Source: a virus (Duplodnaviria; Caudoviricetes). From it: 49,221 nucleotides of DNA. Shown piece by piece: positions 1-49,221 of the stretch; positions within the stretch are counted from its first letter, which is position 1; each line of letters opens with the position of its first letter. The stretch is taken from positions 1 to 49,221 of the IMG/VR virus record IMGVR_UViG_3300037470_000364, one strand, 5' to 3'. The notes under the pieces are model-generated. The model ran no database searches and had not been told where the DNA came from. It saw nothing but the letters and a program-made list of their open reading frames with translations. The translations under genes and the position numbers were made by a program.

Positions 1-127
1 GAGCAGGCTTTCGTGCCCCGCCAAAATAAGGGCCGCCTTCCAGTCTTCGTAGAAGTCCCTGTCCTTGGGATAGTGCTTTGCGTCGAAGTCCAGCACTTCC
101 AAAGCGCCTGAAACGTCGCCGCAAAGC
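1..127. repeat. 127-bp terminal direct repeat (copy at 49095-49221); circular-assembly overlap
   Basis: Bases 1-127 are identical to the last 127 bases and a CDS reads through the join; 127 is a common assembler k-mer. Confidence 0.95.
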
Positions 128-291
128 ACAGCGATCCCCCAAGCCGCGCCGAAGAGCTGCGACACTTCGCAGTCCGCCATGCGCTCCTTTTGGAACCGGC
201 CCCACTTCACGGTGGACCGCTTGTCGTCGCCTACGGGTATCACGGAACACCCTGCTTTCAAGAACTTTTGCGCCGCCTCAACCATCGTCAC
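1..291 (-). CDS. 5' part of bifunctional primase-polymerase/helicase (continues across the join)
   Basis: GTG at 291 after GGAGGG; translates MTMVEAAQKFLKAGCSVIPVGDDKRSTVKWGRFQ...GIAVLCGDVSGALEVLDFD, a typical PrimPol N-terminus in frame with 47388-49196. Confidence 0.9.
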   Translation of the reverse strand, partial: MTMVEAAQKFLKAGCSVIPVGDDKRSTVKWGRFQKERMADCEVSQLFGAAWGIAVLCGDVSGALEVLDFDAKHYPKDRDFYEDWKAALILAGHESLL

Positions 292-427
292 GCCCTACCC
301 TCCATCCAAGGTCGTCGGCCCAGGCGTCGAGGCGCATGGAGAGAGAGACTAGCGGCGACAAAAGAACGGTAAGCGCGCTCGCCAAGAAACGAACGGACTT
401 CTGTGCGAACGTCGGCCTGTGCGTCAC
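278..427 (-). CDS. small hypothetical protein (49 aa)
   Basis: GTGA-coupled to the upstream gene and fills the gap; not in ORF track. Confidence 0.4.
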   Translation of the reverse strand: MTHRPTFAQKSVRFLASALTVLLSPLVSLSMRLDAWADDLGWRVGRDDG

Positions 428-831
428 GCCTTCCCCACCCCTAACGCTTCGATGATGGCGAGCACGTCCTCTCTAACCCCTTCGTCGTGCCCCATCTGCA
501 ACCGTATCTTCTCTGCCCCGTACATGGTTGAGGAGTGGTCCCTTCCTGAAAACTTGCCTATGCTCGCCCAAGAGTCGCCCCTGAGTTTTCTTGCTAAATG
601 CCACGCGATGTGCCGCGCACGGGATATGTACGCGAGCCTTGAGGGGCCTAAGACCTCCTCGCAGGTGGCACCGCACCGCTGGGCCGAAGCCCGCAGAATG
701 GCGTCCATTGACGGCCTCTTGCCGTTCGCGGTGAGAATCCTTACCGCTAGAGCCGCGTCCTGTCCAGAGATTATCCGTAGGTTCTTCTCGACCTCGGACT
801 TTACGAGTTCTCTGACTTCTTGCTCCGTCAT
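424..831 (-). CDS. DnaA C-terminal (domain IV) HTH DNA-binding protein
   Basis: SRARHIAWHLARKL...SWASIGKFSGRDHSSTMYG matches the DnaA domain IV signature; start MTEQEV at 831. Confidence 0.85.
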   Translation of the reverse strand: MTEQEVRELVKSEVEKNLRIISGQDAALAVRILTANGKRPSMDAILRASAQRCGATCEEVLGPSRLAYISRARHIAWHLARKLRGDSWASIGKFSGRDHSSTMYGAEKIRLQMGHDEGVREDVLAIIEALGVGKA

Positions 832-1025
832 GTCAGCCTCTGCGCCTCCCTGAAACTTCCGAACGGCTTGAACCCGTCGGCTAGAACTGAACCGGAAGGA
901 CGCCTGAGCATCCGTTCGTACCCGCTCGCGCACTTCACGAACGCGGCGAAAATCGTCCCTTCCATCTGGTCGAGGTACAACGCTTGCTCTTCGCCAGACA
1001 TCGAGTCCCATAATTGTTTCGTCAC
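828..1025 (-). CDS. hypothetical protein
   Basis: GTG start overlapping the upstream stop; coupled at both ends. Confidence 0.6.
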   Translation of the reverse strand: MTKQLWDSMSGEEQALYLDQMEGTIFAAFVKCASGYERMLRRPSGSVLADGFKPFGSFREAQRLT

Positions 1026-1216
1026 GCCGCCCTCCCTTGGTTGTCCCACTCGGCGCAACAGTCGTGGCAGAAAAGCACGTTTGGGCCGTTCGTGGACGGG
1101 CGTTCCGAGAACCCCTCCCATCCGTGGTTCTCGCCCTTGGACGGGCCGCGCCGGTCTATCCGTGGGTCCCAACCACAGTTCTCGCACACGCACGCCGGGC
1201 GTCCGATGGGCCTCAC
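1022..1216 (-). CDS. small Cys-rich (zinc-binding) protein
   Basis: CENC...CHDC pairs; GTGA coupling to the RuvC-like gene. Confidence 0.6.
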   Translation of the reverse strand: MRPIGRPACVCENCGWDPRIDRRGPSKGENHGWEGFSERPSTNGPNVLFCHDCCAEWDNQGRAA

Positions 1217-1674
1217 GCCAGACCTCCATGAAGCCCGCCCTCGGTGACGTATGTGGCGAGCGCGAACGCCTGCCAAAGGTCTTTTGTGAGCCCGTAAGTG
1301 AGCCCTGGGGAGGCTTTCAGACCCGGCGGCCCGTACTTCTCGATCAGCGCACCACGAACGTCCGCGTCCTTGCTAGACGGCCTTCCCGTATGGAAGCGTT
1401 TTACGTCAATGCGCTTGACCCGGTGGAAGCGCGAGAACACGGAAACCACGGAAGCCTGGTCGAACTTTCCGACCCAGTAGCAGGTCTCGAAAACTTCCTT
1501 GCCGACGCGCATCCCGTAGGAACTGATCCACTCGCAGTAAATCTCAACTTCGGGCCGTCGCTGAATCTCCATCAAGACCTTGCGGTTTTCGACTATCGCC
1601 TTGTTGCCGAGAACCCTCCCGTCCCATTCGAGGATCGCGGACTTCTCTGTGCCAGGGTCAATCGCTAGGATCAT
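1213..1674 (-). CDS. RuvC-like Holliday junction resolvase
   Basis: N-terminal ILAIDPG, central E, SKDADV and C-terminal DLWQAFALA follow the RuvC pattern. Confidence 0.8.
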   Translation of the reverse strand: MILAIDPGTEKSAILEWDGRVLGNKAIVENRKVLMEIQRRPEVEIYCEWISSYGMRVGKEVFETCYWVGKFDQASVVSVFSRFHRVKRIDVKRFHTGRPSSKDADVRGALIEKYGPPGLKASPGLTYGLTKDLWQAFALATYVTEGGLHGGLA

Positions 1675-2066
1675 GCGGCCTCCAGCGATTCCCAGAACTC
1701 AGACCAGGGCCGTTTCGTTACCCGGTCAATCTCCGCCTCTACTTCGTCCAAGTCCTTCTTCAACCAAGTGGTGCGACCGAGCAGCTTCAGGTAGTCTTGC
1801 AGCCCTGGTTTCGCCGATTCGATGAAGCGGTCGTGGAAGGCTTCGTCGTCGTGGAAGTCCTGGTGGCACCAACAGCAGAGCGGCATGAGGTTCGCGGGAC
1901 AGAGCTTGAGCGAGGCGTCCGAGCCCTTTGAGACGATGTGGTGCGCGTGGTCTGGGCGGAACCGCTCGCAATAAAAACACGCGGGATGGCTTCGCACCCA
2001 AGCACCCAACCTGCCCTCCAAAGCCTTTCTCCTGACGGCCTTCGGGCTGCGGGAGCGGCGTCTCAC
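1671..2066 (-). CDS. HNH endonuclease
   Basis: CFYC...HAHHIV...NLMPLCCWCH..H motif. Confidence 0.8.
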   Translation of the reverse strand: MRRRSRSPKAVRRKALEGRLGAWVRSHPACFYCERFRPDHAHHIVSKGSDASLKLCPANLMPLCCWCHQDFHDDEAFHDRFIESAKPGLQDYLKLLGRTTWLKKDLDEVEAEIDRVTKRPWSEFWESLEAA

Positions 2067-2290
2067 GGCTTTTCCTCCTTGCTGATGAGCCGTTGCTCGA
2101 TTCCAATCAGGTAGCCGACGATCAGGAAAAGCAGGGCGCGGTCGGTGTTCCCGGCCAGGTAGCTTTGAACCGACCAAGTGAGGCTGACGACCATTGCCGC
2201 GAGAGCGATCAAATGCCAGACCAGCCGCCAGACCAGGACGCGCTTCTTTCGTTCAAGGTCAGCGATCAGAGAGTCGAACCGCCCGCTCAC
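2063..2290 (-). CDS. small membrane protein
   Basis: Two hydrophobic segments; coupled to neighbours. Confidence 0.65.
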   Translation of the reverse strand: MSGRFDSLIADLERKKRVLVWRLVWHLIALAAMVVSLTWSVQSYLAGNTDRALLFLIVGYLIGIEQRLISKEEKP

Positions 2291-2553
2291 TTCCTCACCT
2301 CCGCAACCTCGTCCGCGATCTGTCTCACGAGCGAGTCCGAGAGCATGACCTTCGCCGAGAGGTAAGCGTCTTCCGTCAGCGCGCTCGCCAAAAGAACATC
2401 AACCTCTTCAGCGGATTCAGAAACTATCGCGTAAGAGTCCGACTTGAGGGATATCCGGGTCCCTTCCCTTGCAGGACAGACCATTGCGACCTGTGAAGGG
2501 CGGACGTACACCGAGCCCCCGTGCCAACAGGTCAGCTTTGCCATGCCCCTCAT
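2287..2553 (-). CDS. hypothetical protein, FlbD/SwrD-like
   Basis: KLT..GGSVYVRPSQV...TRISL...IVSESAEEV resembles the FlbD-family pattern (by eye). Confidence 0.5.
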   Translation of the reverse strand: MRGMAKLTCWHGGSVYVRPSQVAMVCPAREGTRISLKSDSYAIVSESAEEVDVLLASALTEDAYLSAKVMLSDSLVRQIADEVAEVRK

Positions 2554-2726
2554 GCCGACTCCTGCTTGGGCTGGGCCTTCGCGGCCTCGACCAGGGCGAC
2601 GACCTTGTAGAGCCTTTGCCGGGTGATCCCGAGCGACTTGCACAGGTCCTCGACCGTGCCGATCCTGTCCTTTTCGGCCTGCCAAGCCTTGTAGCGGTCG
2701 TAGATGTCGTCACGCCGTTTACGCAT
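2550..2726 (-). CDS. Cro-like HTH regulator
   Basis: TVEDLCKSLGITRQRLYKVV HTH; divergent from the CI-like gene. Confidence 0.75.
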   Translation of the reverse strand: MRKRRDDIYDRYKAWQAEKDRIGTVEDLCKSLGITRQRLYKVVALVEAAKAQPKQESA

Positions 2727-2733
2727 TGCACCC

Positions 2734-2762
2734 AGTTTACAGGTACTTCTACCGTTTGTCAA
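2734..2762 (-). promoter_or_regulatory. sigma70-type promoter for cro, leaderless
   Basis: TTGACA-17 bp-TAAACT, 7 nt before the ATG at 2726. Confidence 0.75.
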
Positions 2763-2792
2763 CCCCTATTTTACGCGGTACCCTCCTAAATC

Positions 2793-3434
2793 GTGGTCGT
2801 GGCACTCGACCCTCGGGCGAAAACGGTTCTGGACGCCCTGAAAGAGCGCGGCCTGAGCATCAGTTGGGCGGCCAAGCGCATCGGAGAATCGCGGCAGTCG
2901 GTGAGGAACTGGCTGACGGGCGAACGTGCGCCAAACGACCCCTCGGTGTACGAACGGCTCCTTGGTGCCATCCAGGGGCAGAGTGGCTTTGTAGGCGAAG
3001 CTAGGGCCGTCTACGGGGCTACTACGACGATGGTCAGGGTGCCCGTCTACACCGTAGGTGCGGCAGGGGAGTGGTCGCAAGCGGACCCCGAGGGCGAGAT
3101 CGCCCTGCCAGCCCTCTTTGTCTGGCCCGACTACCGCCCCGTCCTGATAGAGGGGTTCAGCATGGCCCCGCACATCCTACCGGGCGACATAGCTATCTTC
3201 CGCGAGTGGCAGGTGCCCAAGGTCGGGTTCGTAAACGCCGTTTCCAAGGACGGCCAGCTTATGGTAAAACTGGTCTCGATGGACGACGGGCAGATCGCCC
3301 TCAGATCGTTCAACCCCGAAGCCAGAGGGGTCAGCCCCGACGGGGTAAGGGCCCTCGGGTACCTGGTCGGGCTCTACCGGGACGACGGTACCGAGTCGTT
3401 CTACAGGCACAACCGGGGCGGGCTCCGCTTCTAG
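2793..3434 (+). CDS. cI: CI/LexA-like repressor (HTH plus S24 peptidase)
   Basis: N-terminal HTH (SISWAAKRIGESRQSVRNWLTG); IEGFSMAP catalytic Ser, LMVK Lys and an AG cleavage dipeptide. Confidence 0.9.
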   Translation: MVVALDPRAKTVLDALKERGLSISWAAKRIGESRQSVRNWLTGERAPNDPSVYERLLGAIQGQSGFVGEARAVYGATTTMVRVPVYTVGAAGEWSQADPEGEIALPALFVWPDYRPVLIEGFSMAPHILPGDIAIFREWQVPKVGFVNAVSKDGQLMVKLVSMDDGQIALRSFNPEARGVSPDGVRALGYLVGLYRDDGTESFYRHNRGGLRF

Positions 3435-3499
3435 GCCGCTCGCCAGCTAGCAAAAATACCAGTTTGTAGGTTGTCAACCCCCCATTCGTAAAATAGCCG

Positions 3500-3528
3500 T
3501 TGACAAATCGCACCCGTGGGCGCATAAT
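3500..3528 (+). promoter_or_regulatory. strong sigma70-type early promoter
   Basis: TTGACA-17 bp-CATAAT upstream of the rightward operon. Confidence 0.8.
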
Positions 3529-3555
3529 GTAATCACGCGGCTGAGGAGCCGCCAC

Positions 3556-3843
3556 GTGATGAAACAACAGGATTTAGACAGAGCGACCGTCCGGTACGCG
3601 ATCTTCGAGGTAAGGCTCGACGGCCAGACGTACAACGCGGTCTGGTTCCAGGGCAAGTTCACCAAGTGCGAGGTCCAGGCCGCGCACCCCCACCCGGTCA
3701 CAGGGGCAGAGGTCAAGCACGACGTGACGGTGAGCTATTCGGACTTCGAGTGCGGGCCGACCGACGACAACGCGCTCGCCTACACCATAGCCTCGATAGC
3801 AGAGTCAAAGGCTCTTTTTGAAGAGACCGCAAGGAGGGCCTGA
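3556..3843 (+). CDS. hypothetical early protein
   Basis: First ORF after the promoter, SD GAGGAG. Confidence 0.7.
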   Translation: MMKQQDLDRATVRYAIFEVRLDGQTYNAVWFQGKFTKCEVQAAHPHPVTGAEVKHDVTVSYSDFECGPTDDNALAYTIASIAESKALFEETARRA

Positions 3844-3844
3844 A

Positions 3845-4303
3845 GTGAAGCCCCCCAAAAAGCTGTGGAAACTATTGGAGCTTGCCATGACCGACCTCGC
3901 AAAAGCAGAGCGGTCTAAGAAGTTCGATGTAGATATGAGCGAGTGGATGTCCACCAACGGAAAGTGCTCGGTCTGTCTCGCGGGGAGCGTCATGGCGTTC
4001 TCTTTGGACGGTGTGGCGAAGTGCGAGGCGGAAGGATGGACGCATGAGGGGCGCAAGTCCCTCGGCATAGACTATTTCCCCGGCTGGGACGGTGCGCTCC
4101 TTGCGATTGACTCTGCCCGCTCGGGAATGATGTTCCGCGCCTACGACCAGGCGACTGGCATGGACGCATTCGACGCCCGCGATAAGACGAAAGCCGCTCT
4201 CAGGGCCGCGTCCTTTGATGACCCCGACTACCACAAGGACAAGACGACATGGAAGCGGCAGATGCGGAAGTCAATCCGAACCCTGAAGGAGGCGAACGTA
4301 TGA
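3845..4303 (+). CDS. hypothetical phage protein
   Basis: FDVDMSEW...CSVCLAGSVM motif; GTG after AGGAGGG. Confidence 0.7.
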   Translation: MKPPKKLWKLLELAMTDLAKAERSKKFDVDMSEWMSTNGKCSVCLAGSVMAFSLDGVAKCEAEGWTHEGRKSLGIDYFPGWDGALLAIDSARSGMMFRAYDQATGMDAFDARDKTKAALRAASFDDPDYHKDKTTWKRQMRKSIRTLKEANV

Positions 4304-4497
4304 CCTACTTTGGAAACATCCCGGTCAATACCGACCAAGTTGAAGAGCCGACGTTCTGCCAAACGTGCAAGAACCCGCTCGACGTAGAGTTCTGCCCGAT
4401 CTGTGAGGAGCACACCGCGCTCATCGGACAGACCGAGATGGACGAAGCGGACGACGAAATGGCTAAGGCGTTGGCAGTAGACCCGGAGGACGAGTGA
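4300..4497 (+). CDS. small zinc-ribbon protein
   Basis: CQTC..CPIC; ATGA coupling, SD AGGAGG. Confidence 0.65.
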   Translation: MTYFGNIPVNTDQVEEPTFCQTCKNPLDVEFCPICEEHTALIGQTEMDEADDEMAKALAVDPEDE

Positions 4498-4498
4498 C

Positions 4499-4801
4499 AT
4501 GGTTATTTACAACGCACCAAACACCACGATCTACAAGTACCCGTTCAACATCGGGGACACCGTAATCCTGCGCTTGCCAGCCGGGGCCGAGGTCATCAAG
4601 TGGGACGTCCAGAACGGGGTTCCCTATGTATGGGCGAAGGTCAATCCCGACAACCCGTGGCAAGACCAGCGGTTCCAACTTCGCGGTACCGGGCACCCGC
4701 TCGGTGAAGTCGGCAAACACTTGGCGACGTTCTTCCACGGCCCGTTCGTGTGGCACGTGTTCGCCCTCGCCAAAGAAGCGACAGGCACGGAGACCGAATG
4801 A
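4499..4801 (+). CDS. conserved phage protein (DUF7352-like)
   Basis: TIYKYP...LPAGAEV...VWAKV...GTGHP...FVWHVF pattern. Confidence 0.7.
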   Translation: MVIYNAPNTTIYKYPFNIGDTVILRLPAGAEVIKWDVQNGVPYVWAKVNPDNPWQDQRFQLRGTGHPLGEVGKHLATFFHGPFVWHVFALAKEATGTETE

Positions 4802-5082
4802 AGAAGCACTATGTTTTGTTAGAGGGGGCTCCAGCAGAAGCCTTCTACCTCGCCTCAGAAGTAGACGCCGAACTCGCACGCCTTAGAGGGGAGCTAGAGG
4901 GGCTGAGGTTGGCTGGGCGACCGTTTGCGAGGTTCTCTGAATCGTGTGGAAAGATGCACGGTGCCAGGACAGCCATCTCCCGCTCGTGGATAGACGTAGA
5001 CGGCTCGCGGGAAGAGCGACTTACCGAGGAGCACTTTGTATCGCTCAAGGCTGCCCTTGACGCGACAGGGGGAGGGGCGTGA
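4798..5082 (+). CDS. hypothetical protein
   Basis: ATGA-coupled ORF. Confidence 0.6.
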   Translation: MKKHYVLLEGAPAEAFYLASEVDAELARLRGELEGLRLAGRPFARFSESCGKMHGARTAISRSWIDVDGSREERLTEEHFVSLKAALDATGGGA

Positions 5083-5333
5083 TGACTGAGGCTCGGCTCA
5101 GCAAGAACCCGTTGCGCGACGGAACGACGCAAGAAGCGTGCCGCGAGGCTTGCGAGATGTTCGACCACTTCTACGAAGCGGTGATGGAGGAGGTCGAAGA
5201 GCGGGCGGACTGCGAGCAGGTTGACGCGGCGCTTACCTGGCACATCGGCAGGAACCTGGGACTGATAAAGAAGAAGGCGCAGCCCGCCCTCTCAGACACA
5301 GCAGGTAAAGACAGCGCACAGGTGGACAAGTGA
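5079..5333 (+). CDS. hypothetical protein
   Basis: GTGA-coupled ORF with SD. Confidence 0.6.
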   Translation: MMTEARLSKNPLRDGTTQEACREACEMFDHFYEAVMEEVEERADCEQVDAALTWHIGRNLGLIKKKAQPALSDTAGKDSAQVDK

Positions 5334-5569
5334 ACTTCTACCCGAACCCGAGGAACAAGTTTGCGATAGCGCAACGGGAACTGAACATAGTCCAGCGCCT
5401 AGACCGCATTGACCGCAACCTGCTCAACCTGAAAGTAAGCCACTCGAAGGTGAGGGTGCAGGTCGGAATGGCCCGCGTAGCGAGCGAGAACGTGATAAGG
5501 CACTTCGCGCAGCTCAGGGCCGACATCCACGAGTTTACAGCCGACAGACAAGAGACATCAGGAAACTAA
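5330..5569 (+). CDS. hypothetical protein
   Basis: GTGA-coupled ORF. Confidence 0.6.
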   Translation: MNFYPNPRNKFAIAQRELNIVQRLDRIDRNLLNLKVSHSKVRVQVGMARVASENVIRHFAQLRADIHEFTADRQETSGN

Positions 5570-5570
5570 C

Positions 5571-6116
5571 ATGAACGAAACACAAGAGCAAGAAGTACAG
5601 CACGTCGGACACGGGACGGAAAAGAGCGAGGGGGCTGGAGGCCCGTATCTACGGCTCAAATCGGACGGGCAAAAAATCCGCATCCGCATGGTGTCCGACC
5701 CGATCAAGTTCAAGAAGTCCTACCAAGGCAAGGTGCAGGACGCCTTCGCCTGCAAGGTCATCAACAAAACGACCGGGCCGGACGGCAAGACGGTGGAGAA
5801 AGAGGTCATGGGGTTCCAATACGGCTGGCTGATCTACGAGAAGGTCGCAGACCTGTGCAACGACTCAGAGTGGGGAGACCCTATCAACTACGACCTGGAG
5901 ATTACGCGCAACGGTGGGACGCCCAGCAAGTTCTACTCTGTCATCCCCAAGCCCGCCAAGCCCCTGACGAACGAGGACAAAGAAATGGTCGCTGCCGCAG
6001 ACGTTGATCTCGTGAAGATGTACGTCAAGGCCGACGACCAGCAGCACCCGAGCGAGCAAGCGCAGACTGCGCGGCCTGGGGCGGACGATGAGTACGACCC
6101 GTTCGCAAACGAATAA
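5571..6116 (+). CDS. single-stranded DNA-binding protein (phage type)
   Basis: YLRLK..G...IR, WGDP..YDLEITRNG...YSVIP and acidic/aromatic tail ADDEYDPF. Confidence 0.7.
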   Translation: MNETQEQEVQHVGHGTEKSEGAGGPYLRLKSDGQKIRIRMVSDPIKFKKSYQGKVQDAFACKVINKTTGPDGKTVEKEVMGFQYGWLIYEKVADLCNDSEWGDPINYDLEITRNGGTPSKFYSVIPKPAKPLTNEDKEMVAAADVDLVKMYVKADDQQHPSEQAQTARPGADDEYDPFANE

Positions 6117-6366
6117 GAGGCGCGACTATGAGATACCGATACGCTGCGACGGCATGGACCCCGACTGGTTCCACTTCTCTATGGAGTCGCGGAGCCGGAA
6201 GGGGCTGTTCCACGAGATGCACGTTGATAGGAGGAACGGCGTCATCGTCTGTTCCTGCGAGGACGCGGTCTACCGCAAGAAGCGGGGGTACGTGCTCGAC
6301 ACCGACTCCCCGATCGTGTGCTACCACGTCGGACGCCTTTTGCACGAGTTCAAGGCGGTCATCTAG
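6088..6366 (+). CDS. SWIM-type zinc finger protein
   Basis: CSCED...CYHV (CxC...CxH); start uncertain. Confidence 0.7.
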   Translation: MSTTRSQTNKRRDYEIPIRCDGMDPDWFHFSMESRSRKGLFHEMHVDRRNGVIVCSCEDAVYRKKRGYVLDTDSPIVCYHVGRLLHEFKAVI

Positions 6367-6433
6367 GCTCTCCGTGGCGGTCTCCGGTCCTCTTTTCCTC
6401 GGGACAGGGGCCGCCATTGAGGGAGGGGAATAA

Positions 6434-6886
6434 ATGGCGAGCGCAACGATGCTAATGGCGATGAAGAGGCCGATTGCGAGCAAGCGCACGGTATCGCGCT
6501 ACTACTACAGCGGCAAGGGTTACGCGAACCGTGGAATCCTGTACCGCGCAATCGCCAAGAAGATGCTGAAGGAGATGGTGTTCAAGGGCGTTTCGTTGGA
6601 GATGTACGATATACCCCACGGCCTGTCCGCAGAAGAAGAGCGGGCTTGGTCTCGAAATGCGATGGACGCTATTTTCGCAAAGCACTTCCCCCACGAGCCG
6701 GGTTGCACTCGCGTCTACGGCGGATGTAGAGGGTGGGAGCCGCTGCCTGGAGGCGATGGCGAAGCGCACCACGACTTCCAGTCATGCCGCTACGCACAGA
6801 CGAAGTGGATAGAAGCCAAGGCAAAGGCACTCAGGGCATACGACGACGCGCTCGCCAAAGACAAAGAGGGGGAAGGACGTGGCTGA
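6434..6886 (+). CDS. hypothetical protein
   Basis: Strong SD GGGAGGGG; start 6434 or a downstream ATG. Confidence 0.65.
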   Translation: MASATMLMAMKRPIASKRTVSRYYYSGKGYANRGILYRAIAKKMLKEMVFKGVSLEMYDIPHGLSAEEERAWSRNAMDAIFAKHFPHEPGCTRVYGGCRGWEPLPGGDGEAHHDFQSCRYAQTKWIEAKAKALRAYDDALAKDKEGEGRG

Positions 6887-7697
6887 GTACGGGATCAGGT
6901 TCCGTGGCGGGGTGTTCTGCGACGCGAGGGGCTGGGGCGTGATCGTGGTCATTGACGCGCTCGGTAAGCGGCAGGAGTACAGGGGAGACGAACGCTATAG
7001 CGAGCAGGCGGCAGAGGCGGAGTACCGCAAGGTGCGCGAGGCGGTGCTTCCGATCCTACAAGAATGCGGCCCGCTCGAAGGCTTCGACCCGTTCGACAAG
7101 AGGCACGTCCAGTCGCTCGCCAAAGCCCACGACTACGGAGGACAAATGACAAACGAAGAACGGAAGGACGTGGTTGAGAAGATGAAGTACACGAAGAAAC
7201 CGATTACGGTCGAAGCGATCCAATGGACTGGCCGCAACTTCAGCGGGCTCTGGAACTGGGCTTATGTGTACGGCGAGCGACACGTTTTGCAGGCCGGGAC
7301 TGGGTGGAACAAGGCCCGCCCGATCCCCCCTGACGAGCGGTTGGTCACCGTCCTTACCCTCAACGGCCCGGTCGAGGCGTCGGTCGGCGAGTGGATCATC
7401 AAAGGCGTTGAGGGCGAGTTCTACCCATGTGCCCCAGACATATTTGAGGCCACCTACTCGCCATACGATCCGGCCCTCATACCGGAAGCAGACGCAGAGA
7501 CAGCACGTCTCAAGGCCCAGGTAGAGCGGCTGAGAGAGGCGATGGGCCGCATAGAGACGCTGACAGACGACGCGATAACTGGCATGACGCTAGCGTTCCC
7601 GTTGCAAAACGGCAGTTACGTGGACTCTCGCTTGCAAAAGATCAGGGCGCAAATCGGGGTAGCCCGCGCCGCCCTCTCGGAGGAACAGAATGGCTAA
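6879..7697 (+). CDS. phage protein with PGDYG-like domain
   Basis: KKPITVEAIQW...TLNG...ASVGEWIIKGVEGEFYPCAPDIFEATY. Confidence 0.75.
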   Translation: MAEYGIRFRGGVFCDARGWGVIVVIDALGKRQEYRGDERYSEQAAEAEYRKVREAVLPILQECGPLEGFDPFDKRHVQSLAKAHDYGGQMTNEERKDVVEKMKYTKKPITVEAIQWTGRNFSGLWNWAYVYGERHVLQAGTGWNKARPIPPDERLVTVLTLNGPVEASVGEWIIKGVEGEFYPCAPDIFEATYSPYDPALIPEADAETARLKAQVERLREAMGRIETLTDDAITGMTLAFPLQNGSYVDSRLQKIRAQIGVARAALSEEQNG

Positions 7698-7908
7698 CAA
7701 GAACTACTGGTTTGTTATGGGCGCACGAGGCCCCGGCAGTCCGAACCACGCAATGGTCACAGGATACGCCGACGATGGGACGCTCTACTTTGGGCGCGAG
7801 GCTACGCTGTTCACGACTTACGCAAAGGCCCGGTCGGCAATGAGGGCGACGCTCAAGAGAAGCCCCGACTTGCTGATGGAAGTCAAGCGCGGCGAGGTGA
7901 GGTCTTGA
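7690..7908 (+). CDS. hypothetical protein
   Basis: SD GGAGGA, overlapping coupling. Confidence 0.6.
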   Translation: MANKNYWFVMGARGPGSPNHAMVTGYADDGTLYFGREATLFTTYAKARSAMRATLKRSPDLLMEVKRGEVRS

Positions 7909-8183
7909 ACCCCCGCTCTTACCGTCCCCACCGCTTCAGCGTACTTGCCGTAGTCCTTGCCTGCGTCCTTTTCGTCGCGGCGTACGAAGTCAGGCTTTGG
8001 TTCCGAGACGAGGAGATAGACCGATACGGGCGGGAGACGGAGCTAGTCGAACTCAGGGCGTCCAACTTCTTCAAATCGAGGAAGATAGACCGCCTGACCG
8101 AGTTCCACATCGAACTGCCAGAGCCAGACAGGAAGAAGGCTACAGAACGGTTGAGGGCGATATTCGCCAGGATGGAAAAATGA
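7905..8183 (+). CDS. single-pass membrane protein
   Basis: FSVLAVVLACVLFVAAY hydrophobic helix. Confidence 0.6.
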   Translation: MNPRSYRPHRFSVLAVVLACVLFVAAYEVRLWFRDEEIDRYGRETELVELRASNFFKSRKIDRLTEFHIELPEPDRKKATERLRAIFARMEK

Positions 8184-8569
8184 CACTAACCAAGACACCA
8201 GAACTGAGCCCTCGCATCATCGAGGAAATCGAACGGACGACCGACCCAGTATTGGAACGGCTGAGGCTCGGCAGGGACAGGATAGCCAATGGCTGGTGCA
8301 AGGGCATAGTCTTCCGCGATGGAAGCTACTGTGCCAGGGGTGCGGTGTTCCCCGATGCGGCCAATGACCCAGCCCTCACAGACCAAGTGGCGGTTGCCTG
8401 CGAGGCCGCGCTGCTTGCCGCCGTGCCCCCGTCGTATGTGCCCCACAGCGTTTGGGTGGAAATGGTGGCGTACCGCCACGTAGGATTCAACAACCACCCC
8501 GACACGACCCAGGCTGACGTCGTTGCGCTCTTCGACAGGGCCATTGCAAAGAGGGAGTCGGAACTGTGA
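8180..8569 (+). CDS. DUF6197-like phage protein
   Basis: GWCKG...GSYCARGA...FNNHPDTTQADVVALFDRAI. Confidence 0.7.
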   Translation: MTLTKTPELSPRIIEEIERTTDPVLERLRLGRDRIANGWCKGIVFRDGSYCARGAVFPDAANDPALTDQVAVACEAALLAAVPPSYVPHSVWVEMVAYRHVGFNNHPDTTQADVVALFDRAIAKRESEL

Positions 8570-8615
8570 ACGCCCTCCTCCTGCTCGCCATAGTGCAGAC
8601 CTACGGGGGTTCGCT

Positions 8616-9665
8616 GTGAAAGCCTTTTGGGACTTTCTGGCGAGCCTGTTCAAGAAGCGCAAACGGGTGTTACGGATTGACTGGGCCAAGTACCCTTGGA
8701 ACAACCCGACCATACCTAGGTTGGTGCTGCGAGTGGACGGCTTCATTCCTGTCCCGTTGGCGAACCACTACCTCAACGTCTCAGGCTACGACCTGATCGA
8801 GTTCACCGGGAAGACGGTGTGCGCGGAGCCCGTCGTCTATGACGGTGCGGACGATGGCAGCGTGGTCTGGCACTACATCAGGGTGATTGACCCGTCGGAC
8901 GGCAAGACCAAGCCCTATACCGACCATTACGGGTACGTGCTACCGAGGGACGCGCTCTGGTCGGAACTGCTCGTCAAGTCCACGATCCCAGGAATCGCGG
9001 CTGACGGGATTGACGAGAACGGAGACGCCTTCCCTCAAGTCTCTCTACAGAGCACCGTCCTGGTCTGTTGCGGGCTGACTAAAAAGGAGGTCAGGAACAT
9101 CGAGGCCGACCACGCGCCGTCTAACGTTCTGCACTACCTCGACTGCTTCGACTGCACCTTCAGGGTGTCAGGAAAGGACTCAGGAAGGGTGAGGACGACC
9201 GTAGACTTAGGAGCCGTGAGGTCTGAGAGGTCTGGCGGGAACCGGGTCATATGCAACGGGCTTGAATCACGGGGAGTAGTGTTCCGAGCGGACAAGTCGG
9301 TGGGGATTGACTCAGTCGAAGGGACTTGTGTCGGCGGATCGCTACTGAGGGACATCGGCCTGGTGGACACGTATGGCGGCGGACGGGTGAGGGTCAAGCG
9401 GAACTTCACCGCCTACCGGGGGAAGGGAATGGACGGCCCGCTGTTCGTCGCTGGAGCCTACTTCGATGCAGAGTCCGGCCCTTGTGTGATCGAGAGCGGA
9501 GCGGAGTTCATGGGCGACCTGGACTTCGGAGTGGCGGTGTTCGGTTCCGAAGGCCATAGGATCGGGCTCTTCGAGACGCACGCGCCCCAGGACGTGGAGT
9601 TCGTGTCCACTACGGAGCAAGGGACTACTGTCCTCGACCCGAGGCTGACTACGGAGACGCTATGA
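8616..9665 (+). CDS. hypothetical beta-rich protein, possible beta-helix C-terminal half
   Basis: 349-aa ORF from GTG 8616; Gly/Val/Asp-rich short strands. Confidence 0.6.
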   Translation: MKAFWDFLASLFKKRKRVLRIDWAKYPWNNPTIPRLVLRVDGFIPVPLANHYLNVSGYDLIEFTGKTVCAEPVVYDGADDGSVVWHYIRVIDPSDGKTKPYTDHYGYVLPRDALWSELLVKSTIPGIAADGIDENGDAFPQVSLQSTVLVCCGLTKKEVRNIEADHAPSNVLHYLDCFDCTFRVSGKDSGRVRTTVDLGAVRSERSGGNRVICNGLESRGVVFRADKSVGIDSVEGTCVGGSLLRDIGLVDTYGGGRVRVKRNFTAYRGKGMDGPLFVAGAYFDAESGPCVIESGAEFMGDLDFGVAVFGSEGHRIGLFETHAPQDVEFVSTTEQGTTVLDPRLTTETL

Positions 9666-9832
9666 AGATTGAACTGAATGAGACCTGCGGGTTTATCGCC
9701 GCCGCCTTAGCCGCAGGGTGGGCTATAGCGAGCATGGCTTCGTGTGAGGCAACCGCCAAGATCGAGCACACGCGCCAAGCTGAGATTGAACTGAGAGAGA
9801 AGCAATGGGCGGCACCCAAGGAGACGCCATGA
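9662..9832 (+). CDS. small membrane protein (56 aa)
   Basis: ATGA-coupled at both ends, hydrophobic core; not in ORF track. Confidence 0.55.
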   Translation: MKIELNETCGFIAAALAAGWAIASMASCEATAKIEHTRQAEIELREKQWAAPKETP

Positions 9833-10221
9833 ACACCACAGACCCTATGGACTATTGCGAGTACGCGGCGGTCGAGATTCTTGGCGGTGCGCTCAGGGGT
9901 TATGGCGAGTATTCAGCCAATGCGTACAAGTGGCCGAACGACTCTGGCGAGCGCGGCGTCGGGTGGGAGTTTGTGGCGAGTTGGAGGCCTGACACAAATC
10001 GCAACCAGCTTTGGCTCGTGCTTGAGAAGCTCGACCAGGACTTGATAACTGACGCGGCAAACGCCCTGTACCCTACGCTTCCTGGGAACTATCTATGGCT
10101 AGCACGACTCGGATCGCTCGGAGCGTTCTTCCACGTCTGCATGGAACACCCCGCGCTCGCCCTAAAAGCTCTCTGCGACAGTCACAAGTCTATGACGCTC
10201 GCACCAGAGGAGGCCAAGTGA
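9829..10221 (+). CDS. hypothetical phage protein
   Basis: SD AAGGAG; WRPDTNRNQLWLVLEKL motif. Confidence 0.65.
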   Translation: MNTTDPMDYCEYAAVEILGGALRGYGEYSANAYKWPNDSGERGVGWEFVASWRPDTNRNQLWLVLEKLDQDLITDAANALYPTLPGNYLWLARLGSLGAFFHVCMEHPALALKALCDSHKSMTLAPEEAK

Positions 10222-10568
10222 AAGACCTGCTGACGCGCCTCGCACTTGTGATGCCGGAGAACTGGCGGCTTGTGCTCGGGGACGGGCGGGTAACGGCTGA
10301 CTTTATCTTCTTCGAAAGCGAGCGAGTCAGAGACACCTACGAACTGGGCAGGCGCACCGAGGTCGGCCTTGCGCCGCTAACGGCCCTGCTCAAGCAGTCG
10401 CTCGCCACAGAATACGGCGGAGTTCAGACACATTGTGAGAAGGGCCTGTGGAACGCACAGTACATCATAGACCACAACGAGAACCTGTGGCTAGAGACTG
10501 AAAGAAGCTCGCTGTCAGAGTTCGAGGCCGTCTGCGCCGCGTACCTGGCGACCAAGGAGGCCAAGTGA
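10218..10568 (+). CDS. hypothetical protein
   Basis: GTG after AGGAGG. Confidence 0.65.
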   Translation: MKDLLTRLALVMPENWRLVLGDGRVTADFIFFESERVRDTYELGRRTEVGLAPLTALLKQSLATEYGGVQTHCEKGLWNAQYIIDHNENLWLETERSSLSEFEAVCAAYLATKEAK

Positions 10569-10744
10569 AGCGGTTAGAGGTAGACCCGTTCGGCAAAGTA
10601 AGCGAGCGGCCCAAGTGTCCCTATTGTGGGCGACCGATGGGCTGGTGGGCGGTCGCAAACATGGCACACATGAGGAACTGTAAAGATACCCACGATCTAC
10701 AGGACGAACTCGCCAAACGACAGGGAGGGCAGGAAGATGAGTGA
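10565..10744 (+). CDS. small zinc-finger-like protein (59 aa)
   Basis: CPYCG...H..C; GTG after AGGAGG; not in ORF track. Confidence 0.55.
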   Translation: MKRLEVDPFGKVSERPKCPYCGRPMGWWAVANMAHMRNCKDTHDLQDELAKRQGGQEDE

Positions 10745-11060
10745 ACTTACCAACGCTGAGGCCCTGCTGCTGGCGCAGTTCACGAAACGCCTTAGCGACG
10801 ACGGACAGTTGATCGAGGCTGGTTGGCAAGGAATGAAGGCGATGGTTCTACGGGACGCGCCGGAGGTTCAGGTGCGAGAGATGCGAAAGGCGTTCTTCTC
10901 GGGAGCCCAGCACTTGTTCGCCAGCATCGCGGGCTTTCTCGAAGAAGGCGACGAGCCGACCGCGAACGACATGCGCCGCATGGAGATGATACACGTCGAG
11001 CTTGAGGCGTTCGTGGATTCCCTGAAGCGAGAGGCGAAAGGAATGAGTGATCCAATATGA
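10737..11060 (+). CDS. conserved hypothetical phage protein
   Basis: APEVQVREMRKAFFSGA motif. Confidence 0.7.
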   Translation: MSELTNAEALLLAQFTKRLSDDGQLIEAGWQGMKAMVLRDAPEVQVREMRKAFFSGAQHLFASIAGFLEEGDEPTANDMRRMEMIHVELEAFVDSLKREAKGMSDPI

Positions 11061-11521
11061 ACACAGAGACATTTGAAATCCGCGAAGTGACGAACGAAGA
11101 ACTGGCCCTGCTGAACCGCGACAAGCCCAACCTGTGGGTTCCCATCGAGAACAAGGAGTTCGCCCGCGTTCTACGCAAACTTAGCAAGAAGGAGCGAAAG
11201 GTCGTCATGTCGCAAGTCGAACAGGCTCGCCAAGTAAAAGCCCACGTCATAGAGCAAGAAGGACTGAGGAAGGAGGTAGAGCAGGAGCACACAATCCTGT
11301 GTGGGTTGTTGGTAGATGCCGTTAGCGCGCTCGGGTGCATACTCGTGGACTTCCAAGACGCCGCACCTATGTCCGCCGATGACGCCGTAAGCCGACTGGC
11401 TCTCGCCAACAAAAAGGCAAAACAGACCGTAGATGCCATTCATCCCGTGTTTCGAGAACTCTCAATCGCCTACGAACAACGGCAAGAAGCCATAGCCCTG
11501 ATTGAACGGATGGAGAAGTGA
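11057..11521 (+). CDS. hypothetical coiled-coil protein
   Basis: Coupled ORF. Confidence 0.6.
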   Translation: MNTETFEIREVTNEELALLNRDKPNLWVPIENKEFARVLRKLSKKERKVVMSQVEQARQVKAHVIEQEGLRKEVEQEHTILCGLLVDAVSALGCILVDFQDAAPMSADDAVSRLALANKKAKQTVDAIHPVFRELSIAYEQRQEAIALIERMEK

Positions 11522-11997
11522 AGATGGACTACAAAGACATGAGCATTGAAGACCTTGGAAACCAAGTATCGCTTGGCCTGCCGGAGTGTCCGTCGGCTTC
11601 CCACGGCGCACTAAGTGAACTCCTCTCACGCCTCACCCAAGGGCCACAAAAGGAGCTGGTGAAGGTGCATTTAGAGCGAGCCCTCGAAGCTGTCAGGCTG
11701 GTTCCCGAGTCAGGTAGTGACTTTGCCCTCGCCGCCAACCTGCTCGCCACAAAGCTCGCCATTGAGAACGCAATCGCCGCTAACGACACCAAAGAGGCTG
11801 AGACTAAATTAGCAGAGGGCGTTGTTTTAGCGAGCGATAACAAGGCTGACTTGCTGAGGCAGTTGGAGGCGGCACAGTCGGCGGTAACGGCGGCACTCAA
11901 TCACACCCACGACGCCAAGTGTATCTCACGTCTAGACGATGCTGAATGCTATCTGAATGACGCAATCGCCCTCCTTTCTGAGGGGGTGCAGGAGTGA
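11518..11997 (+). CDS. hypothetical helical protein
   Basis: Coupled ORF. Confidence 0.6.
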   Translation: MKMDYKDMSIEDLGNQVSLGLPECPSASHGALSELLSRLTQGPQKELVKVHLERALEAVRLVPESGSDFALAANLLATKLAIENAIAANDTKEAETKLAEGVVLASDNKADLLRQLEAAQSAVTAALNHTHDAKCISRLDDAECYLNDAIALLSEGVQE

Positions 11998-12311
11998 GCG
12001 TGAAGCCTATCCGCTGTGAGGTACCTAGCCGGACGGTCGGCGGGGGCAAGGTGTGGGAGAAAGCCGTCCTGTTCTCAGAGCACGAAGCAGAGGTCGCTCG
12101 CCTCAAGACAGAACACGAAGCCCAAGTAGACGGCCTGCTACAAGAGCGCGACGGACTGCAACGGGCGTTTGAGGAGTTGGCGAGCAAGTGCGGAATCAGT
12201 GGTAGCTATATCGCGCTGCCCAACGGCGTCAGAGAGGACACAGACCCGCTCACCCACGAACAAATCCGGCTCGCCCTGGAACGGCTCGCCAAAGAAAGGG
12301 GTGGAGCATGA
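11994..12311 (+). CDS. hypothetical protein
   Basis: Coupled ORF. Confidence 0.6.
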   Translation: MSVKPIRCEVPSRTVGGGKVWEKAVLFSEHEAEVARLKTEHEAQVDGLLQERDGLQRAFEELASKCGISGSYIALPNGVREDTDPLTHEQIRLALERLAKERGGA

Positions 12312-12598
12312 GCCTTAGCGAGCGGGTGGCCTGGGCGTTGGGATGGACGGTCTACGTCCGCACAGACCAGTCCATCGGTTACGATCCGCCTGATCGTTCG
12401 GTATCCAACGAAGGGCTCCCCGACCCTGGCTCAATCGAAGTGGTATGGCAGTTGAGGACGCTCGCTATCAAGAAGGACGGGAAAATGTTTGTGCGAGCCT
12501 TGTGCGCCCTAGCGGGCATCAACGAGTGTGCTAACGCCACGCTAGAGCAAATCAGAGAGGCCGCGCTACAGACCTTGGAAGCCAAGGGAGGAGGGTGA
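12308..12598 (+). CDS. hypothetical phage protein
   Basis: ERVAWALGW...NATLEQIREAAL motif. Confidence 0.6.
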   Translation: MSLSERVAWALGWTVYVRTDQSIGYDPPDRSVSNEGLPDPGSIEVVWQLRTLAIKKDGKMFVRALCALAGINECANATLEQIREAALQTLEAKGGG

Positions 12599-12599
12599 G

Positions 12600-12845
12600 A
12601 TGGCTGAGTACATTGAGTTTATCGAGCAGTTCAACACGGCCCGCAAAACGCGAGTGTGGCACGTCAGGAATAAGAAGCACGGCACCTTTATCGCGGTCGT
12701 GGGGTGGTACGGCGCGTGGCGGCAGTACGTTGCTGAGTTTCAACCGCTATGCGTCTTCTCGGCGGGGTGCCTCAAGGACATTCAGGAGTTCGTGGCGAAG
12801 GCGAACGCCGACCATAAGCGAGCAAAGGGGGAGGGCAATGGCTGA
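12600..12845 (+). CDS. conserved hypothetical phage protein
   Basis: KTRVW...WYGAWRQY...FSAGCLKDI motif; SD GGAGG. Confidence 0.65.
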   Translation: MAEYIEFIEQFNTARKTRVWHVRNKKHGTFIAVVGWYGAWRQYVAEFQPLCVFSAGCLKDIQEFVAKANADHKRAKGEGNG

Positions 12846-13086
12846 GAAAAGCGCGAAGCCGCTGATGTGCCAGCTCGCAATCAAGAACGCCCACGTCACG
12901 ACGTTCAAGGACGAAGGTGGGTTTTGCTACCGCCTCATGTTCTTCCCCGTGTTCTACACCGAGCCCAAGGACGGCAAGCGTTGGAAGTCCAGGTCGGGCG
13001 CGTACTCGGCGGGCAAAAGACTGTTACCGGAAGTCGTGGCGGAACTCAGACGAAAGTGGAAGCGGCACTTGAAAGGAGGGCCGTGA
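12838..13086 (+). CDS. hypothetical protein
   Basis: ATG after GGGAGGG. Confidence 0.55.
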   Translation: MAEKSAKPLMCQLAIKNAHVTTFKDEGGFCYRLMFFPVFYTEPKDGKRWKSRSGAYSAGKRLLPEVVAELRRKWKRHLKGGP

Positions 13087-13379
13087 AACTAGGGACGTGC
13101 GACCGGGAAGAGGCCAGAGGGCGATTGGGCTGTTCAGAGGCGTTCTTCAAAAGGCTCGCCTCAAAGCACGTCCTTGGCCCGGTAAAGGGGTATTACACGT
13201 TCCGGCTGCTGGAAAAAGCAATGAACGAGGAGGAAGAGCTTGCGCTCGCCAAAGGCACACCAGAGGAAGTCGGGGGCGTGGGAAGTGAAGTTCCCGGGGA
13301 TAGACGGGAGACGAAAGAGCTTCTACGGGCGTTCGGCGGAAGAGGCCGTAAGAAAGGCCCTCAGAGAGAGTCCGCTTGA
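13083..13379 (+). CDS. excisionase-like HTH protein
   Basis: DREEARGRLGCSEAFFKRL wHTH-like start directly upstream of and overlapping the integrase. Confidence 0.55.
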   Translation: MKLGTCDREEARGRLGCSEAFFKRLASKHVLGPVKGYYTFRLLEKAMNEEEELALAKGTPEEVGGVGSEVPGDRRETKELLRAFGGRGRKKGPQRESA

Positions 13380-14208
13380 GCTTGACCAGACCACTCTGTA
13401 CGGGTTCTACGCCCAGGTCTACCTCCCTTCGGTCTTACACTTGGCAGAAGGAACGCTGAGGGCGATCGGCGTGGCGATGGACCGCCATTGGCTCCCTTTG
13501 TTCGGGGACTGGCCTATCAAGCAGATCAAGCGAAGGGACGTCCAAGAAGCCTTGAACCGGCTCGCCCCAAAAGTCTCTTCCGGGACCCTTGCCCAGTACA
13601 AGTCCAAACTCGCCCAGGTCTTGGAACTGGCCGTAGCGGACGAACTTATAGCAAGCAACCCGGCCAAAGGAGCACGTACCCCCTACATAACCTACAAGGA
13701 AGTCGAACCACTCACCGCTTCAGAACTGTGGAACCTTCACCAATCAACCGAAGGAAGCCTGCGGAACGCGGTCATCCTGATGGGGTTCTTCGGGCTCAGA
13801 GTCGGTGAGGCTTGTGGAGTCACGGAACCGGTAAACGTCGTGAAACAATGGGGCGGGAAAGCTCTCAAGACACCGAGCAGCAGACGCAACCTCCCGGTAC
13901 CTAAAGAGTGTACGTTCGAGCCGCACGGGCCTCTTCTAGTTGGCCTCTCGCCACAAGCGGTGAGGGAACGGTTAAGGCCGTTCGGGGTGAACCCCCACAG
14001 GCTGAGGCACACGTTCAACACGCTTTTAGAGTGGGACCTTGAGTGCCCGAGGGCTGTAACGACCTATCTGATGGGCCACAAAGGCGGGACCGGTGAGACG
14101 TACTCCCACCGGAAACCGGAAGTGCTAAGATCGTGGCTGTCCCGATATTGGAACCACGTGTCTACGCAATCGGTCGTACAAATCGTCGTAAACTCGGACA
14201 AAAGCTAG
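13240..14208 (+). CDS. int: tyrosine integrase
   Basis: Arm-binding N-terminus (GRRKSFYG), GLRVGEA, K(TPSSRR), HRLRH, LMGH and Y catalytic set. Confidence 0.93.
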   Translation: MRSPKAHQRKSGAWEVKFPGIDGRRKSFYGRSAEEAVRKALRESPLELDQTTLYGFYAQVYLPSVLHLAEGTLRAIGVAMDRHWLPLFGDWPIKQIKRRDVQEALNRLAPKVSSGTLAQYKSKLAQVLELAVADELIASNPAKGARTPYITYKEVEPLTASELWNLHQSTEGSLRNAVILMGFFGLRVGEACGVTEPVNVVKQWGGKALKTPSSRRNLPVPKECTFEPHGPLLVGLSPQAVRERLRPFGVNPHRLRHTFNTLLEWDLECPRAVTTYLMGHKGGTGETYSHRKPEVLRSWLSRYWNHVSTQSVVQIVVNSDKS

Positions 14209-14365
14209 GCTCGTTTGAACCTAAGCTTCAGAGGACAACGGAGAAACTTACCGTCTACCTGAAGACGCTCGCCCACAAGTAGAACCCGCATGGTAAGAGA
14301 GACCCTTCCGCACACTAAGGGAGACCTTGTGTCGTCATGCCTGTCGTACAGAAAAGGTAGACGAA
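14160..14365. other. putative attP region
   Basis: Mostly non-coding gap after int, with paired GTCGT(A/C) arm-like repeats at 14173/14185 and 14331/14343. Confidence 0.5.
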
Positions 14366-14387
14366 ATGCCACTCCGGCAATGAAGGG

Positions 14388-14939
14388 CTAACCGGCCCCG
14401 AGCAGGGGAAGGTGCGGGAACGACGCTGCCTCGGTGTAGTGCACGTTGATCTGGATGTAGTCCACCGCCGCAGTCTCGATGGTGCCGAGACTGCCGTCCC
14501 ACGTCGCCTCCAGCCTGACCCCGAACGTGTCCGAGTTCACGATCTCGGCAGTCAGCGCCGCACCCCAATCGTCCGAGTCCGAACCTCGGGTCACGGCGAC
14601 CACCGAGCCAGTCCAGTTGGACGGGTCGGTGTCCACGGTCCCGAGCACCGAACCGCCCTCCGCGAGCTGTAGGTCCGTGGACGTCACCTCCGGCCCTGGA
14701 GCCCCCCCGTCCGGAAGGACCCGCTCGTACTTGACCTCGATGAAGATGTCTGTCGCCCCGGACGGTATGGAGAACCCGTACAGGTCCGCGAACAGCGAGT
14801 CCGACTGCGAAGACGCGCCGAACAAGGTTGAAGCATTGGTGGCGTCGTCAGCCGTGACGTTCCCGGGGTCGGTCCATTCGTTGCTCCCTGTGTTGATGGA
14901 CGCGCCCCTGCCGGGGAGGGTGAAGCCGGTACTAGCCAT
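14388..14939 (-). CDS. putative virion (tail-associated) beta-rich protein
   Basis: Last gene of the structural operon; acidic, Thr/Ser/Gly-rich. Confidence 0.6.
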   Translation of the reverse strand: MASTGFTLPGRGASINTGSNEWTDPGNVTADDATNASTLFGASSQSDSLFADLYGFSIPSGATDIFIEVKYERVLPDGGAPGPEVTSTDLQLAEGGSVLGTVDTDPSNWTGSVVAVTRGSDSDDWGAALTAEIVNSDTFGVRLEATWDGSLGTIETAAVDYIQINVHYTEAASFPHLPLLGAG

Positions 14940-15710
14940 TTAGGCCACCGAAATCACGGCATAGGTAAGCCACCCATCAACGTCCCCGCCCGTGATGTCC
15001 ACTTCCAGGTCCTTGTTCGTCGCCAGCTTCCAGATAGGCATGGCGAAGTTCCCGCTAGGAGGTACCGCCATCCCCCCGTACTGGATGAACTCCATGATCC
15101 CCGAAAGGGCTGTGTCGTCCTCGTCTTGGAAACTGACGGTCTGGCCCGCCGCGTCGCCTACCGTGAAGCCGAACCCGTAGACCCATATCTGCTTGTCCGC
15201 CGCTGAAGAAGCCAGCACCTGGTCGGCACCTGTGGTAAGGTTGATGGCCTTGAACGTGTAAGAGTCAATCACCGGGTCGCCTGGGCCGATGATTGCGTCG
15301 GGATGGGTGACGGTCACTTCGAGGTCGTCGCCAGCGGCTGACCTGATCTCCTCTACTGTGTCGGGGTTGAGGCAGTACGAGACCGTGCCTGACCCGACTG
15401 TCCGTCGGAACCGTCCGTACCTGCAGCCTGTGAGGCAGGCGTGTAGCGTGTCGTCGTCCGTGGGGGTGATGGTCGCACCGGGCGCGTTCTCCGTCACACC
15501 CGAGGTGTTCATGTAGATCGCCGGGATCGGGAACCAGTCTACGGTTATGCTCCCGTCTTCGAGGTCGTCCATCGTCCCTTCAAAGACTCCTGCCAAAGAC
15601 GAAGTCGCGGTGACGTGCATGGACAGAGTTGGGAACTCCGACGCCAGCACGGTCAGGTTGTTGCTACCGTCTACCGTCTTTCCTGTGATGAATGTCTTTC
15701 TGCTGCTCAT
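14940..15710 (-). CDS. putative virion protein, two modules
   Basis: Abuts both neighbours; beta-rich composition. Confidence 0.6.
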   Translation of the reverse strand: MSSRKTFITGKTVDGSNNLTVLASEFPTLSMHVTATSSLAGVFEGTMDDLEDGSITVDWFPIPAIYMNTSGVTENAPGATITPTDDDTLHACLTGCRYGRFRRTVGSGTVSYCLNPDTVEEIRSAAGDDLEVTVTHPDAIIGPGDPVIDSYTFKAINLTTGADQVLASSAADKQIWVYGFGFTVGDAAGQTVSFQDEDDTALSGIMEFIQYGGMAVPPSGNFAMPIWKLATNKDLEVDITGGDVDGWLTYAVISVA

Positions 15711-15763
15711 TTATCTTCCTTTGCGGTATGCCTCGACCGCCGCTTTCCTTTCTTCGTCCGTCA
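15702..15763. repeat. 62-bp direct repeat, copy 1 (copy 2 at 18921-18982)
   Basis: 61/62 identity; the single difference is synonymous TAC/TAT. Confidence 0.95.
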
Positions 15764-18700
15764 ATGACAGTCCGCCCGCGCCCTTGATGTTCGGCGCAAG
15801 CTGTTCTCGCAGACCTGGGATGCGCTTGTGATACTCCGAAAAGAACTCGCGCCAGAACTTGGCATGGCGGTCTTCACCTTCCGGTGCGTCGTTCGCCTTG
15901 CGGAGCAGGACCCCAGTGCCCGCCTCGTCCCTTCTTTCCGCGAACTCCCTGAGCCCGCCCGGTAACGTTTGTGACGCTGCTCTGGAGCCTGCGTACTTTC
16001 CGAACGTCGCGTCCCCCAACGCTACTTTGAGCGCGCCCATCGAGCCGGACAAAGCCGGTTGGCTGACGTACTGGTCTACTTGGTACTTGTTCCAGACCTC
16101 TTCGGTCTGCTTGTCCGTCAGGCCGGTAACGCGGTTCCCGTTCTCGTCGCGCTCGTCCAGCATCGCCCTAGTAGCGCCACGGAGGATGGCCTTGAACGCG
16201 CCCGGTAGCTGGTCTGCGTCCATACCGCCGAAGGCGTCGGGAAGCAAAGTCCACCTTACGAACCTCGTCCCGCCCTTGGTGGTGACGATCTCTCCCCTTA
16301 TCCAGTCCGCGTCCTTTAGTGTGGGATAAAGAGCGACACCGACTGCGGTGGTCGCCGTCCCGGTCAGACCCTTGGACGCCAAGTCTGCAATCAGCCGTGC
16401 GTCCTTGGCCGGAATCTTCCCGCCGAGCCTACCGAGCACGAGCCGTAGTCCGGCTTCAGTAAGCCCTGCTTGGGGAACATAGTTCAAGGCATCGAGTGCG
16501 ACGTTGCCGATGACTCTGGAAAAGCGCGTGTTCACGTCCACGCCCAACCGGAGGAACGCCGCCGCTTCCCTTCCGGCCCTGCCGGGAAACTGCTGTTCGA
16601 TCTTGGCCGACCCGTTCTGCTTCAGCCACCGCAGCCCCATAGACGCGGCGTTGTCAATGTTGTACGTCTGCCTGAGCGCCCACTCGTTGGCTATCGCGTG
16701 GGCCTCGTTCACCTGCGCCTTCGTGAGCGGGCCTGGTGCGCCTTCGGTAAGTTGCTTGAACGCGGCCTGACGGTTTGCTTTCACTCCGCCGGGTAGGTTC
16801 TTGCTCGCCGTAAGCGCGAAATCGTCCATCGCCAACCGCTCGTACAACGGGTAGAACGGGGCGTCGGTCAGTCCTGCCGCCTTCGTAAAGAAACCAGTCC
16901 GTCCCTCGAACTTGTGCCCGGTGGCCTTGTTGATCCCGGCCATGACCTCGCCAACGTCGGTGGAGAGCGTCTTCCTGTAGCCCTTGACGACGTTCATGAT
17001 CTTGGTAGGGGTAATGAGCGTCTCCCTGCCCACCGTCTTTCCGAACGTCATGGAAGACAGCACCGACCTTAGTGGGTTGAGCGCGACGTATGCCGCGAAC
17101 TTCGTGGTGTTGGAAACGACGTCGAACGCCCGCGACCACGGGTTCATCAGTTGCATCTCGCGCCCGAAGGCGTTTGCGAAGTCAGCTATTGGCCTTTGGT
17201 GCCCGGTGATCGCACGGGTAAAGTCCGCCCCGAACACTTCCTCTAACAGCTTGATCTCGTTCGGCTGTGGGAGCTTGCCGTTCTGGAATATGCCGTCTAG
17301 TGCCTCAAGCGCGTCCTGCCTGGACTGTACGCGCTTGCCCCAGTCGTAGTCGTTGATGACGTCGAACAGCGCGTCCTGGTCTGCGTCCGGTATCGCATCC
17401 TTGAACACGAAGTCCGGGTTGTCGGTCTGCCCTACTTTTCTGGCGGCTCGACCGGCTGGCACGGATGCCCTGCCTTTTGCCGTGACCTGTCCGAGCCTTG
17501 CGGCCTGCGCCTCCCTTAGTGCGTCTACCGCCGCCTCGCGCTCCGGCCTGCCGACCTTCTCAGAGTCGCGCATCGCGGCTTTGAACCGCTCGATGGCTTC
17601 GGCCTTCCCGACTGGCGGGACGTCCGGGGGTGTGCCTGCTTGTTTTGACGCGAACTCTGCCGCCTCGTCAAGCCCGCCCTTGCCCGCTGAAGCGGCCTTT
17701 CTTGCCCCCACCTTGGCCGCTGCTTCGAGGTAGGTGAAATACTGCGGGTCGTCAAGGTAGCTCCTGGCTTGCTCCGTGACCTTGATGTGGTCAGGGATTC
17801 CTAGACTCTTGGCCTTGGACGCGAAGTCGCTCCATGCCTTCTCTGTAGAGAGGAGCTTCTTTAGCCCCTGTCCGCCCTTGGCGACGATGCCTGCGCCGAA
17901 CACTTCAGCCGCGAGCCATGCCGCCGCCGCCATCCGCTCTCCCGGCGTCTTGTCGGGGTCGAGCATCGTCCCGGCTTGGATTACGGGGTCACCGATGAAG
18001 TTGAGTATCCCCTCTACCAGGGGGTCCATCTTCAGCCCCTTTTCTTGCTTGGACTCTTGGATGGACTTCAGCAACGATTCTGGTGGGTCTACGCGGAGCT
18101 TCTCGGAGTCCTTGATCGCCTCGGCTTCCGTCTGTCCCTCGATGAGTTGTCGCGGGGTCAGCTTGCCGCTTGCCGCCTGCGCCTCTTGCGCCGACTCGTG
18201 CTGTGCGGGAGTGATTCCCCGCTGTGGGATGCCAAGCCTTGCAAGGAGCCTGGTCGCGTCGCCCAAGTCCATCGCCCTGCCGTCCTTCGTCGGGACGGAG
18301 CCCATGCTGCCGACAGCCATGTCGAAGGCGTCCATCGTGAACGGGAGCGACTCAATCGCCTTGGCCTGCTTTTCCTGCTCTAGCCGCTGTCTGCCGTTCT
18401 CCCTCGCTTTCACGAACGCCGCGTGTTGCGCGGTCAGCCCGGACAAGTCTCCCCTCGTGAGCGCGGCCTTGGCCTGGTGATAGTCAGGGTCGGGGACGTA
18501 GAACTGCTCTAGCTCCTCCCACGGCTTCAACCCTTCGAGCCCGGTGATCCTGCCCTCCAGCCCGGTCATTTGTGGGCCGATCCCTTTCTTGGTCTGTCTG
18601 GTGTAGAGGAAGTTCCTCACTTGCTGACGCTGTTCTGCCGTCATCTTGAAGTCCTTTTCAAGACGTTGCATCACGCCGAGGAGGTTGGTCGGCTGGGGCC

Positions 18701-18806
18701 GGAGCATCTGCTCGACGGTCTTCTCTTTCGGCTTTTCCTTTGGCTTGTCAGGAAAGAGAGAGACTTTTGGCGGAAGGCCCATCTGCGACTTGAGCTGCTC
18801 TATCAA
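15711..18806 (-). CDS. large internal virion / DNA-ejection protein
   Basis: 1031-aa Ala/Gly/Lys-rich helical ORF, third of the ejection-type genes; true start uncertain (TTG 18806 or CTG 18830). Confidence 0.7.
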   Translation of the reverse strand: MIEQLKSQMGLPPKVSLFPDKPKEKPKEKTVEQMLRPQPTNLLGVMQRLEKDFKMTAEQRQQVRNFLYTRQTKKGIGPQMTGLEGRITGLEGLKPWEELEQFYVPDPDYHQAKAALTRGDLSGLTAQHAAFVKARENGRQRLEQEKQAKAIESLPFTMDAFDMAVGSMGSVPTKDGRAMDLGDATRLLARLGIPQRGITPAQHESAQEAQAASGKLTPRQLIEGQTEAEAIKDSEKLRVDPPESLLKSIQESKQEKGLKMDPLVEGILNFIGDPVIQAGTMLDPDKTPGERMAAAAWLAAEVFGAGIVAKGGQGLKKLLSTEKAWSDFASKAKSLGIPDHIKVTEQARSYLDDPQYFTYLEAAAKVGARKAASAGKGGLDEAAEFASKQAGTPPDVPPVGKAEAIERFKAAMRDSEKVGRPEREAAVDALREAQAARLGQVTAKGRASVPAGRAARKVGQTDNPDFVFKDAIPDADQDALFDVINDYDWGKRVQSRQDALEALDGIFQNGKLPQPNEIKLLEEVFGADFTRAITGHQRPIADFANAFGREMQLMNPWSRAFDVVSNTTKFAAYVALNPLRSVLSSMTFGKTVGRETLITPTKIMNVVKGYRKTLSTDVGEVMAGINKATGHKFEGRTGFFTKAAGLTDAPFYPLYERLAMDDFALTASKNLPGGVKANRQAAFKQLTEGAPGPLTKAQVNEAHAIANEWALRQTYNIDNAASMGLRWLKQNGSAKIEQQFPGRAGREAAAFLRLGVDVNTRFSRVIGNVALDALNYVPQAGLTEAGLRLVLGRLGGKIPAKDARLIADLASKGLTGTATTAVGVALYPTLKDADWIRGEIVTTKGGTRFVRWTLLPDAFGGMDADQLPGAFKAILRGATRAMLDERDENGNRVTGLTDKQTEEVWNKYQVDQYVSQPALSGSMGALKVALGDATFGKYAGSRAASQTLPGGLREFAERRDEAGTGVLLRKANDAPEGEDRHAKFWREFFSEYHKRIPGLREQLAPNIKGAGGLSLTDEERKAAVEAYRKGR

Positions 18807-18920
18807 TGATCCTGGCGGTCGTTTAGCCAGGTCTGCTCACCGTCTCCCTTACGTCTTCCTTGGAGAGGATTCCCCTCTGGGTGTACTCTTGCTCCTTCTT
18901 CTTTTCCTTCAAGTGAGAAG

Positions 18921-18982
18921 GCTGCTCATTTATCTTCCTTTGCGATATGCCTCGACCGCCGCTTTCCTTTCTTCGTCCGTCA
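18921..18982. repeat. 62-bp direct repeat, copy 2
   Basis: Matches 15702-15763 at 61/62. Confidence 0.95.
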
Positions 18983-19094
18983 TTGGTGCGACGGAGCGGT
19001 CGCGGTTGTCGAACCAGACGTTCCAGCAATAGAACGCGGTAACGGCCAGGACACAGGCCGCGAGCACGGGCCAGAACCACTTTGGAGCGTTCAT
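18930..19094 (-). CDS. 54-aa single-pass membrane peptide (moron-like)
   Basis: MNAPKWFWPVLAACVLAVTAFYCWNVWFDNRDRSVAPMTDEERKAAVEAYRKGR; TG-C-CACAAT 5 nt upstream; not in ORF track. Confidence 0.7.
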   Translation of the reverse strand: MNAPKWFWPVLAACVLAVTAFYCWNVWFDNRDRSVAPMTDEERKAAVEAYRKGR

Positions 19095-19147
19095 GTCCCA
19101 TTGTGGCACAGCCTGCTTGCGACTGCCGCTGCGTTATCAAGGACTGG

Positions 19148-20599
19148 TTATCCACCCTGCATCTGCGGCCCCCTAAACCGCGACTCGGAACGCTTCCTCG
19201 TGCCTGCCCTTACCATGTACGGTTCCAACCGGTCTCTCAGTCCTTGGTCGGAGATGAGGTTGAACCACCTGTTGAGCGTCTCGTCGTTCGTTGCGATCTC
19301 TGACTCAAGGTCGTCAATGGTCCCCTGGATGCCGGAGGTGCTTTCACTTTTCTTGTCGAGTTCGTCCCTTCGTTGCTTCGCGAACGCCAGCTTCCTGTTC
19401 TTTTCGGCGTTCTCCACGGACAAGTCGTCGAAGTCCTTTTCGAGCCCCTTGTCAATCTCAACCGCGTCTTTCGAGTTGAGCTTGTTGCGACGACCGATCT
19501 CCGACGCGACGTTCGACCTGTAGGAGAGCGCGTTGGCGTGGGCGTCTGCGGCTCTTTGTTTCTCGATCCGTTGTTTCTCTGGGAGGAACTTTATCTCCTC
19601 GTCAAGAAGTATCCGCTTGAGCCGCGCTGACTCGGCTTCGTCCTTGATCCTTGCCAGGTCGCTTTCGTAGGATTCGGTCTGGAGCTTATAGTCGAGTTCG
19701 GCAGACAGGCTCTTGGTAATCTCGATCTTCGTTTTGTACGGTGCCGCCTTAGCCGCCTCGAACGAGGCCGTGGCGTCATTGACGGCCTTCTCTGTGTCGG
19801 CCCTGCCCTTGGTGTCCATCTCGGACTCGTAGCGCACTGCGCGGTCGTAAAGGTCCCAGTATGCTTCCTTGCCACCGAGGGCGTTTTCTATGTCCATTGA
19901 AGACGCCATCTCCCATAGCGTATTCAGTGCGGTCGGGGTCAGCTTTCGGTCAGCGTCCATGTCGGAGATCGTCTTGCCGATGTCCTTGTAGAACGCAGTC
20001 TTCCTGTTGAAGTCTGCGTCTATCTGGGCCTTGAACTTGTCAATCTGGCCCCGCAAGGTCTTGGCGCGGTCTGAGTCAATGCCCGCCATTTTGACGACGT
20101 GCTCGTAACTCAGGTTGAGGTTGTTCATTGAGTCTTGGTACTCGTTGAACGCCTTGGTGTTCTGCTTCTCCGCCTCTTCGTCAAGACGCTGCTGCATACC
20201 GGAGAGCGCAGTCCCTACTCCGCCCATCGTGGCCTCGTGGCTCGCGCCCAACGCTCTCAGTAAAAGCCCGATCCCTCCGGTAAGTAGTTGCGTGTCGCGG
20301 GGGACGCGCTTGCTAACGACGTCGGGCCGCTTTAGCCCCATCCGTTGCTCATTCAGATCGTCGGCGGTCTTTCTCGCCCCGTAGTATTGGCCCTCTACTC
20401 TCTTGGCCTCGTCTTCCAAAGCCTGCATCTCGTCCGCAACGCCGGGAAGGAACGACTGCCCCTTCGGTGGTTGCGGTTTTGCGAACGACGCGAAGTCAGG
20501 GAGGTCGAGGCCCTGCCTGTCGAGTGGGCCGGGAAGGTCGAGCTGCGGCAACGGGCCGATGCTCGGTATGGGGAACTTGAGGTTTTGGGCGTTTACCAT
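19148..20599 (-). CDS. internal virion / DNA-ejection protein
   Basis: Start MVNAQ in a TAATG overlap; Gly-rich hydrophobic patch plus long coiled coil. Confidence 0.7.
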   Translation of the reverse strand: MVNAQNLKFPIPSIGPLPQLDLPGPLDRQGLDLPDFASFAKPQPPKGQSFLPGVADEMQALEDEAKRVEGQYYGARKTADDLNEQRMGLKRPDVVSKRVPRDTQLLTGGIGLLLRALGASHEATMGGVGTALSGMQQRLDEEAEKQNTKAFNEYQDSMNNLNLSYEHVVKMAGIDSDRAKTLRGQIDKFKAQIDADFNRKTAFYKDIGKTISDMDADRKLTPTALNTLWEMASSMDIENALGGKEAYWDLYDRAVRYESEMDTKGRADTEKAVNDATASFEAAKAAPYKTKIEITKSLSAELDYKLQTESYESDLARIKDEAESARLKRILLDEEIKFLPEKQRIEKQRAADAHANALSYRSNVASEIGRRNKLNSKDAVEIDKGLEKDFDDLSVENAEKNRKLAFAKQRRDELDKKSESTSGIQGTIDDLESEIATNDETLNRWFNLISDQGLRDRLEPYMVRAGTRKRSESRFRGPQMQGG

Positions 20600-21258
20600 T
20601 AGAAGAGCCCGTTGAAAGCACCGCCGCCCGCGAGCCCGCCACCGATGCCCGCGATAGTGTCCATCCACGTTGGTTTCTGCTGTTGCTGTCCAGCGATACC
20701 GAACGCCTGCATAGCCATCGGTAGCCCCTGGAAGACGTTGCCTGCGCCGTATGCGTCGGCCTGCGCGAGGTAGTTGGAGGCGATTGACCGTGGGTCGGAA
20801 ATCTGCCTGAAGAAACCACCGGCCTCCGAGTTCGCGGCGTTCAGGGCCGAAAGCTCCGCGCCCGCGTCGAGCGACGGCTGGGAGCCGAACCTAGAACGAA
20901 GGATGCCCTTGTTCCGCCTTGCCATTTCCTCTGCCTGCCCCATCGCCGCAGAACGGTAAGAGCTTGCTATCCCGAAACGGTTGGACGGGTCGAGCGCACC
21001 GAACGCCTGCTGTAAAGCGTTCAGTCTGTCCCCGGTGTTCTGGTTGTAGAACCCGAACTCCTGCGCCAGACCCGGCCCCATCAACCGAGCGAACGACTTG
21101 GGGTTCGTGATCTTCTTGCTCTGGAGCAAAGAGGTCACGTCCGACATCGAACCGAAGCGACCGAACTCCTGGTTCGCGCCTGGTCTGAGTTGGGACATCT
21201 GCCCTGTCTCGTATGGGGTGGACTGTCTGCCGGGGGTGTTATTGAAGAGTGAAGCCAC
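20599..21258 (-). CDS. small ejection (pilot) protein
   Basis: Gln/Ala/Gly-rich with C-terminal IAGIGGGLAGGG. Confidence 0.7.
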   Translation of the reverse strand: MASLFNNTPGRQSTPYETGQMSQLRPGANQEFGRFGSMSDVTSLLQSKKITNPKSFARLMGPGLAQEFGFYNQNTGDRLNALQQAFGALDPSNRFGIASSYRSAAMGQAEEMARRNKGILRSRFGSQPSLDAGAELSALNAANSEAGGFFRQISDPRSIASNYLAQADAYGAGNVFQGLPMAMQAFGIAGQQQQKPTWMDTIAGIGGGLAGGGAFNGLF

Positions 21259-21262
21259 GTGT

Positions 21263-21766
21263 TTACCAATATCCGACTACGGCGATGTACTGGTCCGACA
21301 TCGCGTCTGCCTTGTAGTCAAAGGTCTTTGAAGAAGTCAATGGACAAAAAGCCTGCCCTGCGTTGGAGGTGATGTCCGAGGTGGTCGTCCCTCTCACGGA
21401 CGCTATCTGCATCTCCACCGAAGTCCGTTCCATGCGGACGTAAATCCCTTTCTCCCCCGTAGGTGATTCGATGTTCCTTGCGCGATAAACGAGGATCACG
21501 CCGGTCGCGGTCGCCGGTATCGTGTGCGAGGCGTCGAACGTCGTCCACGCTATGGCGGTCGCAGGCGAGCCGGTTTCATTCACCACGACGTACAGCTCTG
21601 GAAGGAACGAGAGCCCGAACCCGGTCTCTTTCCGTACAGGCTTGACCTCCTTGTTCGCCGTCGCTAGCTTGGCGGCGTCGGAGACTATCCCGCTATTGTC
21701 CTTGGGCTTGACGCCGAAGGCTCCCGCGAACAGACTACTGCCCTTGGTCTTTTCCTTGTCCGCCAC
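21263..21766 (-). CDS. putative tail protein
   Basis: Follows the nozzle gene; IPATATGVIL...FDYK...VVGYW module. Confidence 0.6.
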   Translation of the reverse strand: MADKEKTKGSSLFAGAFGVKPKDNSGIVSDAAKLATANKEVKPVRKETGFGLSFLPELYVVVNETGSPATAIAWTTFDASHTIPATATGVILVYRARNIESPTGEKGIYVRMERTSVEMQIASVRGTTTSDITSNAGQAFCPLTSSKTFDYKADAMSDQYIAVVGYW

Positions 21767-24440
21767 CGCTCACCTTCTGATACCAGGACTCTAGGTGCCA
21801 GGGGTGGTTGAGGTCCCCTGACAGCGCAACGTCAATCCCACAGCCGGACGCCATCGGTTCCTGCGCGGCTGCATCGGCGGTCTTATCAACGCGCCACAAA
21901 GACGTCTCCGACCCGCCCGCGTCAAGGCTCATCGTGCCGACCACAGAGGCGGTCGGTTTCAATACCGTCCGCGTGACAGTCAAGGTCTCCGAGTCCTGGT
22001 CGGCGCAGACGATCTCGGCCTCACCGACCCTAATGCGCTGGAACTTGTCCAACAGCCGGTACGACTTGATTACGAGCGGGATGTCGGTGCCGTTGTCGTC
22101 CACCGTCCCCTCCCTCTCATATTCCCAAAGCTGTCCGTTCTTGGTGAAGAACATCAGCCTCCCTTCTGAGCCGTAGACCCAGTTGAAGAACATCGAGCAC
22201 GGTACGGTCGTCGGAACCTTGTCGTCCGACTCGAACTGGTCTACGTCCTGGTTGTAGACGAGGACCCGCCAGTTCTCGTTCGATGAGGCGTCCGCGTGCG
22301 CGAGGTAGTACCTCCCCTCGTGGACGCAGCCGCTCATAAACTTCCGCCTTGCGGCGGGGACGGCTTCAAGGATGTCGTGGACCTTGTACCGTGAAAGCCC
22401 CCTGATGCTTGCAGCGGCCTCCGTGACGATCATGTCCTGGTCCACCCAGTACAAAACCCCATTGGCGGAAGCGACGGACCACGGAGCGACCGTCCCTTTG
22501 TCCGCGATCTTCACGGGAGAGAACTGCTCGATGGTGTAGAGGGCCTTGTCCGTGAAACAGTAGACGGTGGGGACGCCGATGAGCGACGTTGAGACCGCTA
22601 TCAGCCTAAGCCCGTTCTCGTCCTCTAGCGCGAACATGATCCCGCCGTCAGGGTCAATCGAGCCGTCCGACTTTGGCGAGACGTATGCGAACCGCAAGGG
22701 CTGGTCTTTCTCTGACACCAGGACTGCGTTGTTGCGGAGCGCGTTGCTCGTCCCCCTGACGCCGCAGACGTACATCCGCCCACCGGCGAAAATCTGATGG
22801 GTGCCCCTCGGCGTGGACTGGTTGTAGGGTCCGGGCTTTCTAAGCTGGAAGTCCTTGTCCGGCTTTTCGGTGTCGTCCACGAACGTCCCTGAGTCGGCCT
22901 TTTCCGACCACGCCGTCTCGGAGTTACCGAACGTCGCAAAGACGGTCTCTGCCCTTAGAGAGTCCACCGTGCCGTTGGTGTCGTCGGAGTCGTACAGCGT
23001 AACGAGCGTGTCCCCGATGTGGAAGAACGCCTCCGGGTCAATGTCCCCCTCCCCGATGTCCTGAGCGTAGAGCCTGTAGGTGGTGACCCCCGCCTGGGCT
23101 TGCGCCTGGGTAGGGGCGAATATCGGGACGTCCATGGAGTAGAACAGCCGCTCGTCCCACGGCAGCCTCACGTCGGCGTCCATCCCTCCTCCGAGGTTGA
23201 TGAGCGCCTCCGTCCTGGCGATGGGGTCGTAATTGACGGCAGCCGACTCCGACCTGCTGTTGTGGGCGTAGAAGCTACCGGCGTACCGCCTCATCCCCCG
23301 GACGTTTCCTGAGCCGATGACGGCGTAGACCCTTAGAGTGGCCCCGGCTGTGGCCTTCGCGTTCGAGACCTCTAGCTTTACACCCGTAATGTCCGAGAGG
23401 TCTTTGCCCGCGTGGTCGTCCAACGAGAACGATATGAGCAGTTTGTCGCCGTCAATCCCGATGACAGTCCTTGTGTCCTTGAAGTCGGACGGGTCGTGGA
23501 TGAGGAGGTCTCCGGCTGTGTCCTCGGTCAGATACCACTTGTAGCAGGTGAACCACGAATAGTCGGACGGGTCGCACACGATCCAGACCTGCTTCGCTCC
23601 CGTGAGGTCCGCAGCGGTAGTCATCTGCGCCCAGCCGTAGTCCCCCACGGTCGGGATGGACGTCCCGGTCGCACCACCGGAAGTGAAAAGGATGGTCTGG
23701 TCTGGTGCCGAACCAGAGGCGGCGACAGAGCCTTCGTCTGAAGCCGCCGTCGCCGGGTCGAACGTGCCGTTCGCGTTGTAGTGGGTGTCCTCTACCTGTG
23801 CAACGAACGTGTCCGAGCGGATGGCCAGGAACCCCAGCCCTGTAGCTACCGGCGCGTGGGAAAGCGCCTGTTTGGGGAACGCGACGTCGTTGATCGGGAA
23901 CATCGTCGCTGAGTCAATCGGGTTGTTCAGCCACTTGGGGACTTCCGCGCCCGACTGGACGACGATCCCCTCTATCCCGCCAGACCCGTTCGGTACGGGC
24001 GTGAAGCTCATGTACCCGAACGTCGGGATGGACATGGTGTTCGTGGCACCCGTCTCGATGGTCCCGGCGGTGTACCTGCCCCACCCTGACCACACCGTCC
24101 CGTCGTAGTGCGCCCAGAAAATCCCAATTACGTCGGTAGAGACCTCTATCGCGGCGAACACGCCCAGGTCGCCCGACTGGGTAAGCCGACAGATCATCCC
24201 GCCGTAGAACGTGCCCTCGTTTATCCCACCGCCGGGAACGATGTCTGGGATGTACACCGTTCCTGTAGTCCTGGCGTCGGACTGTTCCTCGTACTGCCCC
24301 GCCCTCAAACGAAGCGAACCGTCGTCGGCCCTTACTCCGACAAGCTCTTGGAACTGCCCAGCTTCTAGTGAAGACGGTACTGCATACGAGTTCAGCCCCC
24401 GGAACGGGACGTCCCTCGGGTCGAATATCGGGAGCCTCAA
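21735..24440 (-). CDS. tail nozzle / stabilization protein (tail tubular B or P22 gp10-like)
   Basis: FRGLN...L..G...GSLRLRAG start, beta-propeller-like repeats, GTVAPWSVA; located after the adaptor. Confidence 0.75.
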   Translation of the reverse strand: MRLPIFDPRDVPFRGLNSYAVPSSLEAGQFQELVGVRADDGSLRLRAGQYEEQSDARTTGTVYIPDIVPGGGINEGTFYGGMICRLTQSGDLGVFAAIEVSTDVIGIFWAHYDGTVWSGWGRYTAGTIETGATNTMSIPTFGYMSFTPVPNGSGGIEGIVVQSGAEVPKWLNNPIDSATMFPINDVAFPKQALSHAPVATGLGFLAIRSDTFVAQVEDTHYNANGTFDPATAASDEGSVAASGSAPDQTILFTSGGATGTSIPTVGDYGWAQMTTAADLTGAKQVWIVCDPSDYSWFTCYKWYLTEDTAGDLLIHDPSDFKDTRTVIGIDGDKLLISFSLDDHAGKDLSDITGVKLEVSNAKATAGATLRVYAVIGSGNVRGMRRYAGSFYAHNSRSESAAVNYDPIARTEALINLGGGMDADVRLPWDERLFYSMDVPIFAPTQAQAQAGVTTYRLYAQDIGEGDIDPEAFFHIGDTLVTLYDSDDTNGTVDSLRAETVFATFGNSETAWSEKADSGTFVDDTEKPDKDFQLRKPGPYNQSTPRGTHQIFAGGRMYVCGVRGTSNALRNNAVLVSEKDQPLRFAYVSPKSDGSIDPDGGIMFALEDENGLRLIAVSTSLIGVPTVYCFTDKALYTIEQFSPVKIADKGTVAPWSVASANGVLYWVDQDMIVTEAAASIRGLSRYKVHDILEAVPAARRKFMSGCVHEGRYYLAHADASSNENWRVLVYNQDVDQFESDDKVPTTVPCSMFFNWVYGSEGRLMFFTKNGQLWEYEREGTVDDNGTDIPLVIKSYRLLDKFQRIRVGEAEIVCADQDSETLTVTRTVLKPTASVVGTMSLDAGGSETSLWRVDKTADAAAQEPMASGCGIDVALSGDLNHPWHLESWYQKVSGGGQGKDQGQ

Positions 24441-25087
24441 GCCCTAACGATCCCCGCGCCGCCGAGCTTCGGCACGACCTTCGGCTTCAGCCTCCCGGCG
24501 CGGTGGAACTGCCTGTAGAGCTTCTGTTTGGACTTTAAAGCTTCCTTCTCCAAGAACTGCACCCGCTCGTCGCCTTCCTTTAGCGCTATCCGGTAGTTGC
24601 ACTCGTCCACCCATGCGCGGTAGCTATTGAGGCGTGCTGGCATCGTCGTACCCGTGGCGAGGGTCACAGAGTCCGTCACGACCATGCTGAGTTGCGGGTA
24701 GGACGCAGACGAGGACGTGTCCGGCTTCGGGTAGAGCCCGATGTTCAGGCCGTCGAAGTAGTAGTAGTCCGGCTCTCCCGAGTCGTCTCCCCTCCAGTCC
24801 CCGAACTCCGCGTCAAGCTCGTCCACCGAGATAGCTTTCAGTTGCTTCGAGTCCCCGGCTGTGGAAGTCCGTATGTACCGGACGCTCCACACCTTTATCA
24901 CCGAGGCGTCGAAGGCGTACTCCTGCGTGTCCTCCACCAACGCTTCTTCCGTGATCGTGGACGTGGTGACCGGCAGGTCGGTGAGGAACTCCGTGTGGAT
25001 GGACTGTAGCAGGCGCAGGTACTCGGCGTCCGAAAGGTCTCCGAACGTGTCCTTGATCTCTGTGATTAGGTTTGCTACAGTCGCCAT
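24437..25087 (-). CDS. head-tail adaptor (tail tubular A-like)
   Basis: SGEPDYYY...IGLYPKPD motif of podovirus adaptors. Confidence 0.75.
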   Translation of the reverse strand: MATVANLITEIKDTFGDLSDAEYLRLLQSIHTEFLTDLPVTTSTITEEALVEDTQEYAFDASVIKVWSVRYIRTSTAGDSKQLKAISVDELDAEFGDWRGDDSGEPDYYYFDGLNIGLYPKPDTSSSASYPQLSMVVTDSVTLATGTTMPARLNSYRAWVDECNYRIALKEGDERVQFLEKEALKSKQKLYRQFHRAGRLKPKVVPKLGGAGIVRA

Positions 25088-25115
25088 TTGGTTTCCTCTC
25101 CCTAACTAAGTTGTG

Positions 25116-25133
25116 CCTCCCCCGAAGGGGAGG
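25116..25133 (-). terminator. UUCG-capped hairpin after the capsid genes (terminator or stability element)
   Basis: CCTCCCC-TTCG-GGGGAGG; no U-tract on the minus strand. Confidence 0.5.
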
Positions 25134-25142
25134 TCTTTGTCG

Positions 25143-26096
25143 TTACTCGGACGGCTCGCCGTACTCTTCGACGTCGGTGTAGTAGTTCGGCCCCCAGAAC
25201 GGGGTCGAGCTTGCTGTGAAGCGGGCATCAACTACCGAAGCCTCGTCGGACGCGCAGTACATTCCGTTGAACGCTACGCGCTCCTCCGATCCGCCGGTGA
25301 TGTCAATGGCGATGGTGTTGGTCACGCCCAACGAGTTCAGCATGAATTCGTTGTACATGATCCTTGGCCCGGAGGCCGCGATGTCAATGTCCGTGTGGTT
25401 GGCGTGGAACTTGTTGCCAATGATGTCCCAGCCGAACATGGTGCCGATACCGGCTCCCACGACGCTGATGATCGCGTCGTTGTCCGACTGGTCGAACAGC
25501 ATGAACTCATTGTCGTAGATTTTGACCCTGGCGCAACCGCCCGAGTCCTGAATCCCGTACAGCCCTGCCTGGAACCGGCAGCCCTGAATCCATGCGTGGC
25601 TCGCGTCCTTTTCGTCCGCGCCTTCCGCCGTCCGTATCAGTTGGATGCAACCAACGTTGTCGTCCTCGTCCCCGGTAAAGAGGATGTTGAGGATTCGCCA
25701 CCCCTGCTGCCTGACCTCAAGCAGCGGGACGGAGTCGGTCGGTGTCGCCGGTGCGTTCCACCGTGCGGCCCTTTGCCCGCCATACGTCTCGGACGCCGTG
25801 TTGGCGTCCGGGTGGCGCGTGACGGGGCTGGGGCCGACGATTGTGACGTCGTAGACGCCGTGCGGGGTCGTCAGTTGCTCCCTGACGTTGCCCCGCAGGT
25901 GGATCGTGTCTCCCGAGCGCACGACGTCGAACGCCTGCTCCATCGTGAGCATCGGCTTGTCCCTGGACTTGCCGTTGTTCTTGTCCGAGCCTTCGTTGCC
26001 GTCAACGAACCACTGGTCGCCCCAGTACCCGCCTTCGGCGATCTTGGGCAACACCGGCAGCCCGTAGGAGGCCAGTCCGTCTTTGTAGTTAGTCAT
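25143..26096 (-). CDS. pectin-lyase-like beta-helix virion protein
   Basis: WFVDGNEGSDKNNGKSRDKPMLTMEQA...GDTIHL, then beta-helix repeats. Confidence 0.8.
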   Translation of the reverse strand: MTNYKDGLASYGLPVLPKIAEGGYWGDQWFVDGNEGSDKNNGKSRDKPMLTMEQAFDVVRSGDTIHLRGNVREQLTTPHGVYDVTIVGPSPVTRHPDANTASETYGGQRAARWNAPATPTDSVPLLEVRQQGWRILNILFTGDEDDNVGCIQLIRTAEGADEKDASHAWIQGCRFQAGLYGIQDSGGCARVKIYDNEFMLFDQSDNDAIISVVGAGIGTMFGWDIIGNKFHANHTDIDIAASGPRIMYNEFMLNSLGVTNTIAIDITGGSEERVAFNGMYCASDEASVVDARFTASSTPFWGPNYYTDVEEYGEPSE

Positions 26097-27004
26097 TAGG
26101 GGTTTGCTCCGAACACGCCGTAGCTGTGGACCCAGAAGTGCTTGTAGAACTCGAAGATGACGGTCTTGATCCCAACGACGTCGGGGTCAGCGAGGGTCAT
26201 CTGGTCAATGCCGGGGCCGCGAAGCTCGCGGAGGCCGTGCATGGCCGGGTTCTCAGCGACGATGAAGTACGCGGTCACGTCCGTCAGATAGGACATCGCG
26301 TGGGGCTGGATGCGCTTCGCCCAGACGTTCGTGTCGAACTCTGCGCTACCGGGCTTGTACTGCCCAGCCGCGATCATCAGAGCCTCGGACTCTAGGTCCG
26401 TCGGAACGACCAGCTTGACGTTGCCACGGAACCTCCGAGCGAAGTTCCTGGGGTCCTTGACCGCCCGCAGCTCCGAGAGCATCGCCCAGACCGCATCGAC
26501 GTCCATAGCGACGTCCGTGGTCGGACGAGACTTGTACGTCGGGTTGCCGGAACCGGCCCCCACCGTGGTCGAGAACAGTTCGTCCCCGTCCGGGCCTTCG
26601 CCGTTGTCGGTGAAGCCCTCGTTGAAGATTCCAGCCATCTGGATTTGCTTCGTCTCAAGCAGGGCGTCCCGTGCGAGCATGGCGTTCTCACCGATCGCAC
26701 CGTAGAGGTCGAAGTTCTTGGCCTCGATGGAGACCTTGTAGCCCTTCGTCCACTTGGGGATGGTGATGTTCTGCGTATAGACCTGCTTGCGCGTGTCATA
26801 CGTCACGTTGTCGTTCTCGTCCGTCTGCTCACCGGCACCGAACCCGGTGACCGACTTGACCTGGACGATCTGCTGTCCGTCGTTCCCCATCACGGAGAAC
26901 AGCGGGCCTCCCTCGTCCACGAAGTCGGGCGGGGTGGTCTTGATGACCTCCTGCGTCCCCTTCTGGACCAAGTTCAGCGTCTCTGTGGTAATAGTCTGTG
27001 CCAT
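26096..27004 (-). CDS. major capsid protein (Mu gpT-like family)
   Basis: 302 aa; FNEGF...GPDGDELFST, LVVPTDLE, YLTDVTAYF; located after scaffold and decoration genes. Confidence 0.85.
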   Translation of the reverse strand: MAQTITTETLNLVQKGTQEVIKTTPPDFVDEGGPLFSVMGNDGQQIVQVKSVTGFGAGEQTDENDNVTYDTRKQVYTQNITIPKWTKGYKVSIEAKNFDLYGAIGENAMLARDALLETKQIQMAGIFNEGFTDNGEGPDGDELFSTTVGAGSGNPTYKSRPTTDVAMDVDAVWAMLSELRAVKDPRNFARRFRGNVKLVVPTDLESEALMIAAGQYKPGSAEFDTNVWAKRIQPHAMSYLTDVTAYFIVAENPAMHGLRELRGPGIDQMTLADPDVVGIKTVIFEFYKHFWVHSYGVFGANP

Positions 27005-27522
27005 TAGCTGTTATCGAACAGTTCCAGTGCGATGATCTTGCCCCGCAGTGGGTTGTACTGTCCTCCGACAGTCATGGTCTTGCCGTCGTAGCTCTTCACA
27101 ACCTTCAGGATGTGGACGACGGGGTTAGAAGTCGTGTCGAAGTCCCAGACCCAACCGAAGTCGGCGTCGTTCTTCAACGTGGTCTGTGTGTCAACGTCCG
27201 TGTAGGCCGTTGCCGCAGTACCGGCGGTCGCTGAATACTTCGGTAGGTCGATGCGAGTGTCTACCGTCCACACTTCGACTTTGACGAGTGCGGCTGTGAC
27301 GCCCGAGGCGGCTTCGATGGCCTGTCCGACGATGCGGTCTCCCGTGGAAGCAAGGTTGCTCCCGGAGGCCGCTGCTATCGCAACCCGCCCGTCAGACGTA
27401 ATGGCGAGGATGTCGCCTGCCACGAAGGTCTGCGATGCAGCTTCGGGGAAGTCTTGGACGTAGGTGCGACCGCTCGTTCGGATGGCCTGTTTTGTCAGGT
27501 CTGAACTAGCCAGGTTTCCCAT
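27004..27522 (-). CDS. capsid decoration / cement protein
   Basis: EAASQTFVAGDILAI...IVGQAIEA pattern, directly before the capsid gene. Confidence 0.7.
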   Translation of the reverse strand: MGNLASSDLTKQAIRTSGRTYVQDFPEAASQTFVAGDILAITSDGRVAIAAASGSNLASTGDRIVGQAIEAASGVTAALVKVEVWTVDTRIDLPKYSATAGTAATAYTDVDTQTTLKNDADFGWVWDFDTTSNPVVHILKVVKSYDGKTMTVGGQYNPLRGKIIALELFDNS

Positions 27523-27573
27523 TCTTTGTTTGTCTCTCTCTCCTACTTAGGCCATCGGGCTTTCAGTAGAAAC

Positions 27574-27939
27574 TTATCCTTCTCCGCCGTACTCTGTAGT
27601 CACAGACACGGTTTCGATGTCAGGCCCCTCAACGACCTGTTTTGCGCCGCTCCTTGCGTTCGCCCTATGAAGGTCGAGGCCGACCTGCTTCCTTGCGCGG
27701 TAGTTGTCCCACGACTCGCCCATCAGCACCTTGTCCGGGTGCGGCAGTTGTTTGAGTTCATCGAACCCCTCGCCCTTGAAGTAGTCGTACTGGGTCGTGT
27801 ACCCGTTGTGCATCTTGTGCGACCTGCTCACGATGACGAGGTGCAAGTCGGGGTAGTCGGCCTGGAAGTCGAGCGAGCGGTTCCTGCGGAGCCCGCTGAC
27901 CGCTTCGGTCGTTCCCGTGGTCTTCGTCTTGCCTGCCAT
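27574..27939 (-). CDS. hypothetical head-module protein
   Basis: Start MAGKTK in a TAATG overlap. Confidence 0.6.
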   Translation of the reverse strand: MAGKTKTTGTTEAVSGLRRNRSLDFQADYPDLHLVIVSRSHKMHNGYTTQYDYFKGEGFDELKQLPHPDKVLMGESWDNYRARKQVGLDLHRANARSGAKQVVEGPDIETVSVTTEYGGEG

Positions 27940-28481
27940 TAGAACGTCGCCTCCACGATCTTCATCACCTCTTCGCCGGTCTTCTTCACGCCCGCCTTGT
28001 CGAGCAGCCGCGAAAGGTCCTCGCCCTGCTTGTCGAGCGAGACGGGGTTGCCGGTCGTGACTTCCTCTTGGATGGGCTCGCCCTTGTCGTTGACCTTGGT
28101 GGCGTCCTGCGCTTGTTTGGTCTGCCACCTCGCGGCGTCCTGTACCATCTTGCGCGTGAGTTCGTGCTGTCCAGCCCGGAAGAGCCCGTCGGGGTTCTTC
28201 TCGTACTCGTCTTTGAGCATCGCCTTCGCGGTGTCGTGGTACTCGGGCTCTAGGCCGTCCAAATAAACGCCCATAGCGGACTGCTTGACCATCGGGAGGA
28301 TGTAGTCGGCGATGCGCTGGTTCACGATCTCCTCTACTTCCTTCTTGGTCCTACCGCTCTCCTCTCCGGTGATGCGGCGGACGTCCTTGATCCAGTCGGG
28401 CTCGTCTTCAGCCTTGTTCTGTCCGATTTGTTCTCCGAGGCTTTTTGCTATCGCCTCGATTTGTTCTGGTGTCAGTTCCAT
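27939..28481 (-). CDS. putative scaffolding protein
   Basis: Acidic helical protein between portal and capsid. Confidence 0.6.
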   Translation of the reverse strand: MELTPEQIEAIAKSLGEQIGQNKAEDEPDWIKDVRRITGEESGRTKKEVEEIVNQRIADYILPMVKQSAMGVYLDGLEPEYHDTAKAMLKDEYEKNPDGLFRAGQHELTRKMVQDAARWQTKQAQDATKVNDKGEPIQEEVTTGNPVSLDKQGEDLSRLLDKAGVKKTGEEVMKIVEATF

Positions 28482-28743
28482 ATTTACTGTTGTCCTCTGT
28501 CATTGCTGCGAGCTTGTTGGTCACGAACGTCCTCAGGTCTCCTTCGAGAATGAGGTTCATGAGCCGGTTCTCGCCTTGTAAAAACCGTAGGTCTTCGGCG
28601 GAAATCTTCCCGACTTCCATAGCCCTTCTGTTCTTGTCCCTGGCCTCCCTAAGCACCCGGCACAGGCCGAGCCATGCCTGGTTGCTGTCCAGCAGCTCCC
28701 AGTCCTGTGAGTAGGGCGTTACCGATTTCTGCGTCTTGCTCAA
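28408..28743 (-). CDS. small post-portal protein
   Basis: TTG after GGAGGG; DWELLDSNQAWLGL...FLQGE helical pattern. Confidence 0.6.
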   Translation of the reverse strand: MSKTQKSVTPYSQDWELLDSNQAWLGLCRVLREARDKNRRAMEVGKISAEDLRFLQGENRLMNLILEGDLRTFVTNKLAAMTEDNSKYGTDTRTNRGDSKKPRRTNRTEQG

Positions 28744-30505
28744 GCTGTTGTCCCTCCTGAATCACTTGTTGCTGCTGTTGCGCCGTCTCGACGGCCTTGG
28801 AAAGAAGCGTGGGGTCAATGCCGGTAGCTTTAGAAAGCTCGTCCATGATCGCTTCAGGAGTACCGGCGAAGAGCTTGTCCGCACCGCTCAGTCCCAACCT
28901 CTCCGCGATCCAGAGCATCTTCTTGGTAAGCTCCGTCTTCGACAGCGGGTAGCCCATCTGTAACGCTTCGTTGAGCATCTGGACGATCTGAAGCTGGTTG
29001 GAAGGGGTCGCTCCCACCGAACTAGTGTTGGACTCCCACATCGTCGGGGTCGTGAGGAACTTTACGTCCTGCTCCGTCACCCCGAGGAACACGCTCATCT
29101 TCGTGTACCAGGACGCCTTGTGGACGTCCAAATACTCGTGGACCATCTCCCAGAGGGATACCAGCCCGACCGAGAACGTTCCCAGGTAATCGTCCACGCC
29201 CGCCTGCTGTCCGGCGCGGATGATCGTAGCTTCCGTAGCCGTGTCCACCTTGGACTCTCCGGCTGTACCGGCCTGGGAGATTCTGGCGATCTGGTCGGAG
29301 TACCGGAGGCACCCGTCAATCGCGGTCGGGACGTAACCCAGGTCGGCCTTGGGGTTGATGACGTTGAACTCTGACCCGAACTCGCCTTCGAGGACAGTGC
29401 CTGGGCCGTACTTGGAATACTGCTCTCCCAATCCCGAAGACGTCGTGAACACGGCTCCGTAGATGTTGAACTGGATGCCGTCCTCCAAAGAACGCTGAAG
29501 GTTCATGGCGGAAATCTGTTCGCCCTGGAGGTCGTTCGCCACCGAAGACTTCGACCAGAACTCCCCGACCATGTTCTTGTAGCGGAAGACGTGGTACTCC
29601 GGACGGGAGTATTTCAGCCTGTCCAGCCGGAGCCACACGCCGTCTTTCTTGGCGAGCACCCCGTTCCACCACACTTCGTCCCCCGCCTGGTCGAAGTCCC
29701 TGAACGTGACGTCCCACAGTTCGATGCGGTCGTTCTCGTTGTTGCCTGCGGAGTCGCCGAAGATGTGACCGATTACTGAGGGCTGGTTCTCTGCCCTTGC
29801 CGAACCTTCGTCCGACACGTCTGAAATCTTCTTGGTGCTCGCAAAGACGCCTTTCCTTTGTGCGTCCTCTACCTGCGCCCGTCTGAGCCAATACCTGTCA
29901 GCCACCGTCTTGGCGTCCCAGATGTCATAAACGGTCGAAGGGAACACCGAGAGGTTGTGCGCCTCGACTACTTTCAAGACCGGGCCGGGAGTGGGGTCTA
30001 TCTTCGACCCCGAGTCCGACCACTTGGACTTGATGATGCCCGTGTTGTACAGCCCTGCCTCGACGGACGCGGCGGAGATGAAGTCCCTCACCCTCGCCTT
30101 CTTGACGAAGAACCCGACCATCTTTTCGAGGTTGATCTGAAGCTCGTCCCCGGCCTCAACGATAGCCGACGCATCGACCACAGAGGCGACACAGTACGGC
30201 TCTTGTGAGGTCAGCGTCCTGGCGACGTTCGTTCCTAAAGCGTCTACTTTGACCTGGATGATGTTCTTGTGCGCCCTAGACGCTCCAGGGAAGGCTTCGT
30301 TCGTGGGGTCGGGCGGTTGGTCGAGGTAGAACTGCAAAAGCCGGTCGTACTTCTTGAGCCGCGTCTTGCGCTGCCTCTCACCGGAATCTATTTCTTGGCG
30401 TATCTGGGTCGCCAAAAGCGTGAGCCCTTCCGCGCCCTTGGCCCTCTTGGGCACAGAGGCGATGGGCTTTCCTTTTCCTATCGGATATGATCCTACGTCT
30501 GGCAA
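28649..30505 (-). CDS. portal protein (podovirus type)
   Basis: 618 aa after TerL; GIIKSKW, DTATEA motif, Gln-rich tail. Confidence 0.85.
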   Translation of the reverse strand: MPDVGSYPIGKGKPIASVPKRAKGAEGLTLLATQIRQEIDSGERQRKTRLKKYDRLLQFYLDQPPDPTNEAFPGASRAHKNIIQVKVDALGTNVARTLTSQEPYCVASVVDASAIVEAGDELQINLEKMVGFFVKKARVRDFISAASVEAGLYNTGIIKSKWSDSGSKIDPTPGPVLKVVEAHNLSVFPSTVYDIWDAKTVADRYWLRRAQVEDAQRKGVFASTKKISDVSDEGSARAENQPSVIGHIFGDSAGNNENDRIELWDVTFRDFDQAGDEVWWNGVLAKKDGVWLRLDRLKYSRPEYHVFRYKNMVGEFWSKSSVANDLQGEQISAMNLQRSLEDGIQFNIYGAVFTTSSGLGEQYSKYGPGTVLEGEFGSEFNVINPKADLGYVPTAIDGCLRYSDQIARISQAGTAGESKVDTATEATIIRAGQQAGVDDYLGTFSVGLVSLWEMVHEYLDVHKASWYTKMSVFLGVTEQDVKFLTTPTMWESNTSSVGATPSNQLQIVQMLNEALQMGYPLSKTELTKKMLWIAERLGLSGADKLFAGTPEAIMDELSKATGIDPTLLSKAVETAQQQQQVIQEGQQLEQDAEIGNALLTGLGAAGQQPGMARPVPGA

Positions 30506-30506
30506 G

Positions 30507-31199
30507 TCAGTACACCGCTACCACGGACTCTTGGGGGACGATCACGAGCCCGTCGCCGAGCCAGCTTGCGCCGGGGCCTGTCAGGAACCCGTCGTAGAAG
30601 AGGGCCGTCTTGCCGACCTCGATTGCCGCATACTCCCCCTTTCCTGCGCTCTCCCCTAAACAAACGATCTCTGCGTCGCACTCGCGCTCTTGCGCGTGCC
30701 TCAGAAGCTCGATCATCCCCTGTTCTTGAGTCCTCACCTTGAGCATCACGTTCGTCCCTGCGGGGACGATCTCTTTTCCGTCAATGAAAGCCACTATAGA
30801 TTCACACCAGTCCGTCTTGAACGGAGGGACGAGGGGGTCGCCGTATGCGTCACCAAGTATCGCGCCGCCCGCCCATCCGTAAAACCTCACCTCTTTTGCC
30901 TTGTAATTCCCTGAGTCGAAGTCCTCGACCTGTTTGCCCGTCCCGTACTTCACCAGGACAGGCTGACCGTCCTTCAGCGGTAAATCCTTGTGAAAACCGA
31001 CGATCCAGCCCGCGTCGGGACGATATTTCTGCTGCACATCGTCTGGAAGGTAGAGCGAGCCGAACTTCTCCTCCTTGTCGCACATCTCGACCGCGAAACA
31101 GTCCGGAAGGAACGCCATCTCTGCGTTCCTGGGGTTCCAGCCGATCTCCTTGAAGTAGACCTTCGACTGTTCCCTAAGGAAAGTTGGCGTTCTTGGCAA
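30507..31199 (-). CDS. co-chaperonin with two tandem GroES-like domains
   Basis: EEKFGSLYLPD...GWIVG...LKDGQPVLVKYGTG and IVPAGTNVML...AEIVCLG...IEVGKTALF...IVPQESVVAV. Confidence 0.7.
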   Translation of the reverse strand: MPRTPTFLREQSKVYFKEIGWNPRNAEMAFLPDCFAVEMCDKEEKFGSLYLPDDVQQKYRPDAGWIVGFHKDLPLKDGQPVLVKYGTGKQVEDFDSGNYKAKEVRFYGWAGGAILGDAYGDPLVPPFKTDWCESIVAFIDGKEIVPAGTNVMLKVRTQEQGMIELLRHAQERECDAEIVCLGESAGKGEYAAIEVGKTALFYDGFLTGPGASWLGDGLVIVPQESVVAVY

Positions 31200-31401
31200 T
31201 CTGCCTGCACACCTCCGCTATCGCATCGGGGGAGTTTTGCCTTGCGGCCTCCTTTAGTGCCTCGGCGCAGTTCCGGAAGGCCAAAATAGCCCCGGTCTCC
31301 ACCGCTTGTTCCAAGTGGGCGACGTCCTCTTCCTTCGCCGCCAGGTAACCGTCGTTGTACGCGGCGTCATACCGCTCTTGTCGCTTCTTTTTCCACCACA
31401 T
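31174..31401 (-). CDS. hypothetical protein
   Basis: Fills the TerL-GroES gap. Confidence 0.55.
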   Translation of the reverse strand: MWWKKKRQERYDAAYNDGYLAAKEEDVAHLEQAVETGAILAFRNCAEALKEAARQNSPDAIAEVCRQIAKNANFP

Positions 31402-31402
31402 C

Positions 31403-32881
31403 TCATACTCTCACCGTCATTGCAGCCCTTTTAGGGACTGTAAACCTGTTCGTGGACTTCGTTTCGAGCTTTTTGCCAGGGAACAGGGATGCAACGACCG
31501 GCCTCAACGAGTCCATTCTATGCATCTTCTCCTTGTTCTGGATCTTGGTCTCGTCTACGTCGTGGTCTTCGTCCACCTTGTAGGAGTATTCGAGTATCTC
31601 CTTGATCGGGCCGATAAGGTCGTTGAAGAAAGCAACTAGTCCGGCCTTGATTGCGCCGTAGGTACACTCGATCTGCGTAACGACGTCGTTCTCGAACCGT
31701 GGAGGCCGGACTTTTATCCCTCTCCGGTGGTATTGGACCCTTTGCGCGTCCTCGTTCTTCGCCCCGCCGTACACAGCTACAGGTTCGCGGTACTTGCGGG
31801 AAGCCATGCACTGCATGGACTTCAGCTTGATCGCCTCGGCGTGTTGGTCAAACGTCCTTCGCCCGTCACCGACCTCAGCCGGTAGGTACGAAGCGTAACA
31901 AAACAGCTTCTTGTCCTTCGGGTCTTCCGCGAACATCAGTACGCAGGTGTGTACCGGCCCGAAGTCCATTCCCCAAAACAACCGCCAGTCGTCAGGAATG
32001 AGAAAACGGTCTACCGTGTGCTTTGCGACCTTATCAACGTCGCCCTCGAAGCAGTCGTATATCGCGCCTGGAGGACGGGTGAACTCTCCCCCGTACCACA
32101 TGAGGAACTTCCAACCGGGAAGACGCTTCCTCGCAGCCCTCACGGTCTGCATGATCGCCCTGTTCCCCTTCTTCCAGAGGATCAGCCCGAGGTCCGAGGT
32201 CTTGAAGTTCACGAGCCCGATCTCTGTGTCGCCCGCTTTCCCCCTCTCGTAAAGCTCTCTGAGCCATCCGGTAGACACATAAGCGGTGGTCGTAATGAGC
32301 ATCCGCCCGCCGGAGATGATAAGTCTTGAAACGATCTCCTCGTAGGAGTCGCGCTTGAACTGCACCTGTCCCGCTTCATCTAACCATGCCGCCTTTGCGG
32401 TCATCGCCGCCAGGGACTCAGGGTTGGCCGCGTAACCGAAGTGGACGGTGAGTTCCGTCACGAAACCGAGCAGGTCCCTGGAGCCGAACGGCAATAGGTG
32501 GTACTTGTTCTTGGCCTTGTCGTACCGACCGTAAACGCCGTCGTCTGGAAACAGTTTCAGGAACTCAGGCAACGCTTTGTTCGCAAGGATCGAAAGCGTC
32601 GGCCCTGCGACTATGTAGTCGTTGGGCGGCTCGTCGGGGCCTGGGTCGCAGACCGCCGTTCTCTGAATCTCCCTTCGGAGCCAATGTGGGCCGCTGAGGG
32701 TCTTTCCGCTCTGTCTTCCGGCAAGGACAAGGATGATCTTCGTCCCTGTCCACCACAGCCTTACTTGACCAGGATGGAACCAGTCTGGACAAACCTCCGC
32801 GTCCACCTTCGGGTCGCGCTTCTCCCTCCCCTCTGACTTTTCTATCTCCCTCTGAAAAGCCTTCCTTACGTCTTCAGCCAA
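31403..32881 (-). CDS. terL: terminase large subunit
   Basis: AGRQSGKT Walker A, WLDEAG Walker B, ITTT, GMDFG and HRMDSLR nuclease motifs. Confidence 0.93.
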   Translation of the reverse strand: MAEDVRKAFQREIEKSEGREKRDPKVDAEVCPDWFHPGQVRLWWTGTKIILVLAGRQSGKTLSGPHWLRREIQRTAVCDPGPDEPPNDYIVAGPTLSILANKALPEFLKLFPDDGVYGRYDKAKNKYHLLPFGSRDLLGFVTELTVHFGYAANPESLAAMTAKAAWLDEAGQVQFKRDSYEEIVSRLIISGGRMLITTTAYVSTGWLRELYERGKAGDTEIGLVNFKTSDLGLILWKKGNRAIMQTVRAARKRLPGWKFLMWYGGEFTRPPGAIYDCFEGDVDKVAKHTVDRFLIPDDWRLFWGMDFGPVHTCVLMFAEDPKDKKLFCYASYLPAEVGDGRRTFDQHAEAIKLKSMQCMASRKYREPVAVYGGAKNEDAQRVQYHRRGIKVRPPRFENDVVTQIECTYGAIKAGLVAFFNDLIGPIKEILEYSYKVDEDHDVDETKIQNKEKMHRMDSLRPVVASLFPGKKLETKSTNRFTVPKRAAMTVRV

Positions 32882-32882
32882 A

Positions 32883-33692
32883 TCATCCTACCCTGACCCA
32901 CCAATAAATCTTCCTGCCCGCCGTGACCGTGGGGGCGAAAGTCGTGAGTGTCAGTTGCGCCGTCCCTGGCACGACCGTCACCCCGCTACCGACCGTGGGG
33001 GCGAACGTGGTCAGTACCAGCGATGCCGTGCCCGGTATGGCGAGCTGGTTCTGCGTGGCCGATACGCTCGGTGCGAACGTCGTCAACGTGAGCGCGAGCG
33101 TCCCCGGTACGGCCCTCACACCGATCCCCACAGTAGGGGCGAACGCAGTAAGCGTAAGAACCGCCGTCCCAGGCGTAACTACTTTGTGGTCGCTGGCGGT
33201 TACTGTGGGCGCGAACGCCGTGAGCGTCAGGCTCGCAACGCCTGGAACTGCCTTCTTGTTGTCGGAGACCGATACGGTCGGCGCGAAGGTGGTGAGCGTG
33301 AGGCTCGCTGTCCCAGGTGTGGCTTCGACGGAACTGGCAGTTACTTCGACCGTCTGCGTGGACGACAGTACCGTGTACGACCCGCCAGAGGTCGGCGCAC
33401 CGACGATCCTCACCGTGTAGGAACCAACGTCGGCGCAGTCCACGGTAAGCGCGTTCTGCGTCTGCGAGTTCGTGTTTACAAGCGGGTTGGTGCCCGAAGT
33501 GTCCAGCCCCGTCCCGGTGCCGATGGTGACGAACCCGCCGCCAGAATCAACTTCCCACTTGAAGTCGTACCGCTGTACTCCCCCACCGCCCGTAAAGCCG
33601 GGAGTCCCGCTAAAGGCGAACGTCTGCCCCTGGCCTATTGACAGGGGGGACGAAGGGTCGTCCAGCGCGATGCTGGTGAGTACCTTTGCCAT
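32883..33692 (-). CDS. putative virion protein with Ig-like N-terminus and six PGTAxLTLTTFAPTV repeats
   Basis: Six 22-24 aa tandem repeats visible in the translation. Confidence 0.7.
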   Translation of the reverse strand: MAKVLTSIALDDPSSPLSIGQGQTFAFSGTPGFTGGGGVQRYDFKWEVDSGGGFVTIGTGTGLDTSGTNPLVNTNSQTQNALTVDCADVGSYTVRIVGAPTSGGSYTVLSSTQTVEVTASSVEATPGTASLTLTTFAPTVSVSDNKKAVPGVASLTLTAFAPTVTASDHKVVTPGTAVLTLTAFAPTVGIGVRAVPGTLALTLTTFAPSVSATQNQLAIPGTASLVLTTFAPTVGSGVTVVPGTAQLTLTTFAPTVTAGRKIYWWVRVG

Positions 33693-33693
33693 G

Positions 33694-34128
33694 CTACGGC
33701 GACGACAGGGCGAATATCCCTGAAGGGTTGAACGAGACCGTGAGGGTGTTGCTGTCCGTAGCCGTCATATCGGCTGGGGTGTCATCGAGCAGACAGTAAC
33801 AAAGCACGTTCCCGCCCGACTTGTAAACGACCGCGAACCTCGCCGTGACATCGCCGCCCGACGCAGTCCACACGGCGTCGAGCGCGTCGTCCACCGTTAC
33901 TGTGGTAGTCCCAGAAAGGTCCAGCGTACCGAGCGAGATACCGCCCGTCGTGTACCCGTTGGCGTTGGCGTGCTCGTTCGTCAGACCTGCGTAGGTAGTA
34001 GACCCGCTACCGATGTTCGACGTGCTCAAAAAGAGCGCCATCAAGAACGTGTCGGTGTCGAGGTCGAAGTCTCCGTTCAGGAGCGACGTGCGCCCCGCGT
34101 CAGTAAAGGACCATGTTGATGCTGCCAT
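33694..34128 (-). CDS. conserved phage structural-type protein
   Basis: LLNGDFDLDTDTFLMALF...NGYTTGG...WTASGG..TARFAVVY...GIFAL family pattern. Confidence 0.7.
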   Translation of the reverse strand: MAASTWSFTDAGRTSLLNGDFDLDTDTFLMALFLSTSNIGSGSTTYAGLTNEHANANGYTTGGISLGTLDLSGTTTVTVDDALDAVWTASGGDVTARFAVVYKSGGNVLCYCLLDDTPADMTATDSNTLTVSFNPSGIFALSSP

Positions 34129-34131
34129 GTT

Positions 34132-34374
34132 CTATATCTCCGAAAAGTCCTTGAATCCCATGAGTTGCCAGTTCCCGTACCCTAGCTCGGTGTCCGGGTC
34201 TGCGCCCGTGTTCGTGTACACCGAACCGATGGGAAGCTCCGAGCCTGCGGGGCCTTGGCCTTCGACCGCCTCAAGCCGTGAGTGGAGCGTCTCGAAATCA
34301 ACCCCGTCGGGCAACACGAGGGCCTGCGGCTCCATGTTTACGGGGGGGCCTGCCGAGACGTACCGTTCTGCCAT
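34132..34374 (-). CDS. short protein with baseplate/fibre-like PIGSVY motif
   Basis: LPIGSVYTNTGADPDTELGYGNWQ. Confidence 0.6.
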   Translation of the reverse strand: MAERYVSAGPPVNMEPQALVLPDGVDFETLHSRLEAVEGQGPAGSELPIGSVYTNTGADPDTELGYGNWQLMGFKDFSEI

Positions 34375-34382
34375 GTCTGAAT

Positions 34383-34405
34383 AAAAAACCCCCTGGACAG
34401 GGGGC
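34383..34405 (-). terminator. intrinsic terminator
   Basis: GCCCCCTGTCCAGGGGG followed by TTTTTT. Confidence 0.65.
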
Positions 34406-34470
34406 GGCTACTTGGGGCTCAGAACCCGGAGCCTAAATCGGCCTTTGTGCCAAACCTTCTTTACCGTCCC

Positions 34471-34833
34471 CTAGGGGCTGCTGTCTATAATCTGAAGCGT
34501 GCTCCCGTCGTGTTGCAATTTGAAACGGGTTTTGTTGTCGAAGAACTCAACGGGTGCCGTGATACCGGCGTTGTGCTTGGCGATTCCGACGACCTTGAAG
34601 CCCTTGAGTCGCTCGCTGCTTGCTTGGTAGCAGAGCGTGTGCGGACCGCTTTTTCTGCCGTCGGTCACGAGAACGTCCCCCTTCCTGACCGGCTCGTATG
34701 CAACGAAGGCTTCTGGCTCAGAATGAACCACCGGTGGCTGTTCCGGCTCATCCTCCCCCTTCCCCGACAAAGGGGCGCACAGGGCTCCCAAGAGTCCGAA
34801 AGATATGGTTCTGAGGAAGTCGCGCTTTGTCAT
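34471..34833 (-). CDS. protein with Tat-like signal peptide
   Basis: MTKRDFLRTISFGLLGALCAP. Confidence 0.6.
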   Translation of the reverse strand: MTKRDFLRTISFGLLGALCAPLSGKGEDEPEQPPVVHSEPEAFVAYEPVRKGDVLVTDGRKSGPHTLCYQASSERLKGFKVVGIAKHNAGITAPVEFFDNKTRFKLQHDGSTLQIIDSSP

Positions 34834-35021
34834 TGGTCGTGAAGCTCCCTGTCGTCCCGTTCGGAGCCGTCCGTCTCGCGCAAGTATTTAGTAGGTTGCA
34901 ACTTCGCGTTCACAAGGTTTGCGGCGGCGTGGATTGTGAGCGAGCGGTCTACGGGGATGCCGAGCTTTTCAAACTGCCGCGCCTGCCGGTCGGTCATCGG
35001 TGTGTACCTGTCAGTCTTCAC
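34830..35021 (-). CDS. hypothetical protein
   Basis: MTDRQARQFEKLGI...AAANLV; coupled. Confidence 0.55.
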   Translation of the reverse strand: MKTDRYTPMTDRQARQFEKLGIPVDRSLTIHAAANLVNAKLQPTKYLRETDGSERDDRELHDQ

Positions 35022-35357
35022 CTAACCACCCTCCCTAGGGGCAACCCCGACCGGGCTCCGCAATTCCTTACAATCAAAATCGAGTTCGTCAAGTGCCTGC
35101 TCCGCGATGTGCCGCAAGCCACCGCACACGCCACGGAACCATTCGATTGCTGCCGTCTTTGCCTGCTCGTCTGACCCCTCAAAGGACGACTCGCTCTTTA
35201 TTGGGCCTATCCCGTCCCAGTCCTTGTCGCTGACCTCGAACCACCAACAGTCCCTTTGCGCCCTAGACTCTCGCACAGTAAGTTCCAGAGTAGCGTACAC
35301 CGCATAGAACTCTCGCGGATGAACGACCTTCTGGAGCCTCTGGTTCTCTGCGCTCAT
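35022..35357 (-). CDS. hypothetical protein
   Basis: Abuts neighbours, SD GGAGGG. Confidence 0.6.
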   Translation of the reverse strand: MSAENQRLQKVVHPREFYAVYATLELTVRESRAQRDCWWFEVSDKDWDGIGPIKSESSFEGSDEQAKTAAIEWFRGVCGGLRHIAEQALDELDFDCKELRSPVGVAPREGG

Positions 35358-35531
35358 TCATTCACCCTCCCTAGGGGCGGCGGGCTCAAGGTTGAACAGC
35401 CGTTTTGTGGCAAGCCGAACGTCGTACATTGGTGCGGGCTCGTATGCGGCGAGCGGTTCGTCGCCAGAGAAGGCCCATATCTCGCCTGTCTTGAGGTTGT
35501 GGTATTCAATGATTTCCACGTTATCGCTCAC
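35358..35531 (-). CDS. hypothetical protein
   Basis: GTGA-coupled start MSDNVE. Confidence 0.5.
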   Translation of the reverse strand: MSDNVEIIEYHNLKTGEIWAFSGDEPLAAYEPAPMYDVRLATKRLFNLEPAAPREGE

Positions 35532-35677
35532 CGCTCCACCTCCGAGACCTGGGGGGCGAGCAAAAACCAGTCGTCGGGCTCTGTCCACATGGGGTCTATG
35601 ATGATTGCGCCGCTGCCTGGGAACCACCGCATTGCGTCAATGAACGATCTGTACGCCTCAAACCACAAGCTGGTCAC
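35528..35677 (-). CDS. hypothetical protein
   Basis: GTGA-coupled start MTSLWF. Confidence 0.45.
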   Translation of the reverse strand: MTSLWFEAYRSFIDAMRWFPGSGAIIIDPMWTEPDDWFLLAPQVSEVER

Positions 35678-35898
35678 TCCTTCCCTCCTGTAGAGGGTTG
35701 GGGGCCACGCCTGAGTTCGTTGTAGCGGGCGAGCATCTTGGCTTGCTCTTGCTCGTGGTGGTTCTTCTCGAAAGAGCCCCGCATGGACTCCCTCTTTTCT
35801 GGCGTCCAGTGCTTTTTGCAGAACGCCTGGACGTTTATGCCGTCGCTCGCCATAGCGACAGCCTTTTGTCCACAGAAGCAAATGCGCTCAATCTTCAC
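35674..35898 (-). CDS. small zinc-binding protein
   Basis: CFCG...FCKKH; GTGA-coupled. Confidence 0.55.
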   Translation of the reverse strand: MKIERICFCGQKAVAMASDGINVQAFCKKHWTPEKRESMRGSFEKNHHEQEQAKMLARYNELRRGPQPSTGGKE

Positions 35899-36068
35899 TC
35901 CGTCCCTCCTGTAGGCTGGGCCAAGGCTTCCCTGGCGATTTCCCTCATGTCGTCCACGACCCCCTCTGCCGGGTGTCCGCCCGGATCGTTCAGAATCTTC
36001 TCGAGCGCGGCCCTGAGCCGGACGTTCTCTTGGACAATCCACGAAAGAACGGTGCTGGTTCCGCTCAT
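35895..36068 (-). CDS. hypothetical protein
   Basis: ENVRLRAALEKI...IAREALA common phage motif. Confidence 0.6.
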   Translation of the reverse strand: MSGTSTVLSWIVQENVRLRAALEKILNDPGGHPAEGVVDDMREIAREALAQPTGGTE

Positions 36069-36208
36069 CGGTGGAGCCCCACAAAGACGGAAGACAGTAA
36101 CGAACTCGCCATACACCAAACAAGAGCGAGCGCCCAAAGCACGAAACAGGCCCAGTGCAACACAGCGATCAAGCAAGAGAGCCGGTCAGAAAGCCTCATC
36201 GGTCCCAT
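36065..36208 (-). CDS. small membrane protein
   Basis: 47-aa hydrophobic ORF filling the gap; not in ORF track. Confidence 0.45.
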   Translation of the reverse strand: MGPMRLSDRLSCLIAVLHWACFVLWALALVWCMASSLLSSVFVGLHR

Positions 36209-36210
36209 GC

Positions 36211-36543
36211 CTATATCCTACCCTTGCAGCAGCAGTCGTCGTCGCAGAATCTCGCGCCAGCCCTGACGAAGGACTTGTCGTGCTCCACTTCTGGCGTCCT
36301 TTGCGGAAAGGGCTTGGTCTTGCCTTCGCGGTGCAACTGGCGGGCTTCTTTGGCTTTTTCGACGGCCCGGCTCGGCTCGCCAGAAACGACCACCGCGAGG
36401 TCATTGAGCCGCACCTCCAAATCGGTGTCGCACCTCGCCTCTATCCACGCCGACAGGGACTTGAACCCCTCCCTCTTGGACGTTTCGAGCCACGCCGCCT
36501 TCTTCTCTGGGGAGAGACGGAGCTGATACACGGCGGTCTTCAC
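36211..36543 (-). CDS. ribbon-helix-helix-like regulator
   Basis: YQLRLSPEKKAAWLETSKREGFKSLSAWI; GTGA-coupled. Confidence 0.65.
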   Translation of the reverse strand: MKTAVYQLRLSPEKKAAWLETSKREGFKSLSAWIEARCDTDLEVRLNDLAVVVSGEPSRAVEKAKEARQLHREGKTKPFPQRTPEVEHDKSFVRAGARFCDDDCCCKGRI

Positions 36544-36995
36544 AAAACCCTCAAAAGCGTGGCGGGTTCGACCCCACTCCATCTGCGCTCCTTGAAAATC
36601 TGCTGAATGAGGGTTGCGCTGACCCCGTAAACTTTGGCTGTTTTGCCTTGTGAACGCCCGGAATTGAGCATAGCCCGAACGATGGCGGCTTTGCCGACCG
36701 TAAGTTTGCATCCGGCGTGGTTGCGGTTCTGCTCGGTCACCGTCGCCCAGCGACAGTTTGACGGGGAGTACCCTTCGGTGCCGTCAATCCGCTCTATCGA
36801 ATGGGCAGGCGTAGGCTTCGGCCCCATGTCCTCGACCCAGTTCCAGAAACCACCGGGATTTTCGAGCCAGCGGTCGCAGACGGTGACCCCTTTCGCGCCG
36901 TAGTTCTTGTAGCTCTTGTTCTGTCGCCGCCCGCATCGGTAGCGCATTTCCCTCCACGTCGAATACATCGGGTGATTCTTGGCCTTTGCGGGCAT
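36540..36995 (-). CDS. HNH homing-endonuclease-like protein
   Basis: YSTWREMRYRC...YKNYGAKGVTVCDRW...MGPKP..HSIERID...YSPSNCRWAT. Confidence 0.85.
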   Translation of the reverse strand: MPAKAKNHPMYSTWREMRYRCGRRQNKSYKNYGAKGVTVCDRWLENPGGFWNWVEDMGPKPTPAHSIERIDGTEGYSPSNCRWATVTEQNRNHAGCKLTVGKAAIVRAMLNSGRSQGKTAKVYGVSATLIQQIFKERRWSGVEPATLLRVL

Positions 36996-37001
36996 ACGAA
37001 A

Positions 37002-37031
37002 ACGATACCGCAGGTGCAATTACAAAGTCAA
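37002..37031 (-). promoter_or_regulatory. sigma70-type promoter, leaderless, for the HNH gene
   Basis: TTGACT-18 bp-TATCGT, 6 nt before ATG 36995. Confidence 0.55.
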
Positions 37032-37219
37032 GGCTCTCCATGCGTGTCATTACACGGAATCGCAAAAAACAGGGCTCTGTGTGCGACTGACCACCAGTAG
37101 GCCCCGATCCCCGCCGACCGACCCCACCCCCCCTCGCCTTTCGTGCCGCGCGCTTCCACCCTCGCTCGCTACCCCTGTCCAGCTACCCCCGAGGGCTCAG
37201 AGGCCAGTTACAGGGCATC

Positions 37220-37861
37220 CTAGGCCAATCTAGCGTCCATGAGCTTGAGCACCTGGGTCACCAGCTCTGCCGGTACGCCTGACTCCTCCATGCACTCACG
37301 TGTAGCCTGAACCCATTCAGGCCGCTCTACTACGTTCGTGACCTTCGTGCCAGGGCCTATACTGGTCAGCGTGGCGGCTAGCTTGGCTACCTGGTTCAAC
37401 GCCGCTAGGCCGGTATGGACGTTCCCAGACCCCTCTAGCTCTAGCTTCGCCCTAGTGACTACCTGGGTGAGCAGGCTACCGATCTCCTCTATCTGCCCCT
37501 CTAGGGCGTCCGTGGCCTTCCGTCTGAGCCTGTCGGGGGTACGACCGGCGTTCGGGTTCGTGTCGCCTAGCCGGTTCGCTGGAGCCAATAGCCCACCGTT
37601 GCGCCCAGGTATGGCCGGGACTGTAATACCCCTGGAATTTACGAGCGTGGGGCCTGGGGAACCCTTCACAGGCCAGTCATCCTTGCGCCCATCCTTGCCC
37701 TCTGACTCGGTGCCCTTCGCCGTATTGCCCTGAACCGCCTCCGGGCCTTCCTTCGCACCCTGGACGTTCTCGGCCTTTGAGGATCGGTCTGCTTCGAGCG
37801 AGCTTGAGTCTGTGAGCGTGTTCTCCATAACTGGTATATTTACCGGTACACCTTTCGGCAT
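37220..37861 (-). CDS. candidate terminase small subunit
   Basis: GDTNPNAGRTP followed by helices, upstream of TerL on the same strand; start uncertain. Confidence 0.5.
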   Translation of the reverse strand: MPKGVPVNIPVMENTLTDSSSLEADRSSKAENVQGAKEGPEAVQGNTAKGTESEGKDGRKDDWPVKGSPGPTLVNSRGITVPAIPGRNGGLLAPANRLGDTNPNAGRTPDRLRRKATDALEGQIEEIGSLLTQVVTRAKLELEGSGNVHTGLAALNQVAKLAATLTSIGPGTKVTNVVERPEWVQATRECMEESGVPAELVTQVLKLMDARLA

Positions 37862-37885
37862 ACCTGACGTATCATGTTCTAGAGG

Positions 37886-38059
37886 ATGAATCAAATGACG
37901 ACGAACCGCTACGAACTAGACCCGAAGACCATGACCCGCCCGTACTCCCTGTACCGGAAGGTGCAGTACCTTCTGTGGGCGATCAACCCGTTTAGCACCT
38001 ACGAGCAGATCAAAGGGCTTATCGAGCGTTGCGACCGCCACGAGGGCATAGTCCGATGA
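37886..38059 (+). CDS. hypothetical protein (first gene of inverted island)
   Basis: ATGA-coupled to the next gene; not in ORF track. Confidence 0.5.
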   Translation: MNQMTTNRYELDPKTMTRPYSLYRKVQYLLWAINPFSTYEQIKGLIERCDRHEGIVR

Positions 38060-38493
38060 CCCACACCGAGATACTAGAACCTACCGCAGCGTACTTCACC
38101 GACAAGGCAAAGGCGCTTGCACGGCACTATTCCGAGGGCGGGACGCTCTACAAGCGCAAGGACTCGGCCCCTAAGTCCGTCAAGCCTTGGGCCAACGGCA
38201 CAATCCCCGAGTCCCGCGCCGACTGGTACGAGCCGTTCATGGTCAACGGCGGTATGCCGGTCTGGACGCTCGTCCTCAATATGTTCTCAGACCTTACTGG
38301 CTACGGCACGGGCAAAGGCTGGCACCGCCGGTTTTCTTTCCACGCCCGCAACCAAGAGGCCGCCGAGACCCTGGCCCGCTCATGGGCTCGCTATCAAGGC
38401 TTCGGCCCCAACGAGGTAGCGGTCTCCATTGCTACACCCGACGAGATTCAAGGCGGACTGTCTAACGAGTTCGTGGAGGCGTTCAGACCATGA
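38056..38493 (+). CDS. hypothetical protein
   Basis: ATGA-coupled at both ends. Confidence 0.6.
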   Translation: MTHTEILEPTAAYFTDKAKALARHYSEGGTLYKRKDSAPKSVKPWANGTIPESRADWYEPFMVNGGMPVWTLVLNMFSDLTGYGTGKGWHRRFSFHARNQEAAETLARSWARYQGFGPNEVAVSIATPDEIQGGLSNEFVEAFRP

Positions 38494-38735
38494 ATACCGA
38501 ATGGATCATCGAAAACCTTGTCAACCCACACGACCCAGGACTTAGCGCAAGCCGAACCGCTGAATACTGCCGGGTGAAACGGGCCTGGAACCTCGTCAAG
38601 GGCCATGTTCCAAACTGGATCATAGCCCCACGCATTCGCGCAGCCAAGGCCGAAACGTTCGACGACCTGCGGCAGGCCGTCCGCGACTGCGGAGACGCCT
38701 ACGAGCGTAAAATGGCGCAAGTTAGGAACAAATGA
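38490..38735 (+). CDS. hypothetical protein
   Basis: SD GGAGG, coupled. Confidence 0.6.
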   Translation: MNTEWIIENLVNPHDPGLSASRTAEYCRVKRAWNLVKGHVPNWIIAPRIRAAKAETFDDLRQAVRDCGDAYERKMAQVRNK

Positions 38736-38929
38736 GCCTACACCTCAAATGCCACAAATGCAGCGCGGAAGCGACGTTCGCAGACTCCCCGCCAGAGTCG
38801 GCGTATAACGCAGGCTGGCGGGTCAAGACGTTTCACCCGCTTCGCTACCTGTGCCCGTACCATGCACAAGCCCAACTGCGGCGAATGATGCGCATGGCGA
38901 ACGCAAAACGGGAGGCCAACGAAAAATGA
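38732..38929 (+). CDS. small zinc-binding protein
   Basis: CHKC...AGW...LCPYH. Confidence 0.6.
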   Translation: MSLHLKCHKCSAEATFADSPPESAYNAGWRVKTFHPLRYLCPYHAQAQLRRMMRMANAKREANEK

Positions 38930-39498
38930 ACGAAACCAAGAGCATGAACTGTTCGGTTTGCGGCTTGGAAAACCCAGCCGACTACACCCAGGAGCCAGAC
39001 GGTACGATTCTATGCCGGGACTGCGAACTCGGCGCGGATATGCCGGAATCCGAGGAACTCAAGTACCAACCCTGGATAGCCGAGGGAATCACAGAGGCGG
39101 ACTACTGGCGCAAACGCTACCTTGAACTCCAGCAGGACACGCACCGTTTGTACGAGACGCTTGGGCTGAAGTCTGTCCCTGGGGAGCAAGCAGACGAAGC
39201 CACGGAAACGAGATACCCGTACATCCGCCCATCCCCTCAAGGGGAGCCAGTAGAAAAGATCGGCGCAAGCGGCTTTCCTCTAAATAAGCGCGAACTGTTC
39301 GCGGCTATGGCGATGCAGGGGATTTGCTCTATGGCCGATGAAAGGACACCGCCAGCGAAAATCATCCACGACCCAGAGGCAACCGCCACATGGCTGAGGG
39401 AGCGACAACTAGATGACGGCTACTGCGCCGTTGCGATGGCCGACGCCCTTCTCGCAGCCCTCTCAGACGGGGAGCTAGCGAACGAGCCCAACCAATGA
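38926..39498 (+). CDS. phage protein with Zn ribbon and FAAMAMQG...ADALL module
   Basis: CSVC..CRDC plus LNKRELFAAMAMQG...AMADALLAAL. Confidence 0.65.
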   Translation: MNETKSMNCSVCGLENPADYTQEPDGTILCRDCELGADMPESEELKYQPWIAEGITEADYWRKRYLELQQDTHRLYETLGLKSVPGEQADEATETRYPYIRPSPQGEPVEKIGASGFPLNKRELFAAMAMQGICSMADERTPPAKIIHDPEATATWLRERQLDDGYCAVAMADALLAALSDGELANEPNQ

Positions 39499-39707
39499 TA
39501 CAGCTACGGTGCCCGCGCTGCAATCTTACGATGGACACCCCGCGAGAGGCATACGACCCCGAAACTGCAACGGTAGCCGAAACCCTGTGCCCCGAGTGCA
39601 TAGACGCAACACTGGCGCACGAACCTGGAACGGACTACTTCGACGCCAACGGCGATGAGGTGGACTGGTTCACGCCTACCGAGGAACTGGAACAATACAA
39701 TGAGTAA
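39495..39707 (+). CDS. small zinc-ribbon protein
   Basis: CPRC...CPEC. Confidence 0.6.
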   Translation: MIQLRCPRCNLTMDTPREAYDPETATVAETLCPECIDATLAHEPGTDYFDANGDEVDWFTPTEELEQYNE

Positions 39708-40038
39708 AACCGCAGGACTAGAACAATGGGTACGCAACGAGATTGCGTACGCTTTGCGCCTAAACCCACCCGGCTCCGAGTTTTACAACTACGGAAACGT
39801 CGCCAAGTGGCAAGCAATAGCCGACGCCCTCGGGCACGGTGACAAACAGCAAGCCAGAATTGCTGACTTGGAGAGCGCACTAGAGGCAATCGAGTTCGCT
39901 ACCCGCCCTGACTCGGGTTCGTTCTGGCTGTTGCGAAGCTGGCTCAAGGACCGCGACATTTACGGCGACGACGTAAGCGAAGAACACGTCTTCAATCTCG
40001 TCGCCAGGTCACTAATCACACCCAGGGTGGAACCGTGA
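39700..40038 (+). CDS. hypothetical protein
   Basis: Overlapping ATG start. Confidence 0.55.
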   Translation: MSKTAGLEQWVRNEIAYALRLNPPGSEFYNYGNVAKWQAIADALGHGDKQQARIADLESALEAIEFATRPDSGSFWLLRSWLKDRDIYGDDVSEEHVFNLVARSLITPRVEP

Positions 40039-40214
40039 AGCGCGGTCGGTGGGCAGTCAAGAAAACGACGTGCTTCGGCGGTTGCTCGTGGTCGGTGTAC
40101 CCACGGTTCGCGGCGTTCGCGCTCGACCTGCTGCCCAACGTCAGGTTCGCCGAGAACTCCTGGCGCGGGGACAATCACTGTCTAGCCTTGTCAGGGTTCT
40201 TAGAGACCCAGTAG
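40035..40214 (+). CDS. hypothetical protein
   Basis: GTGA-coupled 59-aa ORF; not in ORF track. Confidence 0.35.
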   Translation: MKRGRWAVKKTTCFGGCSWSVYPRFAAFALDLLPNVRFAENSWRGDNHCLALSGFLETQ

Positions 40215-40288
40215 CCCTTCCGACCTTTGCACCTGCCAACTTGTTCGGTCTCTGAACGAGGCGGCAGAGTGGAGAGCAAGGAACACAA

Positions 40289-40699
40289 ATGAGCACACCT
40301 AAGAAAAGACTGGGTTTCAAATCCCACAGCAAACGAAACGAGGCCCGCAACTATATGGCGCAAGAGTTCGCCATCGAGCAGGCCGACCGCAAAACGAAAA
40401 CTGAAAACAAGGCACTAGCCACGAACGAACCCGGCGAATGGCGTGGCGTCGAGCTACACATTCCTAATCAGGCTTCGCGCTGGACAGTCACACGCCGACC
40501 GTTCGGGGGCGATCCCAACTTCTGCATCTGCAACACCCAAGACGAGGCCGATAGGGTCTCCGCGATCCTGAACTCCCACGACGCGCTGGTATCTGCGCTC
40601 AGGGAATGTCGCGCCGCGCTTGAAAATGCCAACAATGACCCGCTGCTTGCAGTCAAGCAGGCCGACGCCGCGCTCAAGGCCGCAGGAGTGGAACTGTGA
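40289..40699 (+). CDS. hypothetical phage protein
   Basis: ILNSHDALVSAL...ADAALKAA motif. Confidence 0.65.
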   Translation: MSTPKKRLGFKSHSKRNEARNYMAQEFAIEQADRKTKTENKALATNEPGEWRGVELHIPNQASRWTVTRRPFGGDPNFCICNTQDEADRVSAILNSHDALVSALRECRAALENANNDPLLAVKQADAALKAAGVEL

Positions 40700-40866
40700 A
40701 CGAACTAATCGAAAAACTCAAGACTGCGAAGGCGAACGTCCTGTGGCTGCTCGATCACAAGTCCGGCCTAGTGGATATGCACGGCCTGTCCTACTGGGCC
40801 GGGGAAGTCGAACGGCTCCGAGACGAGATTGAGGACGCGACCGAGGCCGTAGGAGTGGAACTGTGA
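40696..40866 (+). CDS. hypothetical protein (56 aa)
   Basis: GTGA-coupled at both ends; not in ORF track. Confidence 0.55.
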   Translation: MNELIEKLKTAKANVLWLLDHKSGLVDMHGLSYWAGEVERLRDEIEDATEAVGVEL

Positions 40867-41096
40867 GACGATCCGCCTATAACCGGCGCGTCGAGACTAT
40901 CAGGGCGCAGGCCCATGTCCTTGTTGAGGCTATCGGAGAGCTTGAGCAGGACGCCCGCGACTACTACGACGAACGAAGCGAAAAGTGGCAGGACTCGGAC
41001 AAGGGCGCTGCCTTTGACGACTTCCTGAGCGACGTTGAGTCCGCGCAAGATGAGATCGCAACTGCGATAGACTCGCTACCGGAGTACCCCGAGTGA
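40863..41096 (+). CDS. conserved acidic phage protein
   Basis: YYDERSEKWQDSDKG motif. Confidence 0.7.
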   Translation: MRRSAYNRRVETIRAQAHVLVEAIGELEQDARDYYDERSEKWQDSDKGAAFDDFLSDVESAQDEIATAIDSLPEYPE

Positions 41097-41269
41097 GCCC
41101 CTACATCTCAACAAAGGACACCGCCCTCTACCTGAACGTCTCCAAGTCACGAGTGAGGCACTTGGAGCGGGACGGGAAGATCAAGCGGCCAAAAGACGTC
41201 CCGAGGGGCTACTTTGACCGCAAGAGCGTCGAGGCGTACAGGCTGAAACGAGACGGCCCTGGCAAGTAG
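41093..41269 (+). CDS. small HTH (excisionase/MerR-like) protein
   Basis: YISTKDTALYLNVSKSRVRHLERDGKI...FDRKSVEAY; not in ORF track. Confidence 0.75.
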   Translation: MSPYISTKDTALYLNVSKSRVRHLERDGKIKRPKDVPRGYFDRKSVEAYRLKRDGPGK

Positions 41270-41276
41270 CCGGGGC

Positions 41277-41489
41277 CTACCTTCCCTTCATGGCCTTCTC
41301 GATCTGCAAGCAGTCGTTTGACTCTTGAACCTCAAGCCAAGCGTCGAGCCGTCTTACGATCTCGCCCCGAGACAAGACGACGTGCTCTTGTAAACGTTCG
41401 CCGTCCCCACAGACCACCACGTACCCACCGATCTTAGCCTGTACGGTGAAGTCCCCGCCCGTTCCGTAGGCCGATTCGTGCGCGTCCAC
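41277..41489 (-). CDS. hypothetical protein
   Basis: Coupled to the upstream ORF. Confidence 0.5.
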   Translation of the reverse strand: MDAHESAYGTGGDFTVQAKIGGYVVVCGDGERLQEHVVLSRGEIVRRLDAWLEVQESNDCLQIEKAMKGR

Positions 41490-41776
41490 TAGACCCTCCC
41501 GTCACTGGGGTTGAGCGACCACCGGATGCCTACCCACTTGCCGCCGACCTTCTTGACCGACTGCTTGTTCACTTCCATGCACAGTTCGTTGGCTAGCGCG
41601 ACCTTCTCTTCGCTCATCGTGAGCGGGTCTACCTCGAACGCCGTGCCGTGGTTGTCGCCGTCGTCCTTTGCGGTCGGCTGGCGGTCAATGAAGTTCGCGT
41701 CGTCGTGTCCGGAGAACCCGTCCCCGAACGTCGGCTTGCTGTACTCGATCTTGAATGAGAACGTAATGTCTGCCAT
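41489..41776 (-). CDS. hypothetical protein
   Basis: Start MADITF after AGGA. Confidence 0.55.
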   Translation of the reverse strand: MADITFSFKIEYSKPTFGDGFSGHDDANFIDRQPTAKDDGDNHGTAFEVDPLTMSEEKVALANELCMEVNKQSVKKVGGKWVGIRWSLNPSDGRV

Positions 41777-41784
41777 GTTCTTTC

Positions 41785-42009
41785 CTACGGTAGCGCCTCG
41801 ATGCCTGTCCCGAGCCCCAGCCCGCTCATCCCGCCGATGAACCACATTGGGACCGCCAAGCCCCATTTGAATGCCTGCGGCTTTTCTCCCGCTTCGATGG
41901 CCTTGTACCGCGCTTGGAAGTAGGTGTAGGCGTCCTTCGCTATCGTGATGGACAGCCCAGCGATCGTCAGTTGCGCCTTCAGGGGTATCGAGTTCCAGAG
42001 TTCTAGCAT
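41785..42009 (-). CDS. holin-like membrane protein
   Basis: Two hydrophobic segments, SD AGGAGG, near the endolysin. Confidence 0.55.
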   Translation of the reverse strand: MLELWNSIPLKAQLTIAGLSITIAKDAYTYFQARYKAIEAGEKPQAFKWGLAVPMWFIGGMSGLGLGTGIEALP

Positions 42010-42038
42010 TCGCCTCCTATGACAATGGCTTGGGCGGC

Positions 42039-42296
42039 CTACTCCAACTGGTCAAGCGACATTTCGAGCCGTCGCTCGCCTGGGCTTCGCGCACGATCCG
42101 AGTTGCCGTGATAGCGTCGTGAGTTCCATCGGCACACTCGACAAGAACAGTTATGGGCCGCTTCCGCCCAACGCTCAAGCCATACCCGATCAGCTTCAGT
42201 CGTCCGGCTAAAGTCAAACCGTCCGCCTCCACTACGGCGCTTTCGTGACAGTCGAAGTACATTGTTCCGCTCTAGTTTCGTCTTCGGGTGTGGCAT
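42039..42296 (-). CDS. small basic Cys-motif phage protein
   Basis: CSCRVCRWNSRR motif. Confidence 0.5.
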   Translation of the reverse strand: MPHPKTKLERNNVLRLSRKRRSGGGRFDFSRTTEADRVWLERWAEAAHNCSCRVCRWNSRRYHGNSDRARSPGERRLEMSLDQLE

Positions 42297-42335
42297 TTCA
42301 AAAGGCAGGCCGCCCTACTTGAGAGCGGCCCGTTC
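42297..42335 (-). terminator. terminator-like hairpin after lysis genes
   Basis: GGGCCGCTCT-CAAGT-AGGGCGGCCT then GCCTTTT. Confidence 0.45.
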
Positions 42336-42356
42336 GTTGGAGGGACCTAAAAACCG

Positions 42357-42575
42357 TCATCTGCTGGAGAACCTGTCCCGCCCGTCCTCTATCGCCCGCT
42401 TGATCCACTCCAGGTCAGTCTTGATCTCGGCCAGTATCTCCGGCACCTGCTCGACCTTCTTGACCTTCAGCTCAAGCTCAACGAGCTTCTGGTTCCGCAT
42501 CCCCGCCGAGAACACCACCGCAATCGTGGGGACCAGGGCCGCCAGTATCAAGTGCCAAAGCTCGACCTGTATCAA
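42357..42575 (-). CDS. holin-like / membrane-anchored coiled-coil protein
   Basis: N-terminal TM then LAEIKTDLEWIK; coupled to the endolysin. Confidence 0.6.
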   Translation of the reverse strand: MIQVELWHLILAALVPTIAVVFSAGMRNQKLVELELKVKKVEQVPEILAEIKTDLEWIKRAIEDGRDRFSSR

Positions 42576-43111
42576 AGCCCCCTCAAATCTATAAATCCCG
42601 ACTCGAAGTTCATGTCCAGAGCGTTCTTGCGCCGGTCCTTGTAGTACACGCCGTCGCCCTCCCGACCGCCGTTCGCGTTAGTGTTGCCCTCGATCGTTTC
42701 CACCCACTCCGGCCATGACGCCGTGTTCCTCACGAAACCGATGTGGCCCGTGCCGTTGGCCGAGAGCCAGTAGAACAGGTGCCCCCTCTTCGGGGCGTCT
42801 TTCAAGCGACCGCCCGCCTTGGCCCACAACACCCACTCCCTCACGCTCGCGCCCTTCCACTTGTTCGGGAGCTTCTTCCTGTCCGCCCCCGCCTTGTCGA
42901 GGCAGTGGAAGGTAAAAGCCGCACACCATGCGTAGCCGGGGCCGAGGCCGACCTTGGAAAGGAACAGCGCGGGCCAGAACCCCGTGTTGCCCCTTCTTTC
43001 CTTCACCTTGGCGACCGCGTACACCGAGGCCCAGTGCAAGGCCCGCTCCCACGCGGGCATGGCCTCGTACTTCTCCTTGGTGAGCCAACTGACGCTTGAA
43101 AAGTCCTTCAC
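42572..43111 (-). CDS. CHAP-domain endolysin
   Basis: AWCAAF, GHIGFV and TIEGNT motifs. Confidence 0.88.
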   Translation of the reverse strand: MKDFSSVSWLTKEKYEAMPAWERALHWASVYAVAKVKERRGNTGFWPALFLSKVGLGPGYAWCAAFTFHCLDKAGADRKKLPNKWKGASVREWVLWAKAGGRLKDAPKRGHLFYWLSANGTGHIGFVRNTASWPEWVETIEGNTNANGGREGDGVYYKDRRKNALDMNFESGFIDLRGL

Positions 43112-43200
43112 TTCCTCCACCGTTTCGCTATCTCGATGCCGAGCAGGATTCCGAGCATGAGCAAAAAATAGCCCAGCCAGTACCCAGCGACGCCGGACAA
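43108..43200 (-). CDS. 30-aa membrane peptide
   Basis: MSGVAGYWLGYFLLMLGILLGIEIAKRWRK; stop overlaps the endolysin start; not in ORF track. Confidence 0.55.
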   Translation of the reverse strand: MSGVAGYWLGYFLLMLGILLGIEIAKRWRK

Positions 43201-43201
43201 C

Positions 43202-43414
43202 TCATTCCTTGTTCCTGGCCGCCTCGATCTCTGCGACCACGGCCTCCAGGTAAGAACAGGTCTGCTTCACCGTCATGCACGACTTCTTCCGGTAAGTCAC
43301 GCCGTCCACGTCCTCAGTCCTGAACGGGACGCCGACCGCGTAGCCGTCCTCCATGACCTCGACCTGCAACGGCTCATAGTCCTCGAACCCTTCAGGAAGA
43401 AGCCTTTTCCCCAT
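43202..43414 (-). CDS. hypothetical protein
   Basis: Start MGKRLL overlapping the phosphoesterase end. Confidence 0.55.
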   Translation of the reverse strand: MGKRLLPEGFEDYEPLQVEVMEDGYAVGVPFRTEDVDGVTYRKKSCMTVKQTCSYLEAVVAEIEAARNKE

Positions 43415-44447
43415 GTCTGCCCCGTAGGAACCCAAGATAGTCCGCACCGGCCCTGATGTCGTGAAAGACCGTCACGAGGCTCTCGGGCGGGGCCTTCGGA
43501 TCTACCACGCACGCGACCGAAGGGCTGATCACTTCATCGTCAAGCCCTAACTGGTCCGCAAATTCATCGAAACGCTTATAGGACCCGACCCTGATCGCGT
43601 GCCCGATGTGCCCCGTCACGCCGTTCTTGAGCAGCGTGTACGCGCTCTGGTGGACGTGCGCCCCCACTATCACGTCCGCCTGCGAGCCCCGGTGGTTCCG
43701 CTTGAGCTGCCCGTGCGAGGGGTTGTACATGGACCTGCCCTTGTGGTCGTGCCTCGCGTCCACCGTTAAAACCCTGTCCCCGCAGCGCACCTTGAACACC
43801 GCGCCGTGCGAGACGTAGGTGACGCCGTGCTTCTTGCACAGCAGTTCCGCTATCGCCCGCCACTTGTCGTGGTTCCCCAGGATGACGAACATCCAGTCGA
43901 GGACACCGACGATGTACTCGGCCACCTCTATGGACTCGTCGGAGGTGACGTGCTGCGCGCCCCACAAGTGCTCCAACCGACCGATCCAGTTGTTCGTCAG
44001 GTCGCCCATGTTCGCCGCGTAGAGGTGCGGCGTGTTCCTTACCGTCTCTACGTCGAAGCTGAACTTCTCGAAGTCGAACCCGTCGTCGTCGCCGTGTGGG
44101 TCGCCCAAGAAAGCTATCCCGAACGGGCCGGGGTCGTCAAGGGTTATCTCCACCCCCGAGTGTTTCGACTCCCACCGCTCGCGCTTGCTCGCGTAGTGCC
44201 GGGCCTGGTCGCGGATCACGTCTTCCGGACTGCGGTTCACCGTCACAGGGCTCTTGACCGTGAACCCTACCGACGCCGTGCCGTACTTCAGCCCGAGCCT
44301 AGAAGCCCTGTTCAGGGCCGACGACCTGTTCCTGCCCTGCCCTACTAGGGACAGTTGGGACAGTATCTGGTCGAACGGTGCGCCGGGCTCGTACAGCCGG
44401 TACAGCACCGCGTCCTCAGCTTCCGTCCAAGGTCTGCCTCCAGCGAT
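43392..44447 (-). CDS. calcineurin-like metallophosphoesterase with N-terminal HTH
   Basis: GDPH, GDLTNN, GNHD, H and GAHVH motifs; N-terminal WTEAEDAVL; probable ATC start at 44447. Confidence 0.85.
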   Translation of the reverse strand: MAGGRPWTEAEDAVLYRLYEPGAPFDQILSQLSLVGQGRNRSSALNRASRLGLKYGTASVGFTVKSPVTVNRSPEDVIRDQARHYASKRERWESKHSGVEITLDDPGPFGIAFLGDPHGDDDGFDFEKFSFDVETVRNTPHLYAANMGDLTNNWIGRLEHLWGAQHVTSDESIEVAEYIVGVLDWMFVILGNHDKWRAIAELLCKKHGVTYVSHGAVFKVRCGDRVLTVDARHDHKGRSMYNPSHGQLKRNHRGSQADVIVGAHVHQSAYTLLKNGVTGHIGHAIRVGSYKRFDEFADQLGLDDEVISPSVACVVDPKAPPESLVTVFHDIRAGADYLGFLRGRHGEKASS

Positions 44448-44481
44448 TTCAGAGCCTCCTGTCGGTCTTGTCGGCGACGGC

Positions 44482-44688
44482 CTATGCGGTCAGTTCTTTC
44501 AGTAGCGCAAAGAGCGCGTCCACTTTGTCGCCGTTCTTTAGGTGGCGCAGCATCCGTATGGCGAGATAGTTGTCGCTATCGGCACAAGCCTTGTCGCAAA
44601 CGTCGCGCAGACGGGCCCTCGCCTCGTCGCGCTTGCGCTCTGCCAGTAGTGAATCCGCCGCTTCCCGCTCTTTGTCGTAGTGTCCCAT
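44482..44688 (-). CDS. hypothetical protein
   Basis: First ORF after the long non-coding leader. Confidence 0.6.
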   Translation of the reverse strand: MGHYDKEREAADSLLAERKRDEARARLRDVCDKACADSDNYLAIRMLRHLKNGDKVDALFALLKELTA

Positions 44689-44694
44689 TGCGCC

Positions 44695-45206
44695 TTTCTG
44701 TGCCCTTGAGCGTTCGGCCCGACGGTGTCGGGCCTACTTACTGCCGCGTCCCGCCCTTGCCTTCGTGTGTGGCGAGCGGACTTCGTGGAACTTTGAGATT
44801 GAGGGGCAGGCATTCTCAAACCTGGGCCGTTTTTGCGTTTGGGCCGCGAAACTCTCTCGCCAAAATGAATTAGTGCCTGTTAGCCGTGCGGCTACTTTTA
44901 GCACCGAGACTGAATCCGGCCTGCCGCCTCAGCCATTGTCGCCATACGATGCGACGACCTACGCTCGCCACAGGCCGAAACTGAACTCTCCGGAGATTCC
45001 GGAAGGTTCAAGCCTTACTGGCCTTGCGCTGTGCCGCTTGCTCCGAGGAGCCACCCCCGGTTACCACGGAACGGCTTTGGCCCACCTCACAGCGCGAGAC
45101 CTTTCACGGACACCCGTAGCTTCTGTTTTCTGAAGCTCCCCGATGAAACGGGTAACCTGGTTGTACTCGTTCTGACGGGCGCACAGGGTGCTAAGTTGCG
45201 CCTCTC
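44695..45206 (-). ncRNA. putative large structured RNA / late leader
   Basis: ~510 nt with no credible ORF, about 10 hairpins, two long-range helices and an upstream extended -10. Confidence 0.6.
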
Positions 45207-45867
45207 AAAGTGAGAATACCACAGATTCTCCGAGTTTTGTTCCCTGCTGGATTTTTATCTCGGCCTCCAGTTTGTCGATCAGGGCGTACTCCATGTTCCT
45301 CAGCCGTTTTGCTATCTTCTTTTCGCCCTCGTCCCCGAAGTGCCGGAAGAGCTTTCTATCAACCCCCGACTCTACGAAAGCCCTAGCGGGGTCTATCCAC
45401 CAACGGTCGTCAGAAAGGGACGGGACGTAGTTCCCCTTCCGTGGGTACTTGGTCGCCAGGTACACGAACAGGGTGTCGGGAAAGTCGTCCATTATCGGTT
45501 CCACGAGCGAGACGCAGAACAGCACCCTCGGGTCTGAAAGGTGCTTGGCTTTCCGTTGGTACTTGTGGATGTAGTACGCCTTCTTGTCTCCGAGCGTCCT
45601 GACCTTGTAGGCGGCGTCATACGGCCTTTCCGAGCTTGTTAGGTCGGGGGGTTGGAACGGTAGCGGTGGCAAAGGCTTGTCCGCGCCCCATATCGCCTTG
45701 AACTCGGGGTAGTTCCCTCCCCCGTCGGTCATTTGGGAGTGTATCGCCGAGTAGTACACGTCGAGCGCCCACTTGGCCTGTACCCTCGGGTCGGCGGGCC
45801 TGACAGATTCCAGAGAGCCCTTGGGCACGAACGCCTGGGCCGAGTACGACTTTTCCATGTCCTTCAC
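45205..45867 (-). CDS. orphan protein in late-regulator (Q-like) position
   Basis: Coupled to the MTase; last gene before the late leader; no recognisable motif. Confidence 0.6.
   Translation of the reverse strand: MKDMEKSYSAQAFVPKGSLESVRPADPRVQAKWALDVYYSAIHSQMTDGGGNYPEFKAIWGADKPLPPLPFQPPDLTSSERPYDAAYKVRTLGDKKAYYIHKYQRKAKHLSDPRVLFCVSLVEPIMDDFPDTLFVYLATKYPRKGNYVPSLSDDRWWIDPARAFVESGVDRKLFRHFGDEGEKKIAKRLRNMEYALIDKLEAEIKIQQGTKLGESVVFSL
45213..45221 (-). promoter_or_regulatory. extended -10 promoter candidate (late, pR'-like position)
   Basis: TG-G-TATTCT at the end of the upstream gene. Confidence 0.45.
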
Positions 45868-47102
45868 TTCTTCACCCCTGCCTCCGTCGCAAGAGCGACC
45901 AGAGCGCAGACTGCATACGCCGCTTGAATCGGACAAACTCCGTTTCCGAGCAACCGAAGCTGGTCCACCCTTCGGGCCAGCCCATCAGGTACTCCACAAA
46001 TCTCGCGTTCAACCGCAGGGGCGAGGTCTGGCCTGGTTTCGAGCACCCGCCGCCAACCTTCTCGGTCTCCTGGGCCGGGAGGGAACAGAGGGATTCCATC
46101 GCGGAACTCGCCTGCATCGTCAGCGGTGGGGTCGAAACGTCGCCCGCGTCCTTGCGCCTCTGCCAGACTTCCGGGTCCTCGCTCGTCGTCTTGTCCGCTC
46201 GTGGAGTCGCCCATTCCTTCGCCGTCTCGTCTAGCATCCTTCCGCCCGTCCCCGGCTTGCGGCCCGCCGCGCCCCTGCCCGTCAGTTCCCCCGCCCTCGG
46301 TGTGGGCCAAGTGTCGTCCGGCGTGGCCCAGAGGTTCGCCTGGTTCCCCAGCCCCGGCACCCGGTTCTTGCAGTTCGAGCCCGTGTTCGGGGCCTCTGGC
46401 ATCGAGTCCGGCGTGTGCCACATCTTCGCCATGTCCTTGAGGCCAGGGTTCGCGCCCTGCTCCAACCGTTGCTTGCTCCCCGAGTCGTTCCCGTTCTCGC
46501 CCGATCTCGGAGTCGGCCAGTCCGAAGCCGCCTGCCGCAAGTTCGGCCCCCGTTCCCCGTTGGAGTAGGTCGCCGTGTTCGCATCGGCGGTGGGCCAGGA
46601 GGAACAGCCGCTCCCTCCTGTGCGAAGCCCCGACGTCCGAAGCTCTGACGAGTACGCCCTCAACCTCGTAACCCATCCCTCGAAGGTCTCCCCACACTCC
46701 GTCAAGCCCAAGTCGAACGTGCCCTGCGACGTTCTCGAACACGCAGAAGGAAGGCTCGACCTCCGCAACGATTCGAGCGACCTCGGGCCATAAGTGTCGG
46801 TGATCGTCCTCTCCAAGTCCCTTGCCCGCAACGCTGAAGGGTTGGCACGGGTATCCGCCCACGACGCAATCCACCGCTCCACGCCAAGGTCTACCGTCGA
46901 AGGTCGTAAGGTCGTCCCAGACAGGAGCTTGATCCAGGCGTCCGTCCTGCATCGCTTTCGCCAGAACCGCGCAAGCGAAAAGCTCCCTCTCCACATAAGC
47001 GACCGTTCTAGCCGAAGGTACGGCGAGTCCGATTCCCAGGTCGAGTCCGCCTCCACCTGAGCAAAGGCTGAGGATTCTAAGGGGACGTGTACCCACATTC
47101 AC
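45864..47102 (-). CDS. DNA (cytosine-5) methyltransferase, alpha polypeptide
   Basis: Motifs I (LCSGGGG), IV (GYPCQPFS), VI (ENV), VIII (HRRERLF) and X (LRLLGNGV); motif IX absent. Confidence 0.92.
   Translation of the reverse strand: MNVGTRPLRILSLCSGGGGLDLGIGLAVPSARTVAYVERELFACAVLAKAMQDGRLDQAPVWDDLTTFDGRPWRGAVDCVVGGYPCQPFSVAGKGLGEDDHRHLWPEVARIVAEVEPSFCVFENVAGHVRLGLDGVWGDLRGMGYEVEGVLVRASDVGASHRRERLFLLAHRRCEHGDLLQRGTGAELAAGGFGLADSEIGRERERLGEQATVGAGREPWPQGHGEDVAHAGLDARGPEHGLELQEPGAGAGEPGEPLGHAGRHLAHTEGGGTDGQGRGGPQAGDGRKDARRDGEGMGDSTSGQDDERGPGSLAEAQGRGRRFDPTADDAGEFRDGIPLFPPGPGDREGWRRVLETRPDLAPAVEREICGVPDGLARRVDQLRLLGNGVCPIQAAYAVCALVALATEAGVKK
45872..47098 (-). CDS. overlapping alternative-frame MTase beta polypeptide (TRD plus motif IX)
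   Basis: Repeated WxTP units and RLNARFVEYLMGWPEGWT (motif IX). Confidence 0.75.
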   Translation of the reverse strand: MWVHVPLESSAFAQVEADSTWESDSPYLRLERSLMWRGSFSLARFWRKRCRTDAWIKLLSGTTLRPSTVDLGVERWIASWADTRANPSALRARDLERTITDTYGPRSLESLRRSSLPSACSRTSQGTFDLGLTECGETFEGWVTRLRAYSSELRTSGLRTGGSGCSSWPTADANTATYSNGERGPNLRQAASDWPTPRSGENGNDSGSKQRLEQGANPGLKDMAKMWHTPDSMPEAPNTGSNCKNRVPGLGNQANLWATPDDTWPTPRAGELTGRGAAGRKPGTGGRMLDETAKEWATPRADKTTSEDPEVWQRRKDAGDVSTPPLTMQASSAMESLCSLPAQETEKVGGGCSKPGQTSPLRLNARFVEYLMGWPEGWTSFGCSETEFVRFKRRMQSALWSLLRRRQG

Positions 47103-47199
47103 CCCTGCCTCCCCATGACGCCTTGGTCGCTCGCCATAAAGCTCAACCCGTCACCGCCGATACCATGCGCCTGTTCTCTGACCCCGCTCCTTGTGGGGG

Positions 47200-47390
47200 T
47201 GGGACTCTTAGGGTCTGGGACTCTCTAAGGGTCACACCTGCTTTGAACCTATATATACTAAGAGTATCAGTTCTATGAGAGCGGGGTGACTTAGAAGAAC
47301 GCCCCGTTTTTGAGGGTGTGAATCTAAGCCTTTTAGGTGTGACCCTTAGCGATACGGGAATTCCCGTATCCAGGGTGTGCGCCTTAGTCA
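47200..47390. other. putative replication origin
   Basis: 15-bp perfect inverted repeat, degenerate iterons, AT-rich core and a 20-bp palindrome just downstream of the primase-helicase. Confidence 0.65.
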
Positions 47391-49221
47391 CGCCCCCCAC
47401 CTCGCGTCCTGCCCGGTCGTCGCCTCTCGTTTCAGCCGCCATTGCCATGACCCTTCGCCCCCGAACTTGTCCCGGTCCGATACGACCCCCGCGAGCTTCT
47501 TTGCGTCCGAGTAAATCCTTTTCGAAAAACCCATCTCTTTGCACCTTCGCTCCATCACCGTCGCGTCCTGCGCCCCTTGGGACAGCACTTCCACAAGCCA
47601 GTCCGCGCACTCGTCCCTCCGCCCCCTGGCCTCCCTGGTCTGGGGGGCCTCGCACATCCGCTCCCCGTCGAGGTCGCTGAACCCTATCCAGCCGAACGCC
47701 CCGTTTTCTACCGTGAAGGCTATCGCCCGACCCTTGGGGCCGACATTGGACTTTTCGTGCGAGATGGCCGTCTCGTTCTTGTTGTCTGGGTCGGCCCCAC
47801 AGATCAGCAGCGACCTCGCGGCCCCGGTGAAGTCCACGGACCCGCTCACTCGGTGCAAGGCTTTTTGGCCGACCGCCTTGTTGTTGTGGGCGATACAGAC
47901 TATCGAGCAGTTCACGGCCCTGGCTATCGAGTTCAACCGCCGCATCCATTCCCTGACCGAGTTCGCGGTGTTGAAGTCCCTAGTGGCCTCGAAATAGGCC
48001 GTGATCGTGTCCACGACGATCAGCACGGGCCGTAGCCCCTCTGCGACCGCCTTCAGTTCGGCTATCCCGTTGGCGTCGAGGACGAACGGATGCAGGTCCC
48101 CTTGTTCGTCCTCCTCGTCCGGCAGGGTCACAAGATCGAGGTCCGCGCCCATCTCTTTGAACCGTGGGACCGTCACCGTGGCCCGCGACTGCTCGGCGGA
48201 CATGAAAACGACCGGGCCTTGCGCCACCGGGATTCCCAGCACGTCGGTCCCGTTCGTGCAGGCCGTCGCTATCGCCTGGGCGACCGTGGACTTTCCAACG
48301 CCTGGGTCGCCGGACAGGATCGTGACCTCACCCCTCGGGATGTACGGCTCGAACAAAAACTCCACCTTCGCCGGAGTGATCTGGCTGGCCCTGGTCCATC
48401 CTTGCGGCTTCCGTTCGTGGTCTGTGCCGACCATGACGCGCGGCTCCTGTCTCTTGTCCGGGCTTTGTTGGTCGCCGTACCCTGACCTTCCAAGGTGCTT
48501 GGCGGCCTCGATGAAGTTCCCGCCGTATTCTAAGAAGCTGAAGGCCGCGAACTTCGTGTACGTAGCGCCTGGTTCGAACGGGTGCGCGTTGCTTGAGAAC
48601 ACTTTGAGCAGGTCGGACCCTTTGTAGTTCGTCGTCGCGGAAGTGCCGTCCCTGACCTTCTTCCCAGGCCGGGTCCAATACCCTTCCCCGGCTGTCTCCC
48701 TTGCGAGCGCCCAACCGTGCGGGCCTAACACGTCCGCCCAGGAATGGGTACGGGCGAAGTCGTCCCCCGGCCTTCTGGCCTCCCTCGGCCCGTCGTGCGT
48801 GTACGGTCGGTCGTTGGTCTCTGACAGGCTTCTAGCGACCGATAGGAGCGCGTCCCGCTCTTCGCCAGATACTACGGGTATCTGCCCCCAGGAACCGGAC
48901 GCGAGCGAATATCCAGGCGAAGGCCACGCGACCACGTACCCGCCGTTCCCCCTGGTTTCAATGACCTCTTGCGGGGGGATGTCCTCATGGACCAGGGCTA
49001 AAGCGAGCTTCGTGTTCCCGCCTACTCCGTCGAGACAGCGGTACGGGACGTGCCAACCTCCCGAAGGCGTCTTGATAAGGAGCGTAAGTTTTGCGAGCAG
49101 GCTTTCGTGCCCCGCCAAAATAAGGGCCGCCTTCCAGTCTTCGTAGAAGTCCCTGTCCTTGGGATAGTGCTTTGCGTCGAAGTCCAGCACTTCCAAAGCG
49201 CCTGAAACGTCGCCGCAAAGC
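47388..49221 (-). CDS. bifunctional primase-polymerase plus AAA (RepA/AAA_25-like) helicase, 3' part
   Basis: LDFD, KTPSGGWH and ETRGNGGYVVAWPS PrimPol motifs; GDPGVGKS Walker A, IVVDT Walker B, AHNNK. Confidence 0.92.
   Translation of the reverse strand, partial: LCGDVSGALEVLDFDAKHYPKDRDFYEDWKAALILAGHESLLAKLTLLIKTPSGGWHVPYRCLDGVGGNTKLALALVHEDIPPQEVIETRGNGGYVVAWPSPGYSLASGSWGQIPVVSGEERDALLSVARSLSETNDRPYTHDGPREARRPGDDFARTHSWADVLGPHGWALARETAGEGYWTRPGKKVRDGTSATTNYKGSDLLKVFSSNAHPFEPGATYTKFAAFSFLEYGGNFIEAAKHLGRSGYGDQQSPDKRQEPRVMVGTDHERKPQGWTRASQITPAKVEFLFEPYIPRGEVTILSGDPGVGKSTVAQAIATACTNGTDVLGIPVAQGPVVFMSAEQSRATVTVPRFKEMGADLDLVTLPDEEDEQGDLHPFVLDANGIAELKAVAEGLRPVLIVVDTITAYFEATRDFNTANSVREWMRRLNSIARAVNCSIVCIAHNNKAVGQKALHRVSGSVDFTGAARSLLICGADPDNKNETAISHEKSNVGPKGRAIAFTVENGAFGWIGFSDLDGERMCEAPQTREARGRRDECADWLVEVLSQGAQDATVMERRCKEMGFSKRIYSDAKKLAGVVSDRDKFGGEGSWQWRLKREATTGQDARWGA
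49095..49221. repeat. terminal direct repeat, copy 2
   Basis: Identical to 1-127. Confidence 0.95.

Follow-up and report, generated by a model that had tools for sequence, protein, structure and literature searches.

The closest described systems to the locus studied here are the late leaders of lambdoid phages, for which the accessible part of PMC6606751 describes how Q acts through promoter elements and how 21Q (complex structure 6JNX) resembles sigma R4. In Stx phages, the PR′-to-tR′ transcript of 258 nt is processed to the sRNA StxS, according to the available excerpt of PMC7547250. Two further groups of elements invite comparison: ROOL and GOLLD, often encoded beside tRNA islands (PMC12286853, accessible part), and the GTAG-tagged REPs, which are hypothesised to act in termination and mRNA stabilisation (PMC3733652, accessible part). 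Here we describe positions 44689–45204 of the window (that is, the whole 49,221-nt stretch of viral DNA that was analysed) and propose that they form a pR′-type, Q-controlled late leader of a temperate soil phage, built of separate hairpin modules, a reading that we regard as moderately probable.

Gene order and the gene upstream of the leader

Profile searches showed that the virus record encodes integrase, primase-helicase, methylase, endolysin, terminase and capsid genes, a gene set that marks the phage as temperate and tailed; the record has terminal repeats, and CheckV estimates its completeness at 46%. Downstream of the leader and on the same strand lie, by profile matches, an endolysin gene, a terminase gene, a gene in the head–tail adaptor/portal position and a capsid gene. 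The features of the locus are:

45205–45858, minus strand: orphan gene of 217 aa, likely a Q21-type late antiterminator on its predicted fold
45212–45230, minus strand: putative late promoter by sequence match, with an extended −10 (45221–45213) in an inverted repeat
45020–45101, minus strand: 5′ stem with a firm closing helix (z −2.28; 3/200 shuffles as stable)
44978–45011, minus strand: candidate tR′ terminator hairpin at about +196 to +229, followed by a weak U tail (z −2.62)
44915–44979, minus strand: long hairpin of irregular shape and the strongest structure at the local scale (z −3.88; 0/200 shuffles)
44794–44914, minus strand: variable middle with three small hairpins and the 44792–44820 hairpin, replaced in relatives
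44703–44793, minus strand: conserved 91-nt 3′ module (hairpin 44780–44750, linker, GTAG-tagged REP-like hairpin 44734–44716)
44482–44688, minus strand: 68-aa ORF, first after the leader, an optional cassette (codon score positive)
43392–44408, minus strand: metallophosphoesterase-like gene (phrog_7339, E 6.6e-36)
42572–43120, minus strand: CHAP endolysin gene (PF05257; phrog_9589)

The 217-aa protein encoded upstream of the leader matched nothing in Pfam, PHROG, NCBIfam or the PDB sequences, and searches of genomes, which included 301 from the phylum to which G004 belongs, returned no loci for it. Its family comprises 15 representatives among 1.84 billion (E up to 0.001, query included), one of which was dropped as a long repeat protein, with two closer relatives; Q family profiles matched none of the 11 members scanned, and a profile built from the family does not find Q21 by sequence. 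When its two structure models were compared with 48,161 chains using VIA-align, 21Q (6jnx_P) ranked first with both (Z 4.8 for model one; Z 6.7, rmsd 3.9 and 115 aligned for the other, with the next-best chain at Z 4.8), at Z values below 8 and from models of low confidence (pLDDT 52 and 54); sigma region 4 domains followed in the ranking, and AlpA stood at rank 12. In Foldseek searches of the PDB, Q21 had the top TM-score among the matches listed (0.40/0.56, E 7.8), and no match reached E 0.001 or better. The Atlas lead for the protein was PF06323 (score 0.88), and that for its relative P0003 was weak (0.81, rank 3). On the basis of this predicted Q-like fold, the protein is likely to be a Q21-type antiterminator. 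The first-pass annotation had placed the region in the position of lambda pR′, which is supported because a Q21-like fold is predicted upstream and lysis and packaging genes follow.

The extended −10 match TG-G-TATTCT, which that annotation had also pointed out, indeed starts at 45221; it overlaps the last codons of the Q-like gene and is one of 23 such matches on both strands of the genome. It lies within a 6-bp perfect inverted repeat (GAGAAT-N7-ATTCTC, 45212–45230) of which the genome has no other perfect copy, and a promoter at this site would start transcription near 45206. By eye, the promoter region has no 6-bp direct repeat of the 21Q kind, and it has no direct repeat of at least 9 nt, but carries the inverted repeat instead. 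Three of the six GAGAAT copies in the genome fall within 44817–45230, and three of the six build a pair of inverted repeats that are possible operator sites, the first covering the promoter and the second at 44795–44817 (absent in the metagenomic relative L038). A second extended −10 match (45189–45197, plus strand) is oriented so as to read into the 3′ end of the Q-like gene and could be an antisense promoter, for which lambda paQ offers an analogue.

Elsewhere in the window, two fully overlapping open frames occupy the methylase site on the minus strand (45864–47102, 412 codons; 45872–47098, 408 codons), the latter scoring higher on codon usage; 424–1011 (minus) encodes a phage protein with a DnaA C-terminal-like domain; and a cluster of small opposite-strand genes (37895–41269, plus) is inserted in the late operon between the lysis and terminase genes. 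ARAGORN found no tRNA or tmRNA genes. A host search gave no result, and the phosphoesterase matched none of 301 Acidobacteriota genomes.

Folding of the non-coding leader

Positions 44689–45204 (516 nt) are the longest of 14 gaps of at least 120 nt that remain after codon-usage scoring, which agrees with their earlier description as the longest gene-free stretch of the genome, and no protein-coding ORF was found across them (eight of the eight ORFs tested inside or across the region score negative on codon usage). The region had further been called highly structured, and its folding does beat that of shuffles (MFE z −3.40, with 0/100 equally stable) and ranks first of 49 minus-strand windows (z −3.9), although two coding windows come close (25695–26221, minus, z −3.57; 47695–48221, minus, z −3.22); the plus strand of the region folds equally well (z −3.86, 40 shuffles). 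The excess stability is local, residing in 44982–44910 (z −3.88), 45015–44975 (z −2.62) and 45105–45015 (z −2.28), with weaker scores for the middle (44822–44918, z −0.74) and the 3′ module (z −1.57), and the 3′ 286 nt of the region reach only z −1.28.

Infernal searches with Rfam gave no match in the region at gathering score (a looser search returned three chance matches, E 3.8–8.5), and the first reading had recognised no tRNA, tmRNA, RNase P or intron core; the covariance models of ROOL, GOLLD and OLE likewise had no matches at that score. Two ribozyme classes were rejected: the hammerhead, of which the minus strand has no CUGANGA core, and an HDV-like fold, for which a loose descriptor gave three weak matches in the window (3-bp P2) and different ones in L038, with no credible fold.

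All ten stems and strand pairs named in the first-pass annotation are present as it had drawn them. The closing helix of the 5′ stem is firm, its interior less certain. The candidate terminator hairpin has a pairing probability of 0.92 at all lengths tested, and the sole terminator-like match on the minus strand of the leader falls at 45004–44988, at an overall frequency of such matches (3 found, 2.2 expected) that is at chance level. The long irregular hairpin contains the 5′ strands of both long-range helices, that is, helix 1 (44962–44972/44768–44778, 11 bp, perfect) and helix 2 (44919–44931/44800–44811, 12 bp, one bulge); a perfect helix of at least 11 bp occurs in 3/200 shuffles (1.5%) and in 5/93 genome windows (5.4%, the region’s own included). 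Of the two competing folds that had been claimed, both are predicted and differ by less than 2 kcal/mol (−204.8 and −206.6), but the probability of the long-range fold runs from 0.00 to 0.93 with the ends chosen; the last hairpin (44734–44716) is formed in both (p 0.99–1.0). For the proposed pairing of the ends, the complementarity of 45177–45186 with 44698–44705 is present, but the pairing is weak (p at most 0.19). As evidence of a switch the two predicted folds are by themselves weak, and the competing long-range pairings are likely to be a by-product of GC-rich hairpin strands rather than a selected switch.

Relatives and the 3′ module

Collecting homologues yielded partial relatives, three to four in total: L038 from a metagenome scan (34 loci, one of them true), and X2, X3 and X4 from a set of four sequencing runs, X4 being counted once with L038 because it shares that locus’s changes, joint and loose end. 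No relative that covers the region came from runs X1, X5, X7 and X8; a single contig of X1, which may be the source, spans the whole of it. A blastn search of 50,697 phages returned 12 records, all with 27–30-nt matches; viral scans with four DNA patterns (0, 2, 10 and 13 loci) and GTDB scans (16 and 13 loci) returned nothing homologous to the region, and its two weak matches in the 301 Acidobacteriota genomes look like chance in coding-like sequence. None of eight distant phosphoesterase loci has DNA in common with the region, and at the six of these that were read, genes lie directly upstream with no long leader. A literature search, outside which lay most subscription papers and all supplements, found no description of the element. 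In an unrelated virus group (L088, L092–L100), a conserved 44-nt hairpin element immediately precedes different start codons; 16 nt of it are identical to window positions 44875–44890, its core occurs twice in G306, and it had no Rfam match in the five loci scanned.

Conservation is mosaic. The 3′ module (44703–44793) is 94.5% identical to L038 (5 changes in 91 nt) and is also found in X3 and X4, whereas the adjoining gene is 88% identical to L038, with 27/144 four-fold sites changed (Fisher p = 0.003 for the module against four-fold sites; p = 0.06 against the whole gene). This comparison places the module under selection. One of its changes converts A-U to G-U in the last hairpin and another breaks an inner pair of 44780–44750; none is compensatory. 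The 68-aa ORF is kept in X3 and skipped (245 bp) in X4 and L038, and in L038 the module consequently precedes a different gene. The phosphoesterase gene of the window lacks, at 44433–44436, the ATG present in X3, X4 and L038; its N terminus resembles what we take to be a Myb-like WT motif, a resemblance that extends to L003–L008.

Upstream of the module, the relatives switch over into other sequence (X2 at 44866, X3 at 44787 and X4 at 44793), and 44794–44865 is absent from them in the form seen in the window. The 155 nt of L038 upstream of 44793 are unalignable to the window and lack both the 44800–44811 strand and the 44792–44820 hairpin, and the 5′ 220 nt of the region are covered by none of the relatives found. 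X2, a single 151-nt contig of depth 2.2, matches 44866–44984 (7 of 9 substitutions listed). A reading by hand indicates that this contig retains the outer helix of the 44979–44915 hairpin, has an inner hairpin of other sequence and continues into L038-like sequence, and that 8 nt at its loose end are complementary to its version of 44930–44922, an equivalent of long-range helix 2 and the strongest argument for a larger fold. In L038, three hairpins succeed one another as they do in the middle of the window (hairpin, A(A/G)UUCA, hairpin, hairpin), and a long nested stem is likewise formed with the module. Its segments are no more stable than shuffled sequence (z 0.41 and −0.87), and a covariance model of 44822–44918 misses its matching stretch at E up to 10 (95,828 bases searched). 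Shuffled upstream parts matched or beat the cross-pairing with the module in 8/100 cases for L038 and 12/100 for the window, and the coupling energy in 66/100 and 33/100, respectively.

At the 3′ end of the module (44738–44716), an unpaired GTAG is followed by an 8-bp GC-rich stem, that is, a GTAG tag with a GC-rich palindrome. This hairpin and its flank resemble a GTAG-tagged repeat with 23 copies in G001 (at most one mismatch; control 0) and 7 in G003; the pattern was taken from the window stretch itself, and the likeness may be chance. In the phage genome, a pattern match and a self-search gave no second copy. The loci L011–L014, L016 and L022 (in genomes G001–G003) represent a multicopy GTAG REP-like family of Acidobacteriota that Rfam does not match.

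Rival readings and comparison with known systems

We suggest that host RNA polymerase would start constitutively near 45206 and, without Q, would halt at a leader hairpin (best candidate 45011–44978) to give a structured RNA of about 225 nt. The Q-like protein, once made, would load at the promoter and enable the polymerase to pass the hairpins and reach the late genes, a read-through that we infer from the mechanism of the Q family, and the 91-nt module probably acts as a second stop or as a processing or stabilising element before whichever gene comes first. Such a modular leader is favoured because the relatives keep the 3′ module before two different genes and swap the middle, and because the local hairpins carry the folding signal whereas the probability of the long-range fold is unstable. 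It is disfavoured by the Q assignment, which is without sequence support and draws on low Z and pLDDT values, by the weak tail of the terminator and the missing 21Q-like direct repeat, and by the 8-bp helix of X2 and the nested stem and parallel hairpins of L038. The 8-bp helix and the parallel hairpins would suit one large, ornate phage ncRNA of about 500 nt that is transcribed from the late promoter and retains its nested fold despite rapid sequence turnover, and so would the longest gap being the best-folding window, the uncommon 11-bp helix and the lack of an Rfam match. We consider this unlikely, given that the middle is unalignable and partly missing in relatives, that the covariance model misses L038, that the segments of L038 and the 3′ 286 nt of the region show little excess stability, and that there are no tRNA genes nearby, unlike what the accessible part of PMC12286853 describes for ROOL and GOLLD. 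The first-pass annotation’s new large phage ncRNA, understood as a single conserved RNA of ~510 nt, is likewise not supported, as the relatives keep the last 91 nt only and the folding excess is local. Barely less improbable is a new class of large phage RNA that a late promoter of the Q type would produce, with a nested fold preserved through wholesale sequence replacement and the 91-nt 3′ domain as a core toggled by upstream strands.

The same annotation had alternatively proposed a conformational switch, which could work co-transcriptionally if 44972–44962 sequestered the hairpin 44780–44750 and thereby controlled either read-through or the translation of the gene that comes first in the late operon. 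The near-equal folds, a predicted equilibrium that flips during chain growth, and the capacity of both the window and L038 to sequester one and the same strand although their upstream sequences differ would accord with this, but neither the cross-pairing nor the coupling energy is above that of shuffles, the hairpin has no U-tract after it, the last hairpin is formed in both folds and the balance depends on the ends, so that we hold a switch to be very unlikely. It is also improbable, if less so, that the function lies at the DNA level, with inverted repeats to which proteins bind, a REP-like element of host origin and RNA folding that is incidental: the equal folding of both strands, the two GAGAAT inverted repeats and the likeness of the 3′ hairpin to the Acidobacteriota repeat point this way, against which the A-U to G-U change fits a minus-strand RNA (one event), the REP likeness came from a pattern of the same stretch, and the phosphoesterase is unmatched in the 301 Acidobacteriota genomes.

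The modular leader, if correct, would mean that Q21-type late control reaches into a divergent lineage of soil phages, by way of a protein family unrecognised by any profile, and would place a compact, testable, conserved non-coding element of 91 nt at the head of a lysis operon; late leaders are already known as a source of regulatory RNAs. Were the larger fold conserved, a new large phage RNA class would follow, but the present data favour the more modest reading. Among known phage leader elements, the put RNA antiterminator of HK022 is a two-hairpin cis element; the 3′ module of the window likewise consists of two hairpins in a phage leader, but lies about 410 nt from the putative start, has a spacing of about 15 nt between the two and is accompanied by a Q-like protein.

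The GTAG REPs, as far as the accessible part of PMC3733652 describes them, share with the window the GTAG and the 8-bp GC-rich stem, whereas the window’s hairpin is single-copy in the phage and conserved within a 91-nt module. Compared with ROOL and GOLLD (PMC12286853, accessible part), the putative leader RNA is similarly phage-encoded, several hundred nucleotides long, non-coding and multi-helix, but is without an Rfam match, a tRNA island or full-length conservation in the relatives found. StxS occupies the same position downstream of Q (PMC7547250, accessible part), and its likeness to the window is one of position and length (258 nt there; probably about 225 nt here), with no sequence relation seen; a stable RNA from the window leader is plausible because the Stx PR′–tR′ transcript yields StxS. 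With the lambdoid pR′–tR′ leaders (21Q/Q21, as covered in the accessible part of PMC6606751), the locus shares a gene of predicted Q fold directly upstream, a promoter-like site at the end of that gene, a hairpin-rich leader, and lysis followed by packaging genes. It differs from them in its 516-nt leader, in a protein unrecognised by any Q profile, in an inverted repeat over the promoter where 21Q has a 6-bp direct repeat, and in the absence of a strong U-tract terminator. On the basis of fold prediction and gene order, we consider the locus a likely member of the lambdoid pR′ class.
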